Origin: a virus
Length of the DNA: 64,000 nucleotides
Reading direction: 5' to 3' (one strand)
Virus record (IMG/VR): IMGVR_UViG_3300020045_013880
Span: 140-64,139 of that record
Shown here: piece by piece, positions 1 to 64,000 of the stretch
How positions within the stretch are numbered: the first letter of the stretch is position 1
How the letters are laid out: every line of letters begins with the position of its first letter
Translations under genes and position numbers: made by a program
The notes under the pieces: model-generated
What the model was told of the DNA's origin: nothing
The model's database searches: none
Seen by the model: the letters and a program-made list of their open reading frames with translations, nothing else

Positions 1-2
1 CT

Positions 3-1805
3 TACTCAAAACTATTTGGGACTTGGAGCGGTACAGGTAATATTGCTACTTATACGCTTAATTATGAGAGTAAATTTGGAGGAAATACTATTTCACGAAC
101 ACCATTAAGTTTCGATTATAATGGTTGGGTTGGAATAGGAGTAACTTCACCTACATCAGCATTAGACGTATTAGGCTCAATACAATCTACTTCGACAATT
201 TCTGCATTAAGCCTAAATTCATCATCAACAACTCTTCTTGCAAGTAATTCTGGAAATGTTGGTATTGGCACAACAACACCTAATTATAAGTTAGATGTTA
301 ATGGCGGAATATTTGCAAATGGTGGAGTTGCTCCTATATCGGGCACAACTGGTGTAGGAATAGGTACAAGTGGAGGATTTCCCGAAATATTACTTCGTGA
401 TAATAACGGTGGAGTAGATACAAAAAGTTGGGATACTTATGTTTCGGGTGCAACAATGTATAGCAGAGTTATTAATGATGCTAACACTGCTTCACAAGTT
501 TGGCAACAAGTTCAAAGAAGTGGCTCTACAATTACATCTGTAACTTTTCCTAACGGTAATGTAGGAATTGGAACAACAACACCAAGCGAGAAATTAACAG
601 TTGGTGGAAGCGGAAGCGAAAGTATAAAAATAGAATCTTCAACTAATGAAAATTGGAGAGGAATAAAGATAGGAAATACAGCTAATACTTATGCTTCTAT
701 ATTGCAAAGGCTGGATACAGGCGAACTTAGACATGAATCGGGTATAACTAGTTGGGGTGGTTTTCATACATTTTTTACTGATGGAGTAGAGAAACTCAGA
801 ATAAAACCCGATGGAAATATAGGAGTAAATACAACTACACCCATCTCAAAACTCGATGTAAACGGAGATTTAAGAGTTGTAAACGGGGGGAAATTTACTG
901 GACAAGCAGGTTCTTGGTACCCAAGCGGTGGACAGGTTTTAGTTGATTACGCATCTAATCAAGGTAGAATACAAAGTTATGACGGTTTAACTTCACAAAA
1001 TAAAGATTTATTACTTCAATGGAATGGCGGTAACATTGGAATTGGAGTTTTAAATCCAAGCTCAAAATTAGATTTAGGAAGTTCATCAATAAGTACATCA
1101 TCTTCTGTAACAAATATTTCATCATTTACAAATAATGGAATAAGAATCGTTGGTAATGGACCGGGGGCAAGTCAAGATGGAATAGTTTATCAGAGCGGAA
1201 GTAACGGTGGAGCAAGTGGCATTGCATTTGGTCGTGGAGGTTCTTGGGATACGTTTATTTCATTTTATACAAATGCAATAGCAAACACTGGAACTGGTAA
1301 TATGAATGAAAAAATGAGAATTATCGAAAATGGAAATGTTGGTATAGGTACAATTACACCAAACGAAAAACTTCATGTTATTGGTTCTGGTATATTTTCT
1401 TCTACGAGTTCAGATAATTTTGATTATGCAAGTCGTTATCAAAATATTATTTTTTCTCGTGGAGATATTCCTACAACATATACAAATGTTATTTCTAATT
1501 CTCATAGTGGAACTTTGACCGAACAAACAATGAGTTTTGAAGTTGGAAATAGTTCTACTACGAGAAATACAGCAATGACAATTAACGGTAATGGTAATAT
1601 AGGAATTGGCACATCAACACCTGCTGAAAAATTACACGTAATAGGAACTGTACAAGCAACACAATTCAAAGTTTCAGCGATGAACACGGCACCAGCAAGT
1701 GCCATAGATACAGGAACAGTTGGAGAAATCAGAGTTACAGCAACTCACATTTACGTTTGCACGGCAACAAATACTTGGGTTAGAGCATCATTAGCAACTT
1801 GGTAA
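3..1805 (+). CDS. tail fibre-like repeat protein, C-terminal part (5' end outside window)
   Basis: Frame is open from position 3, well upstream of the ORF-track ATG at 456. Many GN(V/I)GIGTTTP..KL(H/D)V repeats; ends in GEIRVTATHIYVCTATNTWVR. Confidence 0.75.
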   Translation, partial: YSKLFGTWSGTGNIATYTLNYESKFGGNTISRTPLSFDYNGWVGIGVTSPTSALDVLGSIQSTSTISALSLNSSSTTLLASNSGNVGIGTTTPNYKLDVNGGIFANGGVAPISGTTGVGIGTSGGFPEILLRDNNGGVDTKSWDTYVSGATMYSRVINDANTASQVWQQVQRSGSTITSVTFPNGNVGIGTTTPSEKLTVGGSGSESIKIESSTNENWRGIKIGNTANTYASILQRLDTGELRHESGITSWGGFHTFFTDGVEKLRIKPDGNIGVNTTTPISKLDVNGDLRVVNGGKFTGQAGSWYPSGGQVLVDYASNQGRIQSYDGLTSQNKDLLLQWNGGNIGIGVLNPSSKLDLGSSSISTSSSVTNISSFTNNGIRIVGNGPGASQDGIVYQSGSNGGASGIAFGRGGSWDTFISFYTNAIANTGTGNMNEKMRIIENGNVGIGTITPNEKLHVIGSGIFSSTSSDNFDYASRYQNIIFSRGDIPTTYTNVISNSHSGTLTEQTMSFEVGNSSTTRNTAMTINGNGNIGIGTSTPAEKLHVIGTVQATQFKVSAMNTAPASAIDTGTVGEIRVTATHIYVCTATNTWVRASLATW

Positions 1806-1815
1806 AATTTAAAAT

Positions 1816-2283
1816 ATGGAAAAGAAAACAGTTGCGGAAATAGCAAAATCACAAATTGGCGTGAAAGAATCGCCTAAAGACTCAAATAGAACTATTTATG
1901 GAAAATGGTTTGGATTAGATGGAGTTCCTTGGTGTGGAATATTTGTAAGCTGGTGTTATGCAATGGCGGGGAAACAACTTCCAAAAATTGGATTTAGTAA
2001 AGGATTTGCTGGATGTCAAACCGCAGTAGCTTATTTCAAGAAAATGAAAATGATTACTTTAAATCCAGTTGAAGGTGACATTGTTTTCTTTGATTGGAAT
2101 GGTGATGGAAGATATGACCATGTAGGTATTTTTGATAAATGGATTGATTCAAATAAAACTTTCTTTGATTCTTTTGAAGGAAACACTTCATTGATAAATC
2201 AATCAAATGGAGGTCAAGTAATGAAAAGAGAAAGACAAAATTTTAGAGTTGTATTTGTTCATCCAACAAAATTTGCGGCTTAA
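1816..2283 (+). CDS. endolysin, CHAP/NlpC-P60-like cysteine amidase
   Basis: PWCGIFVSW (catalytic Cys), GDIVFFDW, DHVGI (His) and EGNT motifs; next to membrane-protein genes. Confidence 0.85.
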   Translation: MEKKTVAEIAKSQIGVKESPKDSNRTIYGKWFGLDGVPWCGIFVSWCYAMAGKQLPKIGFSKGFAGCQTAVAYFKKMKMITLNPVEGDIVFFDWNGDGRYDHVGIFDKWIDSNKTFFDSFEGNTSLINQSNGGQVMKRERQNFRVVFVHPTKFAA

Positions 2284-2358
2284 TTTAAAAACTTTCTTTT
2301 AATTTTTGTTTAAGTATTTTATATTTGTTTTTATTATCACAAATAAACCATTTTTACA

Positions 2359-2838
2359 ATGAAAAAATTAATTTTTGCATCAATCCTAATGATTCTTTTT
2401 TCTTTATCAGAATCTCATGCCCAAACTGAGTTGAACACAAAGCAACTTGATACTTTAGGCTTGTACATTCGTCCATCAAAAAGTAAAATGATTGCTTTTG
2501 GAACAAAAAAAGAAGCAACTAAGTACGATACTTTACAAAAAGCTATTGGTATGTTCAAGGCTTCTGCTCCATTGACTCGTATTTTTATGCCTACTCATAA
2601 TCGAAGTAGTTTTGGAACTACTACTCTTATTAGTGGAACAAAAACAATTACCACTCCAATTGTAACAGCAAATTCAAAGATTTTAGTTTATTTACTTACT
2701 CCGGGTGGAACAATTGGTCATAATTATTATGTGTCTACTATTACCGCAGGAACAAGTTTTGTAATTAAGTCAGTACAGTCTAATGCAACTGACCAAACAG
2801 GAGATAATAGTACTATTGGTTACATTATAATCAATTAA
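2359..2838 (+). CDS. exported protein with Sec signal peptide and beta-rich C-terminal domain
   Basis: MKKLIFASILMILFSLSESHA|Q signal; Thr/Gly/Ser-rich beta-strand C-terminus. Confidence 0.55.
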   Translation: MKKLIFASILMILFSLSESHAQTELNTKQLDTLGLYIRPSKSKMIAFGTKKEATKYDTLQKAIGMFKASAPLTRIFMPTHNRSSFGTTTLISGTKTITTPIVTANSKILVYLLTPGGTIGHNYYVSTITAGTSFVIKSVQSNATDQTGDNSTIGYIIIN

Positions 2839-3323
2839 TGCGTAGTACTATTAAGCTATTTCTCCATGAATATTGGGATGATATTTTGGAGTATTTTGGC
2901 GGCTTGATTTTTTTCAAGTTTGGTTTTATAAATGTATTTTCTGTTTTTTTGGAGAAGTGGGGAATGACATTTGATTATGCTTATTTTGGAGCAACTGGTG
3001 GGCTTACTTGGTGGTTAATTGTTAAATACAAAGAACAAATAAAGAAAGAAAACGGAGAGCCTTACAAAAAAGTTACTTTTTTTAGAGCTATGATTTATTT
3101 GTTTTTGAGTATGATTTTTGCAGTTCTATTTACAAGTTTATTGCAAAAGTCTTTTTTGCCACAATTAGCACTACCTTTAGTTGGTTTTGGAGCTGGCTTA
3201 TTTTGGGAAGATATTTACAGGAAATTCAAGAAAATATTTGACAATGGTATCGAAGATAAAAAGGATTTTAAAACAAATTCTTCTAAAGAAGATACAGACC
3301 ATCCTAATAAGCCAGGCGGTTAA
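2838..3323 (+). CDS. membrane protein, holin candidate
   Basis: 3-4 hydrophobic segments and a charged C-terminal tail; lies in the lysis region. Confidence 0.5.
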   Translation: MRSTIKLFLHEYWDDILEYFGGLIFFKFGFINVFSVFLEKWGMTFDYAYFGATGGLTWWLIVKYKEQIKKENGEPYKKVTFFRAMIYLFLSMIFAVLFTSLLQKSFLPQLALPLVGFGAGLFWEDIYRKFKKIFDNGIEDKKDFKTNSSKEDTDHPNKPGG

Positions 3324-3651
3324 TGTAGTAAAATTGCTATGCTTTCTTAGTATTGGAAGCGTAGCAATTTTTTATATATTTTATGACAACTCGCCTTGGA
3401 TGAATCACTTCTATTTTATATCTGACAAACTGCAAATGTCTATACTGTTACTTTTTTTGACCTTACATAAAAATAAAGTTGTAGCTACTGTATCAAAAGC
3501 ATTGTACTATATTTCTTTGATACGATTGTTTTTTACTTTAGCGATGGCGACTGGTTTTATTACTGAGGAAACATTAAAATATGACTGTATAGCATTATTT
3601 TTTATAACTCTAATCATTTCGATTTACGAATGGAATATAAAGCGATTATAG
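3244..3651 (+). CDS. multi-pass membrane protein
   Basis: About 4 hydrophobic segments; the ATG of MVSKIK is the more likely start within ORF 3181..3651. Confidence 0.5.
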   Translation: MVSKIKRILKQILLKKIQTILISQAVNVVKLLCFLSIGSVAIFYIFYDNSPWMNHFYFISDKLQMSILLLFLTLHKNKVVATVSKALYYISLIRLFFTLAMATGFITEETLKYDCIALFFITLIISIYEWNIKRL

Positions 3652-3926
3652 GCAAGTTTTTTTCTTTAGCTGACATATTTTTTGCTTCTATTGCAATTTT
3701 GCTTCAAAAGAATATTCGCACATTTAAAGAAGGTTCAGACTTAGCGACTTTCGTTGTAGTAATGACATATTTTACATTAAAAATACTTTTTTTTCTGATG
3801 GAAGAGGCAAGAAAGTCGAAAAAAGAGCAACAAGAAGAAGAGTTTTTTGAAGAGTACAAAGATGATATTAAAGAATTTATAAAAAACAGAAAAAAAGATG
3901 AAATTGAGCAAATCACAGATATTTAG
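3630..3926 (+). CDS. small membrane protein (holin/antiholin candidate)
   Basis: Two hydrophobic segments and an acidic/basic tail. Confidence 0.45.
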   Translation: MEYKAIIGKFFSLADIFFASIAILLQKNIRTFKEGSDLATFVVVMTYFTLKILFFLMEEARKSKKEQQEEEFFEEYKDDIKEFIKNRKKDEIEQITDI

Positions 3927-4317
3927 CTTCATTGGTTTTCTTATCATTTGGGTAGCTATAATTCTATTTGAAGAAAAAAGAGTTTCTGATGCTAAAAAGG
4001 AAACAAGAACTTTGATTGTGAGCGACTCTTTAAAGTCAGTGACTATTTACAGTCTAAATGATAAAATAGAGTCTCAGAGACTAAAATACGAGGATTGTTT
4101 GTCTAATAATGAGCGATTAAACAATGACTTTTCCAAGACAAAATTTAAACTAAAAATCAAAGATGAAGAATGTGAACACGAAAAAGATATGCTTTTTATT
4201 GACAACATTGATGATTCTAAGTCTGGAGAGTTATTGTCTAAATTTGGACAGTTTAATAGCTTATCCGATGTCGAAAGGATGGTATTATCCAAACAGCCAG
4301 ATAGAGAACCATACTAA
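3898..4317 (+). CDS. putative inner-membrane spanin (Rz-like)
   Basis: One N-terminal TM helix then a coiled-coil-like region; overlaps the next gene out of frame. Confidence 0.45.
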   Translation: MKLSKSQIFSFIGFLIIWVAIILFEEKRVSDAKKETRTLIVSDSLKSVTIYSLNDKIESQRLKYEDCLSNNERLNNDFSKTKFKLKIKDEECEHEKDMLFIDNIDDSKSGELLSKFGQFNSLSDVERMVLSKQPDREPY

Positions 4318-4621
4318 GCTCATAATTGAAGGAATTAAGTACAAGAGAAAGTTTGAGTTTGAACTCAGAAAAATATCAGTTCTTGACAGTTTAAATTCGA
4401 GTTTAGTTGAGAGCAATTTTAAGTTGAACACAAAAATAAGAGAGTTGTATATTGATAGTATTCAAAGTAGAAAGCATATTCTAATGATAAATGACTTCCA
4501 AAAGACTACTGTAATTCCTTTTTACGAAAAAGAATTAAAGAAATCAAAAAAAAACGGAGTGTTTTTAGGTTCTTTGTCTACAATTTCACTTATTTTTGGA
4601 TTATTATATTTTTCACGTTAA
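4163..4621 (+). CDS. putative spanin partner with N-terminal signal and C-terminal TM
   Basis: KKICFLLTTLMILSLESYC signal, helical middle, C-terminal GVFLGSLSTISLIFGLLYF; overlaps the upstream gene by 155 nt. Confidence 0.4.
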   Translation: MKNVNTKKICFLLTTLMILSLESYCLNLDSLIAYPMSKGWYYPNSQIENHTKLIIEGIKYKRKFEFELRKISVLDSLNSSLVESNFKLNTKIRELYIDSIQSRKHILMINDFQKTTVIPFYEKELKKSKKNGVFLGSLSTISLIFGLLYFSR

Positions 4622-4636
4622 TCATTAATTAAAGAA

Positions 4637-5206
4637 ATGAGTATTAACAAGTTTACACCAGTAGGTTGCGGTCAAGATTGTGCCGCTTTGCCTACTTATA
4701 CAGCAGGTGCTTGTACTCCAATAAAATCAAACTCTGAAATCAGTATGGTTTTATTTAGTAGAGTTGGATTTACTAACGACCCAAAGACTGGAGGTTCTGC
4801 ATTCAATACTGAATACACTACAAGACTTTCTAACACTTCCACTACTGATGCAAATGTAATTCGCTTCAAAGAGTGTTACGCTGAGTTACCAGTTTCAGAC
4901 CCAGACACAGTAACTGATGAATTTGGAACTGTTATCCCAAAGTGGGCAAATCGTCAGATTACATTTGTTGACTCTGATATGTCTCCAGCAAATTATGAGT
5001 GGCATGAAAAAGCTCAATGTATGGGAGAAACAAGATTTTGGTATGTTATTGATGGCTATATTTATGGAGGAAAAAACGGAATTAAAGCCGTGTTTTATTC
5101 TTCACAAAGTAGCACACAAGGAGCTGATGCAGTTTCAAATAAATTTGATTGTAGTATCAGATTCAGAATGCTCGGAATTATCCCAAGAGGTTTGCTACCT
5201 GTTTAA
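4637..5206 (+). CDS. putative major tail tube protein
   Basis: 189 aa, beta-rich, Cys-containing N-terminus, followed by a terminator; no other tube-sized candidate sits before the tail chaperone. Confidence 0.45.
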   Translation: MSINKFTPVGCGQDCAALPTYTAGACTPIKSNSEISMVLFSRVGFTNDPKTGGSAFNTEYTTRLSNTSTTDANVIRFKECYAELPVSDPDTVTDEFGTVIPKWANRQITFVDSDMSPANYEWHEKAQCMGETRFWYVIDGYIYGGKNGIKAVFYSSQSSTQGADAVSNKFDCSIRFRMLGIIPRGLLPV

Positions 5207-5226
5207 ATTGAATTTTCTTAAAATTA

Positions 5227-5258
5227 AGAAAAGCCAGAGAATTTCTCTGGCTTTTTCT
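5227..5258. terminator. bidirectional intrinsic terminator
   Basis: AAAAGCCAGAGA-ATT-TCTCTGGCTTTT hairpin between convergent genes. Confidence 0.85.
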
Positions 5259-5278
5259 GATTTAAACACAAAACAAAA

Positions 5279-6457
5279 TTAACTTATTATGCAATTAGTC
5301 AAAACTTTCTCTCTATTCTTGACAAGTCCAGCTACGTATGGCCTCTTTTTATTGTCAAATTTAATAACTAAGTCTTCAACTTTTCCGAATCTATCTACAT
5401 TTTTACACATATCAACTATAAATGCTTCTTTTTTGTTCGGATGAATACGTATTGAGCGGCCGACAATCTGATAATACAAAGCAAGTGACATTGTGTCTCT
5501 TCCCATAATCACAGTATCAAGCTCTGGGTAATCAAATCCAGTAGTCAATACTCCAGAGTTTACAAGGACTTTTATTTTACCAGTTAAAAATGCTTTTATT
5601 ACAGCATCTCTTGACTTTTGGTCCATCTCTCCATCAATATATCCGTATGTAGGATTCATATTTACTATGTCTCTCGCTTCATCAAGAAATCTTACAAATA
5701 TCAGAATACTTTTACGGCCAGAAGATTCAAGTCTTCTTGATATATTTGAAATCTTCTCTGGAAAATTAATCGACTTGTGATATTCTTTTATTGACCTTTC
5801 AGTATAATCTGAACCAGTTGAGTTTTTTTCAAGTTTACTCGTATCATACTCAAAATGCTTGTCTTTAATTACAAAATATCTTAACTCAGCTAAATACTTT
5901 TCATCGAACAACTTTTTATTTTGAACGAGATATATAATATCGTGCAAAAGAGTTGACTTTTGTCTGGTTATAAATCTAAGCTCAGAACCGCCCATGGAAG
6001 AGTAAAGTCTGTAAGGAGTAGCAGTAAGTCCAATTACTTTTACTTGCATATGTCTAATTAGAGTGTTATACATTCCTTTTGTTGGCTCTACTCCATGACA
6101 TTCATCAATAATTATCAATTTTATGTGCTTGAACAAATCCAATTTCTTTACGATGCTGCCAATAGTAGCAAATGTTACCATTCCAACATTTTTATTTCCA
6201 AGAGATGCTGAGTAAACTTCTGCATAAAACCCTAAATCAGTGTACTTTTTAAAGTTCTGAACTAAAATCTCTTTCGATGGCTGGAGAATTAAAGTAGGAA
6301 CATTTATTCTTTTTATGATATTTGCAATCACAATGCTCTTTCCAGAACCAGTAGGAAGGATTATAATCCCATTTCTCTTTTTTACTTCGTAGAAATGTTT
6401 GTAAGCGTAATCTGTCGCATCTTCTTGGTACGACCGCATTTGAATTTTTGGATTCAT
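5279..6457 (-). CDS. superfamily 2 DExH helicase (RadD/YejH-like)
   Basis: LPTGSGKS, IIDECH, GLTATP, LTTGFDYP and QIVGRSIR motifs. Confidence 0.92.
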   Translation of the reverse strand: MNPKIQMRSYQEDATDYAYKHFYEVKKRNGIIILPTGSGKSIVIANIIKRINVPTLILQPSKEILVQNFKKYTDLGFYAEVYSASLGNKNVGMVTFATIGSIVKKLDLFKHIKLIIIDECHGVEPTKGMYNTLIRHMQVKVIGLTATPYRLYSSMGGSELRFITRQKSTLLHDIIYLVQNKKLFDEKYLAELRYFVIKDKHFEYDTSKLEKNSTGSDYTERSIKEYHKSINFPEKISNISRRLESSGRKSILIFVRFLDEARDIVNMNPTYGYIDGEMDQKSRDAVIKAFLTGKIKVLVNSGVLTTGFDYPELDTVIMGRDTMSLALYYQIVGRSIRIHPNKKEAFIVDMCKNVDRFGKVEDLVIKFDNKKRPYVAGLVKNREKVLTNCIIS

Positions 6458-6999
6458 TATTTTTCTTCTTTTAAGAACTGTTCAACAACATTATTTACAG
6501 CTAAAATAACTTTTGACTTGAAAATTGGGTCGTTTTTTAGTTTAGCATGAGTAGTATCAAGTAAACTGTCATTCATTGACACAATATTTTTAGCGAGTTT
6601 TGAAATAAAAGCGTTGTTCACTTCTTTTCTAAATTCTTTGGTAGAAAGTATAGAATCAAATGAAGAACGCACCATAGAAGTTACTTTTTCTTCATTTTCA
6701 TTCATTACTTTTGTGATTATCTTTGCAAACGGAGTATTGTAGCCAGAAAGATGTGACTTTATTGACTCATTTACTGATTGAGATATTTGAGAAATAATAA
6801 TTTTTTCAAGACTTACTGGCTCATAATTTTTACTTACTTTAGTCTCAATTTCTTCAATTCTACTGTTTACTGATTGAACTAATTTTGAGTTAAGAGTTGA
6901 AAGATTTTCTACCATCAATGTTAATTTTTCGATTTTTTCTAATTCTTTAGATGTCATTGTTTTTTTTAGATTATAGTTATACATATTTTGCCATTTCAT
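6457..6999 (-). CDS. hypothetical coiled-coil protein
   Basis: Packed into the minus-strand operon; true start may be the later MTSKELEK. Confidence 0.6.
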   Translation of the reverse strand: MKWQNMYNYNLKKTMTSKELEKIEKLTLMVENLSTLNSKLVQSVNSRIEEIETKVSKNYEPVSLEKIIISQISQSVNESIKSHLSGYNTPFAKIITKVMNENEEKVTSMVRSSFDSILSTKEFRKEVNNAFISKLAKNIVSMNDSLLDTTHAKLKNDPIFKSKVILAVNNVVEQFLKEEK

Positions 7000-8455
7000 T
7001 ACTCCACATTTCTGGAATGATTGGAGTTACTGAGTTTCCGATAAACTTTCCTTTGTCTTCTACTCTCCCAAATAGAACATAGTTTTTTGGGAAACCTTGT
7101 ATTTCAAGTTTTTCTTGGACAGTAAACATTCTCGTTTTTATATCCATTATTCCATACTTTACCATGAGTTTTTTAATCTCAATCATTACTTCCGAATCTC
7201 CTTCATAAATTGGAACTGAGAATTTCCCAAGGCTACAAGTAATTAGCGACAAAGGAGCTTTGTCTTGTCGTGCAACAATTACTGGGCATGGCTTATCAAC
7301 ACTATGTGTGTGAGAGCAGTATGATGGATTGTAAACTATGTGAGTGACTGCTAAAGTATCCGCAGCGGTTATTGTCGGAGATGGAAGCTCCGAAGAAATC
7401 AGATTTTTTGTTGTTCCGTGATAACTCATAATGCAAGATACTTTTGCGTGATGGTCAACTGTTGTTATAGTACCTGCTGGAGCATCAATACTTTTTACCT
7501 TTGATGATGGACTGCCTGAGTAATAAGTATCAATAAAATCAATGGAAACTAATCCCAATCTTTCTTGTGTAGCAATTACTGGAGATGGACTAAAAATAGA
7601 TGGTGAGTTGTATTTTTTATTTTTGTTCATCGAATTGTATTTTAAAAGAAATTGAGATTCTTGCATAGGAACAACAAATTTATTTATACCTGCTAAAATC
7701 CTAATTAATGTAGAATCAACTAAGTTAATTTTTCGACTAAAAATAGATTTCCCTTCATTTGTTAAATCAAGACAGTCTTTAACTGGTCTCCATTTTTTTA
7801 GCTCTGAAAACATATCTCCTTTTACTTCCTTTACATGAGTTTATTTAGGAAACTTTATTGGAAGATGCTTTTTAGCAAAACAGCCAAATAATCTAATTCG
7901 AGAAGTATTTGCACCGAAGTCTGCTGAGTTTAAAAGAGTCCAGTCGTCGTAGTAATTGAAATTCTCGTTTATAAAATGTCTCCACAAAAGCCAGTCTTTT
8001 CCTTTTGTTTTAGATTGCGGTTTTCCTTTTGAGTCAAGTGGGCCCCAACTCATAAACTCTCTGACGTTTTCAATTTGAACGTAGTCTGGGCTTAAAGATT
8101 CAATATATCTAATCAATCCCCATGCGAGAGTACGGCTATCTTCGTTTCGCTCCATTCCTCCACGAGCATTCGAGAAGTGAGTGCATTCGAGCGATGCCCA
8201 GAGAATCAATTTTGCATTTGGATATTTTAATCTTGCTCTTTTTACGCAATCAATGAGTAATTGCATATCAATCGTTAAAATATCTTCGGCAAAATGCTCC
8301 ATGTCGGGATGATTTTGCTGATGGGATTTTATCGCTACTGGGTCGTGGTTTATGCAAGCAATTACTTTTGAGTATGGACTATTCTCAAATCCAGTTGTAG
8401 TTCCTCCAGCACCACAGAATAAATCTATGATGATGAATTTTATGTTTTCTTTCAT
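6977..8455 (-). pseudogene. C5-cytosine DNA methyltransferase interrupted by one in-frame TAA (7841-7843)
   Basis: DLFCGAGG (motif I), SLECTHFS (IV), IENV (VI), R-x-R-LF (VIII) lie in 7841..8455; RMFT..E..EIQGFP and IGNSV (IX/X) lie in 6977..7813. The two parts are in one frame: KFPK*THVKEVKGDMFSELKKW. Confidence 0.85.
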
Positions 8456-8483
8456 TTTGTTTTGTGTTAGTTGTTTTTATAAA

Positions 8484-9437
8484 TTAGCTTGGCCCGCAAC
8501 TTTTTCCAAAAGCTCCAGAAGGCAAAATCCAATTTTCTGTAAAAATTTCACCGAAATATTCTTTTGAAGTTGACAATTCTATTAAATCAGTATTTATTGA
8601 ATTATATGGAACGCCTTTTGATATTAATTGACTAATTGACTCATTTCTTTTTAAAGTTACTCCAAAGTCTTTTTCATAACATTGAAGCAATTTTGATTTT
8701 TTAGGTGAAATAAAATTTGAACTTGCAAATTGGTCAGCATTTCCAAAAATACAAAACTTGCAACTGCATCGAGAAAATCCCATATAATAGCATGGGTGAG
8801 CAACGACTTTGTATTTTTTTATAATATCCCAAACCTCATTTTCTTTCCAGTCTCTAATTGGTCGAAATCTATATACTATTCTTTTATTATCAAGATTTGC
8901 TCTATCTGGCTCTAAAATATTGTATTTTGAACGAGCTTTACTTTCTTCTCCACGCTCACCAGACAAAACAAGGGTTTTTATGCCTAAAAATCTTTCTTGA
9001 TTTCTAATAGCAGTCGAACAAACATCTATTTTTAGATAAGCCGAACACCATCTTACTGAAAGACTTGGTGATATTTGAGGAAACTTTCTTCTTGTTGTTT
9101 TCTTTCCTCTAATTCCACCAGATTTTTTTAATCCATTTGGAGTTTGAAAAAATATAGGCTGAGTTAATGCGTTTTTACGCAACATTTCTTGTTTAAAACC
9201 GCCACTTTTCCAAGAAAAGTATATTTTCACATCAAATGCTTTTGCGAATTTTCTGCAATAATCTTCGGTTACTTCCCAATCCATCAAAGTTTCTCCTACT
9301 CCATCAACTAAATGATGCCACAACTCTATTTTCTCTTTATCTATCCCTAATTCTAATAAATAAAGAAAACAAGCCATTGAGTCCTTACCTCCAGAGAATG
9401 CTACTATATATTTGTCGTAGCTTTTTATTTTTTTCAT
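8484..9437 (-). CDS. PAPS reductase-family (PP-loop) protein
   Basis: AFSGGKDS PP-loop, RWCSAYLK, GERGEES..R, RPIRDW, HPCY..GFSRCSCKFC. Confidence 0.9.
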   Translation of the reverse strand: MKKIKSYDKYIVAFSGGKDSMACFLYLLELGIDKEKIELWHHLVDGVGETLMDWEVTEDYCRKFAKAFDVKIYFSWKSGGFKQEMLRKNALTQPIFFQTPNGLKKSGGIRGKKTTRRKFPQISPSLSVRWCSAYLKIDVCSTAIRNQERFLGIKTLVLSGERGEESKARSKYNILEPDRANLDNKRIVYRFRPIRDWKENEVWDIIKKYKVVAHPCYYMGFSRCSCKFCIFGNADQFASSNFISPKKSKLLQCYEKDFGVTLKRNESISQLISKGVPYNSINTDLIELSTSKEYFGEIFTENWILPSGAFGKSCGPS

Positions 9438-9832
9438 ATTCTATTGTCAATTTTATATGGCTTTGTTCCTGTCGAAATGTCAAAGAATGAAAAATTTTCA
9501 ATTATGTAGTTTTGACATCTCAAAATATAATTTACCCATTTTTCTTTCGATATTTTTTGAGTTGAACCAGCTTTAGTTACTTCAAAAAACTCAAACTCTG
9601 GATTGCAATAAACTTTAAGTTCGGTATGAATATCGAACTTATCATTTCCTGTAAAATCAGCTAAAGGCTCTACAATTGTAGTGAAATAGACTTTTTGAAG
9701 CTCTCTTTCAGTCCCAGTAAATTCATCTATTTGAATATTGTATTTACCGCCGAGTTTTGAAAGCTCTTCAATATGGTCAAGAAGTTTTTTCTTGTTCTGC
9801 GAGTCCGATAAGTCGTAAATCATAATTGTCAA
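9434..9832 (-). CDS. hypothetical protein, possibly NinB-like
   Basis: LADFTG..K.DIHTELK and GSTQKISKEKW..YI pattern. Confidence 0.45.
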   Translation of the reverse strand: MTIMIYDLSDSQNKKKLLDHIEELSKLGGKYNIQIDEFTGTERELQKVYFTTIVEPLADFTGNDKFDIHTELKVYCNPEFEFFEVTKAGSTQKISKEKWVNYILRCQNYIIENFSFFDISTGTKPYKIDNRI

Positions 9833-10202
9833 AATATTTAGTGATTACATCAACTGCTTGCTCATAAGTCCAAACAAAACAGGCGTAAGAACCAAGTCGA
9901 ATATGCTCTTCGATTGTTTTAGCTTGTTCTTGGATAGCTTCGTCAGCTTTTAACTTCCCATCTAATCTAAAAGGAGTCTCTTTTTTTATTTCCAAAAAAA
10001 GAGAATGAAAATGTTTACTTGGGTGATAAATTGGCATATCAAGTGTTTTCCAATTCTTACAACGCTTTCTTTTTACTTCCGATGCAAGGCCTTGTCCAAG
10101 TCTTATTCCTGCTGGGTCAACTGCATAAATTACTCTTGGATATTCTTTGTCCAAAAATGAACATATTCGTCCATGAAGGTTTTTTTCTTCTTTTTTTGCC
10201 AT
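9777..10202 (-). CDS. VRR-NUC-like PD-(D/E)XK nuclease / resolvase
   Basis: LDMPI...SLFLEIKK...Q...GSYACFVW pattern. Confidence 0.65.
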   Translation of the reverse strand: MAKKEEKNLHGRICSFLDKEYPRVIYAVDPAGIRLGQGLASEVKRKRCKNWKTLDMPIYHPSKHFHSLFLEIKKETPFRLDGKLKADEAIQEQAKTIEEHIRLGSYACFVWTYEQAVDVITKYFDNYDLRLIGLAEQEKTS

Positions 10203-10325
10203 TATTTTATTTTGAGTAAAAAGCCTTTTTTAATAGAAACAGATGTTTTTTCTCCATCACTAATATTGATTAAAGTTAGTGAAATTGATGCAAACAGGTA
10301 AAAGTCTAATAGTTCAATCATAGTT

Positions 10326-10652
10326 TTATTTGTTAATTTCTTGAAATCTATCAATTTCTGCGGCAATTAATGCACCTGCAATTATAAGCCTTTCTTTATA
10401 TTGCTTACTAAGCATCTTATTCCATTGCTCTACATTCCAACCGAATGGATGTTCTTTGTCATTATTTAGTCGAATAGAGCCTAAGCTCATAGAAAATCCA
10501 TCAAAACACATTCTTGGTCTGTCTAATAGTTTATTTGCTGCATCAGTAAGTTGCCAAATATCATTAACTAACACATCGTTTTCGATTGAATATTTATTAT
10601 TTTCTATTTGGTTTTTTCTTTCTTCTGAAATTAATTCTATTCCTGTTTTCAT
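10326..10652 (-). CDS. phage hypothetical protein
   Basis: GIELISEER..QIE and ERLIIAGALIAAEIDR segments. Confidence 0.65.
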   Translation of the reverse strand: MKTGIELISEERKNQIENNKYSIENDVLVNDIWQLTDAANKLLDRPRMCFDGFSMSLGSIRLNNDKEHPFGWNVEQWNKMLSKQYKERLIIAGALIAAEIDRFQEINK

Positions 10653-10783
10653 TTTATTTTAATTTTTTAGAACATTCTTCACAAATAATTTTTATTGGAG
10701 TATCCCAACTTCCTTGTGTATTTGTAGATGCTCCGCACATATCGCATCTTAACCAAGCAAATATTTTCTTTATTTTTTTCATT

Positions 10784-11188
10784 TTAAATTTGATTACGAT
10801 GAATCTTTAAGCCTTTTTCGTATGCTAAATCGTAAGATTCTACATCCGTATTACAATTCCAACATGAAGCCATCCAAAATTTTTCATCTAAATAAAGCTC
10901 TTCGCTGGATTTTCCTTTAGTGTGATGAATAACGGTAGCACCGCCAGTACATCGAGACAATTTCAATCCGCAAAACTTATTCTTTTCAAGAAATAGTTTT
11001 CTTTGCTTACTATATGACAATAAAGTTACTTTGCGTTTTTCGCTTGTTTGAGAGACTTTTTTCTTTGGGATGCAATTCTTACAAGTCGGAGGATTTGAAC
11101 GCCACAGAGGACGTTTTTGTCCGCAAATTGAGCATTCTTTTTGCTTCACATCTTTACTTCTTTGTGCATTTCTGCGATTTTCTCCCAT
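10784..11188 (-). CDS. zinc-finger / HNH-like nuclease
   Basis: CSICG, CKNC, C..KLSRC, IHHTKG, SCWNCN. Confidence 0.6.
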   Translation of the reverse strand: MGENRRNAQRSKDVKQKECSICGQKRPLWRSNPPTCKNCIPKKKVSQTSEKRKVTLLSYSKQRKLFLEKNKFCGLKLSRCTGGATVIHHTKGKSSEELYLDEKFWMASCWNCNTDVESYDLAYEKGLKIHRNQI

Positions 11189-11625
11189 TCAACAACTTTT
11201 TTCTTCCAACCTTCATCAATTTGATGTTTGGAAAGCCCCAAACTTACATGAATAAAGTCTTTGAATGTTGGGTAAGTATTTTTTAATGCAGTATTATTCA
11301 CTTCTTCCCCTGGCCATCTTAGTTGTAAGTCATGAATATAACTATCAATTAATTCCGCATTCATTAATGAAATCCAATTTGACCCAGAAATTGGCAGTCG
11401 TGCTGATTTCATAAATGCGTGGAGTTCCAAAATACGGAAGCCGTTAGCAACATTCTGTTTGACAAAAATCACTTTTGTCTCATTTATTTTCTTCAACTCT
11501 TCATCTGTTAGTTGAAATGCAGAAATTGCATCTAAAGAATCGTATGGCAAGTAAACACCGAATGCTTCTGTATTTATTGGATTTTCAAGAATTTCTGTTT
11601 GTTGTCTAAATTCAATCTGTTTCAT
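11146..11625 (-). CDS. hypothetical protein
   Basis: Overlaps both neighbours in the operon. Confidence 0.6.
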   Translation of the reverse strand: MKQIEFRQQTEILENPINTEAFGVYLPYDSLDAISAFQLTDEELKKINETKVIFVKQNVANGFRILELHAFMKSARLPISGSNWISLMNAELIDSYIHDLQLRWPGEEVNNTALKNTYPTFKDFIHVSLGLSKHQIDEGWKKKVVEWEKIAEMHKEVKM

Positions 11626-12383
11626 ATCTTTTTTCTAAGACTTGGTGAATCATTTGGGAAGTAAATTAAATTATGCGTTTCAAAAAACCTGTTTTTTTCT
11701 CTATCACCGTACTTGCTTGAAATTGTAACTTGATTGGTGTCTTGTGACTCCATATACAAATTCGTAGTGTAGTGAGTTTTACAGTCGTTGAATTTTGACA
11801 TATTGTATCTCAACATCAAAATCTCTCCAGCGGCAAGTACATTTTTATTTGAATACGATGAAGAGCCATCATCGTGACCTAAATCGTCCAAAAGAAAATT
11901 CTTTTTAGCTTTGAACTTATTCATCATTGCATAAGACTCTAATGCGAATCTTGCATCAAACTCCACACAAAAATCAATCGAAAAGTCTTTTTCTCTCCAG
12001 AATCTTTTTTCTTCTTCATTAATATCTGGGTGACTTACAAGAATAGCTATTGATTTCATAATAGCAATCATAATATCAGTCTTTCCGCATCCAATTGGCC
12101 CAACTAACAATATTGATTTGTCAAACTCATAATTTTCAGCACCTTTTCTTGTTTTATTCTCTTCTTTTAAGAAATATGGGTGTTCTGAGAAATACCACAA
12201 CAACAAATCAATTATTTTTCTATTATGTTCTGTAACTAAGAATTTTTTTTGATTTGTCTTTATAACATTGTCAAAATTCCATTTTACAAAATAAGCTAAG
12301 TGATTGTATCTTTCTTGATAATTTCCATAATCAACTGCCTTTTTTTCTAATGGCCGTAAAGACTCTAATAATTTATCAATCAT
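11622..12383 (-). CDS. AAA+ ATPase, DnaC/IstB-like helicase loader
   Basis: Walker A GPIGCGKT, Walker B LLDDLG, HYTTNL, KYGDR..NRF. Confidence 0.8.
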   Translation of the reverse strand: MIDKLLESLRPLEKKAVDYGNYQERYNHLAYFVKWNFDNVIKTNQKKFLVTEHNRKIIDLLLWYFSEHPYFLKEENKTRKGAENYEFDKSILLVGPIGCGKTDIMIAIMKSIAILVSHPDINEEEKRFWREKDFSIDFCVEFDARFALESYAMMNKFKAKKNFLLDDLGHDDGSSSYSNKNVLAAGEILMLRYNMSKFNDCKTHYTTNLYMESQDTNQVTISSKYGDREKNRFFETHNLIYFPNDSPSLRKKI

Positions 12384-12660
12384 AAAATATTACATTTTTT
12401 AGTGATTTCTTAATCATAAAAACCATCTCTTTCGATTCATACTTATAGAATCGTATTTCAGTATCTTTGACTTTCATGTATCTTTCTTTTTTGGATTTAA
12501 AGAAAGAAACTTCTTTCGAGTCAAATTCTCGCTCAATAATAAAAGGCAGTAGTAGAAGTATAGTATTGCTTGTTGATGCTATATGCGTCTCATTCTCTCC
12601 TATTTCTACTACTGACTTTAATTCTGTAATCATTGATTCAATTTTTGACTTCTGAATCAC
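12376..12660 (-). CDS. hypothetical protein
   Basis: Operon-packed ORF. Confidence 0.55.
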   Translation of the reverse strand: MIQKSKIESMITELKSVVEIGENETHIASTSNTILLLLPFIIEREFDSKEVSFFKSKKERYMKVKDTEIRFYKYESKEMVFMIKKSLKNVIFYD

Positions 12661-13409
12661 TTCTTCTTCGGTTTCAGATTAGAACTTTTCTTGTTCTTTT
12701 TTGGCTTAGGTAATTCTTCATCACCATCTTCTTCAAAAGATTCTAAATTTTCTGGAAAAGGAGCTTCGTCTTCTTCTTTTGGCTCGTACTGAGGGAGTAG
12801 TTTTTCTTGATGCTCTTCTAAAGCAAATGTTTCTTGCTCTTTCAATAGCAAAGAATCAGACTCTTCAACTTTTTTCTCTCTCTTCATAATAACTTCTCCG
12901 CCTTGGAAAATATCATACTGCGTGCCTGTCTTGTCGTAGTCTCCATCAATGTAGTCAGTGGATAAAATTTGGATATTCGATACAACCTCAGAAAGTTCTT
13001 TGTTGTACTCGTACTGAGACGAATCAGAAACAACAAAATACGGAGTGGTCAAGTCCATGAACTTATCAGAAAACTCTAACTTCTTTCTTCCAAACAGTTT
13101 TACTTCGGTGTCGTCTTTTACACGAATAGCAAAACCGATTGCTTGACAATTCTCAAAAAGTTCTGGCAACAAACCTTTTTCGTCTTCTTTCATAGAACAG
13201 TTGTCAAAATCAGTTAAAATATCAAACTCGCACAAAAAAGGAACATGTAGCGAAAGTTGCCTAATTGCATTCACAAGCTCTTTCTTAGGTCTGTGAGGAA
13301 ACGAAACCTTGTGTTTTTCTACTTTCATCGAAACGCTTTCTGCGTATGCGATATCAAGTCCACCAGTCTTTAAATTGACTACTAATTGTAATACTTCTAA
13401 ATTTCTCAT
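12657..13409 (-). CDS. hypothetical protein with acidic then basic C-terminal tail
   Basis: 250 aa ORF in the operon. Confidence 0.65.
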   Translation of the reverse strand: MRNLEVLQLVVNLKTGGLDIAYAESVSMKVEKHKVSFPHRPKKELVNAIRQLSLHVPFLCEFDILTDFDNCSMKEDEKGLLPELFENCQAIGFAIRVKDDTEVKLFGRKKLEFSDKFMDLTTPYFVVSDSSQYEYNKELSEVVSNIQILSTDYIDGDYDKTGTQYDIFQGGEVIMKREKKVEESDSLLLKEQETFALEEHQEKLLPQYEPKEEDEAPFPENLESFEEDGDEELPKPKKNKKSSNLKPKKK

Positions 13410-13607
13410 TTTTTGAATTTTGTTTAAATGAATTTTAAATTTGATGGAAGAACTTCGTGAACGAGTCCATCACTCGTTTCTACTATTGCTATTGTTTCTT
13501 GAATAGGATTACCATGAAAAAAAATTATTCTATTTCCCCATGTGTGAAAAATTCCTTCTTTTTCTTCTATAAAATGAAGAATTACACATTTTCTTTTTTT
13601 CATATTA

Positions 13608-13838
13608 TTAATATAAAGGTTCGATTAATTTAGCCCAGAAAATTACATTGAAAATTTCAAAATCGTTTGAGTCATAAAACTCAAAATACTTATTTCCATC
13701 CACAACTCCTTCGTATGCACGAGCAATTGAGTAATTTCCATTTTTGTCAAAAACTAAAACAAAATTACTTCTCAGTCCATCCCAATTGCCAGATTCAAAA
13801 CAATTAGGCTTTTGTCTTTTAATGTCAATCCATTTCAT
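13608..13838 (-). CDS. DUF551-like small protein
   Basis: MKWIDIK..KP ... VIFWAKL..P pattern. Confidence 0.6.
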   Translation of the reverse strand: MKWIDIKRQKPNCFESGNWDGLRSNFVLVFDKNGNYSIARAYEGVVDGNKYFEFYDSNDFEIFNVIFWAKLIEPLY

Positions 13839-13840
13839 GT

Positions 13841-14128
13841 CTACATTTGATTAATTTCACGCATCACTAATGATTTTGTTTGTTGATTTGCACCGATTGA
13901 TAACATATCAAATATGTGATTTTGTTGGTCAGTACTAAGAATAAAGAACTCTCCAATAAAACCTACTTTTTCATTTAAGTCTATTTGTCTAAATTCAAAG
14001 TGAGATTCTATAATCTCAAATATCTTATCTTTTAATCTGACCTTAGCAGCTTCTTCCAAAGGAACTCTACAATTTTTGTAGTATTCAATTTCTTCTTCTG
14101 AGAAAACAATATCAAATCCTATTTTCAT
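13841..14128 (-). CDS. hypothetical protein
   Basis: Operon-packed ORF. Confidence 0.55.
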   Translation of the reverse strand: MKIGFDIVFSEEEIEYYKNCRVPLEEAAKVRLKDKIFEIIESHFEFRQIDLNEKVGFIGEFFILSTDQQNHIFDMLSIGANQQTKSLVMREINQM

Positions 14129-14922
14129 AGTCCTTCATCATCGGCAGCTCTAACTGCGATTACTTTTTTAGTTGAAACTTCTTTCTTTCTAAAATCACGA
14201 GATTTTATAAAATCTGGCTCACGATAAAACTTATTACTCAAATATTTATTAGTATCGCAAATATATTGAACGTCAGTAATTACAGCCATGTAAAGTTTTG
14301 AATGCTCAATAATTTCTCTCTGCTCTGACTCTTTATAAGAGTTGAACTTTTTCATCGCTTTTTCTTTGCCGACTTTCTTTTTCCAAATTGACCACCACTC
14401 GTTAAAAAGTGCGTTGTCTTTGGGGGGGGCGGGCGGAACTGGGGGGGTGTTTTTTTGAAATTCGTTAATAAGGAAATTTTTATTATCCTCTGTCAATCCA
14501 AATTCTTTTGGATTTTCTATAATAGTATTTGTATTACTATTTGTATTAGAATTTGTAATAGAGTCACTCATTTCGGTTTTTCCATTTACTGAAAAACGTG
14601 AATGGAAATTCGCATTTAGGAAAATGCTTTCATCAAAAAAAGCGTACCAAATCGTCCTGTCATAAGCACTATTATTATAGTTTCCTGTGATTAAAACGTT
14701 CTGATTTACGAGACTTTTTACGTAGTTTTCTACTTGTCTGTGACTCCAGTACGGGAACAATTCTGATAAAGCCTTGATTGAATTATAAGTCCAAAATCTA
14801 CCATCGTAATGATGTTTTTTATTTGCTTTGTTCTTTAAAATCCAATACTGAAAGTTTTTAATCAAAATCGCTTCTTGTAATCCGAACATTTCTGCGGCTT
14901 CTATGTCAAATGAGTGTTCCAT
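14125..14922 (-). CDS. replication initiator / replisome organizer
   Basis: HSFDIE.A...GL.EAILI..FQYWI..NKANKKH.YDGR.WTYNS winged-helix N-terminus, TNSNTNSNTN linker, FNEWW..W.KK.GK C-domain; upstream of the DnaC-like gene. Confidence 0.75.
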   Translation of the reverse strand: MEHSFDIEAAEMFGLQEAILIKNFQYWILKNKANKKHHYDGRFWTYNSIKALSELFPYWSHRQVENYVKSLVNQNVLITGNYNNSAYDRTIWYAFFDESIFLNANFHSRFSVNGKTEMSDSITNSNTNSNTNTIIENPKEFGLTEDNKNFLINEFQKNTPPVPPAPPKDNALFNEWWSIWKKKVGKEKAMKKFNSYKESEQREIIEHSKLYMAVITDVQYICDTNKYLSNKFYREPDFIKSRDFRKKEVSTKKVIAVRAADDEGL

Positions 14923-14960
14923 TTAATTAGTGCAAGATTGAAAGATGATAAAAAATAAAA

Positions 14961-15194
14961 TTAATGTGGCGACTGCTCTTTCGAGCGTAGTGACTTTAAA
15001 AGGCTTGTTAGAATCGTAAAGATTCCACCGATTACTAATGCGATTATCCATAAGCATCCAACTATTAAAGAGGTTATAAAAACTAATATTCCTAAAAGCA
15101 CGAAAGGAATGAATAAAACTATTTTACTGTGCTTTGTTCTTACGAGCCATACTCCGAAGCTCTCTGTCAACGGTAATTTGTTTTCTTTGTTCAT
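14961..15194 (-). CDS. small membrane protein
   Basis: About 40 consecutive mostly hydrophobic residues. Confidence 0.55.
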   Translation of the reverse strand: MNKENKLPLTESFGVWLVRTKHSKIVLFIPFVLLGILVFITSLIVGCLWIIALVIGGIFTILTSLLKSLRSKEQSPH

Positions 15195-15498
15195 TTTTTT
15201 TATAAGTTTCCATTGTTTTTGCTATTTCAAAGTACATTGTATTCCAGTCATTGTATCGAGATTGCTCATTAGATTTGAGCCTTAAATATTCTGCATGATG
15301 GAAATTTGCTATCAAGCATCTTTCAAGTTTTTCAAGAGTCGACTCTGGTAGTCTGCAATTAAAGTTAGGCTCTAATTTTAGAAACTCATTTGTAAACTCA
15401 AAAAATCTATCAGGCATTTGATTAATTACATTTCTCTTTTTTAAGAAAATCATTAATTGATAAAATTCCCCTTTTATATTGTTGCTATATAAAAACAT
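15124..15498 (-). CDS. hypothetical protein, first gene of the leftward operon
   Basis: ORF just downstream of the leftward promoter; start uncertain. Confidence 0.5.
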   Translation of the reverse strand: MFLYSNNIKGEFYQLMIFLKKRNVINQMPDRFFEFTNEFLKLEPNFNCRLPESTLEKLERCLIANFHHAEYLRLKSNEQSRYNDWNTMYFEIAKTMETYKKNEQRKQITVDRELRSMARKNKAQ

Positions 15499-15521
15499 TG
15501 ATGTTTGTTTCTTGTTGTTTG

Positions 15522-15661
15522 CAAAGTACTATAATTTAATAATAAAAAACAAGCAAAAGAGTAATTATTTTATATTATTTTATATTACATACAATATAAT
15601 GAAGTATTTATGAAAATATAATAAAATATCTTGTTTATATCATTTTAATTTACTTACTTTG
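15522..15661. promoter_or_regulatory. divergent promoter pair, Bacteroidota -33/-7 type
   Basis: Minus strand: TTG(15552-15550)-N20-GTACTTTG. Plus strand: TTG(15631)-N20-TTACTTTG. Both have CTTGTTT at -33; AT-rich gap between divergent operons. Confidence 0.6.
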
Positions 15662-15696
15662 TTTTATAATTCTGACAAATTAAACAAAGCAAGCAA

Positions 15697-15933
15697 ATGA
15701 AAGCAAATGTGACATTATCTGATATTCAATTTGAGGTACAATTAGATTTATCAGACTCGGAAAATCCGATAGTAAAAAAAGTTTCATTAGGAGGTATGGA
15801 CTTTACGAAGTTTATATTCGACAATGAGCTTCACGAAGAAATAGTAGATAAGTTAGGAAAAGAAATATCGAATTATAATTACAACCAAAAACAAGAACAT
15901 GATGAAAGAATCAGAGATTTTTATACAAAATAA
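15697..15933 (+). CDS. hypothetical protein
   Basis: First ORF of the rightward operon. Confidence 0.6.
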   Translation: MKANVTLSDIQFEVQLDLSDSENPIVKKVSLGGMDFTKFIFDNELHEEIVDKLGKEISNYNYNQKQEHDERIRDFYTK

Positions 15934-16522
15934 TTATGATGAAGAATATGCTGTTTGGTTAAAGACAGCATTTCCAAAATCAGTAAATAGAAATATTGTA
16001 AACTCTTGGAAAACGAGAGGTTCTATTCCAAGATTTTACTATTTCGTTTCTCCAGTAGAAATTCATGGGATTCCATTGAATGCTTTATTGCTATTTGAAG
16101 GTCATTCTCAGAAAGATGTAGCAAATGAATTGGGAATTGCAAGGCCTAACTTTAGTCAGTATTTGATTAAAGGAGATATGCCAACAAAGTATGTTGAAAT
16201 TCTTAAAAAGAAATACGCTTCTTATAAAAACAAAAAAGATTTAGTTCCAAAAATTAAAGTTGTCCATGACAAACATTATTTTTTAGAGTATGAATCTGAC
16301 TTAATTCATTTGAAGGCCGCTCACTCAGCTCAGACTAAAAATAGAGGTAGTTTGTTTTTCTCAAAAACTATGTTTGTTGATGGTCGTGTTTCTGATAAAG
16401 AAATTGATGGAGTAGAGTATAATGATTTCATCAAAAAAGAAAATGTGCAAGAAGTGACTTTGAAAAAAGTTAAGACCGCACTAAAAGCTGCGAATAAATT
16501 ACTTTTAAATATAAACATCTAA
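15899..16522 (+). CDS. XRE/Cro-type HTH protein
   Basis: SQKDVANELGIARPNFSQYL helix-turn-helix. Confidence 0.65.
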   Translation: MMKESEIFIQNNYDEEYAVWLKTAFPKSVNRNIVNSWKTRGSIPRFYYFVSPVEIHGIPLNALLLFEGHSQKDVANELGIARPNFSQYLIKGDMPTKYVEILKKKYASYKNKKDLVPKIKVVHDKHYFLEYESDLIHLKAAHSAQTKNRGSLFFSKTMFVDGRVSDKEIDGVEYNDFIKKENVQEVTLKKVKTALKAANKLLLNINI

Positions 16523-16533
16523 CAAATAAGAAA

Positions 16534-17628
16534 ATGGCAGTAAAGAAAGAATACGATATTTTCTCTAATAAATCTCAATTAGAGTGGTGTGAATGGAGTA
16601 GTGGCAAAATTGCTCCACGTGGAACTATCTGGAGGAGAATGAACCATGACAATCATCGTTTCTATTTTTCTCGTATTGATGGAGAAATTGCTATCGGTTG
16701 TGGAATCACTACCGCTATTGATAAATCTCATGGAGAGTCTATTTACATTAGACAATGGAAAGACAAAACTCCAAACTGGCCACAAGAGTTAAAAATTCGT
16801 GCTGACTATGGAACGCTTTGCCATACTGGATTAGCAGAACTTGCCAAAAATGGGAAAATACCAAAATACTTGTCAGAAATTGCCGACGAAGTTTTCAATA
16901 AGAAAAAGCAGTTTTTGAAAGATATGCTTTGTTTGAAGAAATTCATCATTGATTACAAAGTAGAATTTCATTTTATTGAAGGTATTCTTGGAAAAGAAAT
17001 TGTATTGCCAAATGGAAAGAAATGTTACATCTGTTCTGCGATTGATGTTTTCTGTTCAATGTTTGTTCCTGTAAAAGTAAAAAAACAAGTTCAAATCGGT
17101 GTATATGTCAAAGGGAAAAACAAAGGACAGCCAAAATATGAAACTCAAACAGTAGAGTCAATTGAGGAAACTCTCGCTATTCTTGATTTGAAATCAAACT
17201 GGTTTGCTGATGAAGAAAAAACTTTCTACGACTCTCACAAACAACAATTGATTTTTGGAAGAGAATTAATTTGCTCAACATTCGGAATAGAAGAAGAAAC
17301 CGAAGTAAAAATGTATAATATTTCTACTTCTGGATGGAAGACAGAGCCAAAGTATATCCTTAAACAGCATTTTAATGAAGAAAATGACTGGGGTTATAGT
17401 GATAAGCAGTTGCTCAACAATCGCTTAAATACTGCAATTATGGAAGGAAACGTTCAGCCGAAAGGACAAATTTTCTTAATTGAAGACGAAATTTCTTTGG
17501 AGTCAGAAAATGACTATATGACTATGAGTTATGAAGAATTAGCCGAAAAAACTCTAATTGATATAGAAATGGAAAACAAAAAAAGAAATGAGCAATCTAA
17601 CCGAAGCGAAGAAAACGAGAGTAAGTAA
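16534..17628 (+). CDS. PD-(D/E)XK exonuclease (recombination)
   Basis: A.YGT.CH, FIEG, AIDV, ILDLKS and QQL motifs. Confidence 0.7.
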   Translation: MAVKKEYDIFSNKSQLEWCEWSSGKIAPRGTIWRRMNHDNHRFYFSRIDGEIAIGCGITTAIDKSHGESIYIRQWKDKTPNWPQELKIRADYGTLCHTGLAELAKNGKIPKYLSEIADEVFNKKKQFLKDMLCLKKFIIDYKVEFHFIEGILGKEIVLPNGKKCYICSAIDVFCSMFVPVKVKKQVQIGVYVKGKNKGQPKYETQTVESIEETLAILDLKSNWFADEEKTFYDSHKQQLIFGRELICSTFGIEEETEVKMYNISTSGWKTEPKYILKQHFNEENDWGYSDKQLLNNRLNTAIMEGNVQPKGQIFLIEDEISLESENDYMTMSYEELAEKTLIDIEMENKKRNEQSNRSEENESK

Positions 17629-17690
17629 AGCAAAAAGGATAGAGTATGAATCGTATAGAAATAGATGGTACTTAATTAAATCTAAAATAG

Positions 17691-17879
17691 ATGAAAGTAG
17701 AAATAAAAATTGAGTGCGATGATATTCAAGATTTAAAAATGCACTTATCAGTTATCCGTGGGCAGATACTAAACAGAGCTAAAAAGTTTCAAACTGACGA
17801 TGACGTTCCAGAAAGTATAATGAACTTTGAAGACTCTAATTGTTATGGAAGCCACGAAGTTAAATTTACTGGAATATGA
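17691..17879 (+). CDS. hypothetical protein
   Basis: ATGA overlap with the next gene. Confidence 0.55.
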   Translation: MKVEIKIECDDIQDLKMHLSVIRGQILNRAKKFQTDDDVPESIMNFEDSNCYGSHEVKFTGI

Positions 17880-18130
17880 ATCAGAAAATAGCAAAATTAG
17901 CTTTAGGTTTTACATATCCTTCCTTATTTAAGGATATTCTAAAACAAATATCTCAAACTCCAGATTCAGAGAATGAACAGTCTTTGAAAATTTTCTTAGA
18001 AAATCAAAGCCAATTATCTGAAATAGAAAAAGACTTTCTTATTGGAGAGCATTGCAAAGTTGAGTTTAACAACTCAGAAGAAAAGCCTTATTACGTAATT
18101 AGTTGGAATAATTTTATACACATTAAATAA
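17876..18130 (+). CDS. hypothetical protein
   Basis: Operon-packed ORF. Confidence 0.55.
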   Translation: MNQKIAKLALGFTYPSLFKDILKQISQTPDSENEQSLKIFLENQSQLSEIEKDFLIGEHCKVEFNNSEEKPYYVISWNNFIHIK

Positions 18131-18137
18131 CAAAAAA

Positions 18138-18959
18138 ATGAGTGATTGGAGACAAAAAATGAAAGAAGAATCAAAAGGTTCTGACTTTCCAAAATTAGAT
18201 ATTTTAACAAGATTGCACCCGAAAACAATCGAAAATTCTCAATGTTTGACATTTTTCACAAAAGATGAAAATGGAAACTCTATGCAAAAAAAGATTTCTG
18301 AAATTGAAGGAATTTTAATTGGTTCGTATAAAGTTTATACTGCATTCTCTCAGACAGAAAACAGGTCATATACTACTACGCCATTCTTCGACAAAACAAA
18401 TCAAGTTAAGATTTTCACAACAAAGCAAGGAGATAAAGTAGATTTCAAAGGAACTGCTACCGAAGCCCAAGATTGGATTTTCTTGAAAACAAAATCTACT
18501 GTTAAAATGCACTTAGTGCTTGTATTTTTGAGAGAGAAAGGATTTATTACGGTTGAGACAAATATGTCTCTTGGAATTTGTTTAATGTCTCGTATTGGAG
18601 AATCTCGTATGCAATACTTAGTTTCGGTAAAAGCGAAACTATACGACCCAAATGATTTCAAGAAAGACAAGTTGCCAGAAAACTTTAAAAAGATGGCTGA
18701 GAAAAACAAGCCTACTTATGCTGATTTGATTGTAACTACAAAAGAAATCGACCAAAATATCTCTGATTCTTATAGAATCAACGAGCAATATGATAAATAC
18801 ATCGAGTACAAGAAGTTTGTGATTAATGGGAATGCTGCGGTAGTTGAAGAAGAAAAAGACGAACTCGAAAACGAGCAAATCCCAGCTTCGAGTGATTACA
18901 ATTTTACTAATCAGTCTGTTTCTCCAGCAATTAGTGACGACGATAATTTGCCGTTCTAA
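18138..18959 (+). CDS. putative single-stranded DNA-binding protein
   Basis: Acidic C-terminal tail DDDNLPF; follows the exonuclease. Confidence 0.6.
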   Translation: MSDWRQKMKEESKGSDFPKLDILTRLHPKTIENSQCLTFFTKDENGNSMQKKISEIEGILIGSYKVYTAFSQTENRSYTTTPFFDKTNQVKIFTTKQGDKVDFKGTATEAQDWIFLKTKSTVKMHLVLVFLREKGFITVETNMSLGICLMSRIGESRMQYLVSVKAKLYDPNDFKKDKLPENFKKMAEKNKPTYADLIVTTKEIDQNISDSYRINEQYDKYIEYKKFVINGNAAVVEEEKDELENEQIPASSDYNFTNQSVSPAISDDDNLPF

Positions 18960-18967
18960 TTTCCAAT

Positions 18968-18995
18968 AAAAAAGCTCCAGAAATGGGGCTTTTTT
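18968..18995 (+). terminator. intrinsic terminator
   Basis: AAAAAGCTCCA-GAAA-TGGGGCTTTTTT. Confidence 0.75.
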
Positions 18996-19012
18996 AATTA
19001 AAAAAAGAAAAA

Positions 19013-19459
19013 ATGTTAGCAACTATAAACACTGATGCCAGTTATTCAAAATTAACAAAACAAGCGACTTTCGCATTTTGGATAAAGACAGATATGTACA
19101 CAATTAAGCGTAGCGGAGTTATTAAGTCACTTTGCGATACTTCTACCGAAGCTGAGTTAAAGTGCATTATAAACGCCATTTATACGATTTCTGAGCAAAC
19201 TGGAATAACTGAAATTATCCTAAATACTGACAGCTTAAATTCAATCCATATTTTAACAAAAGATATTAAGAATATTAGGAAATATAGATTGCATTGGGGC
19301 GACAAATATTTGAAAATGGTGGAATCTATCATAAAAAACATAAAGATTGATTACAGGCACGTAAAAGCACATAATGACACAGATTCAAGAAGAACTTATG
19401 TTAACGATTGGTGTGATAAAGCGGCTAAAGAACAAATGGGTAAAATAATATGTAAGTAA
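19013..19459 (+). CDS. ribonuclease HI-like protein
   Basis: NTDAS, EAEL, NTDS, HVKAH and NDWCDKAAK (DEDD catalytic set). Confidence 0.85.
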   Translation: MLATINTDASYSKLTKQATFAFWIKTDMYTIKRSGVIKSLCDTSTEAELKCIINAIYTISEQTGITEIILNTDSLNSIHILTKDIKNIRKYRLHWGDKYLKMVESIIKNIKIDYRHVKAHNDTDSRRTYVNDWCDKAAKEQMGKIICK

Positions 19460-19504
19460 CTTTTTAAAAAGCCATTTATGTGGCGTTATAAGTAAATTAC
19501 AACT

Positions 19505-19660
19505 ATGAAAAAAACCAAAAAACAAAAAAAATATCCTCTAAAAAAAGATATTATTTACGCAACACGTAATGAGATTGAAAAACTTCATACTGAACTAAAT
19601 ATTGTTCCATTTGTCTTTACCGACCATTTAGCTGGAAAAGAATGGAATTATGGAGAATAA
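19505..19660 (+). CDS. small hypothetical protein (51 aa), first cassette-like gene
   Basis: MKKTKKQKKYPL...WNYGE*, below the ORF-track cutoff; its stop is 3 nt before site 1. Confidence 0.5.
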   Translation: MKKTKKQKKYPLKKDIIYATRNEIEKLHTELNIVPFVFTDHLAGKEWNYGE

Positions 19661-19663
19661 TTT

Positions 19664-19743
19664 TCCCAACTGGGGCAATTATGCTGACGAAGTGAGCAAG
19701 GAACGCAGCCCTGCTCGCTTTGACACTAATTGCATAGTTGGAA
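19664..19743 (+). repeat. attC-like site 1
   Basis: TCCCAAC-TGGG-GCAATTA...TAATTGC-ATA-GTTGGAA, 80 bp. Confidence 0.75.
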
Positions 19744-19837
19744 GAAAACAAGCGTAGCGACCCCGCTAATCGAGCATCGAAGACGCAAGATTAGCTTAAT
19801 GATTTTAAAATAAGACTATAAACGAAGCGGCTTCGTA

Positions 19838-20065
19838 ATGTCGCAAGTGATTATGAGTGAAGTATTTAGCGTAAAAGATAAATTACCAAACGTAGAGTGT
19901 GGAAGTTTTTTAGTGTTCGCACCAAAAAGTTTCCCTAAAAATAGTCGGTGGTTGGTAGCTGAATATTACGACGATGTAAAAGGATTTTACAGTGAATCGT
20001 CTGAAAACTTTTTAGACGATGTTACGCACTGGTCTAATTTACCTGAAGAACCAAAATTAGCATAA
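19838..20065 (+). CDS. DUF551-like cassette gene
   Basis: FSVKDKLP ... VTHWSNLPEEP. Confidence 0.7.
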   Translation: MSQVIMSEVFSVKDKLPNVECGSFLVFAPKSFPKNSRWLVAEYYDDVKGFYSESSENFLDDVTHWSNLPEEPKLA

Positions 20066-20085
20066 TACGAAAAACTAAAATAAAG

Positions 20086-20310
20086 ATGAAAAAATAATTT
20101 ATCATTGTCGGCTGGGAATCTAATAATATTTGGAAAGTTGCAGAAGTTTTGCAGTCTGTTTCTGATGATTATGGCTTTAAGTCGGCAGAAGATATTGAAG
20201 ATGCAATGATTTTTTATTCATTCAAGGAAGCTAAAACAATGAAAGACCATTTGGATGCAAAATATTCTGATGTAAGTTGGTATATCACGCTAAAATCTTA
20301 CGAGGAATAA
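20086..20310 (+). pseudogene. cassette gene with in-frame TAA at codon 4
   Basis: MKK*FIIVGWESNNIWKV...LKSYEE*; ends 4 nt before site 2. Confidence 0.6.
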
Positions 20311-20314
20311 GCAC

Positions 20315-20392
20315 TTCCAACGGCTTCAATTGCGACCGTGCTGTAAAAGTGAAAACTTTTTGCTGCCATGTACGTAATTGCCAGCGTTGGAA
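20315..20392 (+). repeat. attC-like site 2
   Basis: TTCCAAC-GGCTT-CAATTGCG...CGTAATTG-CCAGC-GTTGGAA, 78 bp. Confidence 0.8.
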
Positions 20393-20599
20393 GAAAACCG
20401 ATTTAGGCAATTTCGCTTTGGAGAAGTCGCCGAGTGCATTTTGTAGAATTAACACTTTGAAAATGAGTGAATTATTTATATATTTGTTCATCGTTTATTC
20501 AAGGGGTCGGATACTTGAACTGACGATTTAGACTTTTAGTCTATAACTGCCCCAATATATGCAATCCGACGCATTGAGGGACTTTTTTTATTTACAATT

Positions 20600-21118
20600 A
20601 TGTCAAAAACTGGATTTAGAAACGGAGATTTGTTTTGTTTCAATTGTGGCACATCTCAAAAAATGCCATTGCCTATGCCTGTTCAATTAGCAACTGATTT
20701 TATGAAATCATTTGAAAAACTTCATAAGGATTGCGAAAAAACATGGACAGAACCAAAAAATGAAACGAGCGAAAAAAGTGAAATTGAAAACGCTTTGTGG
20801 TGGCTTAAAAATGGAGAACAAGGTATAAGTTCAAAAACAATGTTCAAATACCTTTCTGACGACAATATTCCGCTAAATATTAACAGCGAAAGCCATCCAT
20901 TAGACCCTGACGATTTTAAAAGGTGCTATAAGTTACTAAAAGCAGTTCCTCAATTTAAAGTGAAGTTAGGCAGAATGAGAAATATAAGCACAACTTGGGC
21001 TAATTTGGTGGACAATTGGGATAAGCTAACAGAAATGTATGAGGAAAACGTAAGGACGGAGTGGAAAAACTATAAAAAAATAGGAATGTATGAATTTATG
21101 AAAAGTCTCGGCTGCTAA
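20600..21118 (+). CDS. cassette gene, phage hypothetical protein with N-terminal CxxC
   Basis: CFNCG, GEQGISSKTM, HPLDPDDFKRC..LL. Confidence 0.75.
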   Translation: MSKTGFRNGDLFCFNCGTSQKMPLPMPVQLATDFMKSFEKLHKDCEKTWTEPKNETSEKSEIENALWWLKNGEQGISSKTMFKYLSDDNIPLNINSESHPLDPDDFKRCYKLLKAVPQFKVKLGRMRNISTTWANLVDNWDKLTEMYEENVRTEWKNYKKIGMYEFMKSLGC

Positions 21119-21122
21119 AAAC

Positions 21123-21199
21123 TTCCAACTTTAAGCTGGGCGATGGAGAAGTATTTTGACTTCAAAATTGCTCACCTTTACGCATAGCGACAGTTGGAA
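21123..21199 (+). repeat. attC-like site 3
   Basis: TTCCAAC-TTTAA-GCTGGGCG...CGCATAGC-GACA-GTTGGAA, 77 bp. Confidence 0.8.
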
Positions 21200-21273
21200 C
21201 GGTGAGCCTTTAAAACTCCGCCGACCAACGGTCGCCAAGTAAAACTCGAGAACCAATAAATCAAAAAAAGAAC

Positions 21274-21555
21274 ATGGACACCAACGCAAATCAAACGTCG
21301 AATGAGACTGTAACCGCAAAAAAATACACATTGCAAGATGTAGTTAATTCAATTATATCAATAGATATGAGAGGTTCTAATAATTGGCAAAAAAGAGTTG
21401 ATAAATTATTTGAAATACTAAAGGCATCGACTAATAATTCAAAAGAAATGCCAGCGTTTTCTTTTACTCCATTTTATTATATTGAAAATGGCGAATGGTA
21501 CGCAAGTACATGGGAAATGAAAAAGGCAGTATGTCCTTTAGATATTGAAGTTTAA
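21274..21555 (+). CDS. cassette gene, hypothetical
   Basis: ORF between sites 3 and 4. Confidence 0.65.
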   Translation: MDTNANQTSNETVTAKKYTLQDVVNSIISIDMRGSNNWQKRVDKLFEILKASTNNSKEMPAFSFTPFYYIENGEWYASTWEMKKAVCPLDIEV

Positions 21556-21569
21556 TCGTTGTACAAGTT

Positions 21570-21648
21570 TTCCAACTGGGGCAAAGACGATGAAGGAGTA
21601 ATTGAGGAACGAAAATTTGCCCTCTTTTACTTCTTTGCAGAGTTGGAA
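21570..21648 (+). repeat. attC-like site 4
   Basis: TTCCAAC-TGGG-GCAAAGA...TCTTTGC-AGA-GTTGGAA, 79 bp. Confidence 0.8.
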
Positions 21649-21737
21649 GAAAACCAATTTTGAACGCTCCGCCTTCGGGGTGTCGCCGAGTAAATTAGAG
21701 ATTTTTGAGTTTGAAACCATAAACCCCCGCTTTAATC

Positions 21738-22151
21738 ATGTAGAATAGAACTAAGCGTGAATTAATCAAAAATAAATTTGGGGGACTTTGTGCATATTCT
21801 GGTAAGGAATTAGACGAAAAGTGGCAAGTTGACCATGCAATGCCAAAAATGCACCCAATTTGGATACAGGATAAAGAAATGAAGTTAAAATATGGAGTGT
21901 CTTTTGATGATGTAAATGATATTGGAAATTTAATTCCCGCTATTTCGATAATAAATCACTACAAAAGAGATAGAACAATAGAACAATTTCGGGAGTTTAT
22001 GCTTACTTTTCATAAAAGACTTGCCAAATTGCCTAAGAAAACGGTAGTAAAAGCAACTGAAAGAAGAATAAAATACATGAAAAAGGTAGCTGAACTTTTT
22101 GAAATTGAAGTTGATAAACCTTTTTGTGGTAAATTCTATTTCGAGAACTAA
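21738..22151 (+). pseudogene. HNH endonuclease cassette gene with TAG at codon 2
   Basis: M*NRTKRELIKNKFGGLCAYSGKELDEKWQVDH...NLIPA...NHYKR; the ORF-track start at 21840 omits the CAY/VDH part. Confidence 0.7.
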
Positions 22152-22153
22152 CC

Positions 22154-22233
22154 TTCCAACTGCCTGCAAATGTGATGCAGGAGTATTGAGCAAAGCGAAA
22201 ATTGCCCTCGTTTACATATTTGCTACGTTGGAT
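22154..22233 (+). repeat. attC-like site 5
   Basis: TTCCAAC-TGCCT-GCAAAT...ATTTGC-TAC-GTTGGAT, 80 bp. Confidence 0.8.
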
Positions 22234-22307
22234 GGCAAACCAACGTGGCAAAGCAACGCTTTCCAAGTGTCGCCAAGTGCCAAACAGAGAATAAACACTT
22301 TTTAATT

Positions 22308-22526
22308 ATGAATGATATTTCAAAATGTTGTGGTTTTAGAATTAAGCCAAATACTACCGAAATGTGCGGAAAAAGAAACGATTGTAAAAGATTTATTTCA
22401 GTTGAGCCACTAAAAACACAATCAATGATTGAACCAAAATTTGTCAATTATTTATCAAGAAATGGCAGAATATTATGGTCGGTAGATTGTGAGGATTTTT
22501 TAACTAAAAATAAAGATGAAAGTTGA
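22308..22526 (+). CDS. cassette gene, Cys-rich small protein
   Basis: MNDISKCCG...CGKRNDCKRF...CEDF; the ATG at 22308 is preferred over the ORF-track start. Confidence 0.6.
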   Translation: MNDISKCCGFRIKPNTTEMCGKRNDCKRFISVEPLKTQSMIEPKFVNYLSRNGRILWSVDCEDFLTKNKDES

Positions 22527-22561
22527 AATTAAATTTTGTCCTAACTGGCTGAAAACTAAAT

Positions 22562-22629
22562 TTCCAACTGTTTGATGGGCGATGAAGTGGTCATTTTCGG
22601 CAATCTTTTACGCACTTGTTTCGTTGGAG
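22562..22629 (+). repeat. attC-like site 6
   Basis: TTCCAAC...GGGCGATGAAG...CTTTTACGC...GTTGGAG, 68 bp. Confidence 0.7.
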
Positions 22630-22756
22630 TTTCGGGATTTTCAAACGCTCCGCTAATCAGATGTCGCCAAGTGCCAAAACACCGCTTCGATAATATGCGA
22701 ACCGCTTTTATAAACCATTCTCCCCAAATTTGAGGAGAATCAAAACAAACAAAAAT

Positions 22757-22999
22757 ATGAGAAATAGACAAATGCTTGCTTTTGCTCAAATGGCTGCTTT
22801 AAATTACGATTTCAATACTGGAATAACTCCAAGAAAGGTTGATTTATCGACCGAGAAAAAAGAACCTCCAATTCCAAAAGGTCATAAAATTTTCTATTTA
22901 GATGGAGTTGAAATTACTGCTTTGAATCAAAAAAACGCTATAAAGAAATTTCAGAAAAAGTATCTTTATACGCCTACTATTGATATTGTCGTAGAATAA
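22757..22999 (+). CDS. cassette gene, hypothetical
   Basis: MRNRQML...PIPKGHK.F..DG.EI.ALN.KNAIKKF. Confidence 0.65.
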   Translation: MRNRQMLAFAQMAALNYDFNTGITPRKVDLSTEKKEPPIPKGHKIFYLDGVEITALNQKNAIKKFQKKYLYTPTIDIVVE

Positions 23000-23004
23000 G
23001 CCAC

Positions 23005-23083
23005 TTCCAACTTTTGCAAAGCCGATGCCGTAGTAATTTTTGTCAAAAAATTTGCTCGCTTTTACTTATTTGCATAGTTGGAG
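23005..23083 (+). repeat. attC-like site 7
   Basis: TTCCAAC-TTT-TGCAAA...TTTGCA-TA-GTTGGAG, 79 bp. Confidence 0.8.
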
Positions 23084-23154
23084 ATTCAGGCACATGAGAA
23101 AACGCTTTTACGAAGTCGCCCGATATGAAAGCGTACCAAACTAAAAATAAAACT

Positions 23155-23415
23155 ATGAACACCAACGCAAATCTAATGTCGGAAAAATCTGAAAAGGTAA
23201 TGACATACGCTAAAAAGTTGTCAAAAGAGTGCGAAGATGATGAAGAATTTATGGATAATTTTGAAGCTGTTTTCTGTCATTTAGAAGATGCGATAACCGA
23301 ATTATCTATAATTAAGCAGGTTGAAATAGTTATTTGTGCAATGAAAATAACTTTACTCGGCAGGAGGAAAATTATGAAAGACACTTTTGATACAAGAAAG
23401 ATTTTGATGGCGTAG
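23155..23415 (+). CDS. cassette gene, hypothetical
   Basis: MNTNANLMSEK...; lies between sites 7 and 8. Confidence 0.6.
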   Translation: MNTNANLMSEKSEKVMTYAKKLSKECEDDEEFMDNFEAVFCHLEDAITELSIIKQVEIVICAMKITLLGRRKIMKDTFDTRKILMA

Positions 23416-23422
23416 AACATTT

Positions 23423-23499
23423 TTCCAACTGTGGGAAAGACGGCCCGAAGTGGTTTTGTAAAAAACTTGCGAAGCGGCTCGCTCTTTGCATAGTTGGAA
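23423..23499 (+). repeat. attC-like site 8
   Basis: TTCCAACTGTGGGAAAGA...TCTTTGCATAGTTGGAA, 77 bp. Confidence 0.8.
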
Positions 23500-23591
23500 G
23501 TAAGCAAGCGTAGCGAACGGAAGACACGAAGTGTCGCCCGTGAAAGTTGAGAATTGAAATCTAAAATAAAACTTAAAAACACGCAAATATC

Positions 23592-23921
23592 ATGTCGGAA
23601 ATAACCATAAGTAGAGATGAAATCAAAGAAGATATTTATGTAGAGATTTTTGAAAAAGAATCACACCATGCCCACGAATTAGTTCTTGATAAAGACGGGA
23701 CGATTCGATGGAAAGCAGATAAATATACTAATCATTATTTGCAAAATATATCTTTAAATGATTTATGCACATTATTGCAAAATTTAGGATTTGGGAAAAA
23801 TTCAGAAGTATATCGAAAATTATACAGGAATATGGGAACTTCTCTTTTTGCATATTGGGAGGTTTTTTACTGGGAAATAAATAATGAAGATGCTGACGAA
23901 TACGTCGCTAATGCGTTTTAA
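23592..23921 (+). CDS. cassette gene, hypothetical
   Basis: 109 aa; its stop is 1 nt before site 9. Confidence 0.7.
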   Translation: MSEITISRDEIKEDIYVEIFEKESHHAHELVLDKDGTIRWKADKYTNHYLQNISLNDLCTLLQNLGFGKNSEVYRKLYRNMGTSLFAYWEVFYWEINNEDADEYVANAF

Positions 23922-23922
23922 T

Positions 23923-24012
23923 TTCCAACACTAAGTTGGGCGAAATTCGAGTAAAAAGGTGTGAGCGAAAGCGAACGCCTTGCGAAGACATTTTGCCTAA
24001 CGCAAGTTGGAA
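23923..24012 (+). repeat. attC-like site 9 (last in array)
   Basis: TTCCAAC-ACTAA-GTTGGGCGAAAT...ATTTTGCCTAAC-GCAA-GTTGGAA, 90 bp. Confidence 0.8.
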
Positions 24013-24026
24013 CTCCCGAAAACATG

Positions 24027-24061
24027 AAATCCTTCAAACTATAACGCTTGAAGGATTTTTT
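24027..24061 (+). terminator. intrinsic terminator closing the cassette array
   Basis: AAATCCTTCAA-N-TTGAAGGATTTTTT. Confidence 0.7.
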
Positions 24062-24117
24062 AGTTTTTATAGTGCGAAATATGGTTAAAAAGATATTTGA
24101 TTTTATTAAAATTACTC

Positions 24118-24259
24118 AATTGTACTTTTCAAAGAATATTTGATTGAAATAGCGTGTTTTTCGATAAAAACGTTGTATTTTTCAAAGATTCTTTTTTTGT
24201 TGCTTGTTTGTTAAATATAATAATGTAATATTTGTACTATCATTAAATAACAAAACAAA
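24118..24259 (+). repeat. hairpin-plus-promoter repeat, copy 1
   Basis: AAAGAATMTTTGA...TCAAAGATTCTTT inverted repeat, T tract, then TTG-N20-AATATTTG. Confidence 0.85.
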
Positions 24260-24263
24260 CGCT

Positions 24264-24980
24264 ATGCAAGAAATCAAGAAAAGTTTTTCGCTTGAATATT
24301 ATATCAAGCAAAACACCTACAAAAAAATGCCCTACACTATACCAGAAATCTATCAATATCTCGAAACGTTCGGAAAGTTGCCTTTTAGTTGTAGCGACAC
24401 GGAAAATTGGGTTTATGAGTATTTAATTGAGAGACAAAGAAAATTTGGAGTTTATAATGACCAGTTTTTTACTCCTCCAGCATTGTGCGAGAAATTTGCA
24501 AATGAAATTGATTCTCACGTACCTGTTTTTAAGACTGATTTTATAATTGACTTATGTTGCGGATTTGGTGGACTTTCAAAATCATTTAAAAATAAAGGAT
24601 TCAACTATATTGCTGGAGTTGATTGCGACAAAGAACAAGATTTCGACTATGCTTGTGAAAAATTAGGAATCAACTATTTAGATTCTGACATTGAAAGTTT
24701 AAATGTGGAGGTTTTTAAAAAAGCAGATTTGATAATTTCAAACCCTCCATATCAAACAAATTTTTATCCACACTTTTTTAACAAAGCATTTGATTTGTTG
24801 AAATCTTACGGCACATTAGCTTTGATATTGCCAACTACTTTTTTCGATAATTTGAGAGATAGAGAAACTAAAAAATCTCTCGAAAAATGGACTTTGCCGT
24901 ATAAAATTTGTGATTCAAACATAGATTTTGCGAGAACAAAAATATCAACTTCAATTTTCATTTTAAACATAAACGATTAA
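24264..24980 (+). CDS. N6-adenine DNA methyltransferase-like protein (gamma motif order)
   Basis: QFFTPP, DLCCGFG, ISNPPY; start MQEIKK lies downstream of the promoter repeat. Confidence 0.8.
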   Translation: MQEIKKSFSLEYYIKQNTYKKMPYTIPEIYQYLETFGKLPFSCSDTENWVYEYLIERQRKFGVYNDQFFTPPALCEKFANEIDSHVPVFKTDFIIDLCCGFGGLSKSFKNKGFNYIAGVDCDKEQDFDYACEKLGINYLDSDIESLNVEVFKKADLIISNPPYQTNFYPHFFNKAFDLLKSYGTLALILPTTFFDNLRDRETKKSLEKWTLPYKICDSNIDFARTKISTSIFILNIND

Positions 24981-24984
24981 TAAA

Positions 24985-25866
24985 ATGCACTCACTAACAA
25001 GTTACACACAGAGAGCTATATCAGCCCACTCATGGATTTCTTTTCGCCCAGACGAAAGAGGAAAACAGTACATCGCTGAATGCGAATCTGAGCTTAAGCA
25101 AATTTTAGACTCAGTTCCTCCAGAGACTCATCATTGGGTAGCGGAAAAGTACAAACGTTTAATGTCTCATCACATTAGTAGCTTATCAAGAACTGCCAGC
25201 TCCGCTATTACTGGAGGGAGTGGCTTTAATGTTCGCAGACAAGAAAAAATGCGTAAATGGGAGCAGTCAAGTATGGAAACTTGGAGAGCATGGGTAAAGA
25301 ATATTGTCAAGAAACTGAACAGAGCAGAGCGGCCAACTCTCGATGTCCAAGTTGAAGAAAAGATTCAGCTAATCGAAGACTTAAAAGCAAATCATCAAAT
25401 GATGATTGATTCTAACAAAATTGTGAGAAATAAAAAGCTCACTTTGGAAGAGAAAAAAGAAGAGCTTTCTAATATCGGACTCGAAAACGAACTTATTGAA
25501 AAGTTATTTTCTGACAGGAATTTTTGGGGAGATGGATTTGCTGGTTTCCAACTAACTAACTCAAACGCAAAAATCAAGCAACATGAGAAAACTCTTGCCG
25601 AGCTTCAAAAAAGAGTTGAAGCAAGAAATGTTGAAGCTGACGAAGAAACAATAAACGGAGTAAGATTTGTTAGAAATATTGTGGACAACAGGCTGGAAGC
25701 TCATTTTAATGGAAAGCCAGAAAGAAAAACTATTGACTTACTAAAGTCTAATGGATTTCGTTGGACTCCATCAAAAGAATGCTGGCAGTCTTATCTTTCG
25801 ATAAACCATCACAAGCTAAATGAAGTTATTGAACACGTAAAATCTTTGAAAAATGACTCTTTCTGA
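24985..25866 (+). CDS. phage/conjugative-element hypothetical protein
   Basis: SSAITGGSGFN.RR.EK, FQLTNSNAKIK, NRLE..F.GKP....IDLLKSNGFRW.PS..CWQ. Confidence 0.65.
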   Translation: MHSLTSYTQRAISAHSWISFRPDERGKQYIAECESELKQILDSVPPETHHWVAEKYKRLMSHHISSLSRTASSAITGGSGFNVRRQEKMRKWEQSSMETWRAWVKNIVKKLNRAERPTLDVQVEEKIQLIEDLKANHQMMIDSNKIVRNKKLTLEEKKEELSNIGLENELIEKLFSDRNFWGDGFAGFQLTNSNAKIKQHEKTLAELQKRVEARNVEADEETINGVRFVRNIVDNRLEAHFNGKPERKTIDLLKSNGFRWTPSKECWQSYLSINHHKLNEVIEHVKSLKNDSF

Positions 25867-26128
25867 ACACAAAAAAGCAATCAAAGTTCTTAAAAAAGGA
25901 ATTATTGCCCTAAAAAAAGTAAGTCCAGTATCGCAAGAAGATTGGAATGAGTACGAAAAGCAAAAGGAGCTTTTACGGATTGAGCATAAAAGACTTTATT
26001 ATGCAAATAAGGAATTTTCTGGAATGAGTTCTGATTCAATACTAACAATGTTCAGAGCTAATTTAACATTGAGAACCATATAGTTCCATCAATTTGGAAT
26101 TGCAATAGACTACGAGAAGCTAAAATGA
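25853..26128 (+). pseudogene. hypothetical gene with in-frame TAG (26081-26083)
   Basis: ...LTLRTI*FHQFGIAIDYEKLK*; the read-through frame ends in an ATGA overlap with the next gene. Confidence 0.5.
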
Positions 26129-26334
26129 TTCATAAAGGCATGGAATTTGTCAGAGTCGATGTAGAAAGCATCGACTCTACAAAGAAAACTCTAAGAGCTA
26201 TGAAAATACCTCACAGAGTAATTAAGGTAGCAATACCTCACTCAATGATTTTAAGTAAGAAGACTTTTTTTATTAAACAACAATTATTTATTCAAAAAGA
26301 TTATGAAGAAAAATTTAAGAATTGCATCGTTTGA
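26125..26334 (+). CDS. hypothetical protein
   Basis: Operon-packed ORF. Confidence 0.5.
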   Translation: MIHKGMEFVRVDVESIDSTKKTLRAMKIPHRVIKVAIPHSMILSKKTFFIKQQLFIQKDYEEKFKNCIV

Positions 26335-27073
26335 TTTAGAAACTACTGGCGTAGATACAAACAAAGACAAAATTGTTCAACTCGCTGTACAGTTGCTCGA
26401 ATACGATTTTGAGCAAAAAGAGTTTATAACTCTTAAAATGTACGAAACTTTAGTAAACCCTGGCATTCCAATACCTGCTGGAGCTACGGAAGTTCATGGA
26501 ATCAGTGATGAAATGGTAAAAGATGCTCCGAAGTTTGAAGAAATTACAGGGGAATTGATGATTTTCTTCGGATATGAAACTGATTGCTTGAGCGGTTACA
26601 ATATTGGAAGTTTCGATGTTCCTTTAATTCTCACCGAATTTGACAGAGCTGGAATTGATGTAGATTTCTCTGGTAAAGTAATTTTGGACACATTCAAAAT
26701 CAACAATCACTTCAACCAAAGAACTCTATCAAATGTGTATAAGAATTACACACAAAAAGAGCTGGAAAATGCACATAGTGCGATGGTTGATGTAAATGGC
26801 TCAAATGAAGTTTTGCTCGCCCAGATTCAACAGCACGCACTTAATTTTGAAAATCCAAAAGAAATTGAATTGATTGTAAGCAATAACAAGCCAAGAGTTG
26901 ATTTTTCTCAGAGATTTACAGCTAACGAAGCTGGCGAGTTTGTGTTCAATTTTGGAAAGAATCAAGGAAAAAATGTTCTTTTGGAGAAAAACTATTTGAA
27001 TTGGATGCTTGGGCAGGACTTCTCAAATGATACCAAAAAGTGGATTAAAAAGTTCCTTAAAGATGATTATTAA
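26303..27073 (+). CDS. DEDDh 3'-5' exonuclease (DNA polymerase III epsilon-like)
   Basis: FDLETTG, VHGI, GYN..SFD, AHSA..DV and C-terminal FNFGK. Confidence 0.9.
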   Translation: MKKNLRIASFDLETTGVDTNKDKIVQLAVQLLEYDFEQKEFITLKMYETLVNPGIPIPAGATEVHGISDEMVKDAPKFEEITGELMIFFGYETDCLSGYNIGSFDVPLILTEFDRAGIDVDFSGKVILDTFKINNHFNQRTLSNVYKNYTQKELENAHSAMVDVNGSNEVLLAQIQQHALNFENPKEIELIVSNNKPRVDFSQRFTANEAGEFVFNFGKNQGKNVLLEKNYLNWMLGQDFSNDTKKWIKKFLKDDY

Positions 27074-27077
27074 TTGA

Positions 27078-27210
27078 AATTGCATTATTTAAAGAATCTT
27101 TGATTAAAATAGCGTGTTTTTCAGCAAAAACGTTGTATTTTTCAAAGATTCTTTTTTTATTGCTTGTTTGTTAAATATAATAATGTAATATTTGTACTAT
27201 CATTTAACAA
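27078..27210 (+). repeat. hairpin-plus-promoter repeat, copy 2
   Basis: Near-identical to 24118-24259. Confidence 0.85.
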
Positions 27211-27226
27211 TTAAATATATATAACT

Positions 27227-27655
27227 ATGAAATCAGTAAAAGTTATTTTAGTTGACCGCTCAAAAGATTATGTGACAGAAGTTAATGAATCTTCGACCGA
27301 TGAAGAAATAAAAGATTACTTTGTCGGTAAAGGATTTATTTTTTTAGAACAAAAAAATGAGGTTCTAATTAGATGCACGAAAGTTGTAATTCTTAATGAA
27401 AAACAAAAACTCGTTGAGAAATACCATAATCTTTTCAAAGAAATGCGAAATGAAATGGATTTCGACAAAAAACGTTTCTTGAATCAAAAATTGCAATCTT
27501 TCTGCGGCACAAACAAAATCATTATTCTACCAATGAAAAATAGTGATAATTGGGTTATATACGTTGACTCTCTTCCAGTCGCCGAATTTATTTCAGAAAA
27601 ACTTCCAAATGGAGATTTAAAATTCTATTCTTTTATTGAGTATTATGGAAAATAG
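27227..27655 (+). CDS. hypothetical protein
   Basis: First ORF after repeat copy 2. Confidence 0.65.
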   Translation: MKSVKVILVDRSKDYVTEVNESSTDEEIKDYFVGKGFIFLEQKNEVLIRCTKVVILNEKQKLVEKYHNLFKEMRNEMDFDKKRFLNQKLQSFCGTNKIIILPMKNSDNWVIYVDSLPVAEFISEKLPNGDLKFYSFIEYYGK

Positions 27656-27983
27656 CAAAAAGCCAGATATAAGAGACTTTGTTTTGCAAAACGCTCTCTT
27701 ATATCGCACACAAGAAAAAATCTTGCCAGAGACGATTTATGTAGAAATTTCGATGCTTTGCAATGACGCTCTAAGCAAGCCTTATGACAGAGAAACATTC
27801 ATGGAGCTTGCAAAATGGTTCAAACAAAATCCTCCAGTAAAAAGTGAGGCAGAATGTTTGAGAATCTTACAAAAAAAGATTCTTGATAAATGTAGGGAAA
27901 AACTTTCTTCAACTGATTTCGATTCAATCGAAACCCAAATTAACAGGCTATGTCAGAGTTTGAAATTAAGAGAATGGAGTTAA
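27636..27983 (+). CDS. hypothetical protein
   Basis: Operon-packed ORF. Confidence 0.6.
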   Translation: MSIMENSKKPDIRDFVLQNALLYRTQEKILPETIYVEISMLCNDALSKPYDRETFMELAKWFKQNPPVKSEAECLRILQKKILDKCREKLSSTDFDSIETQINRLCQSLKLREWS

Positions 27984-28150
27984 TGACTCCGAAGCAACGC
28001 ACCGCATATCGGAAGTTTATTTCTTCCGCTAATAGTCAAGCAAAATGCAGAAAGTCTCGAGGCTTAGAAAATTGCTACGCTTGTGTAGATTTCAGTAAAT
28101 GCGAGTTACCTAAAAATACAAAAAAACATTTAGAAAAATCAAGAACATGA
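27950..28150 (+). CDS. small Cys-rich protein
   Basis: C..SRG..NCYAC..F.KC. Confidence 0.5.
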   Translation: MSEFEIKRMELMTPKQRTAYRKFISSANSQAKCRKSRGLENCYACVDFSKCELPKNTKKHLEKSRT

Positions 28151-28386
28151 CAATCATACAGTTAAACAATGCCAATTCTTTAATAGAACAAATTAATATA
28201 CTCGAAAAAAGAATTCTTCTTATAAGAAATCAAAAAACGGAATATATTGATTTCTGGCATGGAAATGGAAATAGTCGTTCTACTGTTTGCGATGATGAAG
28301 AAATTATTTCTTTGGTGAAAGAAGTTATTCTTCAAAATACATTAAAAAAGTTAGAAAAATTAAATCAAGAATTTAAAGAATTATAA
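28147..28386 (+). CDS. hypothetical protein
   Basis: ATGA overlap with the previous gene. Confidence 0.6.
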   Translation: MTIIQLNNANSLIEQINILEKRILLIRNQKTEYIDFWHGNGNSRSTVCDDEEIISLVKEVILQNTLKKLEKLNQEFKEL

Positions 28387-28465
28387 ATATGAATTTAGCA
28401 CAATTCGATGAAATCATGAATAGATACCGCAGTTAAATTAATCAAAACTCTCAATCACTAAAGAA

Positions 28466-28906
28466 ATGATATTAAAATTCTTCAAATCAAATAGAAACCC
28501 AGACCAAATAGTTTCAGTAATTCCTACAAAAGAAGGAAAGAAAGTAGTTTTGCCAAATTACGAAATCAAAGAAGAGATTTTGTACGAAGTTGAAGTAGAA
28601 GAAAAAGAACGATTCTTTCAAGTAAAGAAAGCGGAGCCTTATGTTCCGTTCCTCACTTTTGAGGATTTACAAAACGGCAATATTCATTTAACGAGTATTT
28701 GCGGATTGAATTTGTATTTTAGTTCTGATTCAAACTCTGAAAAATTGTTAGAACTAATCTGTAAGTTCTACAATAAAAAGCAAGGAATGTTTAAGTACTC
28801 ATTTGAAGAGTACGAATTATCAAATAAAATACAAGATTTCATACAAGAGCGTAAAAAGCTCGCCAAGAAAGCAGTATTTGAGAGAATTACAACTGTTTTT
28901 AAATAA
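28466..28906 (+). CDS. hypothetical protein
   Basis: 146 aa ORF. Confidence 0.6.
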   Translation: MILKFFKSNRNPDQIVSVIPTKEGKKVVLPNYEIKEEILYEVEVEEKERFFQVKKAEPYVPFLTFEDLQNGNIHLTSICGLNLYFSSDSNSEKLLELICKFYNKKQGMFKYSFEEYELSNKIQDFIQERKKLAKKAVFERITTVFK

Positions 28907-29043
28907 ATTTCTAATCCTTTAAAATTTACATTATGGACTCTTCATAGAAAAAAGTAATCTGGGTAGTGATTGTTACAGAATAATCACTAAAATTATGTCA
29001 TCACTACCCAATTACTATTTATCAACTCTTAAATATTTTAATC

Positions 29044-29481
29044 ATGGGAAGGGAACTAAGAAAGGTTGCAAAAAATTGGGAGCATCCAAAAGATGGAAAT
29101 GTATATTACAAACCACTTCTTGGGAGAAAATTTTCAACTTCTTTAAGAAGATGGAATTTTAAAGAAAAAAAGTGGAATCAAGGACTTAGAGATAATTTTG
29201 ATGGTTCTTATGTAAATAAAGAGAAAAAGTATGAAAACATGAGTTATTCAAAATATGCTGGAAAAAAGCCATTAAAAGAAGACTATATGCCAGAATGGAA
29301 AGACGAAGAGCTTACTCATATTCAACTTTATGAAAACACTACCGAGGGAACGCCAATTAGTCCTGTATTTCATAAAGACGAACTTGAAAAACTTTGCGAA
29401 TATGCTGAAAATAACTGTACTTCCTCTGGTAATTATAGACATTCAAAAGAAATATGGTTTAAATTTCTAAAAAATCAATAG
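29044..29481 (+). CDS. phage hypothetical protein
   Basis: MGRELRKV..NWEHPK ... YMPEW ... QLYENTTEGTPISPVF. Confidence 0.7.
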   Translation: MGRELRKVAKNWEHPKDGNVYYKPLLGRKFSTSLRRWNFKEKKWNQGLRDNFDGSYVNKEKKYENMSYSKYAGKKPLKEDYMPEWKDEELTHIQLYENTTEGTPISPVFHKDELEKLCEYAENNCTSSGNYRHSKEIWFKFLKNQ

Positions 29482-29482
29482 A

Positions 29483-29842
29483 ATGAGATGGAAAATAAAT
29501 GAAGAGCCAGTAGGAAATACTTGTCCAATTATTGACTCAGTAATCAGAGATGCAAATAGCTTGTTCAATGCAATTCAAGAGCAAGATGAATCAGACCATC
29601 AAAACATTAAAGACATTCTTGATTCAATGGAAGAAATTAGGTCAGCTAATGCCAGTCTAAGAAGTTGGGGAAATGATTTAGTAAAAGAAGTCGAAGAAAA
29701 ACAGGAAGAAATAGATGAATTAGAAAAAAAGGTTTCAAATCTTGAAAGTGATTATAGTTCATTAGAGCAAGACTATAACAAATTGGAAAAAGAAGCCGAA
29801 AATCTGAGAAAACAAATAGAAGACTTGGAAAGTCAACTTTAG
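29483..29842 (+). CDS. coiled-coil protein
   Basis: PVGNTCP.ID, EEIR.AN..LR.WG and a heptad C-terminus. Confidence 0.7.
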   Translation: MRWKINEEPVGNTCPIIDSVIRDANSLFNAIQEQDESDHQNIKDILDSMEEIRSANASLRSWGNDLVKEVEEKQEEIDELEKKVSNLESDYSSLEQDYNKLEKEAENLRKQIEDLESQL

Positions 29843-29928
29843 TAGAGAGCATCGGAATCGAACCGAAACGTTTTTAGTCGTCGAGCCGATTAGCAGTCGG
29901 TCCATATCACCATCAATGTTTACTCTCT
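29843..29928 (-). tRNA. tRNA-Ser(GCT)
   Basis: Acceptor AGAGAGT/GCTCTCT, anticodon loop CTGCTAA, long variable region, T loop TTCGATT; no encoded CCA. Confidence 0.75.
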
Positions 29929-29934
29929 ATTTAG

Positions 29935-30007
29935 TATGGACTGCGAGAGTCGAACTCGCAAAAACTTGTTCCTAAGACAAGCGTGTCTGCCATTCCACCA
30001 AGTCCAC
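29935..30007 (-). tRNA. tRNA-Leu(TAG) with short variable loop
   Basis: GTGGACT/AGTCCAT, D arm GTGGAATGGCAGACAC, CTTGT-CTTAGGA-ACAAG, GCGAG-TTCGACT-CTCGC. Confidence 0.8.
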
Positions 30008-30015
30008 AATTTGAG

Positions 30016-30091
30016 TCTGATATGCAAGATTTGAACTTGCGTTCTCCTGTGTCCAGAACAGGCGAGGACGGCCTAACTCCTCCAATACCAG
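30016..30091 (-). tRNA. tRNA-Pro(TGG), atypical anticodon loop
   Basis: CTGGTAT/ATATCAG plus A73, CCTGT-TCTGGAC-ACAGG, GCAAG-TTCAAAT-CTTGC. Confidence 0.65.
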
Positions 30092-30222
30092 ATATAAAAA
30101 AAGTCTTCACAAATTAATGAGAAGACTTTTCTAATGAAAACCAAATTCATAGTCAAGAATCCTCAGATAAAATCTGCGGCAGAAGACTAAGGATATTTAA
30201 GTTTTGATTTTTCATTTTTTAG

Positions 30223-30295
<73 letters not shown>

Positions 30296-30298
30296 ACA

Positions 30299-30329
30299 CA
30301 AAAGTAATTGAATATTTTATAAAACCAAA
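30299..30329 (-). promoter_or_regulatory. promoter of the tRNA cluster
   Basis: Minus strand TTTG-N19-TACTTTTG, a perfect TAnnTTTG, immediately before tRNA-fMet. Confidence 0.7.
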
Positions 30330-30342
30330 AAATAAATTCAAA

Positions 30343-30879
30343 ATGTCAAAGAAAATACACGGAAAAATTCTTTCAATTAGTTGCAAGAACACTAAAGAGT
30401 CTTCATTAAGAATCTATAATTGCGGGTTTGAGAGTGAGCAAGTAGTCATAAAGCATGAAGAAAACACGCTAATAATCCAAAGAACTGGGATTTCTTACGT
30501 AGGCAAAAGTAAAAAAATGTACTTTCACAAGAATTACAATTTTGGACAAATATCTTTCAATGAAAAGCTAAGGCCAGGCAAATACGAGCTTGACCCAGCA
30601 AGTGATGAAGATATTTTAATCTTCGATTTGTCTATGCCAATTGTTGAAGAAACTTGTGTTGAACTTGCAGGAATAGAAGATGATGAATTTACCGTTATTT
30701 GCATGAACGGAAAAGCGTATGCTACTGGAGAGAAATACGAGTTTACTCTAAAATACCCAAAAATAGAAGAACTCGAAAATCATCAAATTGAGTATGCTCT
30801 TATGTATAGAGGTCTTCCATTGGACTCAAAACCAACTTACGGAGACATAATGATTTCTTACGGTGTAATTCAAGACTAA
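30343..30879 (+). CDS. hypothetical protein
   Basis: Start MSKKIHG; the longer ORF-track version overlaps tRNA-fMet. Confidence 0.65.
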   Translation: MSKKIHGKILSISCKNTKESSLRIYNCGFESEQVVIKHEENTLIIQRTGISYVGKSKKMYFHKNYNFGQISFNEKLRPGKYELDPASDEDILIFDLSMPIVEETCVELAGIEDDEFTVICMNGKAYATGEKYEFTLKYPKIEELENHQIEYALMYRGLPLDSKPTYGDIMISYGVIQD

Positions 30880-31056
30880 AATGAAAAGACCATTCAAATC
30901 AAATACTAATTTGCTTATGAAATCAAGAAATATGCTTTCATACTCAAAAAACATGGCAGCTTCAACTGTAATTCTTTCAGATGAAAACGAACAAAAGCGA
31001 AAGCTCGCCATTGATTACATAAATCAAGCTATAAACCTTTTAAACGACATAAAATA

Positions 31057-31782
31057 ATGCAACTCACCATACTAATTATCGAATCACTAAGTAATTTTAT
31101 TCTTATTGCTCTTTTGGTACGTTCTGAGCTAAAAATCATAAAAGGTAAGAAAATGTTGTTGGAGCAGAGAGAAAGAGAACAGAAACTCGAAAAAGAGTTC
31201 AGAGAGTCGCCACTTTACCAACAAAAAATTGGAAGAGTTATAAGAAAAGATGAAGAAATTGAAAAAGGTGTCAAAAAAAAAGTTTCAATAATTGATGATA
31301 TTGGAAAAATAGACACAAAAAGTCATGTTTTTAATGCCAAAGAACTTCAAAACACACTTGATTTTTTAATGGAATACAATCCTAAAAAAATTGAAGAAAT
31401 TGGAAGCGAAACCAATTATGAAGATATTAAGAATTTTGATGAAGGATTTTTCAAAGAAAAAAAGGAAAAGAAAAATAAATCTCTTGAAACTTTGGCAATG
31501 TGTATGGGGGTATCAGTAGAAGATGTCAAGAAAATAAGAAACTTAGATTTACTACCAACAGACAGAATAAAAAGAATTATTGATGTTTACTTGATGAAGC
31601 CAGACATTGATTTTGCAATATCTTATTCATCAAGTGATATGGAAGTAGAGTGGGCAAGAAAGCAAGTGTTTGCAGAAAGGGAAAATTTAAAAGAGTTTGG
31701 TCTTAAAAAACACTTAGAGTTTGAAAAAGAATTGAAATCAATAAGTACAGATATTATTAGGAAAAAGGATTCGGAATTATGA
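31057..31782 (+). CDS. membrane-anchored hypothetical protein
   Basis: Hydrophobic N-terminus and charged helical body. Confidence 0.6.
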   Translation: MQLTILIIESLSNFILIALLVRSELKIIKGKKMLLEQREREQKLEKEFRESPLYQQKIGRVIRKDEEIEKGVKKKVSIIDDIGKIDTKSHVFNAKELQNTLDFLMEYNPKKIEEIGSETNYEDIKNFDEGFFKEKKEKKNKSLETLAMCMGVSVEDVKKIRNLDLLPTDRIKRIIDVYLMKPDIDFAISYSSSDMEVEWARKQVFAERENLKEFGLKKHLEFEKELKSISTDIIRKKDSEL

Positions 31783-31833
31783 ATTGAGCCAAATATCTCA
31801 TAAACAAGCACTCAAAAAACAGTAAAAATCAAT

Positions 31834-31974
31834 AATTGTACTTTTTAAAGAATCTTTGACTAAAATAGCGTCTTTTTTGATAAAAACGTTGTATTTTTCA
31901 AAGATTCTTTTTTTGTTGCTTGTTTATTAAATATAATAATGTAATATTTGTCATATCATTTAATAACAAAACAA
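31834..31974 (+). repeat. hairpin-plus-promoter repeat, copy 3
   Basis: Near-identical to copies 1 and 2. Confidence 0.85.
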
Positions 31975-31982
31975 TCAGTATT

Positions 31983-34900
31983 ATGAAAAATGTAATTATT
32001 GAAATATCGGAGAATGTAGAAAACGCTGAAATTCACAAAATAACAGTTTCTAAGAGACGTTTGTCAAAGTTGCAATGTTATTGCTCACTTGGAGGATTTA
32101 AACGCTATCACATTGATGTTTATGACTTTACAGAATCAAAAAATACTCATAAAAGCGATTTAAAGCCTATTTTTAATAAAATCTTTCCAGAATTAAAACA
32201 CTTTTCAAAATTAATTTAAGTCATGGCTAATCTAAATAAAAAACAAATTCAATCAATAGAATCAATACTATTTGATTTAGAAAAGGCAGAAAAGTTCTTA
32301 TTAAAAGAAACTACTATTATAGCAGTTGAAAGAAGTGTAACGAGCGACAAAGAAAATACATGGAAAAGTGGAGATAGAGTAGCTACAACTTTCAATAAAA
32401 ATGTAGGCAATGACTTGTGCTATTTGTATAATGCAAAAGAAAGATTAAACTTATTTTTAAAATCAAACAAATGAAAAAAAACCTATGCAGGTGCAATAAT
32501 TGCGATTCAATTCTAATTGACAGAAATCCTCAATCAGATGCAATTGAGCATGAATTAAAAGGAAACGAAATTGAAATGGTTTTTATTTATGATGGAAAGG
32601 AAAAGGATTATTATTGGGCTTGTCCTAAATGTAAAACTGATGATTATTTAACAGATTCTATTGATTAAATAAAAAAACATCAACTAACTTTTAACATCTA
32701 TATTATGAAATCAGTATATATTTTATTCAGTTCCGACCAATGGAATAGCAATCACAAATTTCTTGGAGTTTATTCAACAAAAAATAAAGCCAAAAAAGAA
32801 GCAAATAATCACTCAAACAAAAAGCTAAGTGATGATGATTTGCTAAATTTAGAGCATCAAAATCAAACACAGGGAAGAAAATAGAATTACGAAATTATTT
32901 TCAGACCATTAAATCAAAATCTATGAAATTCTTTTATTTAGGAGAAAGTGGACAAAAAGTTTTCTTCAACGACCTTTCAATTTCTGGAATATATATTTTG
33001 AAAGGACTTCAAGACGATTCTGACCGAGGTAGAGTAAGTGTTAGAGTAGGAAGTGCATTGTGTCCTGTATGCTGGGTGGAAGACAATACGCCAGTAATTC
33101 TTGAAGATATGAGTGATGTGATTTTTAATTACGAGACTTATTTGCTCGGTATTCGTGTTCCAAGCATTTGCTGGGCTGATAATAAAAGTGAAATCCTTTA
33201 CTTTTTTGATAATCAAGACAACTTGATTCTTAAAAAAACAGTAAAAGAGTTTGACCAGATTATAAACTAATTAAGACAAATGAAAGCTCGAATCACTATT
33301 GAAAACAATTTCAGCATCATATTTGATGCACCCGAAAGCATAACTGAGGAAACTATTATTTCTATTTTAAAAGAAAATAGCATCCATCTTAAAAAAGATG
33401 GATTGCCAAAGTTTGAAGTTAGATTGTATAAATCTTTCAAAAACTTTTCTCCAGTATTTGCATCTGGGCAGCTCTCTTTAAATCAAAACAATAGCGGTAA
33501 AAATTACTTAGTTACATTGACAGGATTAAAAAATCCAAGATGGTGGAAGTTCAATCCAGTTTTACACATAAAAGGAATTGTATTTACCGAAGATAGAGTA
33601 GCTTTATAAAATCATCGTATGAAAAAAAAGTTAGCAGAAATATCAGAATTGTTTTTCTACTCAAAGACAAAACAAGAAATGCCAAATCTTGTAATAAAAG
33701 CACAAATTAGGAGTGGAAAAGCGTATTTTAAAATAGGCACATATTCTTTTGATTATATAACTGGAGTATCAAAAGTTTCAAACATCATACCAGAAATGAA
33801 TTATCAAACTTGTTTATCATTTTTAAAATCACAGCAATGAAACCAGAAACTAAATCAGTATACAAAGTCCACTCATGGACTATAAAAACAACTCGCAAGG
33901 GCTTAGAAATGCCTTACGAAAATACAAGACATTTTTTTGATTTTGAATCAGCCGAAGAGCAATTCAAAGTTCAAAAAAGTAAAGTTTCTTTCGAGATTCA
34001 AAACGGAAAGAATTTGAAAGGATTTGTGACTTTACAGGAATGTAAAGGTATAGTTGGAGAGATTTCGGTAGGAACAGAACTAAAACGAGCTGAATTGTAA
34101 TGGAAAAGAGAATCGAAATAGAGTATCACCTTGACACGAGTAGTGTTGAGTTGACAGTTGAAATGGAAAACGTACTAAACGAAAAATGTTTGGATAGAGT
34201 AAAAAACGAATATTCTTCTGGTATGATAAGCGGAGAGCTGATTGAAAGTTTTGATGAAAAAACTTTCTACGGATGGTTTTGGATTAAAGAATTTATTCTC
34301 GCAAAGGAAAAAGCTATTGAAGAAATAAGGCTCGTTTCTGATAAGCAAATATATTGGAAAGAGAAGCCATTTGCAGGAAATCTACTATACTGTAATTATG
34401 GAAAATACTGTGATTTTGTAGAAAAAGAAACTTGTATTTACGCATACCTAAAAGCTCAATAAAATGGAAAAAATACTTTGCATCTGGTCTTCTAAAAATG
34501 ATAGACCAGTATTTACAGAAGAAAGAACTCTCGTTTACAGAAATGGAGATTTTTCTATATTCAGACAGTCGCCTAATTCATATCTTTACACATACAAAGG
34601 TGTTTCGATAAAATGTTTAGTCGGATTAAACAAAGAATTAGTTGATTGCCTGGCATCGGGCAGAAATTACGAAAACAAATTCATTCACAAGTCTTCACTT
34701 GAAAATATAGAGAAGGCAAAACACCTAATCAAGATTCATGGAATTAACAGGTAAAGTTCTTAGAGTTATTGCGATTAGCAGGAAAGGATTGTTTGATGAA
34801 TCAGCGATGGTTCATGCTTGCGATAACTGCGGTAGAGCGATAGTAAACTATGCAGAAGTGACCGATGGAATCAAAAACTACATAATCGGGCTGGATTGTA

Positions 34901-36166
34901 AAAAGTCTTTGATAGACAAGAAAGTTCTTGATGAATTACTTAAAAAAGAGCCAGAATTTCTTCGTAAATACAAAGAAAAGGATTTCAATTCTGAGCTAAA
35001 TAATGTCAATAAGATGCTACTGGAGTCCAGTCGACCAGATGTAGAAATTGATGTTGATGAAAAATTAGACTGGTTTTCAGTAAAGGATATGAAGCAAAAA
35101 AACGACTTAGGACTTGATGGAAAAATCACTTATAGTCAAAACTTGCGGTTCTTATATCGAATGGGATTGAAAGATTATATTCAAAAACTCAAAATAAAAT
35201 CAAAATGAACTCACTACTACCGTATAATGGAAGAATGGAGCAGGAGCTACCAATTCAAGTAAGATTAGAAGTTTACAAAAAAGTAGAAACTCTTATAATT
35301 GAGAGAAATTGGGGAAAATACGGAATTTCTGGCCCATGGCTTTGCTTGACTCTACCATGTGTTTTGTGGGATTTGAAACACGTAAATAATCATGGTCCAG
35401 ATGATTATGAATGGACTTGTAGAAAAACTCAAATAGCTTTTCCAGAGCTTTCACATAAAGTAGTAGAAATTCTTGATAATATTTGCGGCAATGCTACGCC
35501 ACAAAGATTAGAATTTATCAGAGAATGGATTCAAAAACTCGAAAATCAACTAAAACATGAGCAAACTACCATATAGCGGAAATCTGGACTCAGAAATCCC
35601 ACCAGAAATACGATTATTAGTTTACAAGAAAGCAATATGTCAAATAAAGAGAAAGACTTATACTAAATACGGTCTTGAATCAGCTTATTTATGCTTGTTG
35701 CTTCCTTGCATTCTATGGAATTTGAAAACATATGAGAATTGTGGGCCAAATCTATATAATTGGGAAAACACAAACAACGCCTTTCCAGAGTTTAAAGAAA
35801 AAGAAATTAACTCAATCACTTCAATACCAATAAATTTAAGTGGAGAAAAAACAATAATTCAATCGAGAAAAAAAAGAGACAAAAAAAGGCTCGAAATACT
35901 CGAAAATGCAATAGTCAAAGTTCAAAAAATATTAAACAAAGAATAAAATGCAAAATAAAATAAAATTAGCACTTGAAAAATTAGTAAAAGAAAACACAAG
36001 ATTTTCTCTAAAAATCGTAAAAGAAGGTTTTTATTTAAACAAAAAAGATGGAAACTATGGATTTATATCAAATTCATTGGAGTACAAACAACCAAAGGGA
36101 TGTTCTTGGAGGAATGAAATAAATTCTTATTTAAAGGAATTTAACTTAGAATTGAAAAATCATTAA
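31983..36166 (+). other. run of small early-type hypothetical genes (31983-32219, 32223-32474, 32471-32668, 32923-33270, 33280-33609, 33619-33840, 33837-34100, 34100-34462, 34464-34754, 34738-35208, 35205-35576, 35557-35946, 35948-36166)
   Basis: Tightly packed same-strand ORFs after promoter repeat 3; no domains recognised apart from CxxC pairs. Confidence 0.65.
32705..32926 (+). pseudogene. hypothetical gene with in-frame TAG (32882-32884)
   Basis: MKSVYILFSSDQW...QTQGRK*NYEIIFRPLNQNL*; read-through ends in an ATGA overlap with 32923. Confidence 0.55.
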
Positions 36167-36183
36167 ATCAAAAAAATAAAACA

Positions 36184-36489
36184 ATGATAACTTTTTCGCA
36201 ACCAGAATCTAAATGTACTTTTTGTAAATGCAAACTGGACAGACACACTACTTCATCAGAGCGACTACCAGATAAAGGAGATATTTCAATCTGCAATAGT
36301 TGCGGAGAAATAGGAGAGTTCGATGAAGACTTAAATATCATTCACTCACCACAGATTTAAGAAATAAAAACTTCCGACCCAGATTTCTACAATCAGCTCT
36401 TAGAAATACAAGCAATTGTTAGAAAAAAAACGACAATTAGAGAAAAACTAACTGAAATCAGAAAAAACATCGAAACAAATCACTTATGA
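36184..36489 (+). pseudogene. zinc-ribbon gene with in-frame TAA (36358-36360)
   Basis: CTFC...GDISICNSCG...HSPQI*EIKTSDPDFYNQLL...; read-through ends in an ATGA overlap with 36486. Confidence 0.55.
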
Positions 36490-36789
36490 ACTATCACAGC
36501 CCACTCACCGAAGAAGTACCAAAAGAAATAAGATTACAACCAGAAGAATCAGAAAAAATCAAAATTCGAGTACAACTATTAAACTCAGCAATAAAACAGC
36601 TCGAAAATAAATCTGTAAAACACTAACAAGAACAAGAACAAAAATAACGTAGTAATCAATAACCCAAATATTCCAAAAACTCACTAAAATATTCCAAAAT
36701 CAATCAACATAAACACAAAATTCAATGAAATAACCATAAACAATACGCACTCATAGAAGAAATCTATAAAATATCCCAATCTCATAGAT

Positions 36790-36829
36790 AAAGTCAATTC
36801 AACTCTAATCAGTAGAATTGACTTTTTTT
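36790..36829 (+). terminator. intrinsic terminator
   Basis: AAAGTCAATTC...GAATTGACTTTTTTT. Confidence 0.7.
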
Positions 36830-37748
36830 GCGGTATATCAACAATCCACAAATCCATATCTCAGCCATTCTTCTCTCAATGTATTCAGTTTACTGAGTTT
36901 TATTGTTTTTTACTCAAATTCATAGAATTTACATTCAATTTACACTCAATGTTTGCACATTTTCGGATGATAAAACACTTTCGCATTAATTATTTCGACT
37001 AAGCCCAAGCATTTCTACATTTCTGCTACTCAAAAAGCTCCAAAACCCCATCGAAGCGATGATTTGCGTCATAGATAAAATCTAACTGACAATCTTTCGA
37101 GTCAAACTTTCCAGTCAAATTACGGCTAAATGCTCATTTTTTACTTTCAAAGCAAAATTCTTGAAAAAGTACAATGATTTTTTATATCAACCGTGCATAT
37201 TTTGTCATTTCAACTTAGAAAAGTACAACTTGAAAAAGTCAAAATTTTGAATTTTGCGTGAAATTTCCAGCGAAAAAGTTTTCAAATTTTTTTTATTGGG
37301 TGGATTTAGGAAGCTCCATCTATTGGTCAGCTCTCGCTCAAATCCAGCTCCTGGCGTATGGACCGATGCTCGTTTTTGAGTCGAAACTCGAAATATGACA
37401 AAAATCACATTTTTGCACGAAATTTGTGGAAAAAAGCGTATTTCTATTGTAGTTTATAAGTAGCTCAAATAAAGCGTTTTTGATTCATAATAGAGTAGAT
37501 AAACAATAGTGTTTAAACTCCTTTTTTAGCTAAAATTGACAGATTCCAGATATTTATTTTAACTCAAATTCGAGTTGAAACACTATATTTCGGGAGAAAA
37601 ACATCCTAAACAAGCTACACAAAATTATATTAATTTGTATATTAAATTATGTTCCGTACATTTGTATCAGTCAAACGGGAAACGAACGCTACATAACATG
37701 AGTATAGTAGAATAGTTTATCAGACAAATTTTTAACTCACTTTTAAAT

Positions 37749-37991
37749 ATGAATACTAAAATGAAAAACGAATTAATAAAAGCAATGTTTGTGATTCTAC
37801 AATCAAAAATCACAACTGACAATATGAGAGAGTGTGTAAAAATAGAACTTTTGGACAAAGAAATAACAATCACTTTCATCCCAAGCGTAACACGTACTTT
37901 TAATTATACTGAAATATTGAACGTTGTTTGTCATCCGTTATATTACTACGCTCAAATAGATGGGAAAAGTTTAGTTTATCATATTTATTAA
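37749..37991 (+). CDS. hypothetical protein
   Basis: Downstream of a TACATTTG (-7) motif at about 37657. Confidence 0.55.
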   Translation: MNTKMKNELIKAMFVILQSKITTDNMRECVKIELLDKEITITFIPSVTRTFNYTEILNVVCHPLYYYAQIDGKSLVYHIY

Positions 37992-38232
37992 TCATTCACT
38001 TTTTAAATTATTCCAATTATGAATACAGAATGCGAAAAAGTTTTGCACGAAATAGATAATTTCGTAAAAAAAAGACTTCCAATGTATGACGATTTTAGTA
38101 AGAAGTCAAGAACACGGAACGGAATGGACTGAATACGAATTTAGTGTACTAATTTCAGTTCAATAACAAAATTAGAGTATCATTTCAATCATTAATTAAT
38201 ATTTTTTTTAAACACAAAAACAAATTAACAAA

Positions 38233-39114
38233 ATGGAAAATTCATCTAACATCGCAGTAATAACAATTTTAGCAACTCAAAACAGTACTGACAAACTTTT
38301 TGGATATAGTTCAGTTTTGAGCAAAGAAAGTACAAAAGTAAAGTCGTTTTCAGTTTTGAGCAAAGAAAGTACAAAAGGATTTTTCGTTGCATCTTGGAGC
38401 ATAGAGCAAAACAAAGAAGTCGAATCGTACAAATGCGAGTATGATACTAATATAGAGTATCAGCATGGAAGCGTAGGACGTTATCTACAATCAGTCCACA
38501 AGTACGAAAACGAAATGCTACACAGTTTCGGAAACACTCCAGTAACAAGCGTGCAAGATATTGCAAGTGTTTTTAATATTCCTATTCAGTTTTTGCAGAA
38601 TCCGTCTGCATCCGTTGAAGTAGCGGAACTAATAAGCGACTTTGCAAGTAACGACAAAGCAACTACGGAGGACGTTAGAACGCTATTACAAGCGTTAAGC
38701 GAATACGGATTAGTAATAGATGAAAGTAATTTGTACGCTTCAAAAATTCAGTCACTCACTTCATTACAAAAATCGTACGTTTACTATAAGGACAAAACAA
38801 GTGTACGTACAAGTAAATCAAAGTGGACTGATAGTACAGAAATTGTCCTTACTTGTAGATTCAACAACGAGAGCGACAAAAAAGGATATGCACACACAAT
38901 CGAATCAATCATTAGTGATTCAATCAAGCGTATCAAATCGAATGAGAAAAAGAGTGCAAAAATGACTGCACTGGAGACGTTTGACGACAAAAAAGCGTTT
39001 TTGTTCGCTGAAATCGAAAGCAACATGAAACACTACACAAGCACTGCTTTATCTGTCAAAGTTGCAATTGTCGAGAAAGAAACGCAAACTTTCAACTTAG
39101 ATGAACTGCTTTAA
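38233..39114 (+). CDS. hypothetical protein
   Basis: 293 aa, A-rich leader, followed by a terminator. Confidence 0.7.
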   Translation: MENSSNIAVITILATQNSTDKLFGYSSVLSKESTKVKSFSVLSKESTKGFFVASWSIEQNKEVESYKCEYDTNIEYQHGSVGRYLQSVHKYENEMLHSFGNTPVTSVQDIASVFNIPIQFLQNPSASVEVAELISDFASNDKATTEDVRTLLQALSEYGLVIDESNLYASKIQSLTSLQKSYVYYKDKTSVRTSKSKWTDSTEIVLTCRFNNESDKKGYAHTIESIISDSIKRIKSNEKKSAKMTALETFDDKKAFLFAEIESNMKHYTSTALSVKVAIVEKETQTFNLDELL

Positions 39115-39139
39115 TAGTATCACTAACTAACTAATCATT

Positions 39140-39170
39140 AAGGACTGTATTTATTTACAGTCCTTTTTTT
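39140..39170 (+). terminator. intrinsic terminator
   Basis: AAGGACTGTA-TTTATT-TACAGTCCTTTTTTT. Confidence 0.8.
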
Positions 39171-39505
39171 GTGTCTATACTTGCGTGCATTCAACGCTTT
39201 ATCCATTCCTTTGCATTCTTATCACTCCGTAACTTTCAAATCATTAGAATCAATTCTTTGCAGTCCCTCCCCCTCCCCCCCCCGAAAAAGGCCTTTTCCT
39301 ATGTGTGGACACAAAATAAAAATCGCACCATTTTCCTTAACTGATTTTTTTTTGTTACATTTGTTTGAAGTGAGTAATTTGTTAGATGAGCCAGTCACGG
39401 ATAGTGCATACCTTTTGGGTTTGCACTATTTTTTTTGGTTGTTTGTGGATATGTTATTAAGTTTGTTGATATGATTGTTTAATTTTCAAACTTAACAAGT
39501 CAAAT

Positions 39506-40081
39506 ATGAGAAAAAGCAGTAGTGATGATTGCATTTGGAAGATAAACCCAAAGGAGTTTTCGAGATTAGTTGATGACAGGATTGACATTGACCCAAGTTT
39601 AGCGAAAGAGTTATTCAAGTTTTTGATAGAAGTTATCAAGAATGGCTTGATGGATGGCAAGATAGTTCATCTTGAAAGTTTGGGATATTTTTATTTGCAC
39701 ATTATGAATCGTAGTTATTTTTGGAAGAATGAAAGGTACTTTAATGTTGACTCAAAGGTTATTGTGAAGCCTAATTTTCGTCCATCGAATATTGTTTTAG
39801 CGAGATTCACTAAGAGATTTGGTGAGGACAATATTTTTGAGGGCTTGGAATTAGTTCAGAGGTACGAAGACAAGATAGCTCCGAGTGAAATTAAGGAGCA
39901 CGCTTTGATTAAGGATTTGGCAACGAGAAGTTTCCCAGACTTAGAAGAGGAAGAGAGTATTCGTAATCATTACGAGCGAGACATTAAGAAGTTGGAGCGT
40001 AATTTAAAAACACTTAAAATTAAAATGCAGAATGACATCAATAAAGTTAGAAGGAAAAATAATGCTCGGCAACAACATTGA
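39506..40081 (+). CDS. HU/IHF-like DNA-binding protein with C-terminal extension
   Basis: FLIEVIKNGL.DGKIVHLESLGYF ... VKPNFRPS pattern. Confidence 0.6.
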   Translation: MRKSSSDDCIWKINPKEFSRLVDDRIDIDPSLAKELFKFLIEVIKNGLMDGKIVHLESLGYFYLHIMNRSYFWKNERYFNVDSKVIVKPNFRPSNIVLARFTKRFGEDNIFEGLELVQRYEDKIAPSEIKEHALIKDLATRSFPDLEEEESIRNHYERDIKKLERNLKTLKIKMQNDINKVRRKNNARQQH

Positions 40082-40859
40082 CCACATGAATTTAATGAGT
40101 GATGGAATGATTGATTTGATTATCACTTCACCTCCTTACGATGATGAACGAGAGTATGATGGTTACGAGTTTGACTTTCAGAAAACTGCTAATGCTGCGT
40201 ATCGAGTGTTGAGGGATAAGGGCGTAATGATTTGGAATGTTGGAGATAAAGTAAAAGATTTGAAGTTAAAATGTGGTTCGGTAAACAATACTGACAGTTT
40301 GACATCATTTAGACAAGCTATTTATTTGCAGGAGATTGGTTTTAGTGTTCGAGTTATGATTTTCCGTAAGCAGAACTATATGCCAGTTTCTTTAGATGCT
40401 TCTCATTATGCGAAAGAGTTTGAGTACATTTTTGTTTGCACGAAGGGTGGAATTCCATCAGTTAGTAATTTACTAAAAGTTGACACACAAAATGCTGGTC
40501 AGTCTGGTACGAAGACTCGATGGAGGAAAGATGGAGGGAAAGACAGTTTTACTTCGGAAGTTAAGGAAAAGAAAGTAAAAGGTAATATTTTTACTTATGT
40601 TGTTGGTAATGCTAATGATGATGACAAAACATTACATCCAGCAGTTTTTCCAGAGAAATTTGCGAGAGATATGATTTTTTCTTTCTCCAATAAAGGAGAT
40701 TTGGTTTATGATATGTTTGGCGGTAGTGGTACTACTTGCAAGATGGCCGAGTTGATGGGTCGTAGATGGCTTATGAGTGAATGGAGTGAAAATAATTGTG
40801 AAAAATCAAAACTAAGAATAGAAAACTATGCAAGTAGAACAATCGAAATCATGCGGTAA
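40032..40859 (+). CDS. N4-cytosine/N6-adenine DNA methyltransferase (beta class)
   Basis: ITSPPY precedes HPAVFP and DMFGGSGTT. Confidence 0.9.
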   Translation: MTSIKLEGKIMLGNNIDHMNLMSDGMIDLIITSPPYDDEREYDGYEFDFQKTANAAYRVLRDKGVMIWNVGDKVKDLKLKCGSVNNTDSLTSFRQAIYLQEIGFSVRVMIFRKQNYMPVSLDASHYAKEFEYIFVCTKGGIPSVSNLLKVDTQNAGQSGTKTRWRKDGGKDSFTSEVKEKKVKGNIFTYVVGNANDDDKTLHPAVFPEKFARDMIFSFSNKGDLVYDMFGGSGTTCKMAELMGRRWLMSEWSENNCEKSKLRIENYASRTIEIMR

Positions 40860-41037
40860 TTGTGTTTTTCTTCAATATACTCCAGCTCAAATAAGAAATG
40901 CTGAGATATGGAAGAAAGATGTAAACAAATCTGTTTGGGGCTACTGTCCAAAGAATGGAAATAATTTTTATAAGAATCAAACTTGCGAAAAACATGAACC
41001 CAAGGAATCCATTTCAGAAAGCACAAACTTGGTATGA
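40828..41037 (+). CDS. small Cys-rich protein
   Basis: SCGNC ... GYCP ... TCEKH. Confidence 0.5.
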   Translation: MQVEQSKSCGNCVFLQYTPAQIRNAEIWKKDVNKSVWGYCPKNGNNFYKNQTCEKHEPKESISESTNLV

Positions 41038-41272
41038 GTTTGGGCCACAAATTGATAATGTCAACAATGAAAACAGAACTTATGCTGATGTAGTGTTTAA
41101 CATGAATGACATTGAAGCATTAGTCAGATATGTTGATGATGAAAAAAAGATTGACAATACTTGCACTCTTATTAAATTTAAGAGTGGCAATAGTTTTGTA
41201 GTTAATTTGAATTTTGATTACTTGGTTGATAGGTTAGATAAGTTTTACAATCAAAAAATATGCTTTAACTGA
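40955..41272 (+). CDS. hypothetical protein
   Basis: Likely start is MNPRNPF. Confidence 0.55.
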   Translation: MEIIFIRIKLAKNMNPRNPFQKAQTWYEFGPQIDNVNNENRTYADVVFNMNDIEALVRYVDDEKKIDNTCTLIKFKSGNSFVVNLNFDYLVDRLDKFYNQKICFN

Positions 41273-41982
41273 TGGAATTGGCAAAAAACACATTTTTATA
41301 TTACGATTTACGGCAAACGGTGGCTGCGGATTGGAATTACAAGGAAGACGACGACGATTTGATGAAGAAGTTGATTTTAAATCTGCTTACTTCTGGAAAT
41401 ATTGTGAGTTGCATTCTCAGAACAAACGAGAGAAATGAAATTGAAGTTGTTGATGGCAACCACAGGAGACAAGCAATCGTAAAAGTTCTGGATTGTGTTG
41501 ATAATATAGAAAATTACTCTGATGGTGACATTGAGTTGTTTTATGCGACTAAATATTTGGAATCTGGGTTGGATTTTACACAAGTGATGTGTTATTATGC
41601 TGGTGCAATTACAATCAGCGAAGCAAAAACGATTTCTTTAAAAGTGAATGAGACTCGATTTGCTTCAAATCAAGAAAAGTTGAAGCAAATTATCGAAAAT
41701 TTGAATTTTGAGTTTGGCGACTCAATTTTTGAGCAGCTTCCATTTGAGAAAACAGACTTTTTTCTTCCAGAAATTCCGATGTCATTTTCAAATAACGGAT
41801 TTGATGATACTTTCCAGAATGAATACTCAAATCAACAAAACTGGAAGACTATAAAATTAGTAGTTAATGATGAAATTTATGAAAAATGGCTTGATATTCA
41901 GAGTGAGTTTCAAACTATGCACGATATTTCATCAAGTGAACGTATTTTTGAAAAACTTTTAGATACTTATGTCGAAAAATAG
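41272..41982 (+). CDS. ParB/Srx-like domain protein
   Basis: A.DWNYK and EVVDGNHR motifs; directly upstream of the terminase genes. Confidence 0.75.
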   Translation: MELAKNTFLYYDLRQTVAADWNYKEDDDDLMKKLILNLLTSGNIVSCILRTNERNEIEVVDGNHRRQAIVKVLDCVDNIENYSDGDIELFYATKYLESGLDFTQVMCYYAGAITISEAKTISLKVNETRFASNQEKLKQIIENLNFEFGDSIFEQLPFEKTDFFLPEIPMSFSNNGFDDTFQNEYSNQQNWKTIKLVVNDEIYEKWLDIQSEFQTMHDISSSERIFEKLLDTYVEK

Positions 41983-42478
41983 CAATTCTCCGATAAAAGA
42001 GGCTTTATTATTAGCTGAGGATAAGAAAAAGGCATTAACTTTTCCTACCGATGAAGAGATAATGAATACTTTTATCATCAAAAAGGGAAACATTTCAAGT
42101 ACTGCAAGAGAGTTAAATACTACTACTCGATACATCAATAGTAGAATAGCTATAAATCCAGAAATTGCACAAGCTCGTGAGCTTGGCAGAGTATCAACAG
42201 TTGATAATTTGTATGATATGATTGTCGCTGCGGTTCAGACTGGATATATAAGTTATTATACTTTAGGTGCAAACGGTGAGGCTTTAGAGGAAAAAGTAAA
42301 GATTGAGACAGGTACAAGAATGTTTCACATGATGAAGATTATTGACATCAACAAGTTAAGAATTGGAATTGTAAAGGAGCTCCCTAAACCGACAGTAAAT
42401 AACTTTGTCCAAGTCAATGTTTTGAGTAGTGACCAGTTATCAAAAATTGAAGACATTTTATCTGAGCAAATCGAATGA
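41969..42478 (+). CDS. terminase small subunit (putative)
   Basis: HTH GNISSTARELNTT; position before the large subunit. Confidence 0.65.
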   Translation: MSKNSNSPIKEALLLAEDKKKALTFPTDEEIMNTFIIKKGNISSTARELNTTTRYINSRIAINPEIAQARELGRVSTVDNLYDMIVAAVQTGYISYYTLGANGEALEEKVKIETGTRMFHMMKIIDINKLRIGIVKELPKPTVNNFVQVNVLSSDQLSKIEDILSEQIE

Positions 42479-43992
42479 CCGCAATACCAAAATACACAGT
42501 ACTCCCAGCTCAAAAAATACCAACTTACTGCTTTCCAGATAAGATTGATGAAGAATATGTTTTAAAACCAGCATATAAGCAGATTTTTACAGGTCAAATA
42601 ATATGGATTAATGATACATTTTACAAGATTTGGGATTGTAAGGCAAAGTATCAGATTCTAAAAGGTGGTGCTGGTTCTGGTAAATCTGCTTATGTTGCCA
42701 GGCGTTTGCTTGTAAAAGCATTAACAAATAAATACTTCAGATGCCTTTACTTGCGTAAAAAGTTTAGTGACATTAAGAAATCTTGCTTTCAGCTATTCAA
42801 AGACGTTATTGACCAATACGGATGGACTGATTTGTTTACTATTCGAGAGTCGGATTACGAAATCATCTGTAACTCCAATGGCAATAAGCTAATTCCAGCA
42901 GGTCTTGACAATGTTGATAACTTAAAATCAGTTGAAGGTATTACGGATGTATGGATTGAGGAAGCAGTTACTCGTGATGAAAAGGTTTCTGATGAAGAAT
43001 TTCGTGAGCTTATCAGACGTGTAAGAACCAGCAAAGCAGATTTGTTTTTCTACATTACTTTCAATCCAGTTGATACTGATAATTTCATTTACAGGCTTTT
43101 TGTAGAAAAGAAAAAATATCCAGAGTACGACCCAGAGAATCCAAAGAAAAACTCATTCATTTTACATACTTCAACTTATAAGGATAACTTTTTTCTCGAT
43201 GAAACATACATTGAGGAATATGATATGCTTAAAGATGATGATTACAATGAATGGCTCGTATATGCTTGTGGTGAGTGGGGAAACCCAAGGACAGGAAAAG
43301 AGTATTTGCACGCTTTTGTTTCGAGTATGCACATAAAATCATTTGATTATGACCCGAGGCTTGAAACTATTTTGGTTTGGGATTTTAACGTAAATCCATA
43401 TATCTCAGCATTAGTGTTTCAGATAAAGTATGTCGATGGCCGCAAGCAAATTCGATGCGTAGATGAAATTTGTTTAGAGCATCCAAGAAATGACATTGAT
43501 GAATCGGTAGAGGAAATGAAGGATAGAAATTATCTCGGCTTCATGAAAAATATACGTTGGGTTTGCGATGCTTCTGGTAAAAACAGAGTAGCTGGATTTG
43601 GAGACAGTAAAGAAGTAATTCCATACTGGAGATTAAAGAGAATGATTGAAAAATATGTTTCTCGAAAGTCAGATGCTTGCCATACAATGAAGAAAAATCC
43701 ATTCAGTATAGTTGCTCGTTCAGCATTGAATAGAATCTTGAAAGGATGGCTTCCAGTATCATATAAAAAGTCAAATATTGATTTTTATGTTTCAGAAAGA
43801 TGCGTAAAAACAATCCATGAGTGTAGATATATTCAAGTTGACAATTCGAGTAAAGAAGGTTTTGATAAAGAAAGAACGACTGTAAATGGCAAGACAGTTG
43901 AAAAAATGGGCCACACAACATCTTGTTTAATTTATGGACTTCATTATATTTGTCCAGAATATTTTGTAAAAAAGAAAAACTTACTAAAATGA
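42475..43992 (+). CDS. terL: terminase large subunit, PBSX-like
   Basis: LKGGAGSGKS, VWIEEA, TFNP, YKDNFFL, WDFNVNP, CDASG. Confidence 0.92.
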   Translation: MTAIPKYTVLPAQKIPTYCFPDKIDEEYVLKPAYKQIFTGQIIWINDTFYKIWDCKAKYQILKGGAGSGKSAYVARRLLVKALTNKYFRCLYLRKKFSDIKKSCFQLFKDVIDQYGWTDLFTIRESDYEIICNSNGNKLIPAGLDNVDNLKSVEGITDVWIEEAVTRDEKVSDEEFRELIRRVRTSKADLFFYITFNPVDTDNFIYRLFVEKKKYPEYDPENPKKNSFILHTSTYKDNFFLDETYIEEYDMLKDDDYNEWLVYACGEWGNPRTGKEYLHAFVSSMHIKSFDYDPRLETILVWDFNVNPYISALVFQIKYVDGRKQIRCVDEICLEHPRNDIDESVEEMKDRNYLGFMKNIRWVCDASGKNRVAGFGDSKEVIPYWRLKRMIEKYVSRKSDACHTMKKNPFSIVARSALNRILKGWLPVSYKKSNIDFYVSERCVKTIHECRYIQVDNSSKEGFDKERTTVNGKTVEKMGHTTSCLIYGLHYICPEYFVKKKNLLK

Positions 43993-45827
43993 TTTTATTT
44001 TCAGAGATAAGTAAAGGAAAAGAAATTGTTCAAACTGTAATAAACAAGGAAAAAGTACATCCTAATTATAGTAGAACAGTAGATTTAGCCAATGATTATT
44101 TGACTGCTATTACTGGAGTTGGATTTGAGAGATGGCTACATCAATTTTCTAAGCGTGAGACAAAAGAAGATTTTGAGACAAGAATACTTTTGACATCAAA
44201 AGTTTTTGTTCCAGCAATTAGCAACGTTCTGAATAAGTTCAACAAACTAACTGCCATCAAAAATGTAACTAAGTCTATAAATTTTGTTTCTGGTGAAAAC
44301 AGGGAGCAGAAAGTTATTGCTCTTAACGATTCAGAAAAACTAATGCTCAATAGTAGCTATGAAGATTTTGTTCGTCAGTTTCTTTTACCTCGCTCCCATC
44401 GTGACCCAAATTCTTTTTACACTATATTGTTTGATAAAGAAGGAGCTAAGAAGATTCCTTATTTAAAATTCTTTTCATCAAGTGAGTGTGTTTACTTTGA
44501 ATATGAAAATCCGAGTAAGATTGATTTTTTAGTCACAAAAGAAATAATTGCTACTAAAAAAAGAAATGGCGATTCACTTGAAGCTAAAGATTTTACTTTA
44601 TTCGCTGGAGAGTTGATACTCGAATATAAATTAGTCCTTCTTGGAACTGATGCTGGAAATGAAAATTCAGTTAATTTTAGAAGAGTTGATGTTCAATCAG
44701 AAATTGAGTATATAGATGACAACAAAAATGTTTATGCTGTAAAATCTTACAACACGAAATCAAAAGAAGTTCAAGCATTTAGACTTGGATACATTCTTGA
44801 TGCACAAACAGAGGAATCGACTTGCGTTAGTGTTATTGATGTAGCAATGCCAGTAATAAAAAGATTTATTTCTGTAATTAGTAATGCAGATGTATCTCGT
44901 AACATTCACTCATTTCCACAAAGAATGACTTATGTTGCACCTTGTGACTATCGAAGTGATGAAGGAGAATGCTCAAAAGGTGAAATGCCCGATGGAACTA
45001 AATGTCCGAGGTGTAAAGGAACAGGAAAGAAGAAAACTGAGTCACCGCTTGATACTCTCGAAGTAGATTTCCCAGATGATTTGAGTGCTGTTTTTGACAT
45101 TAGCAAGTTATCGGCTTATGCTAATCAGTCAACCGAGATTGTAGAGTTTCTTGATAAATTAGAGCAAAGACTTGAAAGAAGAATTTTTGCAGCGATATTC
45201 AATGCAGAAATGACACCTCATTCATCTTTAAGTGCTGTTGGCGATACAGTAACTGCTACTGAGGTGACTACTACTCGAAGTGACATAAATGATACTTTGA
45301 TTTTGACAGCTTCAATGATTTCAAAGTTCAAAAAATGGTCAGTTATTTTGAGAAACTACTATTTGTTCCCAAAAGACAATCAAGAAATTCTGGTAAATTA
45401 CGAATACCCGAATGACTTAAAACTTTCGAGCGTTGAGGAACTTCTTGCCCAGCTAAAACAAGCAAAAGAAGCAAATGCACCATATTTTGTAATTGAAGAA
45501 ATTACTCAGAACATTTCTGCAAAGCTATTCGATGGTGATGTAAAGAGCATGAATAAAATAGCATTGAAGAAAAGATTTGTACCATTTTTTGAAATGTCTT
45601 CTGAGTTTGTTTTGACAGGTTTTGAAAAAGGAGCAATTAATTTAGACGATTTCATTGTTTTTTATAATCAAGAAAGTATATTTGTGGACTTAGAAGATGA
45701 AAATCCATCACTTTACTTTCTAAAGCCCAAACTTCAAAAGGAAAAGGTATCTGATTTCATCAAAGAATTTTTAGTTAAATTTAAACAAAAAAACAAAAAC
45801 ACAGATGGCAGAGAAGAAAAAATCTAA
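43989..45827 (+). CDS. portal protein with zinc-finger insertion
   Basis: Follows terL with an ATGA overlap, about 612 aa; contains CPRCKGTG and TATEV. Confidence 0.75.
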   Translation: MILFSEISKGKEIVQTVINKEKVHPNYSRTVDLANDYLTAITGVGFERWLHQFSKRETKEDFETRILLTSKVFVPAISNVLNKFNKLTAIKNVTKSINFVSGENREQKVIALNDSEKLMLNSSYEDFVRQFLLPRSHRDPNSFYTILFDKEGAKKIPYLKFFSSSECVYFEYENPSKIDFLVTKEIIATKKRNGDSLEAKDFTLFAGELILEYKLVLLGTDAGNENSVNFRRVDVQSEIEYIDDNKNVYAVKSYNTKSKEVQAFRLGYILDAQTEESTCVSVIDVAMPVIKRFISVISNADVSRNIHSFPQRMTYVAPCDYRSDEGECSKGEMPDGTKCPRCKGTGKKKTESPLDTLEVDFPDDLSAVFDISKLSAYANQSTEIVEFLDKLEQRLERRIFAAIFNAEMTPHSSLSAVGDTVTATEVTTTRSDINDTLILTASMISKFKKWSVILRNYYLFPKDNQEILVNYEYPNDLKLSSVEELLAQLKQAKEANAPYFVIEEITQNISAKLFDGDVKSMNKIALKKRFVPFFEMSSEFVLTGFEKGAINLDDFIVFYNQESIFVDLEDENPSLYFLKPKLQKEKVSDFIKEFLVKFKQKNKNTDGREEKI

Positions 45828-46119
45828 TGCAGAGCCAGAAGAAGAATTTAATCCAAAAGACTTTATTCTTCACGGTCCACAAGACAGAGTTGTGTCTAAA
45901 ATTGTTAATGGAGAAAAAGTTTTCAATGTATTTTCTGGAAAAACACTTGAAAATCTTTCAATTAAAGAAAAATTAATTGATGGTCTTTGGACGATTGAAG
46001 ATGAAAAAACAAAAGAAGTTCGTGAGTTTATGCTTGCAAAAATTGAAGAAGAGCGTGTTGAAAAAGAGAGCAAATTGTCTTTGCAAGTTTCTCAAACTCC
46101 AGCCGCTCCAGTAGCTTAA
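45805..46119 (+). CDS. hypothetical protein
   Basis: In the head operon. Confidence 0.6.
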   Translation: MAEKKKSNAEPEEEFNPKDFILHGPQDRVVSKIVNGEKVFNVFSGKTLENLSIKEKLIDGLWTIEDEKTKEVREFMLAKIEEERVEKESKLSLQVSQTPAAPVA

Positions 46120-46384
46120 ATTTACAATTTTTAACTAATAATTTTAATTAAAATGGCTGAACAGACAGATAAACAAGCAAGAGTTGTTTCAGTAGCTTCA
46201 AAAGAAACTACTGACATGGCAAAATTTAAAAATACTGCTACTGGACAAGAAATCGAAATGCCAGAAGAAGTTTTTCAAAAGCTCGTAAATGAGCGTTATC
46301 CAGTCGACCACTTGGATAGAATTTAATTTTTTTACAATCAACTTGGTTTAAATTCCTTAAAACTTGGTTTAAATTCCCAAAAAC

Positions 46385-47167
46385 ATGAACGAAGCGTTAA
46401 AATTTTTAGCAAAATTGCTTGGATTGAAAGTAGATGAAATGGAAACGGTTACCGTAGATACATTAACTTCTGCATGGAATACAAAGCAAAAAGAACTTAC
46501 CGACAATGCACATCGCAGCGGTCAAGGTCAAGCATTTAAAGCAATCAGAACTTCATTGAAGTCGATTGGTATAAAAACAGATGAAGGAGACGATGCGGAA
46601 AAAATCGCTGAAACTGTAAAAGGATTCAAAGTTGATAATTCTGAAATCACTGATGAAGTTGTAAGAAGTCATAAGTCTTATGTTGATTTGAAAAAGGATT
46701 TTGATAAAACAAAATCAGACCTTGAAACAGAAAGAGCTGAAAGAGTTAGAGAATCAAACGTTAGAAATATTTCTGACAAAGTAAAATCTAAACTTGCTGA
46801 AAACTTTAAAATTCCAAAGAATGAAGAAGCAGCTCAGAAAAGAATGGATTTATTAGTTGGAGAGCTTTCAAAGATTACTGAGAAAAACGGTAATTTTTGG
46901 TTAGATGGTAAATTACTTGAAGATGAAAGTCATCAACCTTTAGTTTATGATGATATTATCAAAAAGTATGCTCTTACATTCTATGACGAAAAAGACTCTG
47001 ATGATTCTGATGAAGGAGATTCTCCATCAAAAGATAAATCACAACGTCAACCAGCTCCAAAGAGTTTGACACCAAAGACAAATGAAGAATTGAACGCAAT
47101 TTTAGTTAACGAACAGTTCACAGAAGAACAAAAAAACGAAGCGTTTTCATTTTTTCACAAAAAATAA
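46385..47167 (+). CDS. capsid scaffolding protein (putative)
   Basis: Charged coiled-coil protein directly before the capsid gene. Confidence 0.65.
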   Translation: MNEALKFLAKLLGLKVDEMETVTVDTLTSAWNTKQKELTDNAHRSGQGQAFKAIRTSLKSIGIKTDEGDDAEKIAETVKGFKVDNSEITDEVVRSHKSYVDLKKDFDKTKSDLETERAERVRESNVRNISDKVKSKLAENFKIPKNEEAAQKRMDLLVGELSKITEKNGNFWLDGKLLEDESHQPLVYDDIIKKYALTFYDEKDSDDSDEGDSPSKDKSQRQPAPKSLTPKTNEELNAILVNEQFTEEQKNEAFSFFHKK

Positions 47168-47176
47168 TTTTTAAAA

Positions 47177-48310
47177 ATGGCACAAGGAGATTTTTCTGCT
47201 GGTTCACTTCCTCAATGGAAGTTCAGATTAGAGCAAATTATGAAAGGTTCTTTATCTTTACAAAGAACACCAGCACAAACTGCATTTATTAACACACTTA
47301 CCGAGAGAGACAACTCTACTATGGAACGTATGTGGAATGATGCTAGAAATAAATGTCTCGGATTTCGTGTTACTTGGATGAAAGAAACTCCAGTAGAAGC
47401 AACGAGAAGCGTAACATCAAATTTGTTTGACCCAGTTTGTGATTTTGAAGGAGATGAAGGCGAAGCTACTTATCAAGATTTTTCAGGCTTACAACACTTT
47501 GAGGCAGAAGTAAAGGTGAAAGACGATAACTGTCCTAATTTATTCGACAAAGCTGAGAAAATTGCTGAAAGGGTAGCGGAAGCTAAAAAATCAATCATCA
47601 ATTCAATCAATGCTTATTACGCTGCAAAATTGAACAGTTATGCTGGTGTTCAAAAATACACTGCAACTGACAATATCAATTTAGCTGTAACTGCCAACGC
47701 TGGACTTCTTAGCAAAGTAAACCCTGGCAATATCAACCATATTGACTTCTCTGCTTATATGAACTTTGTGAAAGTTTTCAATAAGTACAGCGATTTGAAA
47801 GTTCTTGATGGCCAAGCATTCGCTAAATTTTTAAATACAGCTCAGATTCTTGATGGAAGTCTTTCAAAAGACGAACGTCAAACTATTTTGAGTAGCTATT
47901 TAGGAATGTATGAATCAGCACCGCTTGATTTTATCACTAATGAGTTTACGAACAACTTCTTTTTGATTCAGAAAGGAGTTATTGCTACCGCTTTTCATAA
48001 TTCTCACCCAAGCACTCCTACAATGAGAGATGCTAACAATGCAGTTAAGCGTTTGCTTTATACTGAGCCATTGGGAATTAATGACAGATACGGTCGTCCA
48101 GTAATGTGTGATGTATCTTACAAAGAGACAGAAGGTGCAAATGACGATGATAAAACTTGTAATATTTATCATAATTGGCACTTCCGTGTTTGGGCTGATG
48201 CTTATCAAAATCCATTGTCTGGAGATGGTAGAACAGGTGTATTGAAGTACTTCGTTGACCCAACAGTAACGAAACTTACAAACCCTTATTTCCCTACTTA
48301 TTCAGCCTAA
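47177..48310 (+). CDS. major capsid protein (putative)
   Basis: 377 aa, after the scaffold and before a terminator. Confidence 0.75.
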   Translation: MAQGDFSAGSLPQWKFRLEQIMKGSLSLQRTPAQTAFINTLTERDNSTMERMWNDARNKCLGFRVTWMKETPVEATRSVTSNLFDPVCDFEGDEGEATYQDFSGLQHFEAEVKVKDDNCPNLFDKAEKIAERVAEAKKSIINSINAYYAAKLNSYAGVQKYTATDNINLAVTANAGLLSKVNPGNINHIDFSAYMNFVKVFNKYSDLKVLDGQAFAKFLNTAQILDGSLSKDERQTILSSYLGMYESAPLDFITNEFTNNFFLIQKGVIATAFHNSHPSTPTMRDANNAVKRLLYTEPLGINDRYGRPVMCDVSYKETEGANDDDKTCNIYHNWHFRVWADAYQNPLSGDGRTGVLKYFVDPTVTKLTNPYFPTYSA

Positions 48311-48335
48311 TTTGTAAGTATTGTAATTTCTCTTT

Positions 48336-48371
48336 AAATTGGAGCTTAATTAACTTTAAGCTCCAATTTTT
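48336..48371 (+). terminator. terminator after the capsid gene
   Basis: AAATTGGAGCTTAA-N-TTAAGCTCCAATTTTT. Confidence 0.8.
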
Positions 48372-49412
48372 ATGTCAACTATAAACGAAAAGTTTTCATG
48401 CCTTGATGGGCTTGTCGGCATCACAAACTCTGATTGTGAGTGCTTAGGAACTATTCTTGATTCATACAAAGTCTCTTCTCAGTCAATATTCATCGACCAA
48501 ATTTTAAATCCTGTAATTGAGCTTCGATATAATAACTGTAACGATGTAAATGCAAATGCTTGGGCTGGAATTGTAGAAAAAAGAATTGATGCAATAAATT
48601 CAGTAGGAAATGAGATTTCTCTCAGACTTACAGAGAAATATGACAAAATGCACAACACTTTTGATGTAATTATTGGCCGACAAACATTTGTTTCAACAGA
48701 TTATGGAGTTCAAGAGCCAGAATTAGTTTTCAAAACAAAAAAGATTGATGGATATAAGTTTTCTATCCATAGAATAGGTTTGCTTGTTAATACATCAAGA
48801 GAAATTATTGTTTCAATAACAAAAGCAAGTGAAGATGGAACATCTGTACTTTTAAGAGATATTGCTGTTAATGCCATAAACTCTACTCCAAACTTGTTCA
48901 CTATAAAAAGTGACAATGTTTCAGACCCAGTAGTATTAGATTGTGATGGTTCGACTTATTATTTCAATTTTGAGCTTGATGGTTTTTCTGTAATGAACAA
49001 TCAAATTTACAATTCTTGTAGTAAATGTAATGACGACTTAGTTCCATTCATTAAGTTTCTTGACTGCGAATTTAAGAATATCAATAAAAATAAGGCAAAT
49101 GGTTTTATTCTTGATATTAAAGGGTTTTGTGACATTGAAAGACTCCTTTGTTTAATGCTTTCAGAGTCTCCAGAGCTTTCTTTTCTTGTAGGAAAGGTGA
49201 TTGCATACAAAACAGCATTAAACTGCTTACAAGCAGCGAAAGTATCAGCATCAAAATTCAATCTCATTGCTAATAACAACATTGATGAAACAATTTTGAT
49301 ATACGAAAAAGAATATTATGCTGGAATAAATCGCTTTTTGAAAGCAGATTTGCCGGTAATAAACAAAAGTTGTTTTTGCAAAAACTCAAAGAATAAAATA
49401 GCTGTTCGATGA
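48372..49412 (+). CDS. head completion/adaptor protein (putative)
   Basis: Position after the capsid gene; Cys-rich. Confidence 0.5.
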   Translation: MSTINEKFSCLDGLVGITNSDCECLGTILDSYKVSSQSIFIDQILNPVIELRYNNCNDVNANAWAGIVEKRIDAINSVGNEISLRLTEKYDKMHNTFDVIIGRQTFVSTDYGVQEPELVFKTKKIDGYKFSIHRIGLLVNTSREIIVSITKASEDGTSVLLRDIAVNAINSTPNLFTIKSDNVSDPVVLDCDGSTYYFNFELDGFSVMNNQIYNSCSKCNDDLVPFIKFLDCEFKNINKNKANGFILDIKGFCDIERLLCLMLSESPELSFLVGKVIAYKTALNCLQAAKVSASKFNLIANNNIDETILIYEKEYYAGINRFLKADLPVINKSCFCKNSKNKIAVR

Positions 49413-49930
49413 TAAATACAAGAGATTACAGAAAGTTTATGAGAAACATGGTTTCAAAAGTCCGTAGGCAGACTAATGATTCTATGTTTGAATTTGCTGT
49501 AAAAACTTTTGAGCAACTAAGGGAAGAGTCTATTAAGAATGGAATAAATTTTGATGGAATTGATGGAAAAAAGACAACATATTCTGACAAAAAGATTCCT
49601 TCATGGATGCGAGCAAAGTATATTTTAAATTCGGCTGGTGCCTATTCTGTAAAGTTCATTCCGATGCAGTCTTGGGGTGATTTTAGGAAAGGGCAAGGAT
49701 TGAAAAGTAAATATGTGAATTTGAGTTATACTGGAGAGCATTGGGATTCTTACACTACTATAAGTTCTCATACAAAAATATACACTGTTTTCTTCGGAGA
49801 TGCAAATATTATGAGTAGTTTAGAGGAGAGGTACGGAGACTTTTACAATATTCCAGATAGAGTTCTCAAATCTTTTCAAGACTCAATTTTAAGAATTAAG
49901 TTTCACGAATCAATAAAGAAAAACTTATGA
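49409..49930 (+). CDS. neck/tail completion protein (putative)
   Basis: Basic protein with VNLSYTG..W.S motif. Confidence 0.5.
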   Translation: MINTRDYRKFMRNMVSKVRRQTNDSMFEFAVKTFEQLREESIKNGINFDGIDGKKTTYSDKKIPSWMRAKYILNSAGAYSVKFIPMQSWGDFRKGQGLKSKYVNLSYTGEHWDSYTTISSHTKIYTVFFGDANIMSSLEERYGDFYNIPDRVLKSFQDSILRIKFHESIKKNL

Positions 49931-50553
49931 TTGTTCAAGTAGCGGAGCAAATAAAGAAAAATTTGTTACCCATGAAAACGGCTGGAAATTTCACTCATTT
50001 ATGCGGAATGAGTAAGATAGTACACACATCGTATTTTAGTAGCAAGAGCGGCGTTTTTGATACCATCCCTGTTCCTTATTCTGATGATAATACACAAGAT
50101 TGCAGATTTAATCAGTCTCTTTCTTTAGTTCCATCTGAGAATGGAGTTAGAGCTATTGGTTATTTTGAAGAATCAAGTCCAGCAGTTCTATTAAATAAGT
50201 CTCAAAATTTATTTGATTGTAACTTGAATTTTGTTTGCTGGTATAATTCAAAAATGTTTACAAATGAACAATCAGAATTAAATACTATTTTGTCAGCAAA
50301 TGTGATAAAGTTGCTATCGAAGAAAATATCAGTAGCAGACACATCATTTGATTTTATACAACTTGATTCGATAAGAATGGTTTCTGTTGAAGATTCAATG
50401 TCAATTTTCAATAAATATACCGTTCTGATGAATAAATACAATTTACTTTTAAATCCTTACGGTTTTTTCTCAATTTCACTTAACATTAAATTCTCTATCA
50501 ATTATGGTTGCATACCACAATTACTTAACAATGCTGATAATTGCATTAATTAG
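49927..50553 (+). CDS. tail terminator-like protein (putative)
   Basis: Gene order; PYGFFSI near the C-terminus. Confidence 0.45.
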   Translation: MIVQVAEQIKKNLLPMKTAGNFTHLCGMSKIVHTSYFSSKSGVFDTIPVPYSDDNTQDCRFNQSLSLVPSENGVRAIGYFEESSPAVLLNKSQNLFDCNLNFVCWYNSKMFTNEQSELNTILSANVIKLLSKKISVADTSFDFIQLDSIRMVSVEDSMSIFNKYTVLMNKYNLLLNPYGFFSISLNIKFSINYGCIPQLLNNADNCIN

Positions 50554-50848
50554 TTTTTTAATCGGCTCGTCTATTCATAGATACTCTCAATCTGGAGGTG
50601 TTTTTGTTTTTTACAGGAAGTTTGTGATTTTTGTTTATGAAGAGACATTCCGCACTCCAGAGAAAAGAGAGAAGTATTATTTCATTCTAAAGCCATTACT
50701 TGACTGTACTGAATGCTTTTGCGGATGGATTTCAATAATAATTTATTGCAATCATTATTTATCTACGACTAATTCGATTCAGTTATTTGTAGAAAATTTA
50801 ATTATCACGGCTTTTTTAACAATGTTTATCACTCGAAAACTGGATTAA
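50504..50848 (+). CDS. small membrane protein with CxxC
   Basis: KPLLDCTECFCGW flanked by hydrophobic segments. Confidence 0.55.
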   Translation: MVAYHNYLTMLIIALISFLIGSSIHRYSQSGGVFVFYRKFVIFVYEETFRTPEKREKYYFILKPLLDCTECFCGWISIIIYCNHYLSTTNSIQLFVENLIITAFLTMFITRKLD

Positions 50849-50850
50849 TT

Positions 50851-51102
50851 ATGAAATCAGTATTAATTTTTATCAAAAAGTCTCTTTTTTACATTTCTAC
50901 ACTTTTAAGATTCTTTCGTGCATTGTATTTGGTTTTCTTTAGAAAGAAGTCTTTTTGCGAGAAAAAACTTGCAAGATATGTGCATGGGTTTATTAAATTA
51001 GACCAATGTCGATTACACGTTTGTCAATATCAAGCGTGCAACAAACAAAAAGAATCTTGTCCATGTGGTAGAATCAAAAACGCTCAATTATTAGAAGTAT
51101 GA
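50851..51102 (+). CDS. hypothetical Cys-rich protein
   Basis: ATGA overlap with the next gene. Confidence 0.5.
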   Translation: MKSVLIFIKKSLFYISTLLRFFRALYLVFFRKKSFCEKKLARYVHGFIKLDQCRLHVCQYQACNKQKESCPCGRIKNAQLLEV

Positions 51103-51623
51103 AAATATTAGATGCAAATACTAAGGTCTTTACGGCTAACGGAAATAAATATATTTGGACAGAAACATTGACTGTTCACAGATTTTGGCAATTTGAAAGA
51201 TACAAAAAGCAAATGGAAATATCTGCTAATTTACTTGATGTTTACAATTTGATTTTAAAATGCTACGACACAATCCCAAAAATCATGCGTGACCCGAAAG
51301 AGGGAACAGATTTGATGTTTGAACTAAGAAATACTTTGAGCGGCCTAAATGAATTGAATAGGAGAATCCCAATAGCTTTTTACATGGCTACATTATTTTG
51401 GAACAGAGAAGGAGAAGTTTTGAGTGAATGGGATGAACAGCTTGCCGAAGAAAAAATAGACGATTGGAATTTGGAAGAAATAGATTCCGCTTTTTTTTTG
51501 AAAACTTGTCTTCCTTTTATTCTGGACTTCTTGGTAGATTACAAGAAAACCATCCAAAGTTATTTGAAAATAGAAGAAGAAGAGGAAAACTTGATAACTC
51601 TCCTAAACTTAGAGAACAGTTAA
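51099..51623 (+). CDS. tail assembly chaperone (gpG-like)
   Basis: Upstream of the tape measure gene; T9 slippery run at 51491-51499. Confidence 0.65.
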   Translation: MKILDANTKVFTANGNKYIWTETLTVHRFWQFERYKKQMEISANLLDVYNLILKCYDTIPKIMRDPKEGTDLMFELRNTLSGLNELNRRIPIAFYMATLFWNREGEVLSEWDEQLAEEKIDDWNLEEIDSAFFLKTCLPFILDFLVDYKKTIQSYLKIEEEEENLITLLNLENS

Positions 51624-51793
51624 TAAATTCAGTAGATGAATATTGGAATAATATACTGGCCTGTATGTCAAAGCAAGATTTTCAAGCGATGAAGGCTTTA
51701 AAATCAATGAATATAATAGATTTTTATTATCAATATTCCATCTGGAAAGCTAATTTACCCAAAGACAATGCAAAAAATAATTCAAGAGTTTGA
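51491..51793 (+). CDS. -1 frameshift extension of the tail chaperone (gpGT-like)
   Basis: The -1 frame is open from the T9 run to 51793, overlapping the tape measure start. Confidence 0.6.
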   Translation, partial: FFFENLSSFYSGLLGRLQENHPKLFENRRRRGKLDNSPKLREQLINSVDEYWNNILACMSKQDFQAMKALKSMNIIDFYYQYSIWKANLPKDNAKNNSRV

Positions 51794-54700
51794 TGCTGAT
51801 ATTTCCACTTTCGAGAAGAAGGCAGAAAAGATGATTTCTATTGTCAATGAAATATCAAAAAAATCAAAAAAGATAAACGTTGAAATTGTTGGAGCCAATA
51901 AGCTCGAAAAAGACTTATCTAATATAAATAAGTCACTTGATGGTATAAAGAAAGTAAAGTTTGATACTCTTGAAAGAAGAGTACAGTCTCTTACTGGAAA
52001 GCTAAATCCATTAAATTCAGAGCTAAAAGAAACTGCAAAGCATTTCAAAGATATTTCTAAGCATTCAAAAAATTCTTCTGATAATTTTCAGAGTTTTATA
52101 TCAGAGATTGGAAGTTTAAATGGTAGAATGAATAAGTTGAATGAGAATTTTGATAAACTAAATAAGAATCAAAATTTAAGTGCAAATTCTTCTGAGCATT
52201 GGAACAATAAATTAAATGCTGGGAATGGATTTATTGGCTCAATGATTAATTCAATCCAACGTTTACTACCATTTCTTTCTGCTCTATTTGTAGTAAATAC
52301 AGTTGTGTCATTTGGTCAAGCATTGTTTGAAGTAAACAAGCAATTTGAACTTTTTGAATTAAAAGCTAAATCAGCTCTTTATGGTTCAAAATTGGCTGTT
52401 GATGAATATTATGCCGCATTGCAAAGGATAGATATAAAATCACTATTCGATATAAACGAGCTTGAAGAAGGTTTGATAAAGCTATTGAATCGAAGGATTT
52501 TGTTGACAGAAGAGCAATTGCAGTCATTGGCAAATACGGCCGAGTCAGTTGGAACGAAAGGGGCCCAGAGTTTTAATCAAATTGTTGATGCTTTACTTGA
52601 TGCTACTGTTGGACAGTTCAAGCGTTTGGAAGAGCTTGGCGTTGGTGTGGATGCTACTGGCAAAAAGTTGAAACTTACTTTTGCAGGAACTACTACTGAG
52701 GTTGACAAAGGAACGGAAGCAATCAAGCAGTATATTATTGGATTGGACAAAATGAATGGTGCTGCGGATTTGTCAACAAAAACAGCAAATACACTTGAAG
52801 GTAAATTGTCATCACTAAGAACTCAATTCAACAATTTAATTAGAAAAATTGGAGAAATGGGAGCTACTGATGCTTTCGGAAGTTTACTTGATGGAGGTTC
52901 AAAGGTTCTTTCAATGTTTGAGCAAATGCTTGTAGGAGCTGGTCGTGTTGTGAATTTTATGAAGCAAAATAAAGATGTTTTTTACGGTGGAATAGGTGCT
53001 ATCGCTGGAGGTGTTACTGCTGGGCTTGCTGGTGCTATTGTTGGCTATGGACTTGGTTATACATATTCAAAAACAAATGATATGTATAATAAAGGGAATA
53101 AAGACCCACTAATGATTGAAACAAAGATTAAAGGAAAAGAATACGAAACAATAGTAAAAAAACTCTCTGCTGTAAACTATGAGTTATTTCAAAGTGCAAA
53201 AACAGTAAACTTTGCTACTGGAAAGGTTTTCTTTAATCCATCAAATTTATCTGTTGAATCTCTTAAAAGCTATACTTCTTCATTGGAAGATTATTTGAAA
53301 GTAGCGAAACAACTTGGAGTAGGGGAAGATGTAGGACAGGCTGGGCAAGAATACAAAAGGACAATCGAGTATCTTGGTTCGATTAAAAATGAGCTTCAAT
53401 CAAGAGTCGCCGCAAATCCAGATGATGCAAAAAAGAAAGCGAGAGAGTTACAAAAACAAAATGTTTTCAATGAGCAGAAAAAAGACTTAGAAAAGAGAGT
53501 CGCCCAAGACATTCTGGAAGCTACGATAGCTTTAGAAGAAATGCGTAATAAAATTACTCTTGAAGGCATGAAAGAACGTCTTAGATTCTTCAAAGAAGGC
53601 TCAAATGAATACCTCAGAGAGAAAGAAAGAATTGCTCTTTTGGATATTGAAATGGATAGAAAAAAAGCAAAAAACGAGACTTTGGAGCAAATGACTAAGA
53701 AGTCAAAATTTGTTTATATAAATAGTGCTGGCAAAGTTGATGAAGGAACTAAGGATATAAGTGGTTATGAGTTGGATAAAGAGTTTGAGGAGCAAGAAAA
53801 ACTTTTTAACATGAGAAGGGTTTTGTATCAAAAAGAAACAAATGATGCAATTATTGAAAACAACAATAACCTAAAAAACACTCAAAAAAGTATTTTTGAA
53901 AAGATTACAGAGTTTATTGAAAGTAGTCAAGAAAGAGAAAAAAGAGCTGTTGTTTCAAAATATAATGCAATTCAAAGCGAAATTGACAAACTTCGTAAAA
54001 CTGGTTTAAATCCTCTTAGTGAATCAATAGTTTCTGGTGTAGAAGTTCAAATAAAAGCTCTTGAAAAGCTCGAACTTCAACTAATAAGTCTGAGAAATGC
54101 ACAAGAAGGAAGTGTTGAACGTTCAAGAAGTTCTGTTATTCGTAATCCAAACGAAAGCAAGTCAACTTATAATCGTAGAGTAGAAGTTGCTGGATTAGAC
54201 CAAAAAGTAGAAAACAAGTCAGAACAAGTAAATTTCCTTGATTATGTTTCTGAGATAAATCCAGAAATTGCATTGAATCCTGTTTTTGTATTAATGAAAG
54301 AAAATGCAAAAAAAGAATTTGATACAGCAGTTGCCGAGCTTCAAGAAGCAATCAATAAGCAAAAAGTAACACTTACATTTAGACAAAATCTTATTGGAGG
54401 AGTTTTTGGATTCAAAAAGAACAAAGATGGTAGTAAAAGAGACGAAGAAGAGGTAAAAAAGGATGTAGATAAATTAGAAGAGTCTTTTAGTAAAGCACTT
54501 GACATTTACTCTAACTACATAAATTCAATAATAAATCTTGAAAAGAAAAAAGAAGAGGAAGCCGATAAAAATATTGCAAAACTTCAAGATAGGCTATCTA
54601 AAGAAGATGAACTTAGAAGAAATGGTTTGGCCAACAATTACAATGCTATTCAAGATGACATCAAAAAACAAGAGGACTTGAAGGAAAAATCAGTAAAAAG

Positions 54701-55319
54701 ACAAAATCAACTCCAAAGATTACAGATAGCATCTAACGCTGCTATGCAAATATCGAACATGATTACTGCTATTTCAGAAGTAGTAAAAACAGGTTCTGCA
54801 TTTGGGCCAGCAGCTCCATTCGTAATTGCTTTGAATGTAGCGGCTATTCTTGGAGTAGCAGCTTCTGCAATCGCACAATCAAAATCACTTACTGCGGAAG
54901 AAGGTGGAATTTTAGGAGGTGCAAGGCATTACAATGGAGGCATAAATGTAAATGCAGAAGGTGGAGAGGGATTTATTAGAAGACCGAGTTCTATTCCAAA
55001 TCAGAGACTTGTTTTGAACTTGAATAATATCAAGAAAAAAGTAACTTCTGATAATTTGCATGAGCTACTTGAAGGTACTGGAGTTTCAATGCCAAGTGAT
55101 AATAATGATTGGAGAGGTCAAGTCTCTGCATTTAACTCACTTCACATGAAGCACATTTCTGACAATTCAAAGCTCGAAAATAGACTTGAAAGTCTTGAAG
55201 AAGTAATGACAATTGTAAGCAAAAACACTTCAAGAATACCAGAAAAGCAATATATTCCTTTGAAAGATGGAAAGGTTTTAGTCATTGATGGGGAAAACAC
55301 AAAAATATTAAATTCTTAA
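51768..55319 (+). CDS. tape measure protein
   Basis: 1183 aa, helical; DA..GQFKRLEELG, TLEGKLSSL, Gly/Ala hydrophobic patches, GARHYNGGI..NAEGGE. Confidence 0.88.
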   Translation: MQKIIQEFDADISTFEKKAEKMISIVNEISKKSKKINVEIVGANKLEKDLSNINKSLDGIKKVKFDTLERRVQSLTGKLNPLNSELKETAKHFKDISKHSKNSSDNFQSFISEIGSLNGRMNKLNENFDKLNKNQNLSANSSEHWNNKLNAGNGFIGSMINSIQRLLPFLSALFVVNTVVSFGQALFEVNKQFELFELKAKSALYGSKLAVDEYYAALQRIDIKSLFDINELEEGLIKLLNRRILLTEEQLQSLANTAESVGTKGAQSFNQIVDALLDATVGQFKRLEELGVGVDATGKKLKLTFAGTTTEVDKGTEAIKQYIIGLDKMNGAADLSTKTANTLEGKLSSLRTQFNNLIRKIGEMGATDAFGSLLDGGSKVLSMFEQMLVGAGRVVNFMKQNKDVFYGGIGAIAGGVTAGLAGAIVGYGLGYTYSKTNDMYNKGNKDPLMIETKIKGKEYETIVKKLSAVNYELFQSAKTVNFATGKVFFNPSNLSVESLKSYTSSLEDYLKVAKQLGVGEDVGQAGQEYKRTIEYLGSIKNELQSRVAANPDDAKKKARELQKQNVFNEQKKDLEKRVAQDILEATIALEEMRNKITLEGMKERLRFFKEGSNEYLREKERIALLDIEMDRKKAKNETLEQMTKKSKFVYINSAGKVDEGTKDISGYELDKEFEEQEKLFNMRRVLYQKETNDAIIENNNNLKNTQKSIFEKITEFIESSQEREKRAVVSKYNAIQSEIDKLRKTGLNPLSESIVSGVEVQIKALEKLELQLISLRNAQEGSVERSRSSVIRNPNESKSTYNRRVEVAGLDQKVENKSEQVNFLDYVSEINPEIALNPVFVLMKENAKKEFDTAVAELQEAINKQKVTLTFRQNLIGGVFGFKKNKDGSKRDEEEVKKDVDKLEESFSKALDIYSNYINSIINLEKKKEEEADKNIAKLQDRLSKEDELRRNGLANNYNAIQDDIKKQEDLKEKSVKRQNQLQRLQIASNAAMQISNMITAISEVVKTGSAFGPAAPFVIALNVAAILGVAASAIAQSKSLTAEEGGILGGARHYNGGINVNAEGGEGFIRRPSSIPNQRLVLNLNNIKKKVTSDNLHELLEGTGVSMPSDNNDWRGQVSAFNSLHMKHISDNSKLENRLESLEEVMTIVSKNTSRIPEKQYIPLKDGKVLVIDGENTKILNS

Positions 55320-55325
55320 TTAATC

Positions 55326-57059
55326 ATGTGTGATATAAATCTTAGCTTGATAGAAGGTCAAAATAGTTATGATGTTAATGACAGTAATTATGAGACAGTA
55401 AAAGTACAATATAGTAGAGGAAATTTTCAGTTTTTTAGACCAAACATAGAAGGAAGTATTTCATTTTCAAATAACTCCTTTGAGCATATAATTGCATCAA
55501 CTAAATGTTGCAATCCTCTTCCATTTAAAATTAGTCAGTCTGGCTCTACAATAATTGATTTTATTGTAGAGCCATCTGGATTTAATGTTGATTATAAAGT
55601 CAATAAATTAGTTTCACAATCAAATAAAACTCTGGACTATTGGCGTTCAATTATGTTTGGATGGGATGAAAAAATAAATGTACTTTCTTTTCCAAGAAAC
55701 GAAAGGGTATTGCATAAATTTGTCGATGAAGAGAATCCATATATTGACATTGTAAATGACAAATTTTACAAACTATCAAGTTTTATTCACATAGTAGTTT
55801 CTGAGACTTTTAAGAAAATTAATCTTGGATTTTTATTACCATCTACTCCAGACGAATTGTCTTCTTTGTTTACTATTGATGAATTACCTTGGACTGATGG
55901 AATAGGTATAAATATTTTTAAAAAAAGAAATATTTTAAAAAATGCTTGTATTGCTCAAATGTCTGATTTTGTTCGTCCTAAGTCTGCTCCAGCAACAGGC
56001 GTTGAAGAAATTGGCTCAAAAATAAATGAATCAGTAGCAGTTACTCTAAAAGATTTGCTTGAAAAACTTCAACTTTTTGAACTTCATCCATTTATTGACT
56101 CAAACAATAAATTTAGGATTGAGCATATTAGTTATTTCCAACAAGGAAATAGCTATGACACAACTAAAGTTGGGTTGAACCTATTACTTCCAGAATATAT
56201 TCCCTATGTAAGTGATTTTAATTATAGCTATCAATCTGATAATACAAGAATTTATGGAAAATATGCTTTGTCTATTACTAATAATTTATCAATTTCTACT
56301 GACGAAGCTGCTGAGAAGTATTTTATCAATGATGATGTGCAATTTGTTACAGAAAAAATTTGGTTTAAGTCAAGAGATTATATTTCAAAAGTTGAAGCAA
56401 TTTTTGATACAGAATGTGCATTGAGAGATGATTCAAACAATCTACAAGAAAAGACCTTGTCATTTGACTTTTTTACTACTCACTATTATGGTGCTGCCGT
56501 AGATTGTGGCTCTAATGATATAAATTCTTGGATTTTACTTGATTGCTCCAATAAAGATTCTTCAAATATTAGAACAGTAAATGTTGATTCTAATGGAATT
56601 ATAAATGGCGAAATGTCTGCAAAAAGTATTTTCATAAACTATCATTCTTTTTTAAAGCCAACATCAACATTTAAGATTGAAGAATCTTTGTTTTCAACAC
56701 AATCAATATTGAAAAAACAAAAACTTAATGTTTTTAAGTTGCCATCAATATATTTAAACAAAATAAATCTTGGAAAACATAACCTTCCAGATGGAAGAGA
56801 GTTTGTTATTGATAGTTTTTACTTAAATTTACAAGACAATTTTCTTTATATAACTGCTTATACAGACAATAATTGTCAATCTGTTAATTGGCAAGTAGGC
56901 ACAAATGGTTGTTATGTAAAAGATTTGTTAGTTTCTTCTTTTCTTGTAATTGCAGGAACTTATATTGACTCTTCAACAGGTTTAATAGCTTTTATAATGA
57001 AGAATCAAAACACATATACTGATGGAAATTGTGGTTTTTATACTAAATTAGAACAATAA
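55326..57059 (+). CDS. tail/baseplate protein
   Basis: Follows the tape measure gene; FRIEHISYF. Confidence 0.6.
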   Translation: MCDINLSLIEGQNSYDVNDSNYETVKVQYSRGNFQFFRPNIEGSISFSNNSFEHIIASTKCCNPLPFKISQSGSTIIDFIVEPSGFNVDYKVNKLVSQSNKTLDYWRSIMFGWDEKINVLSFPRNERVLHKFVDEENPYIDIVNDKFYKLSSFIHIVVSETFKKINLGFLLPSTPDELSSLFTIDELPWTDGIGINIFKKRNILKNACIAQMSDFVRPKSAPATGVEEIGSKINESVAVTLKDLLEKLQLFELHPFIDSNNKFRIEHISYFQQGNSYDTTKVGLNLLLPEYIPYVSDFNYSYQSDNTRIYGKYALSITNNLSISTDEAAEKYFINDDVQFVTEKIWFKSRDYISKVEAIFDTECALRDDSNNLQEKTLSFDFFTTHYYGAAVDCGSNDINSWILLDCSNKDSSNIRTVNVDSNGIINGEMSAKSIFINYHSFLKPTSTFKIEESLFSTQSILKKQKLNVFKLPSIYLNKINLGKHNLPDGREFVIDSFYLNLQDNFLYITAYTDNNCQSVNWQVGTNGCYVKDLLVSSFLVIAGTYIDSSTGLIAFIMKNQNTYTDGNCGFYTKLEQ

Positions 57060-57060
57060 G

Positions 57061-57972
57061 ATGCAAATACTACCATTTAAGAAATACGAATTTGTCCAGT
57101 CTTTTACTGATTTTTACGTTAATCAACAACAAAAAGGCTTTCCAGTAATTTCTGGTACAAATTTTTTGCATTCTTTTGTCTATAAATTGAGTGAAGGATT
57201 TTATTTAGAGTCGTATTCTAACTTTCAAATTGAAATTTATGACAATTTTGAGGAGTTAGTTTTTAGAATTAATTCAAGAGATATTATTCATAAAATTTAT
57301 CAAAAAGACAATTCTTGGTATTATATGTATAATGGAGACAAAATACCTTGCCTTGATTTAGGATGTGGATTCTACTATGCTAAAATTGGAAACAATTTCA
57401 CTGATTGGTTTAATGTTGTTAGTGATTATTCTAATCTTACAAAAATAAATGTAAAGTCTAAATACAATACTAAAGAAATACCTTATTCTCTTGGATTTCA
57501 ACAAACATTGTATTTAGACAACAAAATTTTAGAGCCAGAATTAGTTACAAATACTGTTTCTGAAATTGATTCTACTGGCAAAGAAAGTGTTTCAAGTATA
57601 ATTTACAGGAATCTTTATAAAATTAATTTGTACAATTTGCCAAATAATATTTATAGATTTATACAACATTTAGATTCTTGCACAGATATTACAGTTACTT
57701 ATCTTTCTAAGGAAATTGTAGTAATGAAAAACCAGTTCAAAAGCAAATCTACTCGTGACAAAACAGATATTGGTACATTTAATTCTGAAATTAGTTTTGT
57801 TGAGGATTTTACTGAAAAAGTTAATTTTTGCGAGAATACATCAATAAAACTTGTCTCTGAAATAAAAATCGAAAACATTGTTGATTGCTTTGAATATAAC
57901 CCAATAGATTCAATAGAAGTCGACTGCGAAGTTCAAGAGAATTATCATGCAACCGTCTTAGTATTATATTAA
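57061..57972 (+). CDS. tail protein (putative)
   Basis: Gene order. Confidence 0.55.
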   Translation: MQILPFKKYEFVQSFTDFYVNQQQKGFPVISGTNFLHSFVYKLSEGFYLESYSNFQIEIYDNFEELVFRINSRDIIHKIYQKDNSWYYMYNGDKIPCLDLGCGFYYAKIGNNFTDWFNVVSDYSNLTKINVKSKYNTKEIPYSLGFQQTLYLDNKILEPELVTNTVSEIDSTGKESVSSIIYRNLYKINLYNLPNNIYRFIQHLDSCTDITVTYLSKEIVVMKNQFKSKSTRDKTDIGTFNSEISFVEDFTEKVNFCENTSIKLVSEIKIENIVDCFEYNPIDSIEVDCEVQENYHATVLVLY

Positions 57973-57973
57973 T

Positions 57974-58624
57974 ATGTACGTCACAATAAATACAACAAAC
58001 CCATCCAGATTTTTATTTGGATATTCAGAGACAAACAATCAAAATTTGATAGTTTGGAATGATACTAATACTATCTATGTGCCTGATGTCGGAACATATT
58101 TTATTTTTGCAAAAATGAAATCAAACGGTCGTGTATTTTTAAAGGCGAAGTTTGTAAGTTGTTCTGATATTTTAGAAAACAAAGTAGTTATTAAGTCAGT
58201 AACAAGATTTAATAAAGGCATTAATAAAGTTTTAATAAAATCAGTAAAAAGAGTTAGTAGTAATTACTTGAATGATGTTACTTTGCAGACTTTATATACT
58301 GGCCAATCAAACATTAAAATTATTTTACCTCAGCTTTCTACTCCTATTGCATCAAGTCAACAAAGAGTACTTACAACAATAGCTTCTGGAGTAGAATGTT
58401 ATTCTAATAGTGTAAAATTAAATAAAGGAGACACTTTTTCGTCTATAAATGATTTCGTAATTAACATTGACTTAAATTCAGTTCCAAATGATTTTTTTGT
58501 TTATTTTGGTATAAAAGCAATTTTACCAAGCGGAAACACTAATGAAGCATTTGTAAAAGGGAAATTGGTATTAGGTTCAAATGAATTAAATAAAGTTTAC
58601 ATTTTAATTGGAGAAACAATATAA
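57974..58624 (+). CDS. tail-associated protein (putative)
   Basis: Gene order; beta-rich. Confidence 0.5.
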   Translation: MYVTINTTNPSRFLFGYSETNNQNLIVWNDTNTIYVPDVGTYFIFAKMKSNGRVFLKAKFVSCSDILENKVVIKSVTRFNKGINKVLIKSVKRVSSNYLNDVTLQTLYTGQSNIKIILPQLSTPIASSQQRVLTTIASGVECYSNSVKLNKGDTFSSINDFVINIDLNSVPNDFFVYFGIKAILPSGNTNEAFVKGKLVLGSNELNKVYILIGETI

Positions 58625-60978
58625 TGGCTACTCAAAATTTCACAAACGTAAAGCAATTAAGGAATCTTAGGTCTAATATTGCAAAGCAAGACGGATTTGT
58701 AAAAGGAGATATTGGAATTGGAAAAGTAATCTATACAGATGCTTCGCAAACTACTCCTATGCAACCTTTAACTAATATTGGAATAGTTAAAGGAAATAAA
58801 CTTTATAGTGCTTCTACTAATGCTTATGGAGTAATAGCAAATCCTCCAATATTGGAAAGAGAGAAAATTATTGGTTACATTTCCGACTTTGCTACATCAG
58901 ATGTAAATAGAGCAAAAGGTGAAATGGACAGAGCAGCATTGAGAGGTGCAAGGGCTTATATGTGTAGTATTAGTCTTGATGATATTTATTGGTCACTTGA
59001 CGAATGGAATTCAAATCAAAATTCAGTATGGGAACAAGTTGATGCTATTGTAAATTATGCTTACTCAAAGTTTGATTATTTAGCTTTTAGAATAATCACA
59101 CATTATGACGATACTAAGTTTTACAAAAACAGAGATGGAAGTTCAAAGACTAATGTAAATCAAGCATTGTTTAGGTTTACAGAAGACTTTACAAATGGAA
59201 CTCCTGCTAATTTTAATGGAGATATGGCTCTCGACCAATGGGGATACCCAATGAGAGTAAAGCAAGGATGGGGCCATGCAACATTCTTTAAGAAATCATC
59301 GAGAGACAAAATGACTAATTTTGTCCAGAGAGTATTCTTGCGATACTCTAATTTGCTACATAAAGTCAGATGGTGTTCTTTCAATACAACACCAGACCAA
59401 GAAACTGGAATGACTTATGACCAGAAATGGGATGGTTCATTAAACGATTTTATTAACGATGCAGGAGGAACTATAAGAAAATGGGCTTTATATGATTTTC
59501 ACCCAGATTCATTATCATATTGGCACAATACTTTTTTGCCTCAAAGATATTCAACAATAGATGAATTGAATATTAAGTGGGGTGGAACTGATTATAGTGA
59601 TTTCTCAGAAGCTGTTCCTCCAAGAAATCCAGCTTCAAGCATTACAAATTCTGATAACTCAGTTACAATGTCATTGGCAAACAACCAAAGATATATTGAT
59701 TGGCACGAACACAATTTCAATGGAATGTTTAGTTGGCTATCTGAATGTGTATCTTTGATGAATGCGGCAAATCCAAATATAATTTCATGCTTTGAACCTG
59801 GCTCTGCTACTGATGAATTAGCTATTATGAGAATGACACAAAATCTTCCAAGAATAAACAAACTTTTTAAAATAATAAAAACTCAATTTCAAGGCTCTAA
59901 TATTAATAATTCAAATCCACACATTAGTACTGAATTAATTCGACCTAATTGGGATGGAATTATAGATGTAGAAATAAACGAGAATGACATACCAACTCAA
60001 TCTTCTGTTAATGATACTGTTGAAGTTCAGACAGCAATGAAGAGTATGGCAAAATCTGCTTATTTAAATGGTGCTGATGTTGTTTTTTTTATATCTTCTG
60101 ACATAGAAAATCCAAGAATATCAACTGACGGCGTATTTGGGACAAATCAACATTACAAAACATTAGATATAATTTCAGAAATAAAAACATGGTTAGATAC
60201 TGGTGTTGCTTTTTTTGGAGTTCAAAGAAGTGCAAAAATCACTCAAAATGTTAGTGAAAGAATAATAAATCAAGCCAATAAAAACCAAGAATGGTTAAAT
60301 CTTTCACCAAATGGAAACGACACAAATAGAATAGATATTTTATTAGTTGACGACATAGGAAATGTCGCAATATCTCCAAGCGGTGCAAGTAATTTTGAGT
60401 TTTTACAGCAAAGCAATGGAAATCCTTTGACTTCTGGTGTGCATGGTAATGGATATTCAACTATTTTATGTTGTAGTCATGCAAGGTTAGCAAGTCCTGT
60501 TTATTCAACTGAAAAAGACAAGTTTGCAAGAGTTGAATATTGGGTTAAAAGAAGCGGTGTTACAGTTATTCACTTGCTTGATACTCTAAGTGGATTTCAT
60601 CCTAATTTTTTCCCAAACACAGATAGTCGTGATTGGGAAATGATTTGGGATGAAAATAATTCAGAATATAGTAGATATAAATGGATTAGAGATTGGTGTA
60701 ATAATTTTTCTCCATTTGGCCAATTTTTTACTTATCAAGATAGAGGTAATAATCATAAGTCAGTATATGACAAAAAAGTTATTAGTGATGATTATATTTT
60801 AGAAGTCAAAAATATTGGAGAAGTTTCTTTAGATTTAGAGTATGGAATTGTAAATGCAAGTCAAAATACAGCATTTTTGCCAGTAGGAAACACTATTCAT
60901 CAATTTGAGCTAAATATATCACAAGATACTAATTTGCCACTTAATCCTTATAAAATAAACTTTAATCATAACGGATAA
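58624..60978 (+). CDS. tail-associated protein with GH42-like (clan GH-A) glycoside hydrolase domain
   Basis: YDFHP.....W..FL..RYSTIDELNIKWG.TDYSDFSEAVPP and YIDW..H, resembling the beta-galactosidase GH42 signature. Confidence 0.6.
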   Translation: MATQNFTNVKQLRNLRSNIAKQDGFVKGDIGIGKVIYTDASQTTPMQPLTNIGIVKGNKLYSASTNAYGVIANPPILEREKIIGYISDFATSDVNRAKGEMDRAALRGARAYMCSISLDDIYWSLDEWNSNQNSVWEQVDAIVNYAYSKFDYLAFRIITHYDDTKFYKNRDGSSKTNVNQALFRFTEDFTNGTPANFNGDMALDQWGYPMRVKQGWGHATFFKKSSRDKMTNFVQRVFLRYSNLLHKVRWCSFNTTPDQETGMTYDQKWDGSLNDFINDAGGTIRKWALYDFHPDSLSYWHNTFLPQRYSTIDELNIKWGGTDYSDFSEAVPPRNPASSITNSDNSVTMSLANNQRYIDWHEHNFNGMFSWLSECVSLMNAANPNIISCFEPGSATDELAIMRMTQNLPRINKLFKIIKTQFQGSNINNSNPHISTELIRPNWDGIIDVEINENDIPTQSSVNDTVEVQTAMKSMAKSAYLNGADVVFFISSDIENPRISTDGVFGTNQHYKTLDIISEIKTWLDTGVAFFGVQRSAKITQNVSERIINQANKNQEWLNLSPNGNDTNRIDILLVDDIGNVAISPSGASNFEFLQQSNGNPLTSGVHGNGYSTILCCSHARLASPVYSTEKDKFARVEYWVKRSGVTVIHLLDTLSGFHPNFFPNTDSRDWEMIWDENNSEYSRYKWIRDWCNNFSPFGQFFTYQDRGNNHKSVYDKKVISDDYILEVKNIGEVSLDLEYGIVNASQNTAFLPVGNTIHQFELNISQDTNLPLNPYKINFNHNG

Positions 60979-61850
60979 TGAACTGTAATTTAATAACAAA
61001 CGGCACAAAGTTTTCTACTTGGAACGGAGCAGGAGCAGGTGCTACAATAGAATCTGGGATTTTAATAAATCAACCATTTGAATCTTGGAATTTTGGTTGG
61101 GGTGGTTTTAGAATCATCAAAGTAATAAAATATAAGTCAGATGGAAAAACTCCTGATTGGTTTGAGGTTAGAGGAAAAGATGCTTACAAAAATTTTACTC
61201 CTTTAGCTACTGGTATTGATGGAACTGAGGTTGATTGTAGCAATATTCTTGGTAATCTGATTTATTTGAATGTAGATAATACCGTTACAACTGCTACTGG
61301 ATATGTTTTAGATGGAACAGTTTTTAAAGCAGCGGCATTAAGTTGTCCGACTCCAACTATAACTATTTCAACGACTAAACAAGAGTATTCTATTGGCAAT
61401 ACAATAACTTTGTCAGCACAAGTTACAAATTCAACAAGTTATCAATGGTATAAAAATAATTCTATAATAGTTGGTGCAACTTCTTCAACTTATACAAAAA
61501 ATAATTGTACTGTTGTTGATGCTGGAATATATTATTGTAAAGCTGTAAATAGTTGTGGCGGTGGAAGCTCTGATTCTCAGAAAGATTCAAACTATATTAC
61601 TATATCTGTTCTTGAAGGAATAAGATTTAAAATTGATGCTGAAATTGTTGAAGGCAGTCCAATTGGATTAGATAGTCCTTTGGAATACGGTTATCATAGA
61701 ACATCTAATTTGCCGAGTAATGTTTCAAACTGGCAAGATTCAGATATATTTGACTTAGTAGAAGAGGGAAACTATTATTTCTTTGTAAGAATAAAAGCTG
61801 ATACTTCTGCATTTTTTGTCTTATTAGTTAATACAAATACTTTAATATAA
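60978..61850 (+). CDS. Ig-like domain tail protein
   Basis: ITLSA....SYQWYKN...IVGATSSTYT......DAGIYYCKAVN. Confidence 0.8.
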   Translation: MNCNLITNGTKFSTWNGAGAGATIESGILINQPFESWNFGWGGFRIIKVIKYKSDGKTPDWFEVRGKDAYKNFTPLATGIDGTEVDCSNILGNLIYLNVDNTVTTATGYVLDGTVFKAAALSCPTPTITISTTKQEYSIGNTITLSAQVTNSTSYQWYKNNSIIVGATSSTYTKNNCTVVDAGIYYCKAVNSCGGGSSDSQKDSNYITISVLEGIRFKIDAEIVEGSPIGLDSPLEYGYHRTSNLPSNVSNWQDSDIFDLVEEGNYYFFVRIKADTSAFFVLLVNTNTLI

Positions 61851-61851
61851 T

Positions 61852-62274
61852 ATGGCATTTATGAGATTGAATGGGTGGCTAAACGGGTCACTCATTCCTG
61901 TAAATCAACTTCAATTTTCTGTTACAGAAACAAGTGGAGTGTATAATTGGGGTAGTAGTAACCTTATTGAAGTTTCTGATGGGACTTATTATTATGCTAT
62001 AAGAAGAATTTCTGATGGTGCTATAATTGCTAATGGTTCTGAAATAGTTTCTACTCCAAGTGAAAGTACTTTTGAAGGAGTTTTTACAGCCGAAAACGTA
62101 GAGATATTGCAAACGCAACATCAAAAAATAAAAGTAAAAAGTGTTTTAATAACTGATTCTGATGGATATATTTTACCAAATAATCCAAGAATTGGCCAAA
62201 TTGAAGGAGTTGATAAAGAAAATGTTTATATTACTCTTGATGGAGTACAAACTGTAAAAGTTAGAATATCATAA
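61852..62274 (+). CDS. tail-associated protein (putative)
   Basis: W..SN...V..GTYY..IR repeat shared with its neighbours. Confidence 0.5.
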   Translation: MAFMRLNGWLNGSLIPVNQLQFSVTETSGVYNWGSSNLIEVSDGTYYYAIRRISDGAIIANGSEIVSTPSESTFEGVFTAENVEILQTQHQKIKVKSVLITDSDGYILPNNPRIGQIEGVDKENVYITLDGVQTVKVRIS

Positions 62275-62280
62275 ATAAAG

Positions 62281-64000
62281 ATGAAAATGAAAACAATGAT
62301 TAAATTAATCGCACTATTTTTTGTTTTGACTGTTGGATATAGTCAAAAAGTTACAGTAAATGCTGACAAGTACACTATAAAAGGAGTTGGCACAAAGCAA
62401 ACAAAGTTTTATACAAATAAAGCATTTTTTAATACTTTGACAGTTGGTGATACAAGTGTATCACAAACTGAGCCATTTAGAATAACTACTAATTCACGAT
62501 TTGATGGAAAAATTAGCCTAAATGGTAATTATGGAACAGTCGGAACGTATTTTAGAAGTTCTGGAAACAGTGCAAACCCAACTTGGAGTGCTATTGATTG
62601 GTCTGAAATATCAAATAAACCTGTTTTTGGTAATTATGTACCTTTTAGTGGTGGAATAATGAATGGAGAATTATTATTGAATAATTCTATAAGAGTTGGA
62701 GGAAGGTTTGGAAGTGTATGGCTTGGTAAAAACGCATTAATTAGTCATACTTTTGGAAGTTTCAATACTGCAATAGGTGATGAATCATTGCCATTGTTGT
62801 CTGGTGCAAATTATAATACTGCTTTAGGTGCGACTACTTTAAATAAAAATACAGCAAGTGGAAATACAGCAATTGGTGGTGCTTCAATGTCAAGTAATAC
62901 TACTGGCCAATATAATACTGCACTTGGAATAAGTAGCTTATCAAATAATATTACAGGTGGTTACAATGTAGCTATTGGCTCTTATGCAGGTCAATATAAT
63001 TTAGGCACAGGAAATACATTTCTTGGTGGATATACAGCAACGAGTGAAAGAACTCGACAAAATAGTATGTTTCTTGGAAATGGAAGCGGTGCATTACATA
63101 TTTTTGGAGACAGCTTGAATAATATTGGAATCGGAACAACTCGTCCTAAAACCAAACTTCAAATTAATTATGATAATTCTATTTCTTATGTAAGTAATTA
63201 CCCTTCTGGTTATGGAAATATTCATTTACAGCCAATTGGTACAGGCTCAACAGGTATTTCTTTTGGAGCAAATACAACAAGTGGAGGTACAACATCGGTA
63301 GTAAATGCAGGTATTCATGTTGCAAGTAACATTTCTTATGGTACTCGAATGAGGTTTTCAACATCAAATAATCTTACAAATGGTGCATTAAGTAGAATGA
63401 TAATTGATGAAAATGGAAAAGTTGGAATTGGAAATGATACACCTGCTGAAATGTTAGATATTACTGGGAATTTAAAAGTTTCAGCAGAAATAAGAAATAC
63501 TTATCTTGGTTCTGGAATTGTTCATAGTTCTTCTATTGGTACTTTTTCTTCTTCTTTGATTGTAAATCAAGATATAGCAACAGGTGCAAATATAGATGCT
63601 TCAAAACTTAGTACAGGAGAAGTAAGCAACACAGAGTTTAATTATTTAGATGGATTAACTGGAAGCATAATTTCTACTTATGCCCCTATATCAAACGCAA
63701 CATTTACTGGCAACACTATTACAAATAATCTATTTGCAAATTCTTTTACTCTTAATACAGGAAGTTCTTTATTAAACAAGATTCTAACATCAGATGAAAA
63801 TGGTGTTGGTACTTGGCAAGCAAATAAAGCTGTTACAGGATTATCTTACAATGCAGGTTCTTTTGGATGGACTGAAAATGGAGATAGTTTTATGACTCCG
63901 TTGTTAGCAACTAAAACTGGGTTAGATGGAAAAGCTGGATTAGTAGAAAATAATAGTTTTACAGGCACAAATACTTTCCTAAATACAGTTACAATAGCAA
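62281..64000 (+). CDS. tail fibre/adhesin-like protein, N-terminal part (runs off the window)
   Basis: No stop seen from ATG 62281 to the window end; signal peptide, NTA(I/L)G beta-roll repeats, GIG repeats. Confidence 0.75.
   Translation, partial: MKMKTMIKLIALFFVLTVGYSQKVTVNADKYTIKGVGTKQTKFYTNKAFFNTLTVGDTSVSQTEPFRITTNSRFDGKISLNGNYGTVGTYFRSSGNSANPTWSAIDWSEISNKPVFGNYVPFSGGIMNGELLLNNSIRVGGRFGSVWLGKNALISHTFGSFNTAIGDESLPLLSGANYNTALGATTLNKNTASGNTAIGGASMSSNTTGQYNTALGISSLSNNITGGYNVAIGSYAGQYNLGTGNTFLGGYTATSERTRQNSMFLGNGSGALHIFGDSLNNIGIGTTRPKTKLQINYDNSISYVSNYPSGYGNIHLQPIGTGSTGISFGANTTSGGTTSVVNAGIHVASNISYGTRMRFSTSNNLTNGALSRMIIDENGKVGIGNDTPAEMLDITGNLKVSAEIRNTYLGSGIVHSSSIGTFSSSLIVNQDIATGANIDASKLSTGEVSNTEFNYLDGLTGSIISTYAPISNATFTGNTITNNLFANSFTLNTGSSLLNKILTSDENGVGTWQANKAVTGLSYNAGSFGWTENGDSFMTPLLATKTGLDGKAGLVENNSFTGTNTFLNTVTIA

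Follow-up and report, generated by a model that had tools for sequence, protein, structure and literature searches.

Hairpin sites between small phage genes and in Emticicia chromosomes: a probable integron-like cassette system common to virus and host genus

The question raised by this locus is why nine similar palindromes stand between the small genes of a phage. The original prediction, made on the 64,000-nucleotide stretch of viral DNA analysed here (the window), took them for attC-like sites of an integron-like cassette array. Our analysis suggests that they are probably single-stranded DNA recombination sites, belonging to an integron-like gene-cassette system common to the phage and its host genus Emticicia. 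A pattern search recovered all nine elements on the plus strand, where they had been predicted. They are 68-90 nt long, lie 3′ of small plus-strand genes, and all nine begin with T(T/C)CCAAC and end with GTTGGA(A/G/T). The pattern CCAAC-N50-80-GTTGGA matched the window 18 times against 0.43 expected, and none of 100 shuffles attained 18. These matches comprise the nine plus-strand sites, eight of the same sites found again on the minus strand, the two ends being complementary to each other, and one unrelated match at 11205-11271. The distances from stop codon to site, e1 to e9, are 3, 4, 4, 14, 2, 35, 5, 7 and 1 nt, in agreement with the predicted 1-14 nt and the 35 nt of the sixth site.

19664-19743, plus: hairpin site e1, TCCCAAC...GTTGGAA, opens the array; fold z -5.6; covariance model 50.2 bits
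19838-20065, plus: DUF551 protein, 75 aa (PF04448, 29.5 bits); start reads ATGTCGCAA
20149-20310, plus: 53-aa ORF with TTG start, without family match
20315-20392, plus: hairpin site e2, 63 bits; 96% identical to a hairpin of phage contig G004 with unrelated flanks
20600-21118, plus: 172-aa protein, phrog_1229 (unknown function)
21123-21199, plus: hairpin site e3, 68.8 bits; 88% identical to hairpin G009:C2:154038-154115 within an Emticicia sp. chromosomal array
21274-21555, plus: 93-aa ORF, without family match
21570-21648, plus: hairpin site e4, found by pattern, fold and covariance model (73.8 bits)
21738-22151, plus: HNH endonuclease, phrog_2118; TAG at codon 2 in the window genome
22154-22233, plus: hairpin site e5, 61.8 bits; solitary in a metagenome contig, both flanks unlike
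22308-22526, plus: 72-aa Cys-rich ORF; 22287-22319, spanning its start, is 100% identical to a CRISPR spacer of Emticicia aquatica
22562-22629, plus: hairpin site e6, short 68-nt copy; weak fold, z -0.41; 43.8 bits
22757-22999, plus: 80-aa protein, phrog_37413 (unknown function)
23005-23083, plus: hairpin site e7, 72.7 bits; metagenome contigs have e7 with unlike flanks; interior 23042-23077 is a 94% match to an Emticicia CRISPR spacer
23155-23415, plus: 86-aa ORF, without above-threshold family match
23423-23499, plus: hairpin site e8, found by pattern, fold and covariance model (38.4 bits)
23592-23921, plus: 109-aa ORF; start reads ATGTCGGAA
23923-24012, plus: terminal hairpin e9, distinct subtype with apical GAGCGA(A/T)AGCGAAC; no GTCGCC motif downstream; 39 bits
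24027-24058, unstranded: intrinsic-terminator-like hairpin with T run, closing the transcription unit just past e9

The predicted folding was seen in eight of the nine sites (z-scores of -2.5 to -6.1), and for seven of the nine no shuffle (n = 200) folded as well. The e5 fold was equalled by 4 of 200 shuffles; e6 folded no better than its shuffles (61/200). The covariance model gave exactly nine plus-strand matches in the window (38-74 bits, against 17 bits for the next one, which is unrelated), which arise partly by construction since the nine sites were in its training set. Across 51 family members, the inner stem showed double compensatory changes in seven of its eight pairs, which bears out the self-complementary inner box that had been described. 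Compensatory cells numbered 125 against 49.8 in shuffles (0/500 shuffles attained 125), and 94.1% of inner-stem cells were paired, against 26-48% with partners slid. The sequence and the family alignment display an attC-like architecture as predicted: an invariant outer stem carrying AAC/GTT (TTCCAAC paired with GTTGGAA); an unpaired spacer of 4-6 nt beside it; a covarying inner stem of 7-8 bp, free in sequence with pairing always kept; a conserved loop of mismatches (G-ATGA opposite TTTA-C), which an invariant G-C pair closes; and a variable tip. The prediction needs amending in that the module is a composite of the hairpin and CGCT-N8-TGTCGCC about 33-36 nt downstream. This second motif keeps a fixed distance in both host and phage (GTC at +33 to +36 in 211 of 244 modules), and one observed boundary lies at it. 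In the window the accessory GTCGCC motif was found at these positions:

20426-20431, plus: after e2
21231-21236, plus: after e3
21682-21687, plus: after e4; exactly here the HNH unit becomes near-identical in metagenome contigs (joint 19747 to 21682)
22269-22274, plus: after e5
22663-22668, plus: after e6
23115-23120, plus: after e7
23533-23538, plus: after e8

RNase III sites between the early genes of phage T7 provide a model for a quite different function, in which cleavage or binding of the hairpins within a polycistronic phage transcript would give each cistron a stable 3′ end. We regard this reading as improbable. The location of the hairpins 1-14 nt past the stops (35 nt for e6), on the sense strand of one transcription unit ending at the 24027-24058 terminator, would suit it, and so would the long imperfect stem with its conserved internal loop. 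However, no Rfam family matched, whether at gathering scores or with E-values allowed up to 5. Moreover, RNA processing would leave the sequence-invariant outer boxes, the cassette-type boundaries and the neighbouring recombinase described below unaccounted for, and the strand on which host genes lie argues against it.

The predicted phage host is the freshwater bacterium Emticicia (Bacteroidota, Cytophagales), as named by two matches of the window to the CRISPR arrays of two Emticicia genomes (33 nt at 100% and 36 nt at 94%). The hairpin family was found in phages (3-20 sites each) and in four Emticicia genomes with at least 33-84 covariance-model matches each; the host counts are lower bounds, with 150 candidates scored per genome. 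Genomes with matches made up 4 of 61 in a sample of the family. The Emticicia chromosomal arrays extend over 35-160 kb in a single orientation (e.g. G009:C2 476-36264 and 80163-159607). The core had been regarded as the phage's own; instead, the site type is that of the host, and hairpins of Emticicia chromosomes and of phage contigs are as much as 100% identical (over 89 nt between a hairpin of contig G007 and an E. aquatica chromosomal hairpin). Relative to the model orientation, the gene is antisense in 55 of 65 host cassettes and sense in 34 of 38 phage ones. Better folding nevertheless belongs to the same strand in both (159 of 177 host and 33 of 37 phage hairpins), and G-T pairs are distributed 826 versus 122 in the host set and 104 versus 39 in the phage set. 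That the structured strand is constant though gene direction is opposite in host and phage argues for a DNA site over an RNA signal; since the better-folding strand in the phage is the mRNA strand too, the hairpins may have an added RNA role there. Given that phage genes lie on the structured strand, integron geometry would assign each hairpin to the cassette of the following gene, with the boundary at TTCCAA|C rather than G|TTGGA on the phage gene strand. Phage cassettes are inverted relative to those of the host; the two pools may not mix.

The host arrays behave like integron cassettes, and cargo travels with its 3′-side hairpin. Among 17 homologous host cargo pairs, the 3′-side hairpin was the more similar one in 12 and the other side in none, with five ties; interior identity was 0.94 on the 3′ side versus 0.72. 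Duplicated host segments (length ≥250 nt, identity ≥93%) numbered 28, all within single genomes and none between genomes. Their left ends fell at the TTCCAAC box in 20 of 25 scorable cases, their right ends just within the next TTCCAAC box or up to 30 nt past it in 15 of 23, and no end fell at the GTTGG box. The window cargo had no homologue in ~380 kb of host arrays, and this comparison gave no sign of host-phage cassette exchange for the window phage; the sole exception was a partial methyltransferase match, and the gene it hit lies outside the array.

In each of the four Emticicia genomes, the best match to the integron-integrase model was an intact Xer/IntI-like tyrosine recombinase of 383-390 aa. 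In three of the four it is located 1.1-3.3 kb from the first array hairpin, upstream of and co-oriented with the cassette genes, and this adjacency is what makes it the candidate enzyme for the hairpins. An integron-type enzyme in the strict sense was not found: the recombinase scores below the curated cut-offs for TIGR02249 (193-206 versus 265 bits) and NF040815 (193-212 versus 220). It carries an N-terminal extension of ~107 aa and has 18 residues where Vibrio IntI4 has 60, and therefore the IntI-specific region is apparently absent. A canonical integron was ruled out by the apparent lack of this region, the extra site motif and the inverted phage cassettes.

Identical or near-identical hairpins with both flanks unrelated, homologous from the TT of TTCCAAC to GTTGG(AA), are also what selfish miniature palindromic repeats (REP- or MITE-like) would leave when spreading into intergenic spacers of host islands and phages without any gene-moving role. 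This origin is very improbable in view of the strict single orientation over up to 160 kb with regular spacing of one per cassette, the accessory motif at a fixed distance and the co-travel of cargo with one flanking hairpin. Copies are, in addition, confined to arrays adjoining the recombinase, and no within-gene copy occurred among the arrays inspected.

Relatives of the window phage allow the array to be compared between viruses. Uncultured phages carry up to 20 modules (G003, 20 sites in 11 kb) and other viral contigs 3-11 sites each; 100 metagenome loci gave 99 covariance-model matches, including ~10 opposite-strand repeats of the same sites. In all four phage contigs having the e9 subtype, this hairpin is the final array site. 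Phage G005, a family member with terminase, portal and capsid genes, has a recombinase gene of its own 1.5 kb from its array, and the product shows 37% identity to the host enzyme. Contig G006 shares the downstream genes with the window (43-73% amino acid identity) and no cargo: flanks are syntenic and cargo is wholly different. Homologues of the phrog_1229 protein (52-55% identity) were found in two other viral contigs, outside any hairpin array. Homologous cargo pairs numbered four among 72 phage cassettes, and their hairpins were at background similarity. The HNH gene recurs in metagenome contigs with 0-1 differences from the window, one contig having TCG at codon 2. In two freshwater runs, in which e5 and e7 also occur with unlike flanks, the HNH match ends exactly at the TTCCAAC end (22160). 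The left edge of this near-identical unit is GTCGCC (21682) behind a different hairpin and not a TTCCAAC box; here a further process operates as well, either homologous exchange between repeats or a second site. Breakpoints had been predicted at G/TTGGA. The HNH right edge lies right after TTCCAAC instead, and host ends avoid GTTGG altogether.

The left edge at GTCGCC agrees with the most serious alternative, which we consider unlikely overall: a regulatory linker like the PeSLs of T4-type phages, acting as an insulating or expression signal in the transcript, with shuffling as a by-product of homologous recombination between 80-125 nt modules and no dedicated recombinase. In length and conservation the module suffices for homologous exchange of the phage type, for which T4 needs patches of <50 bp (PMC2839356), and hairpin-only homology with unlike flanks is common. 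The stable phage strand is the mRNA strand, and the window phage lacks a site-specific recombinase. Phage G005 has a RecT-like annealing protein and an exonuclease. On the other hand, a T run follows none of the nine plus-strand hairpins, and sigma-70-like promoter matches were not enriched (37 versus 40.7 expected) in a scan that left Bacteroidota promoter types outside. An mRNA signal would differ in host arrays with reversed genes, where the structured DNA strand is unchanged. Exchange anywhere in a repeat would not yield host duplicates bounded by one 7-nt box with no end at GTTGG, and a tyrosine recombinase adjoins the arrays in three of four host genomes.

We therefore return to recombination sites as the preferred reading. 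The cassette-array claim is upheld insofar as unrelated small genes are separated by the sites, syntenic relatives carry different cargo and the host module forms integron-like arrays; recombination in the window phage we infer. Neither PF00589 nor PF00239 gave a hit in the complete phage genome, so the model requires a host enzyme in trans. During infection, this enzyme would act on the folded strand, cutting and joining it at TTCCAA|C, by which units of a hairpin and the following gene could be deleted, inserted or reordered. The special final hairpin e9 would close the array, and small phage accessory genes would thereby be kept in a hyperplastic store. The sequences suggest that virus and host may swap such genes via one recombination system.

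Several known systems resemble this arrangement. Xer-dependent pdif modules of Acinetobacter plasmids are accessory genes bracketed by sites of Xer-family tyrosine recombinases and move as modules. The pdif sites are short, double-stranded (11-6-11 bp) and alternate in orientation; the phage sites share the bracketing of accessory genes, whereas pdif sites are not folded hairpins of 80 nt.

Clusters of attC sites lacking an integron integrase are termed CALINs (Cury et al. 2016, PMC4889954), and the lack of a phage recombinase leads us to interpret the array as a CALIN-like cluster in which host-type sites hold phage cargo. Recombination of phage attC clusters by IntI1 is on record (Qi et al. 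2023, PMC9892861), and the same paper reports that Vibrio phages contain fragments of chromosomal integrons from their hosts. As described there, phage CALINs are alike in their co-oriented AAC...GTT hairpins between small genes of a virulent phage without integrase, and in the proposal of a host integrase acting in trans. The minimum in that paper is two sites, and the phages here have 9-20 each. These arrays differ from CALINs in combining the site type of the host's own arrays with phage-type cargo, in having genes on the structured strand, the reverse of the host arrangement, and in their dedicated terminal site, extra fixed-distance motif and candidate enzyme that is not a canonical IntI.

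Sedentary chromosomal integrons, as characterised in Vibrio (PMC8618304, PMC4889954), resemble the Emticicia arrays in their tens to >80 homogeneous sites of one orientation, cargo mostly of unknown function, folded strand opposite the genes, attC-like site at the gene 3′ end and boundary within a GTT-containing box. Unlike them, Emticicia has a recombinase without the IntI-specific region, with the ~107 aa N-terminal extension and co-oriented with the cassettes, and ~200-350 nt of non-coding DNA per cassette with iterated GTCGC motifs. According to IntegronFinder 2.0 (PMC9024848), hardly any complete integrons were known from Bacteroidetes.

PeSL cassettes of T4-type phages (Arbiol et al. 2010, PMC2839356; Comeau et al. 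2014, PMC4122927) share the repeated stem-loops between small non-essential genes, the hyperplastic region and the shuffling of gene content at modules. PeSLs are described as a promoter plus terminator exchanged by homologous recombination, whereas the phage modules here have no T run or promoter consensus, covary as a fold of one DNA strand whatever the gene direction, and match a host array associated with a recombinase.

All nine elements of the original prediction were found on the + strand of the window, and its coordinates, end sequences and lengths (68-90 nt) proved accurate. They lie at 19664-24012, all co-oriented within 4.3 kb of a record that represents a complete viral genome, which is 64,139 bp long and ends in direct terminal repeats. 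The predicted distances from the stop codon of a small + strand ORF to each site hold as well, with 1-14 nt in general and 35 nt for the short copy e6. The two-box pattern matched the window 18 times, compared to 0.43 matches expected by chance; these are the nine + strand sites, eight of them re-read on the - strand, and one unrelated match. Folding energies of eight of the nine sites are well below those of shuffled sequences (z -2.5 to -6.1), and e6 folds no better than its shuffles (z -0.41). Integron attC sites carry an inverse core RYYYAAC and a core GTTRRRY, which pair with each other. In all nine sites, the ends T[TC]CCAAC and GTTGGA[AGT] agree with this consensus in the AAC and GTT triplets and in the YYY/RRR runs. 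The outermost 5′ position is T instead of R in nine of nine sites, and the outermost 3′ position is R instead of Y in eight. Searching the whole window with Rfam 15 at gathering scores, only tRNAs matched; between 19400 and 24300, with E up to 5, four chance-level matches were obtained (E 0.18-4.6), none of them on the hairpins. Four tRNA genes (Ser-gct, Leu-tag, Pro-tgg, Met-cat) are located on the - strand at 29842-30295, within a + strand gene block.

An intergenic alignment revealed that seven of the nine window hairpins are followed, at a distance of about 35 nt, by another conserved motif, CGCT-N8-(T)GTCGCC, so that hairpin and motif form a composite module. A first viral scan with the pattern TTCCAAC...GTTGGA...GTCGCC returned at least 114 stretches, mostly chance single matches, and among the matches listed only L079, L052, L080 and L109 were real. 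In IMG/VR pattern scans, the related uncultured phage contig G003 carries 20 hairpins in 11 kb, and further viral contigs carry 10-11 (G005), six (G004) and three each (G006 and G007). The consensus fold was taken from an alignment of 51 hairpin copies, in which the outer stem CCAAC/GTTGG and the closing G-C pair are invariant. The original prediction had named covariation as a check; a covariance model was built, and seven of the eight inner-stem pairs covary, with double compensatory changes. Of the inner-stem cells, 94.1% are paired, compared to 77.3% in shuffles and 26-48% with slid partners. Changes on both sides were counted in 125 cells versus 49.8 in shuffles, and 0 of 500 shuffles reached 125. 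The layout is attC-like, with an unpaired spacer, an inner (L) stem and a variable tip conserved by structure and not by sequence. The covariance model finds exactly nine sites in the window, partly by construction. In 100 metagenome loci it matched 99 times, single contigs having as many as ten matches, and about ten of the 99 are opposite-strand repeats of the same sites.

Other readings of the two motifs were considered. Kink-turn, hammerhead and CRISPR-repeat mimicry were dropped, as the conserved positions do not appear to correspond (tested with Rfam). Reading the GTCGCC motif as part of a uORF was rejected by eye, a possible start codon preceding only about 60% of copies. A small hairpin GTC...GAC is formed in 91 of 182 host copies but in only 6 of 44 phage copies and is therefore not a general feature. 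Many cargo genes, i.e. the small genes between the hairpins, start with ATGTCG(C/A/G)A (window 19838 and 23592; several starts in the stretches L148 and L149), and their start codon falls within a copy of the TGTCGC motif, despite a genome G+C content of 32%. The long leader after e2 contains a conserved structured element of about 100 nt (window 20492-20595) that ends in a T run. Its counterpart follows a hairpin in G003 (L148 10117-10215) with about 80% identity and two compensatory pairs. An Rfam search with this element gave no match; it is a candidate small RNA or leader.

A host scan with the same pattern, covering one genome per prokaryote species, returned at least 120 stretches, and among those listed only Emticicia and its close relatives (Arcicella, Spirosomataceae and Cytophagaceae MAGs) had multi-copy matches. 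The genome records include the cultured strains E. aquatilis CGMCC 1.15958 and E. aquatica CECT 8858. Four Emticicia genomes have at least 33-84 model matches each, which form long runs of one orientation, e.g. 476-36264 and 80163-159607 on a 160-kb contig. In a same-family sample, 4 of 61 genomes had model matches. Window positions 22287-22319 are 100% identical over 33 nt to an Emticicia CRISPR spacer, and positions 23042-23077, in the interior of e7, are 94% identical over 36 nt to a spacer of a second Emticicia genome. Both spacers lie within arrays of the 30-nt repeat GTTTCAATTCCATAAAGGTGCGATTGGAGT, which was counted 54 and 92 times within the stretches inspected. These two matches identify Emticicia (Cytophagales) as the host genus of the window phage, and the target of the second spacer is itself one of the nine sites, e7.

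The host arrays behave as cassettes with integron geometry, each gene being combined with its own site. We collected 28 duplicated host segments of 250 nt or more that share 93% identity or more, every one within a single genome. Their left ends fall at the TTCCAAC box in 20 of 25 scorable cases, and their right ends just inside the next TTCCAAC box or at most 30 nt beyond it in 15 of 23; none of the scorable ends was at GTTGG. Among 17 homologous pairs of host cargo genes, the hairpin on the 3′ side was the more similar one in 12 and that on the other side in none. The host crossover would thus lie within the box whose gene-strand sequence is GTTGGAA, with which the data are consistent at 7-nt resolution. 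In host cassettes of the stretches L400, L401 and L402, about 180-350 nt of non-coding DNA separate the gene's stop codon from the hairpin. This DNA carries two to four iterated ...GCTC-N-TGTC(G/C)C copies, spaced by about 60-70 nt as judged by eye, which may be arm-type binding sites. An Emticicia sp. array also contains a short phage-type hairpin that is 88% identical to e3 (L402 14038-14115, corresponding to G009:C2:154038-154115) and precedes a cassette of 274 nt without a gene. This hairpin may have been left by an exchange between the arrays of phage and host. In the open literature on Emticicia or Bacteroidota integrons and on CALINs, no description of Emticicia-type arrays was found in the titles, abstracts and passages covered; the supplementary tables of PMC9892861 and PMC4889954 could also be relevant.

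Gene direction was compared with the model orientation, which is the strand on which the covariance model reads. Of 65 host cassettes, 55 have the gene antisense to it; of 38 phage cassettes, 34 have the gene sense to it, on the strand that folds better. The folding of the two strands was as follows.

Better-folding strand and G-T pairs in three sets of hairpins
Host set: model strand folds better in 159 of 177; G-T pairs, 826 on the model strand vs 122 on the complement
Phage set: model strand folds better in 33 of 37; G-T pairs, 104 on the model strand vs 39 on the complement
G005 and G007 (hairpins 93-100% identical to host): model strand folds better in 11 of 11; G-T pairs, 42 on the model strand vs 2 on the complement

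Structure therefore tracks the DNA strand and not the direction of the gene, which argues for the hairpins being DNA sites rather than mRNA signals. None of the nine window + strand hairpins is followed by a T run. A scan for sigma-70-like promoters, with Bacteroidota-type promoters outside its scope, showed no enrichment (37 matches vs 40.7 expected). Integron integrases bind the bottom strand, according to passages of PMC8618304 and PMC9892861. In the host, it is likewise the bottom strand that folds better, the cassette gene being on the other one, as in integrons. The phage cassettes depart from this bottom-strand rule, their genes being on the structured strand.

To each of the four Emticicia genomes, an intact tyrosine recombinase of 383-390 aa could be assigned as the best match of TIGR02249.

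Recombinase genes in the four Emticicia genomes, by stretch inspected
L396 5160-6332: tyrosine recombinase
L397 12535-13686, - strand: tyrosine recombinase
L398 3854-5026: tyrosine recombinase
L403 7356-8522: tyrosine recombinase

In three of the four genomes, the gene is located 1.1-3.3 kb from the first hairpin of the array, upstream of and co-oriented with the cassette genes; in the fourth it lies at a contig end. The proteins carry a SAM_4 and a catalytic domain. Among NCBIfam models, they match best to 'XerA / integron integrase' (193-212 bits, cut-off 220) and TIGR02249 'integron integrase' (193-206 bits, cut-off 265). The IntI-specific region near patch III is a defining feature of integron integrases, as stated in part of PMC4889954. 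Alignment to Vibrio IntI4 (2A3V) matches on either side of this region, where the Emticicia recombinases have 18 residues and IntI4 has 60, and about 107 residues, unassigned to any domain, are extra at their N-terminus. The Emticicia recombinases thus lack the IntI-specific region (intI_Cterm) and a score above the cut-off. By their neighbourhood and best match they are IntI-like, but by the defining feature they do not belong to IntI. A broken recombinase copy (frames of 232 and 91 aa) is present inside the first array of the Emticicia genome G010 (C1:2645933-2646762). In the complete 64,139-bp genome of the window phage, searches for tyrosine (PF00589) and serine (PF00239) recombinases gave no matches.

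Relatives of the window phage were sought in several ways. Megablast of 17000-27000 against 50,697 phage records gave no match, and a terminase search found relatives that were all below 30% identity and no cultured one. RNase H led to two proviral contigs (36-40% identity) without elements, their pattern counts equalling the reversed-pattern control. Searches with the primase-like gene and the HNH gene found no relatives. In the window, the array forms the end of a + strand gene block with RNase H among its genes; after the array come a terminator and then genes for methyltransferase, primase and polymerase-exonuclease. G006 shares the downstream genes with the window at 43-73% amino acid identity and has no cargo genes in common with it. 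A cargo gene of G006 shares 86% identity with a gene of G003 that is flanked by different hairpins, and the DNA homology there extends no further than the ORF and the TTCCAAC after it. Phage cargo is highly diverse, with four homologous pairs among 72 phage-type cassettes, a number too small to inform on co-travel of cargo and hairpin. Window cargo was absent from about 380 kb of host arrays searched. Two viral contigs encode homologues of the 172-aa window cargo protein, and no hairpin lies within 3 kb of these.

Metagenome contigs came from two freshwater DNA runs of one study that contain 6-7% of the sampled window words; window parts lacking contig cover there are uninformative. No RNA run among the public sequencing runs listed matched the window. 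In the freshwater contigs, the HNH gene (window 21738-22151, phrog_2118, between e4 and e5) shows 0-1 differences, and the match stops exactly at 22160, the last base of TTCCAAC. In one contig, an e1-like hairpin is followed by 30 other letters and then by GTCGCC at 21682 with the HNH unit. The unit thus has one boundary of each kind, on the right exactly at TTCCAAC and on the left at GTCGCC. Hairpins e5 and e7 each occur alone between unlike flanks. Chimeric assembly at the boxes seems unlikely because these are far shorter than the 31-letter indexing words. From the HNH unit boundaries and the lone e5 and e7, it appears that units move in phages; one type of boundary is that expected under the integron model, and the other coincides with the accessory motif. 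The GTCGCC boundary would also fit a PeSL-like linker exchanged by homologous recombination, the main alternative. We regard this explanation as unlikely, since it is weakened both by the strand test, where structure tracks the DNA strand, and by the single-box boundaries of the host duplicates. The window HNH gene itself reads ATG TAG at 21738-21743, a stop at codon 2. A metagenome contig has C at 21742, giving TCG, and is otherwise identical at the listed places; the stop may accordingly be either a fresh inactivation in the window genome or an assembly error.

A long hairpin with the apical sequence GAGCGA(A/T)AGCGAAC, e9 in the window, is the last site in all four phage contigs that have it. 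This terminal type lacks the accessory motif, and a terminator follows it in two of the four contigs. By analogy, the terminal hairpin would occupy the place of attI on the structured strand. G005 is a real tailed phage with terminase, portal, capsid and tape-measure genes. It encodes its own Xer/IntI-like recombinase, 37% identical to that of the host and 1.5 kb from the array, and its cargo has distant homologues in host arrays. The G005 stretches concerned are L151 7937-8842 and L151 9831-11449, both on the - strand, and RecT-like and exonuclease genes are present too. G005 may be temperate, with a hairpin site as its place of integration.

Taken together, the window array is probably a CALIN-like cluster of host-type, structure-specific recombination sites with phage cargo; recombination in the window phage is a proposal drawn from sequence. 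Going further, we tentatively suggest, with more doubt than confidence, that a non-canonical integron-like system is common to Emticicia and its phages, virulent as well as temperate. Its enzyme would be an Xer-like tyrosine recombinase without the IntI-specific domain and with an extra N-terminal domain, and its composite sites would consist of the folded hairpin and iterated GTCGC 'arm-like' motifs. The phages would keep a cassette pool of their own, inverted relative to that of the host and closed by an e9-type terminal site acting as attI. The host enzyme, or the copy carried by temperate members, would reshuffle accessory and counter-defence genes during infection. This might represent a second, independently assembled integron kind in viruses. 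Among dedicated gene-capture machines, integrons are the main example. To our knowledge, they are hardly known from Bacteroidota, and their record in phages is limited to small clusters of sites. Distinctive here are a complete virulent phage genome with nine sites of the type that builds 35-160 kb arrays in the host genus, related phages with up to twenty sites, and an Xer-like candidate enzyme that does not pass the IntI tests. If this holds true, site-specific cassette exchange would be a route of accessory-gene turnover in phages, and current integron finders would have missed a whole class of arrays. Cultured Emticicia type strains with predicted sites and enzyme would then offer a tractable system for the origin of integron-like systems from Xer recombinases, as well as a new structure-specific recombination site for engineering.

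PeSL combine a stem-loop terminator and a strong promoter in each module, whereas the window modules have no T run and no enrichment of sigma-70-like promoters, Bacteroidota-type promoters being outside that scan. A CALIN consists of two or more attC sites that are clustered and co-oriented and lack an integron integrase in their vicinity, as defined in the part of Cury et al. 2016 (PMC4889954) that treats them. Provided that the sites count as attC, nine co-oriented sites in 4.3 kb with no recombinase correspond to this. Phage attC clusters have already been published, as part of PMC9892861 reports, and the kind is therefore known. New features are the composite site, its correspondence to a host system that does not pass the IntI test, the opposite orientation of the genes, the site that closes the array, and how large the arrays are and how widely they occur among uncultured phages.
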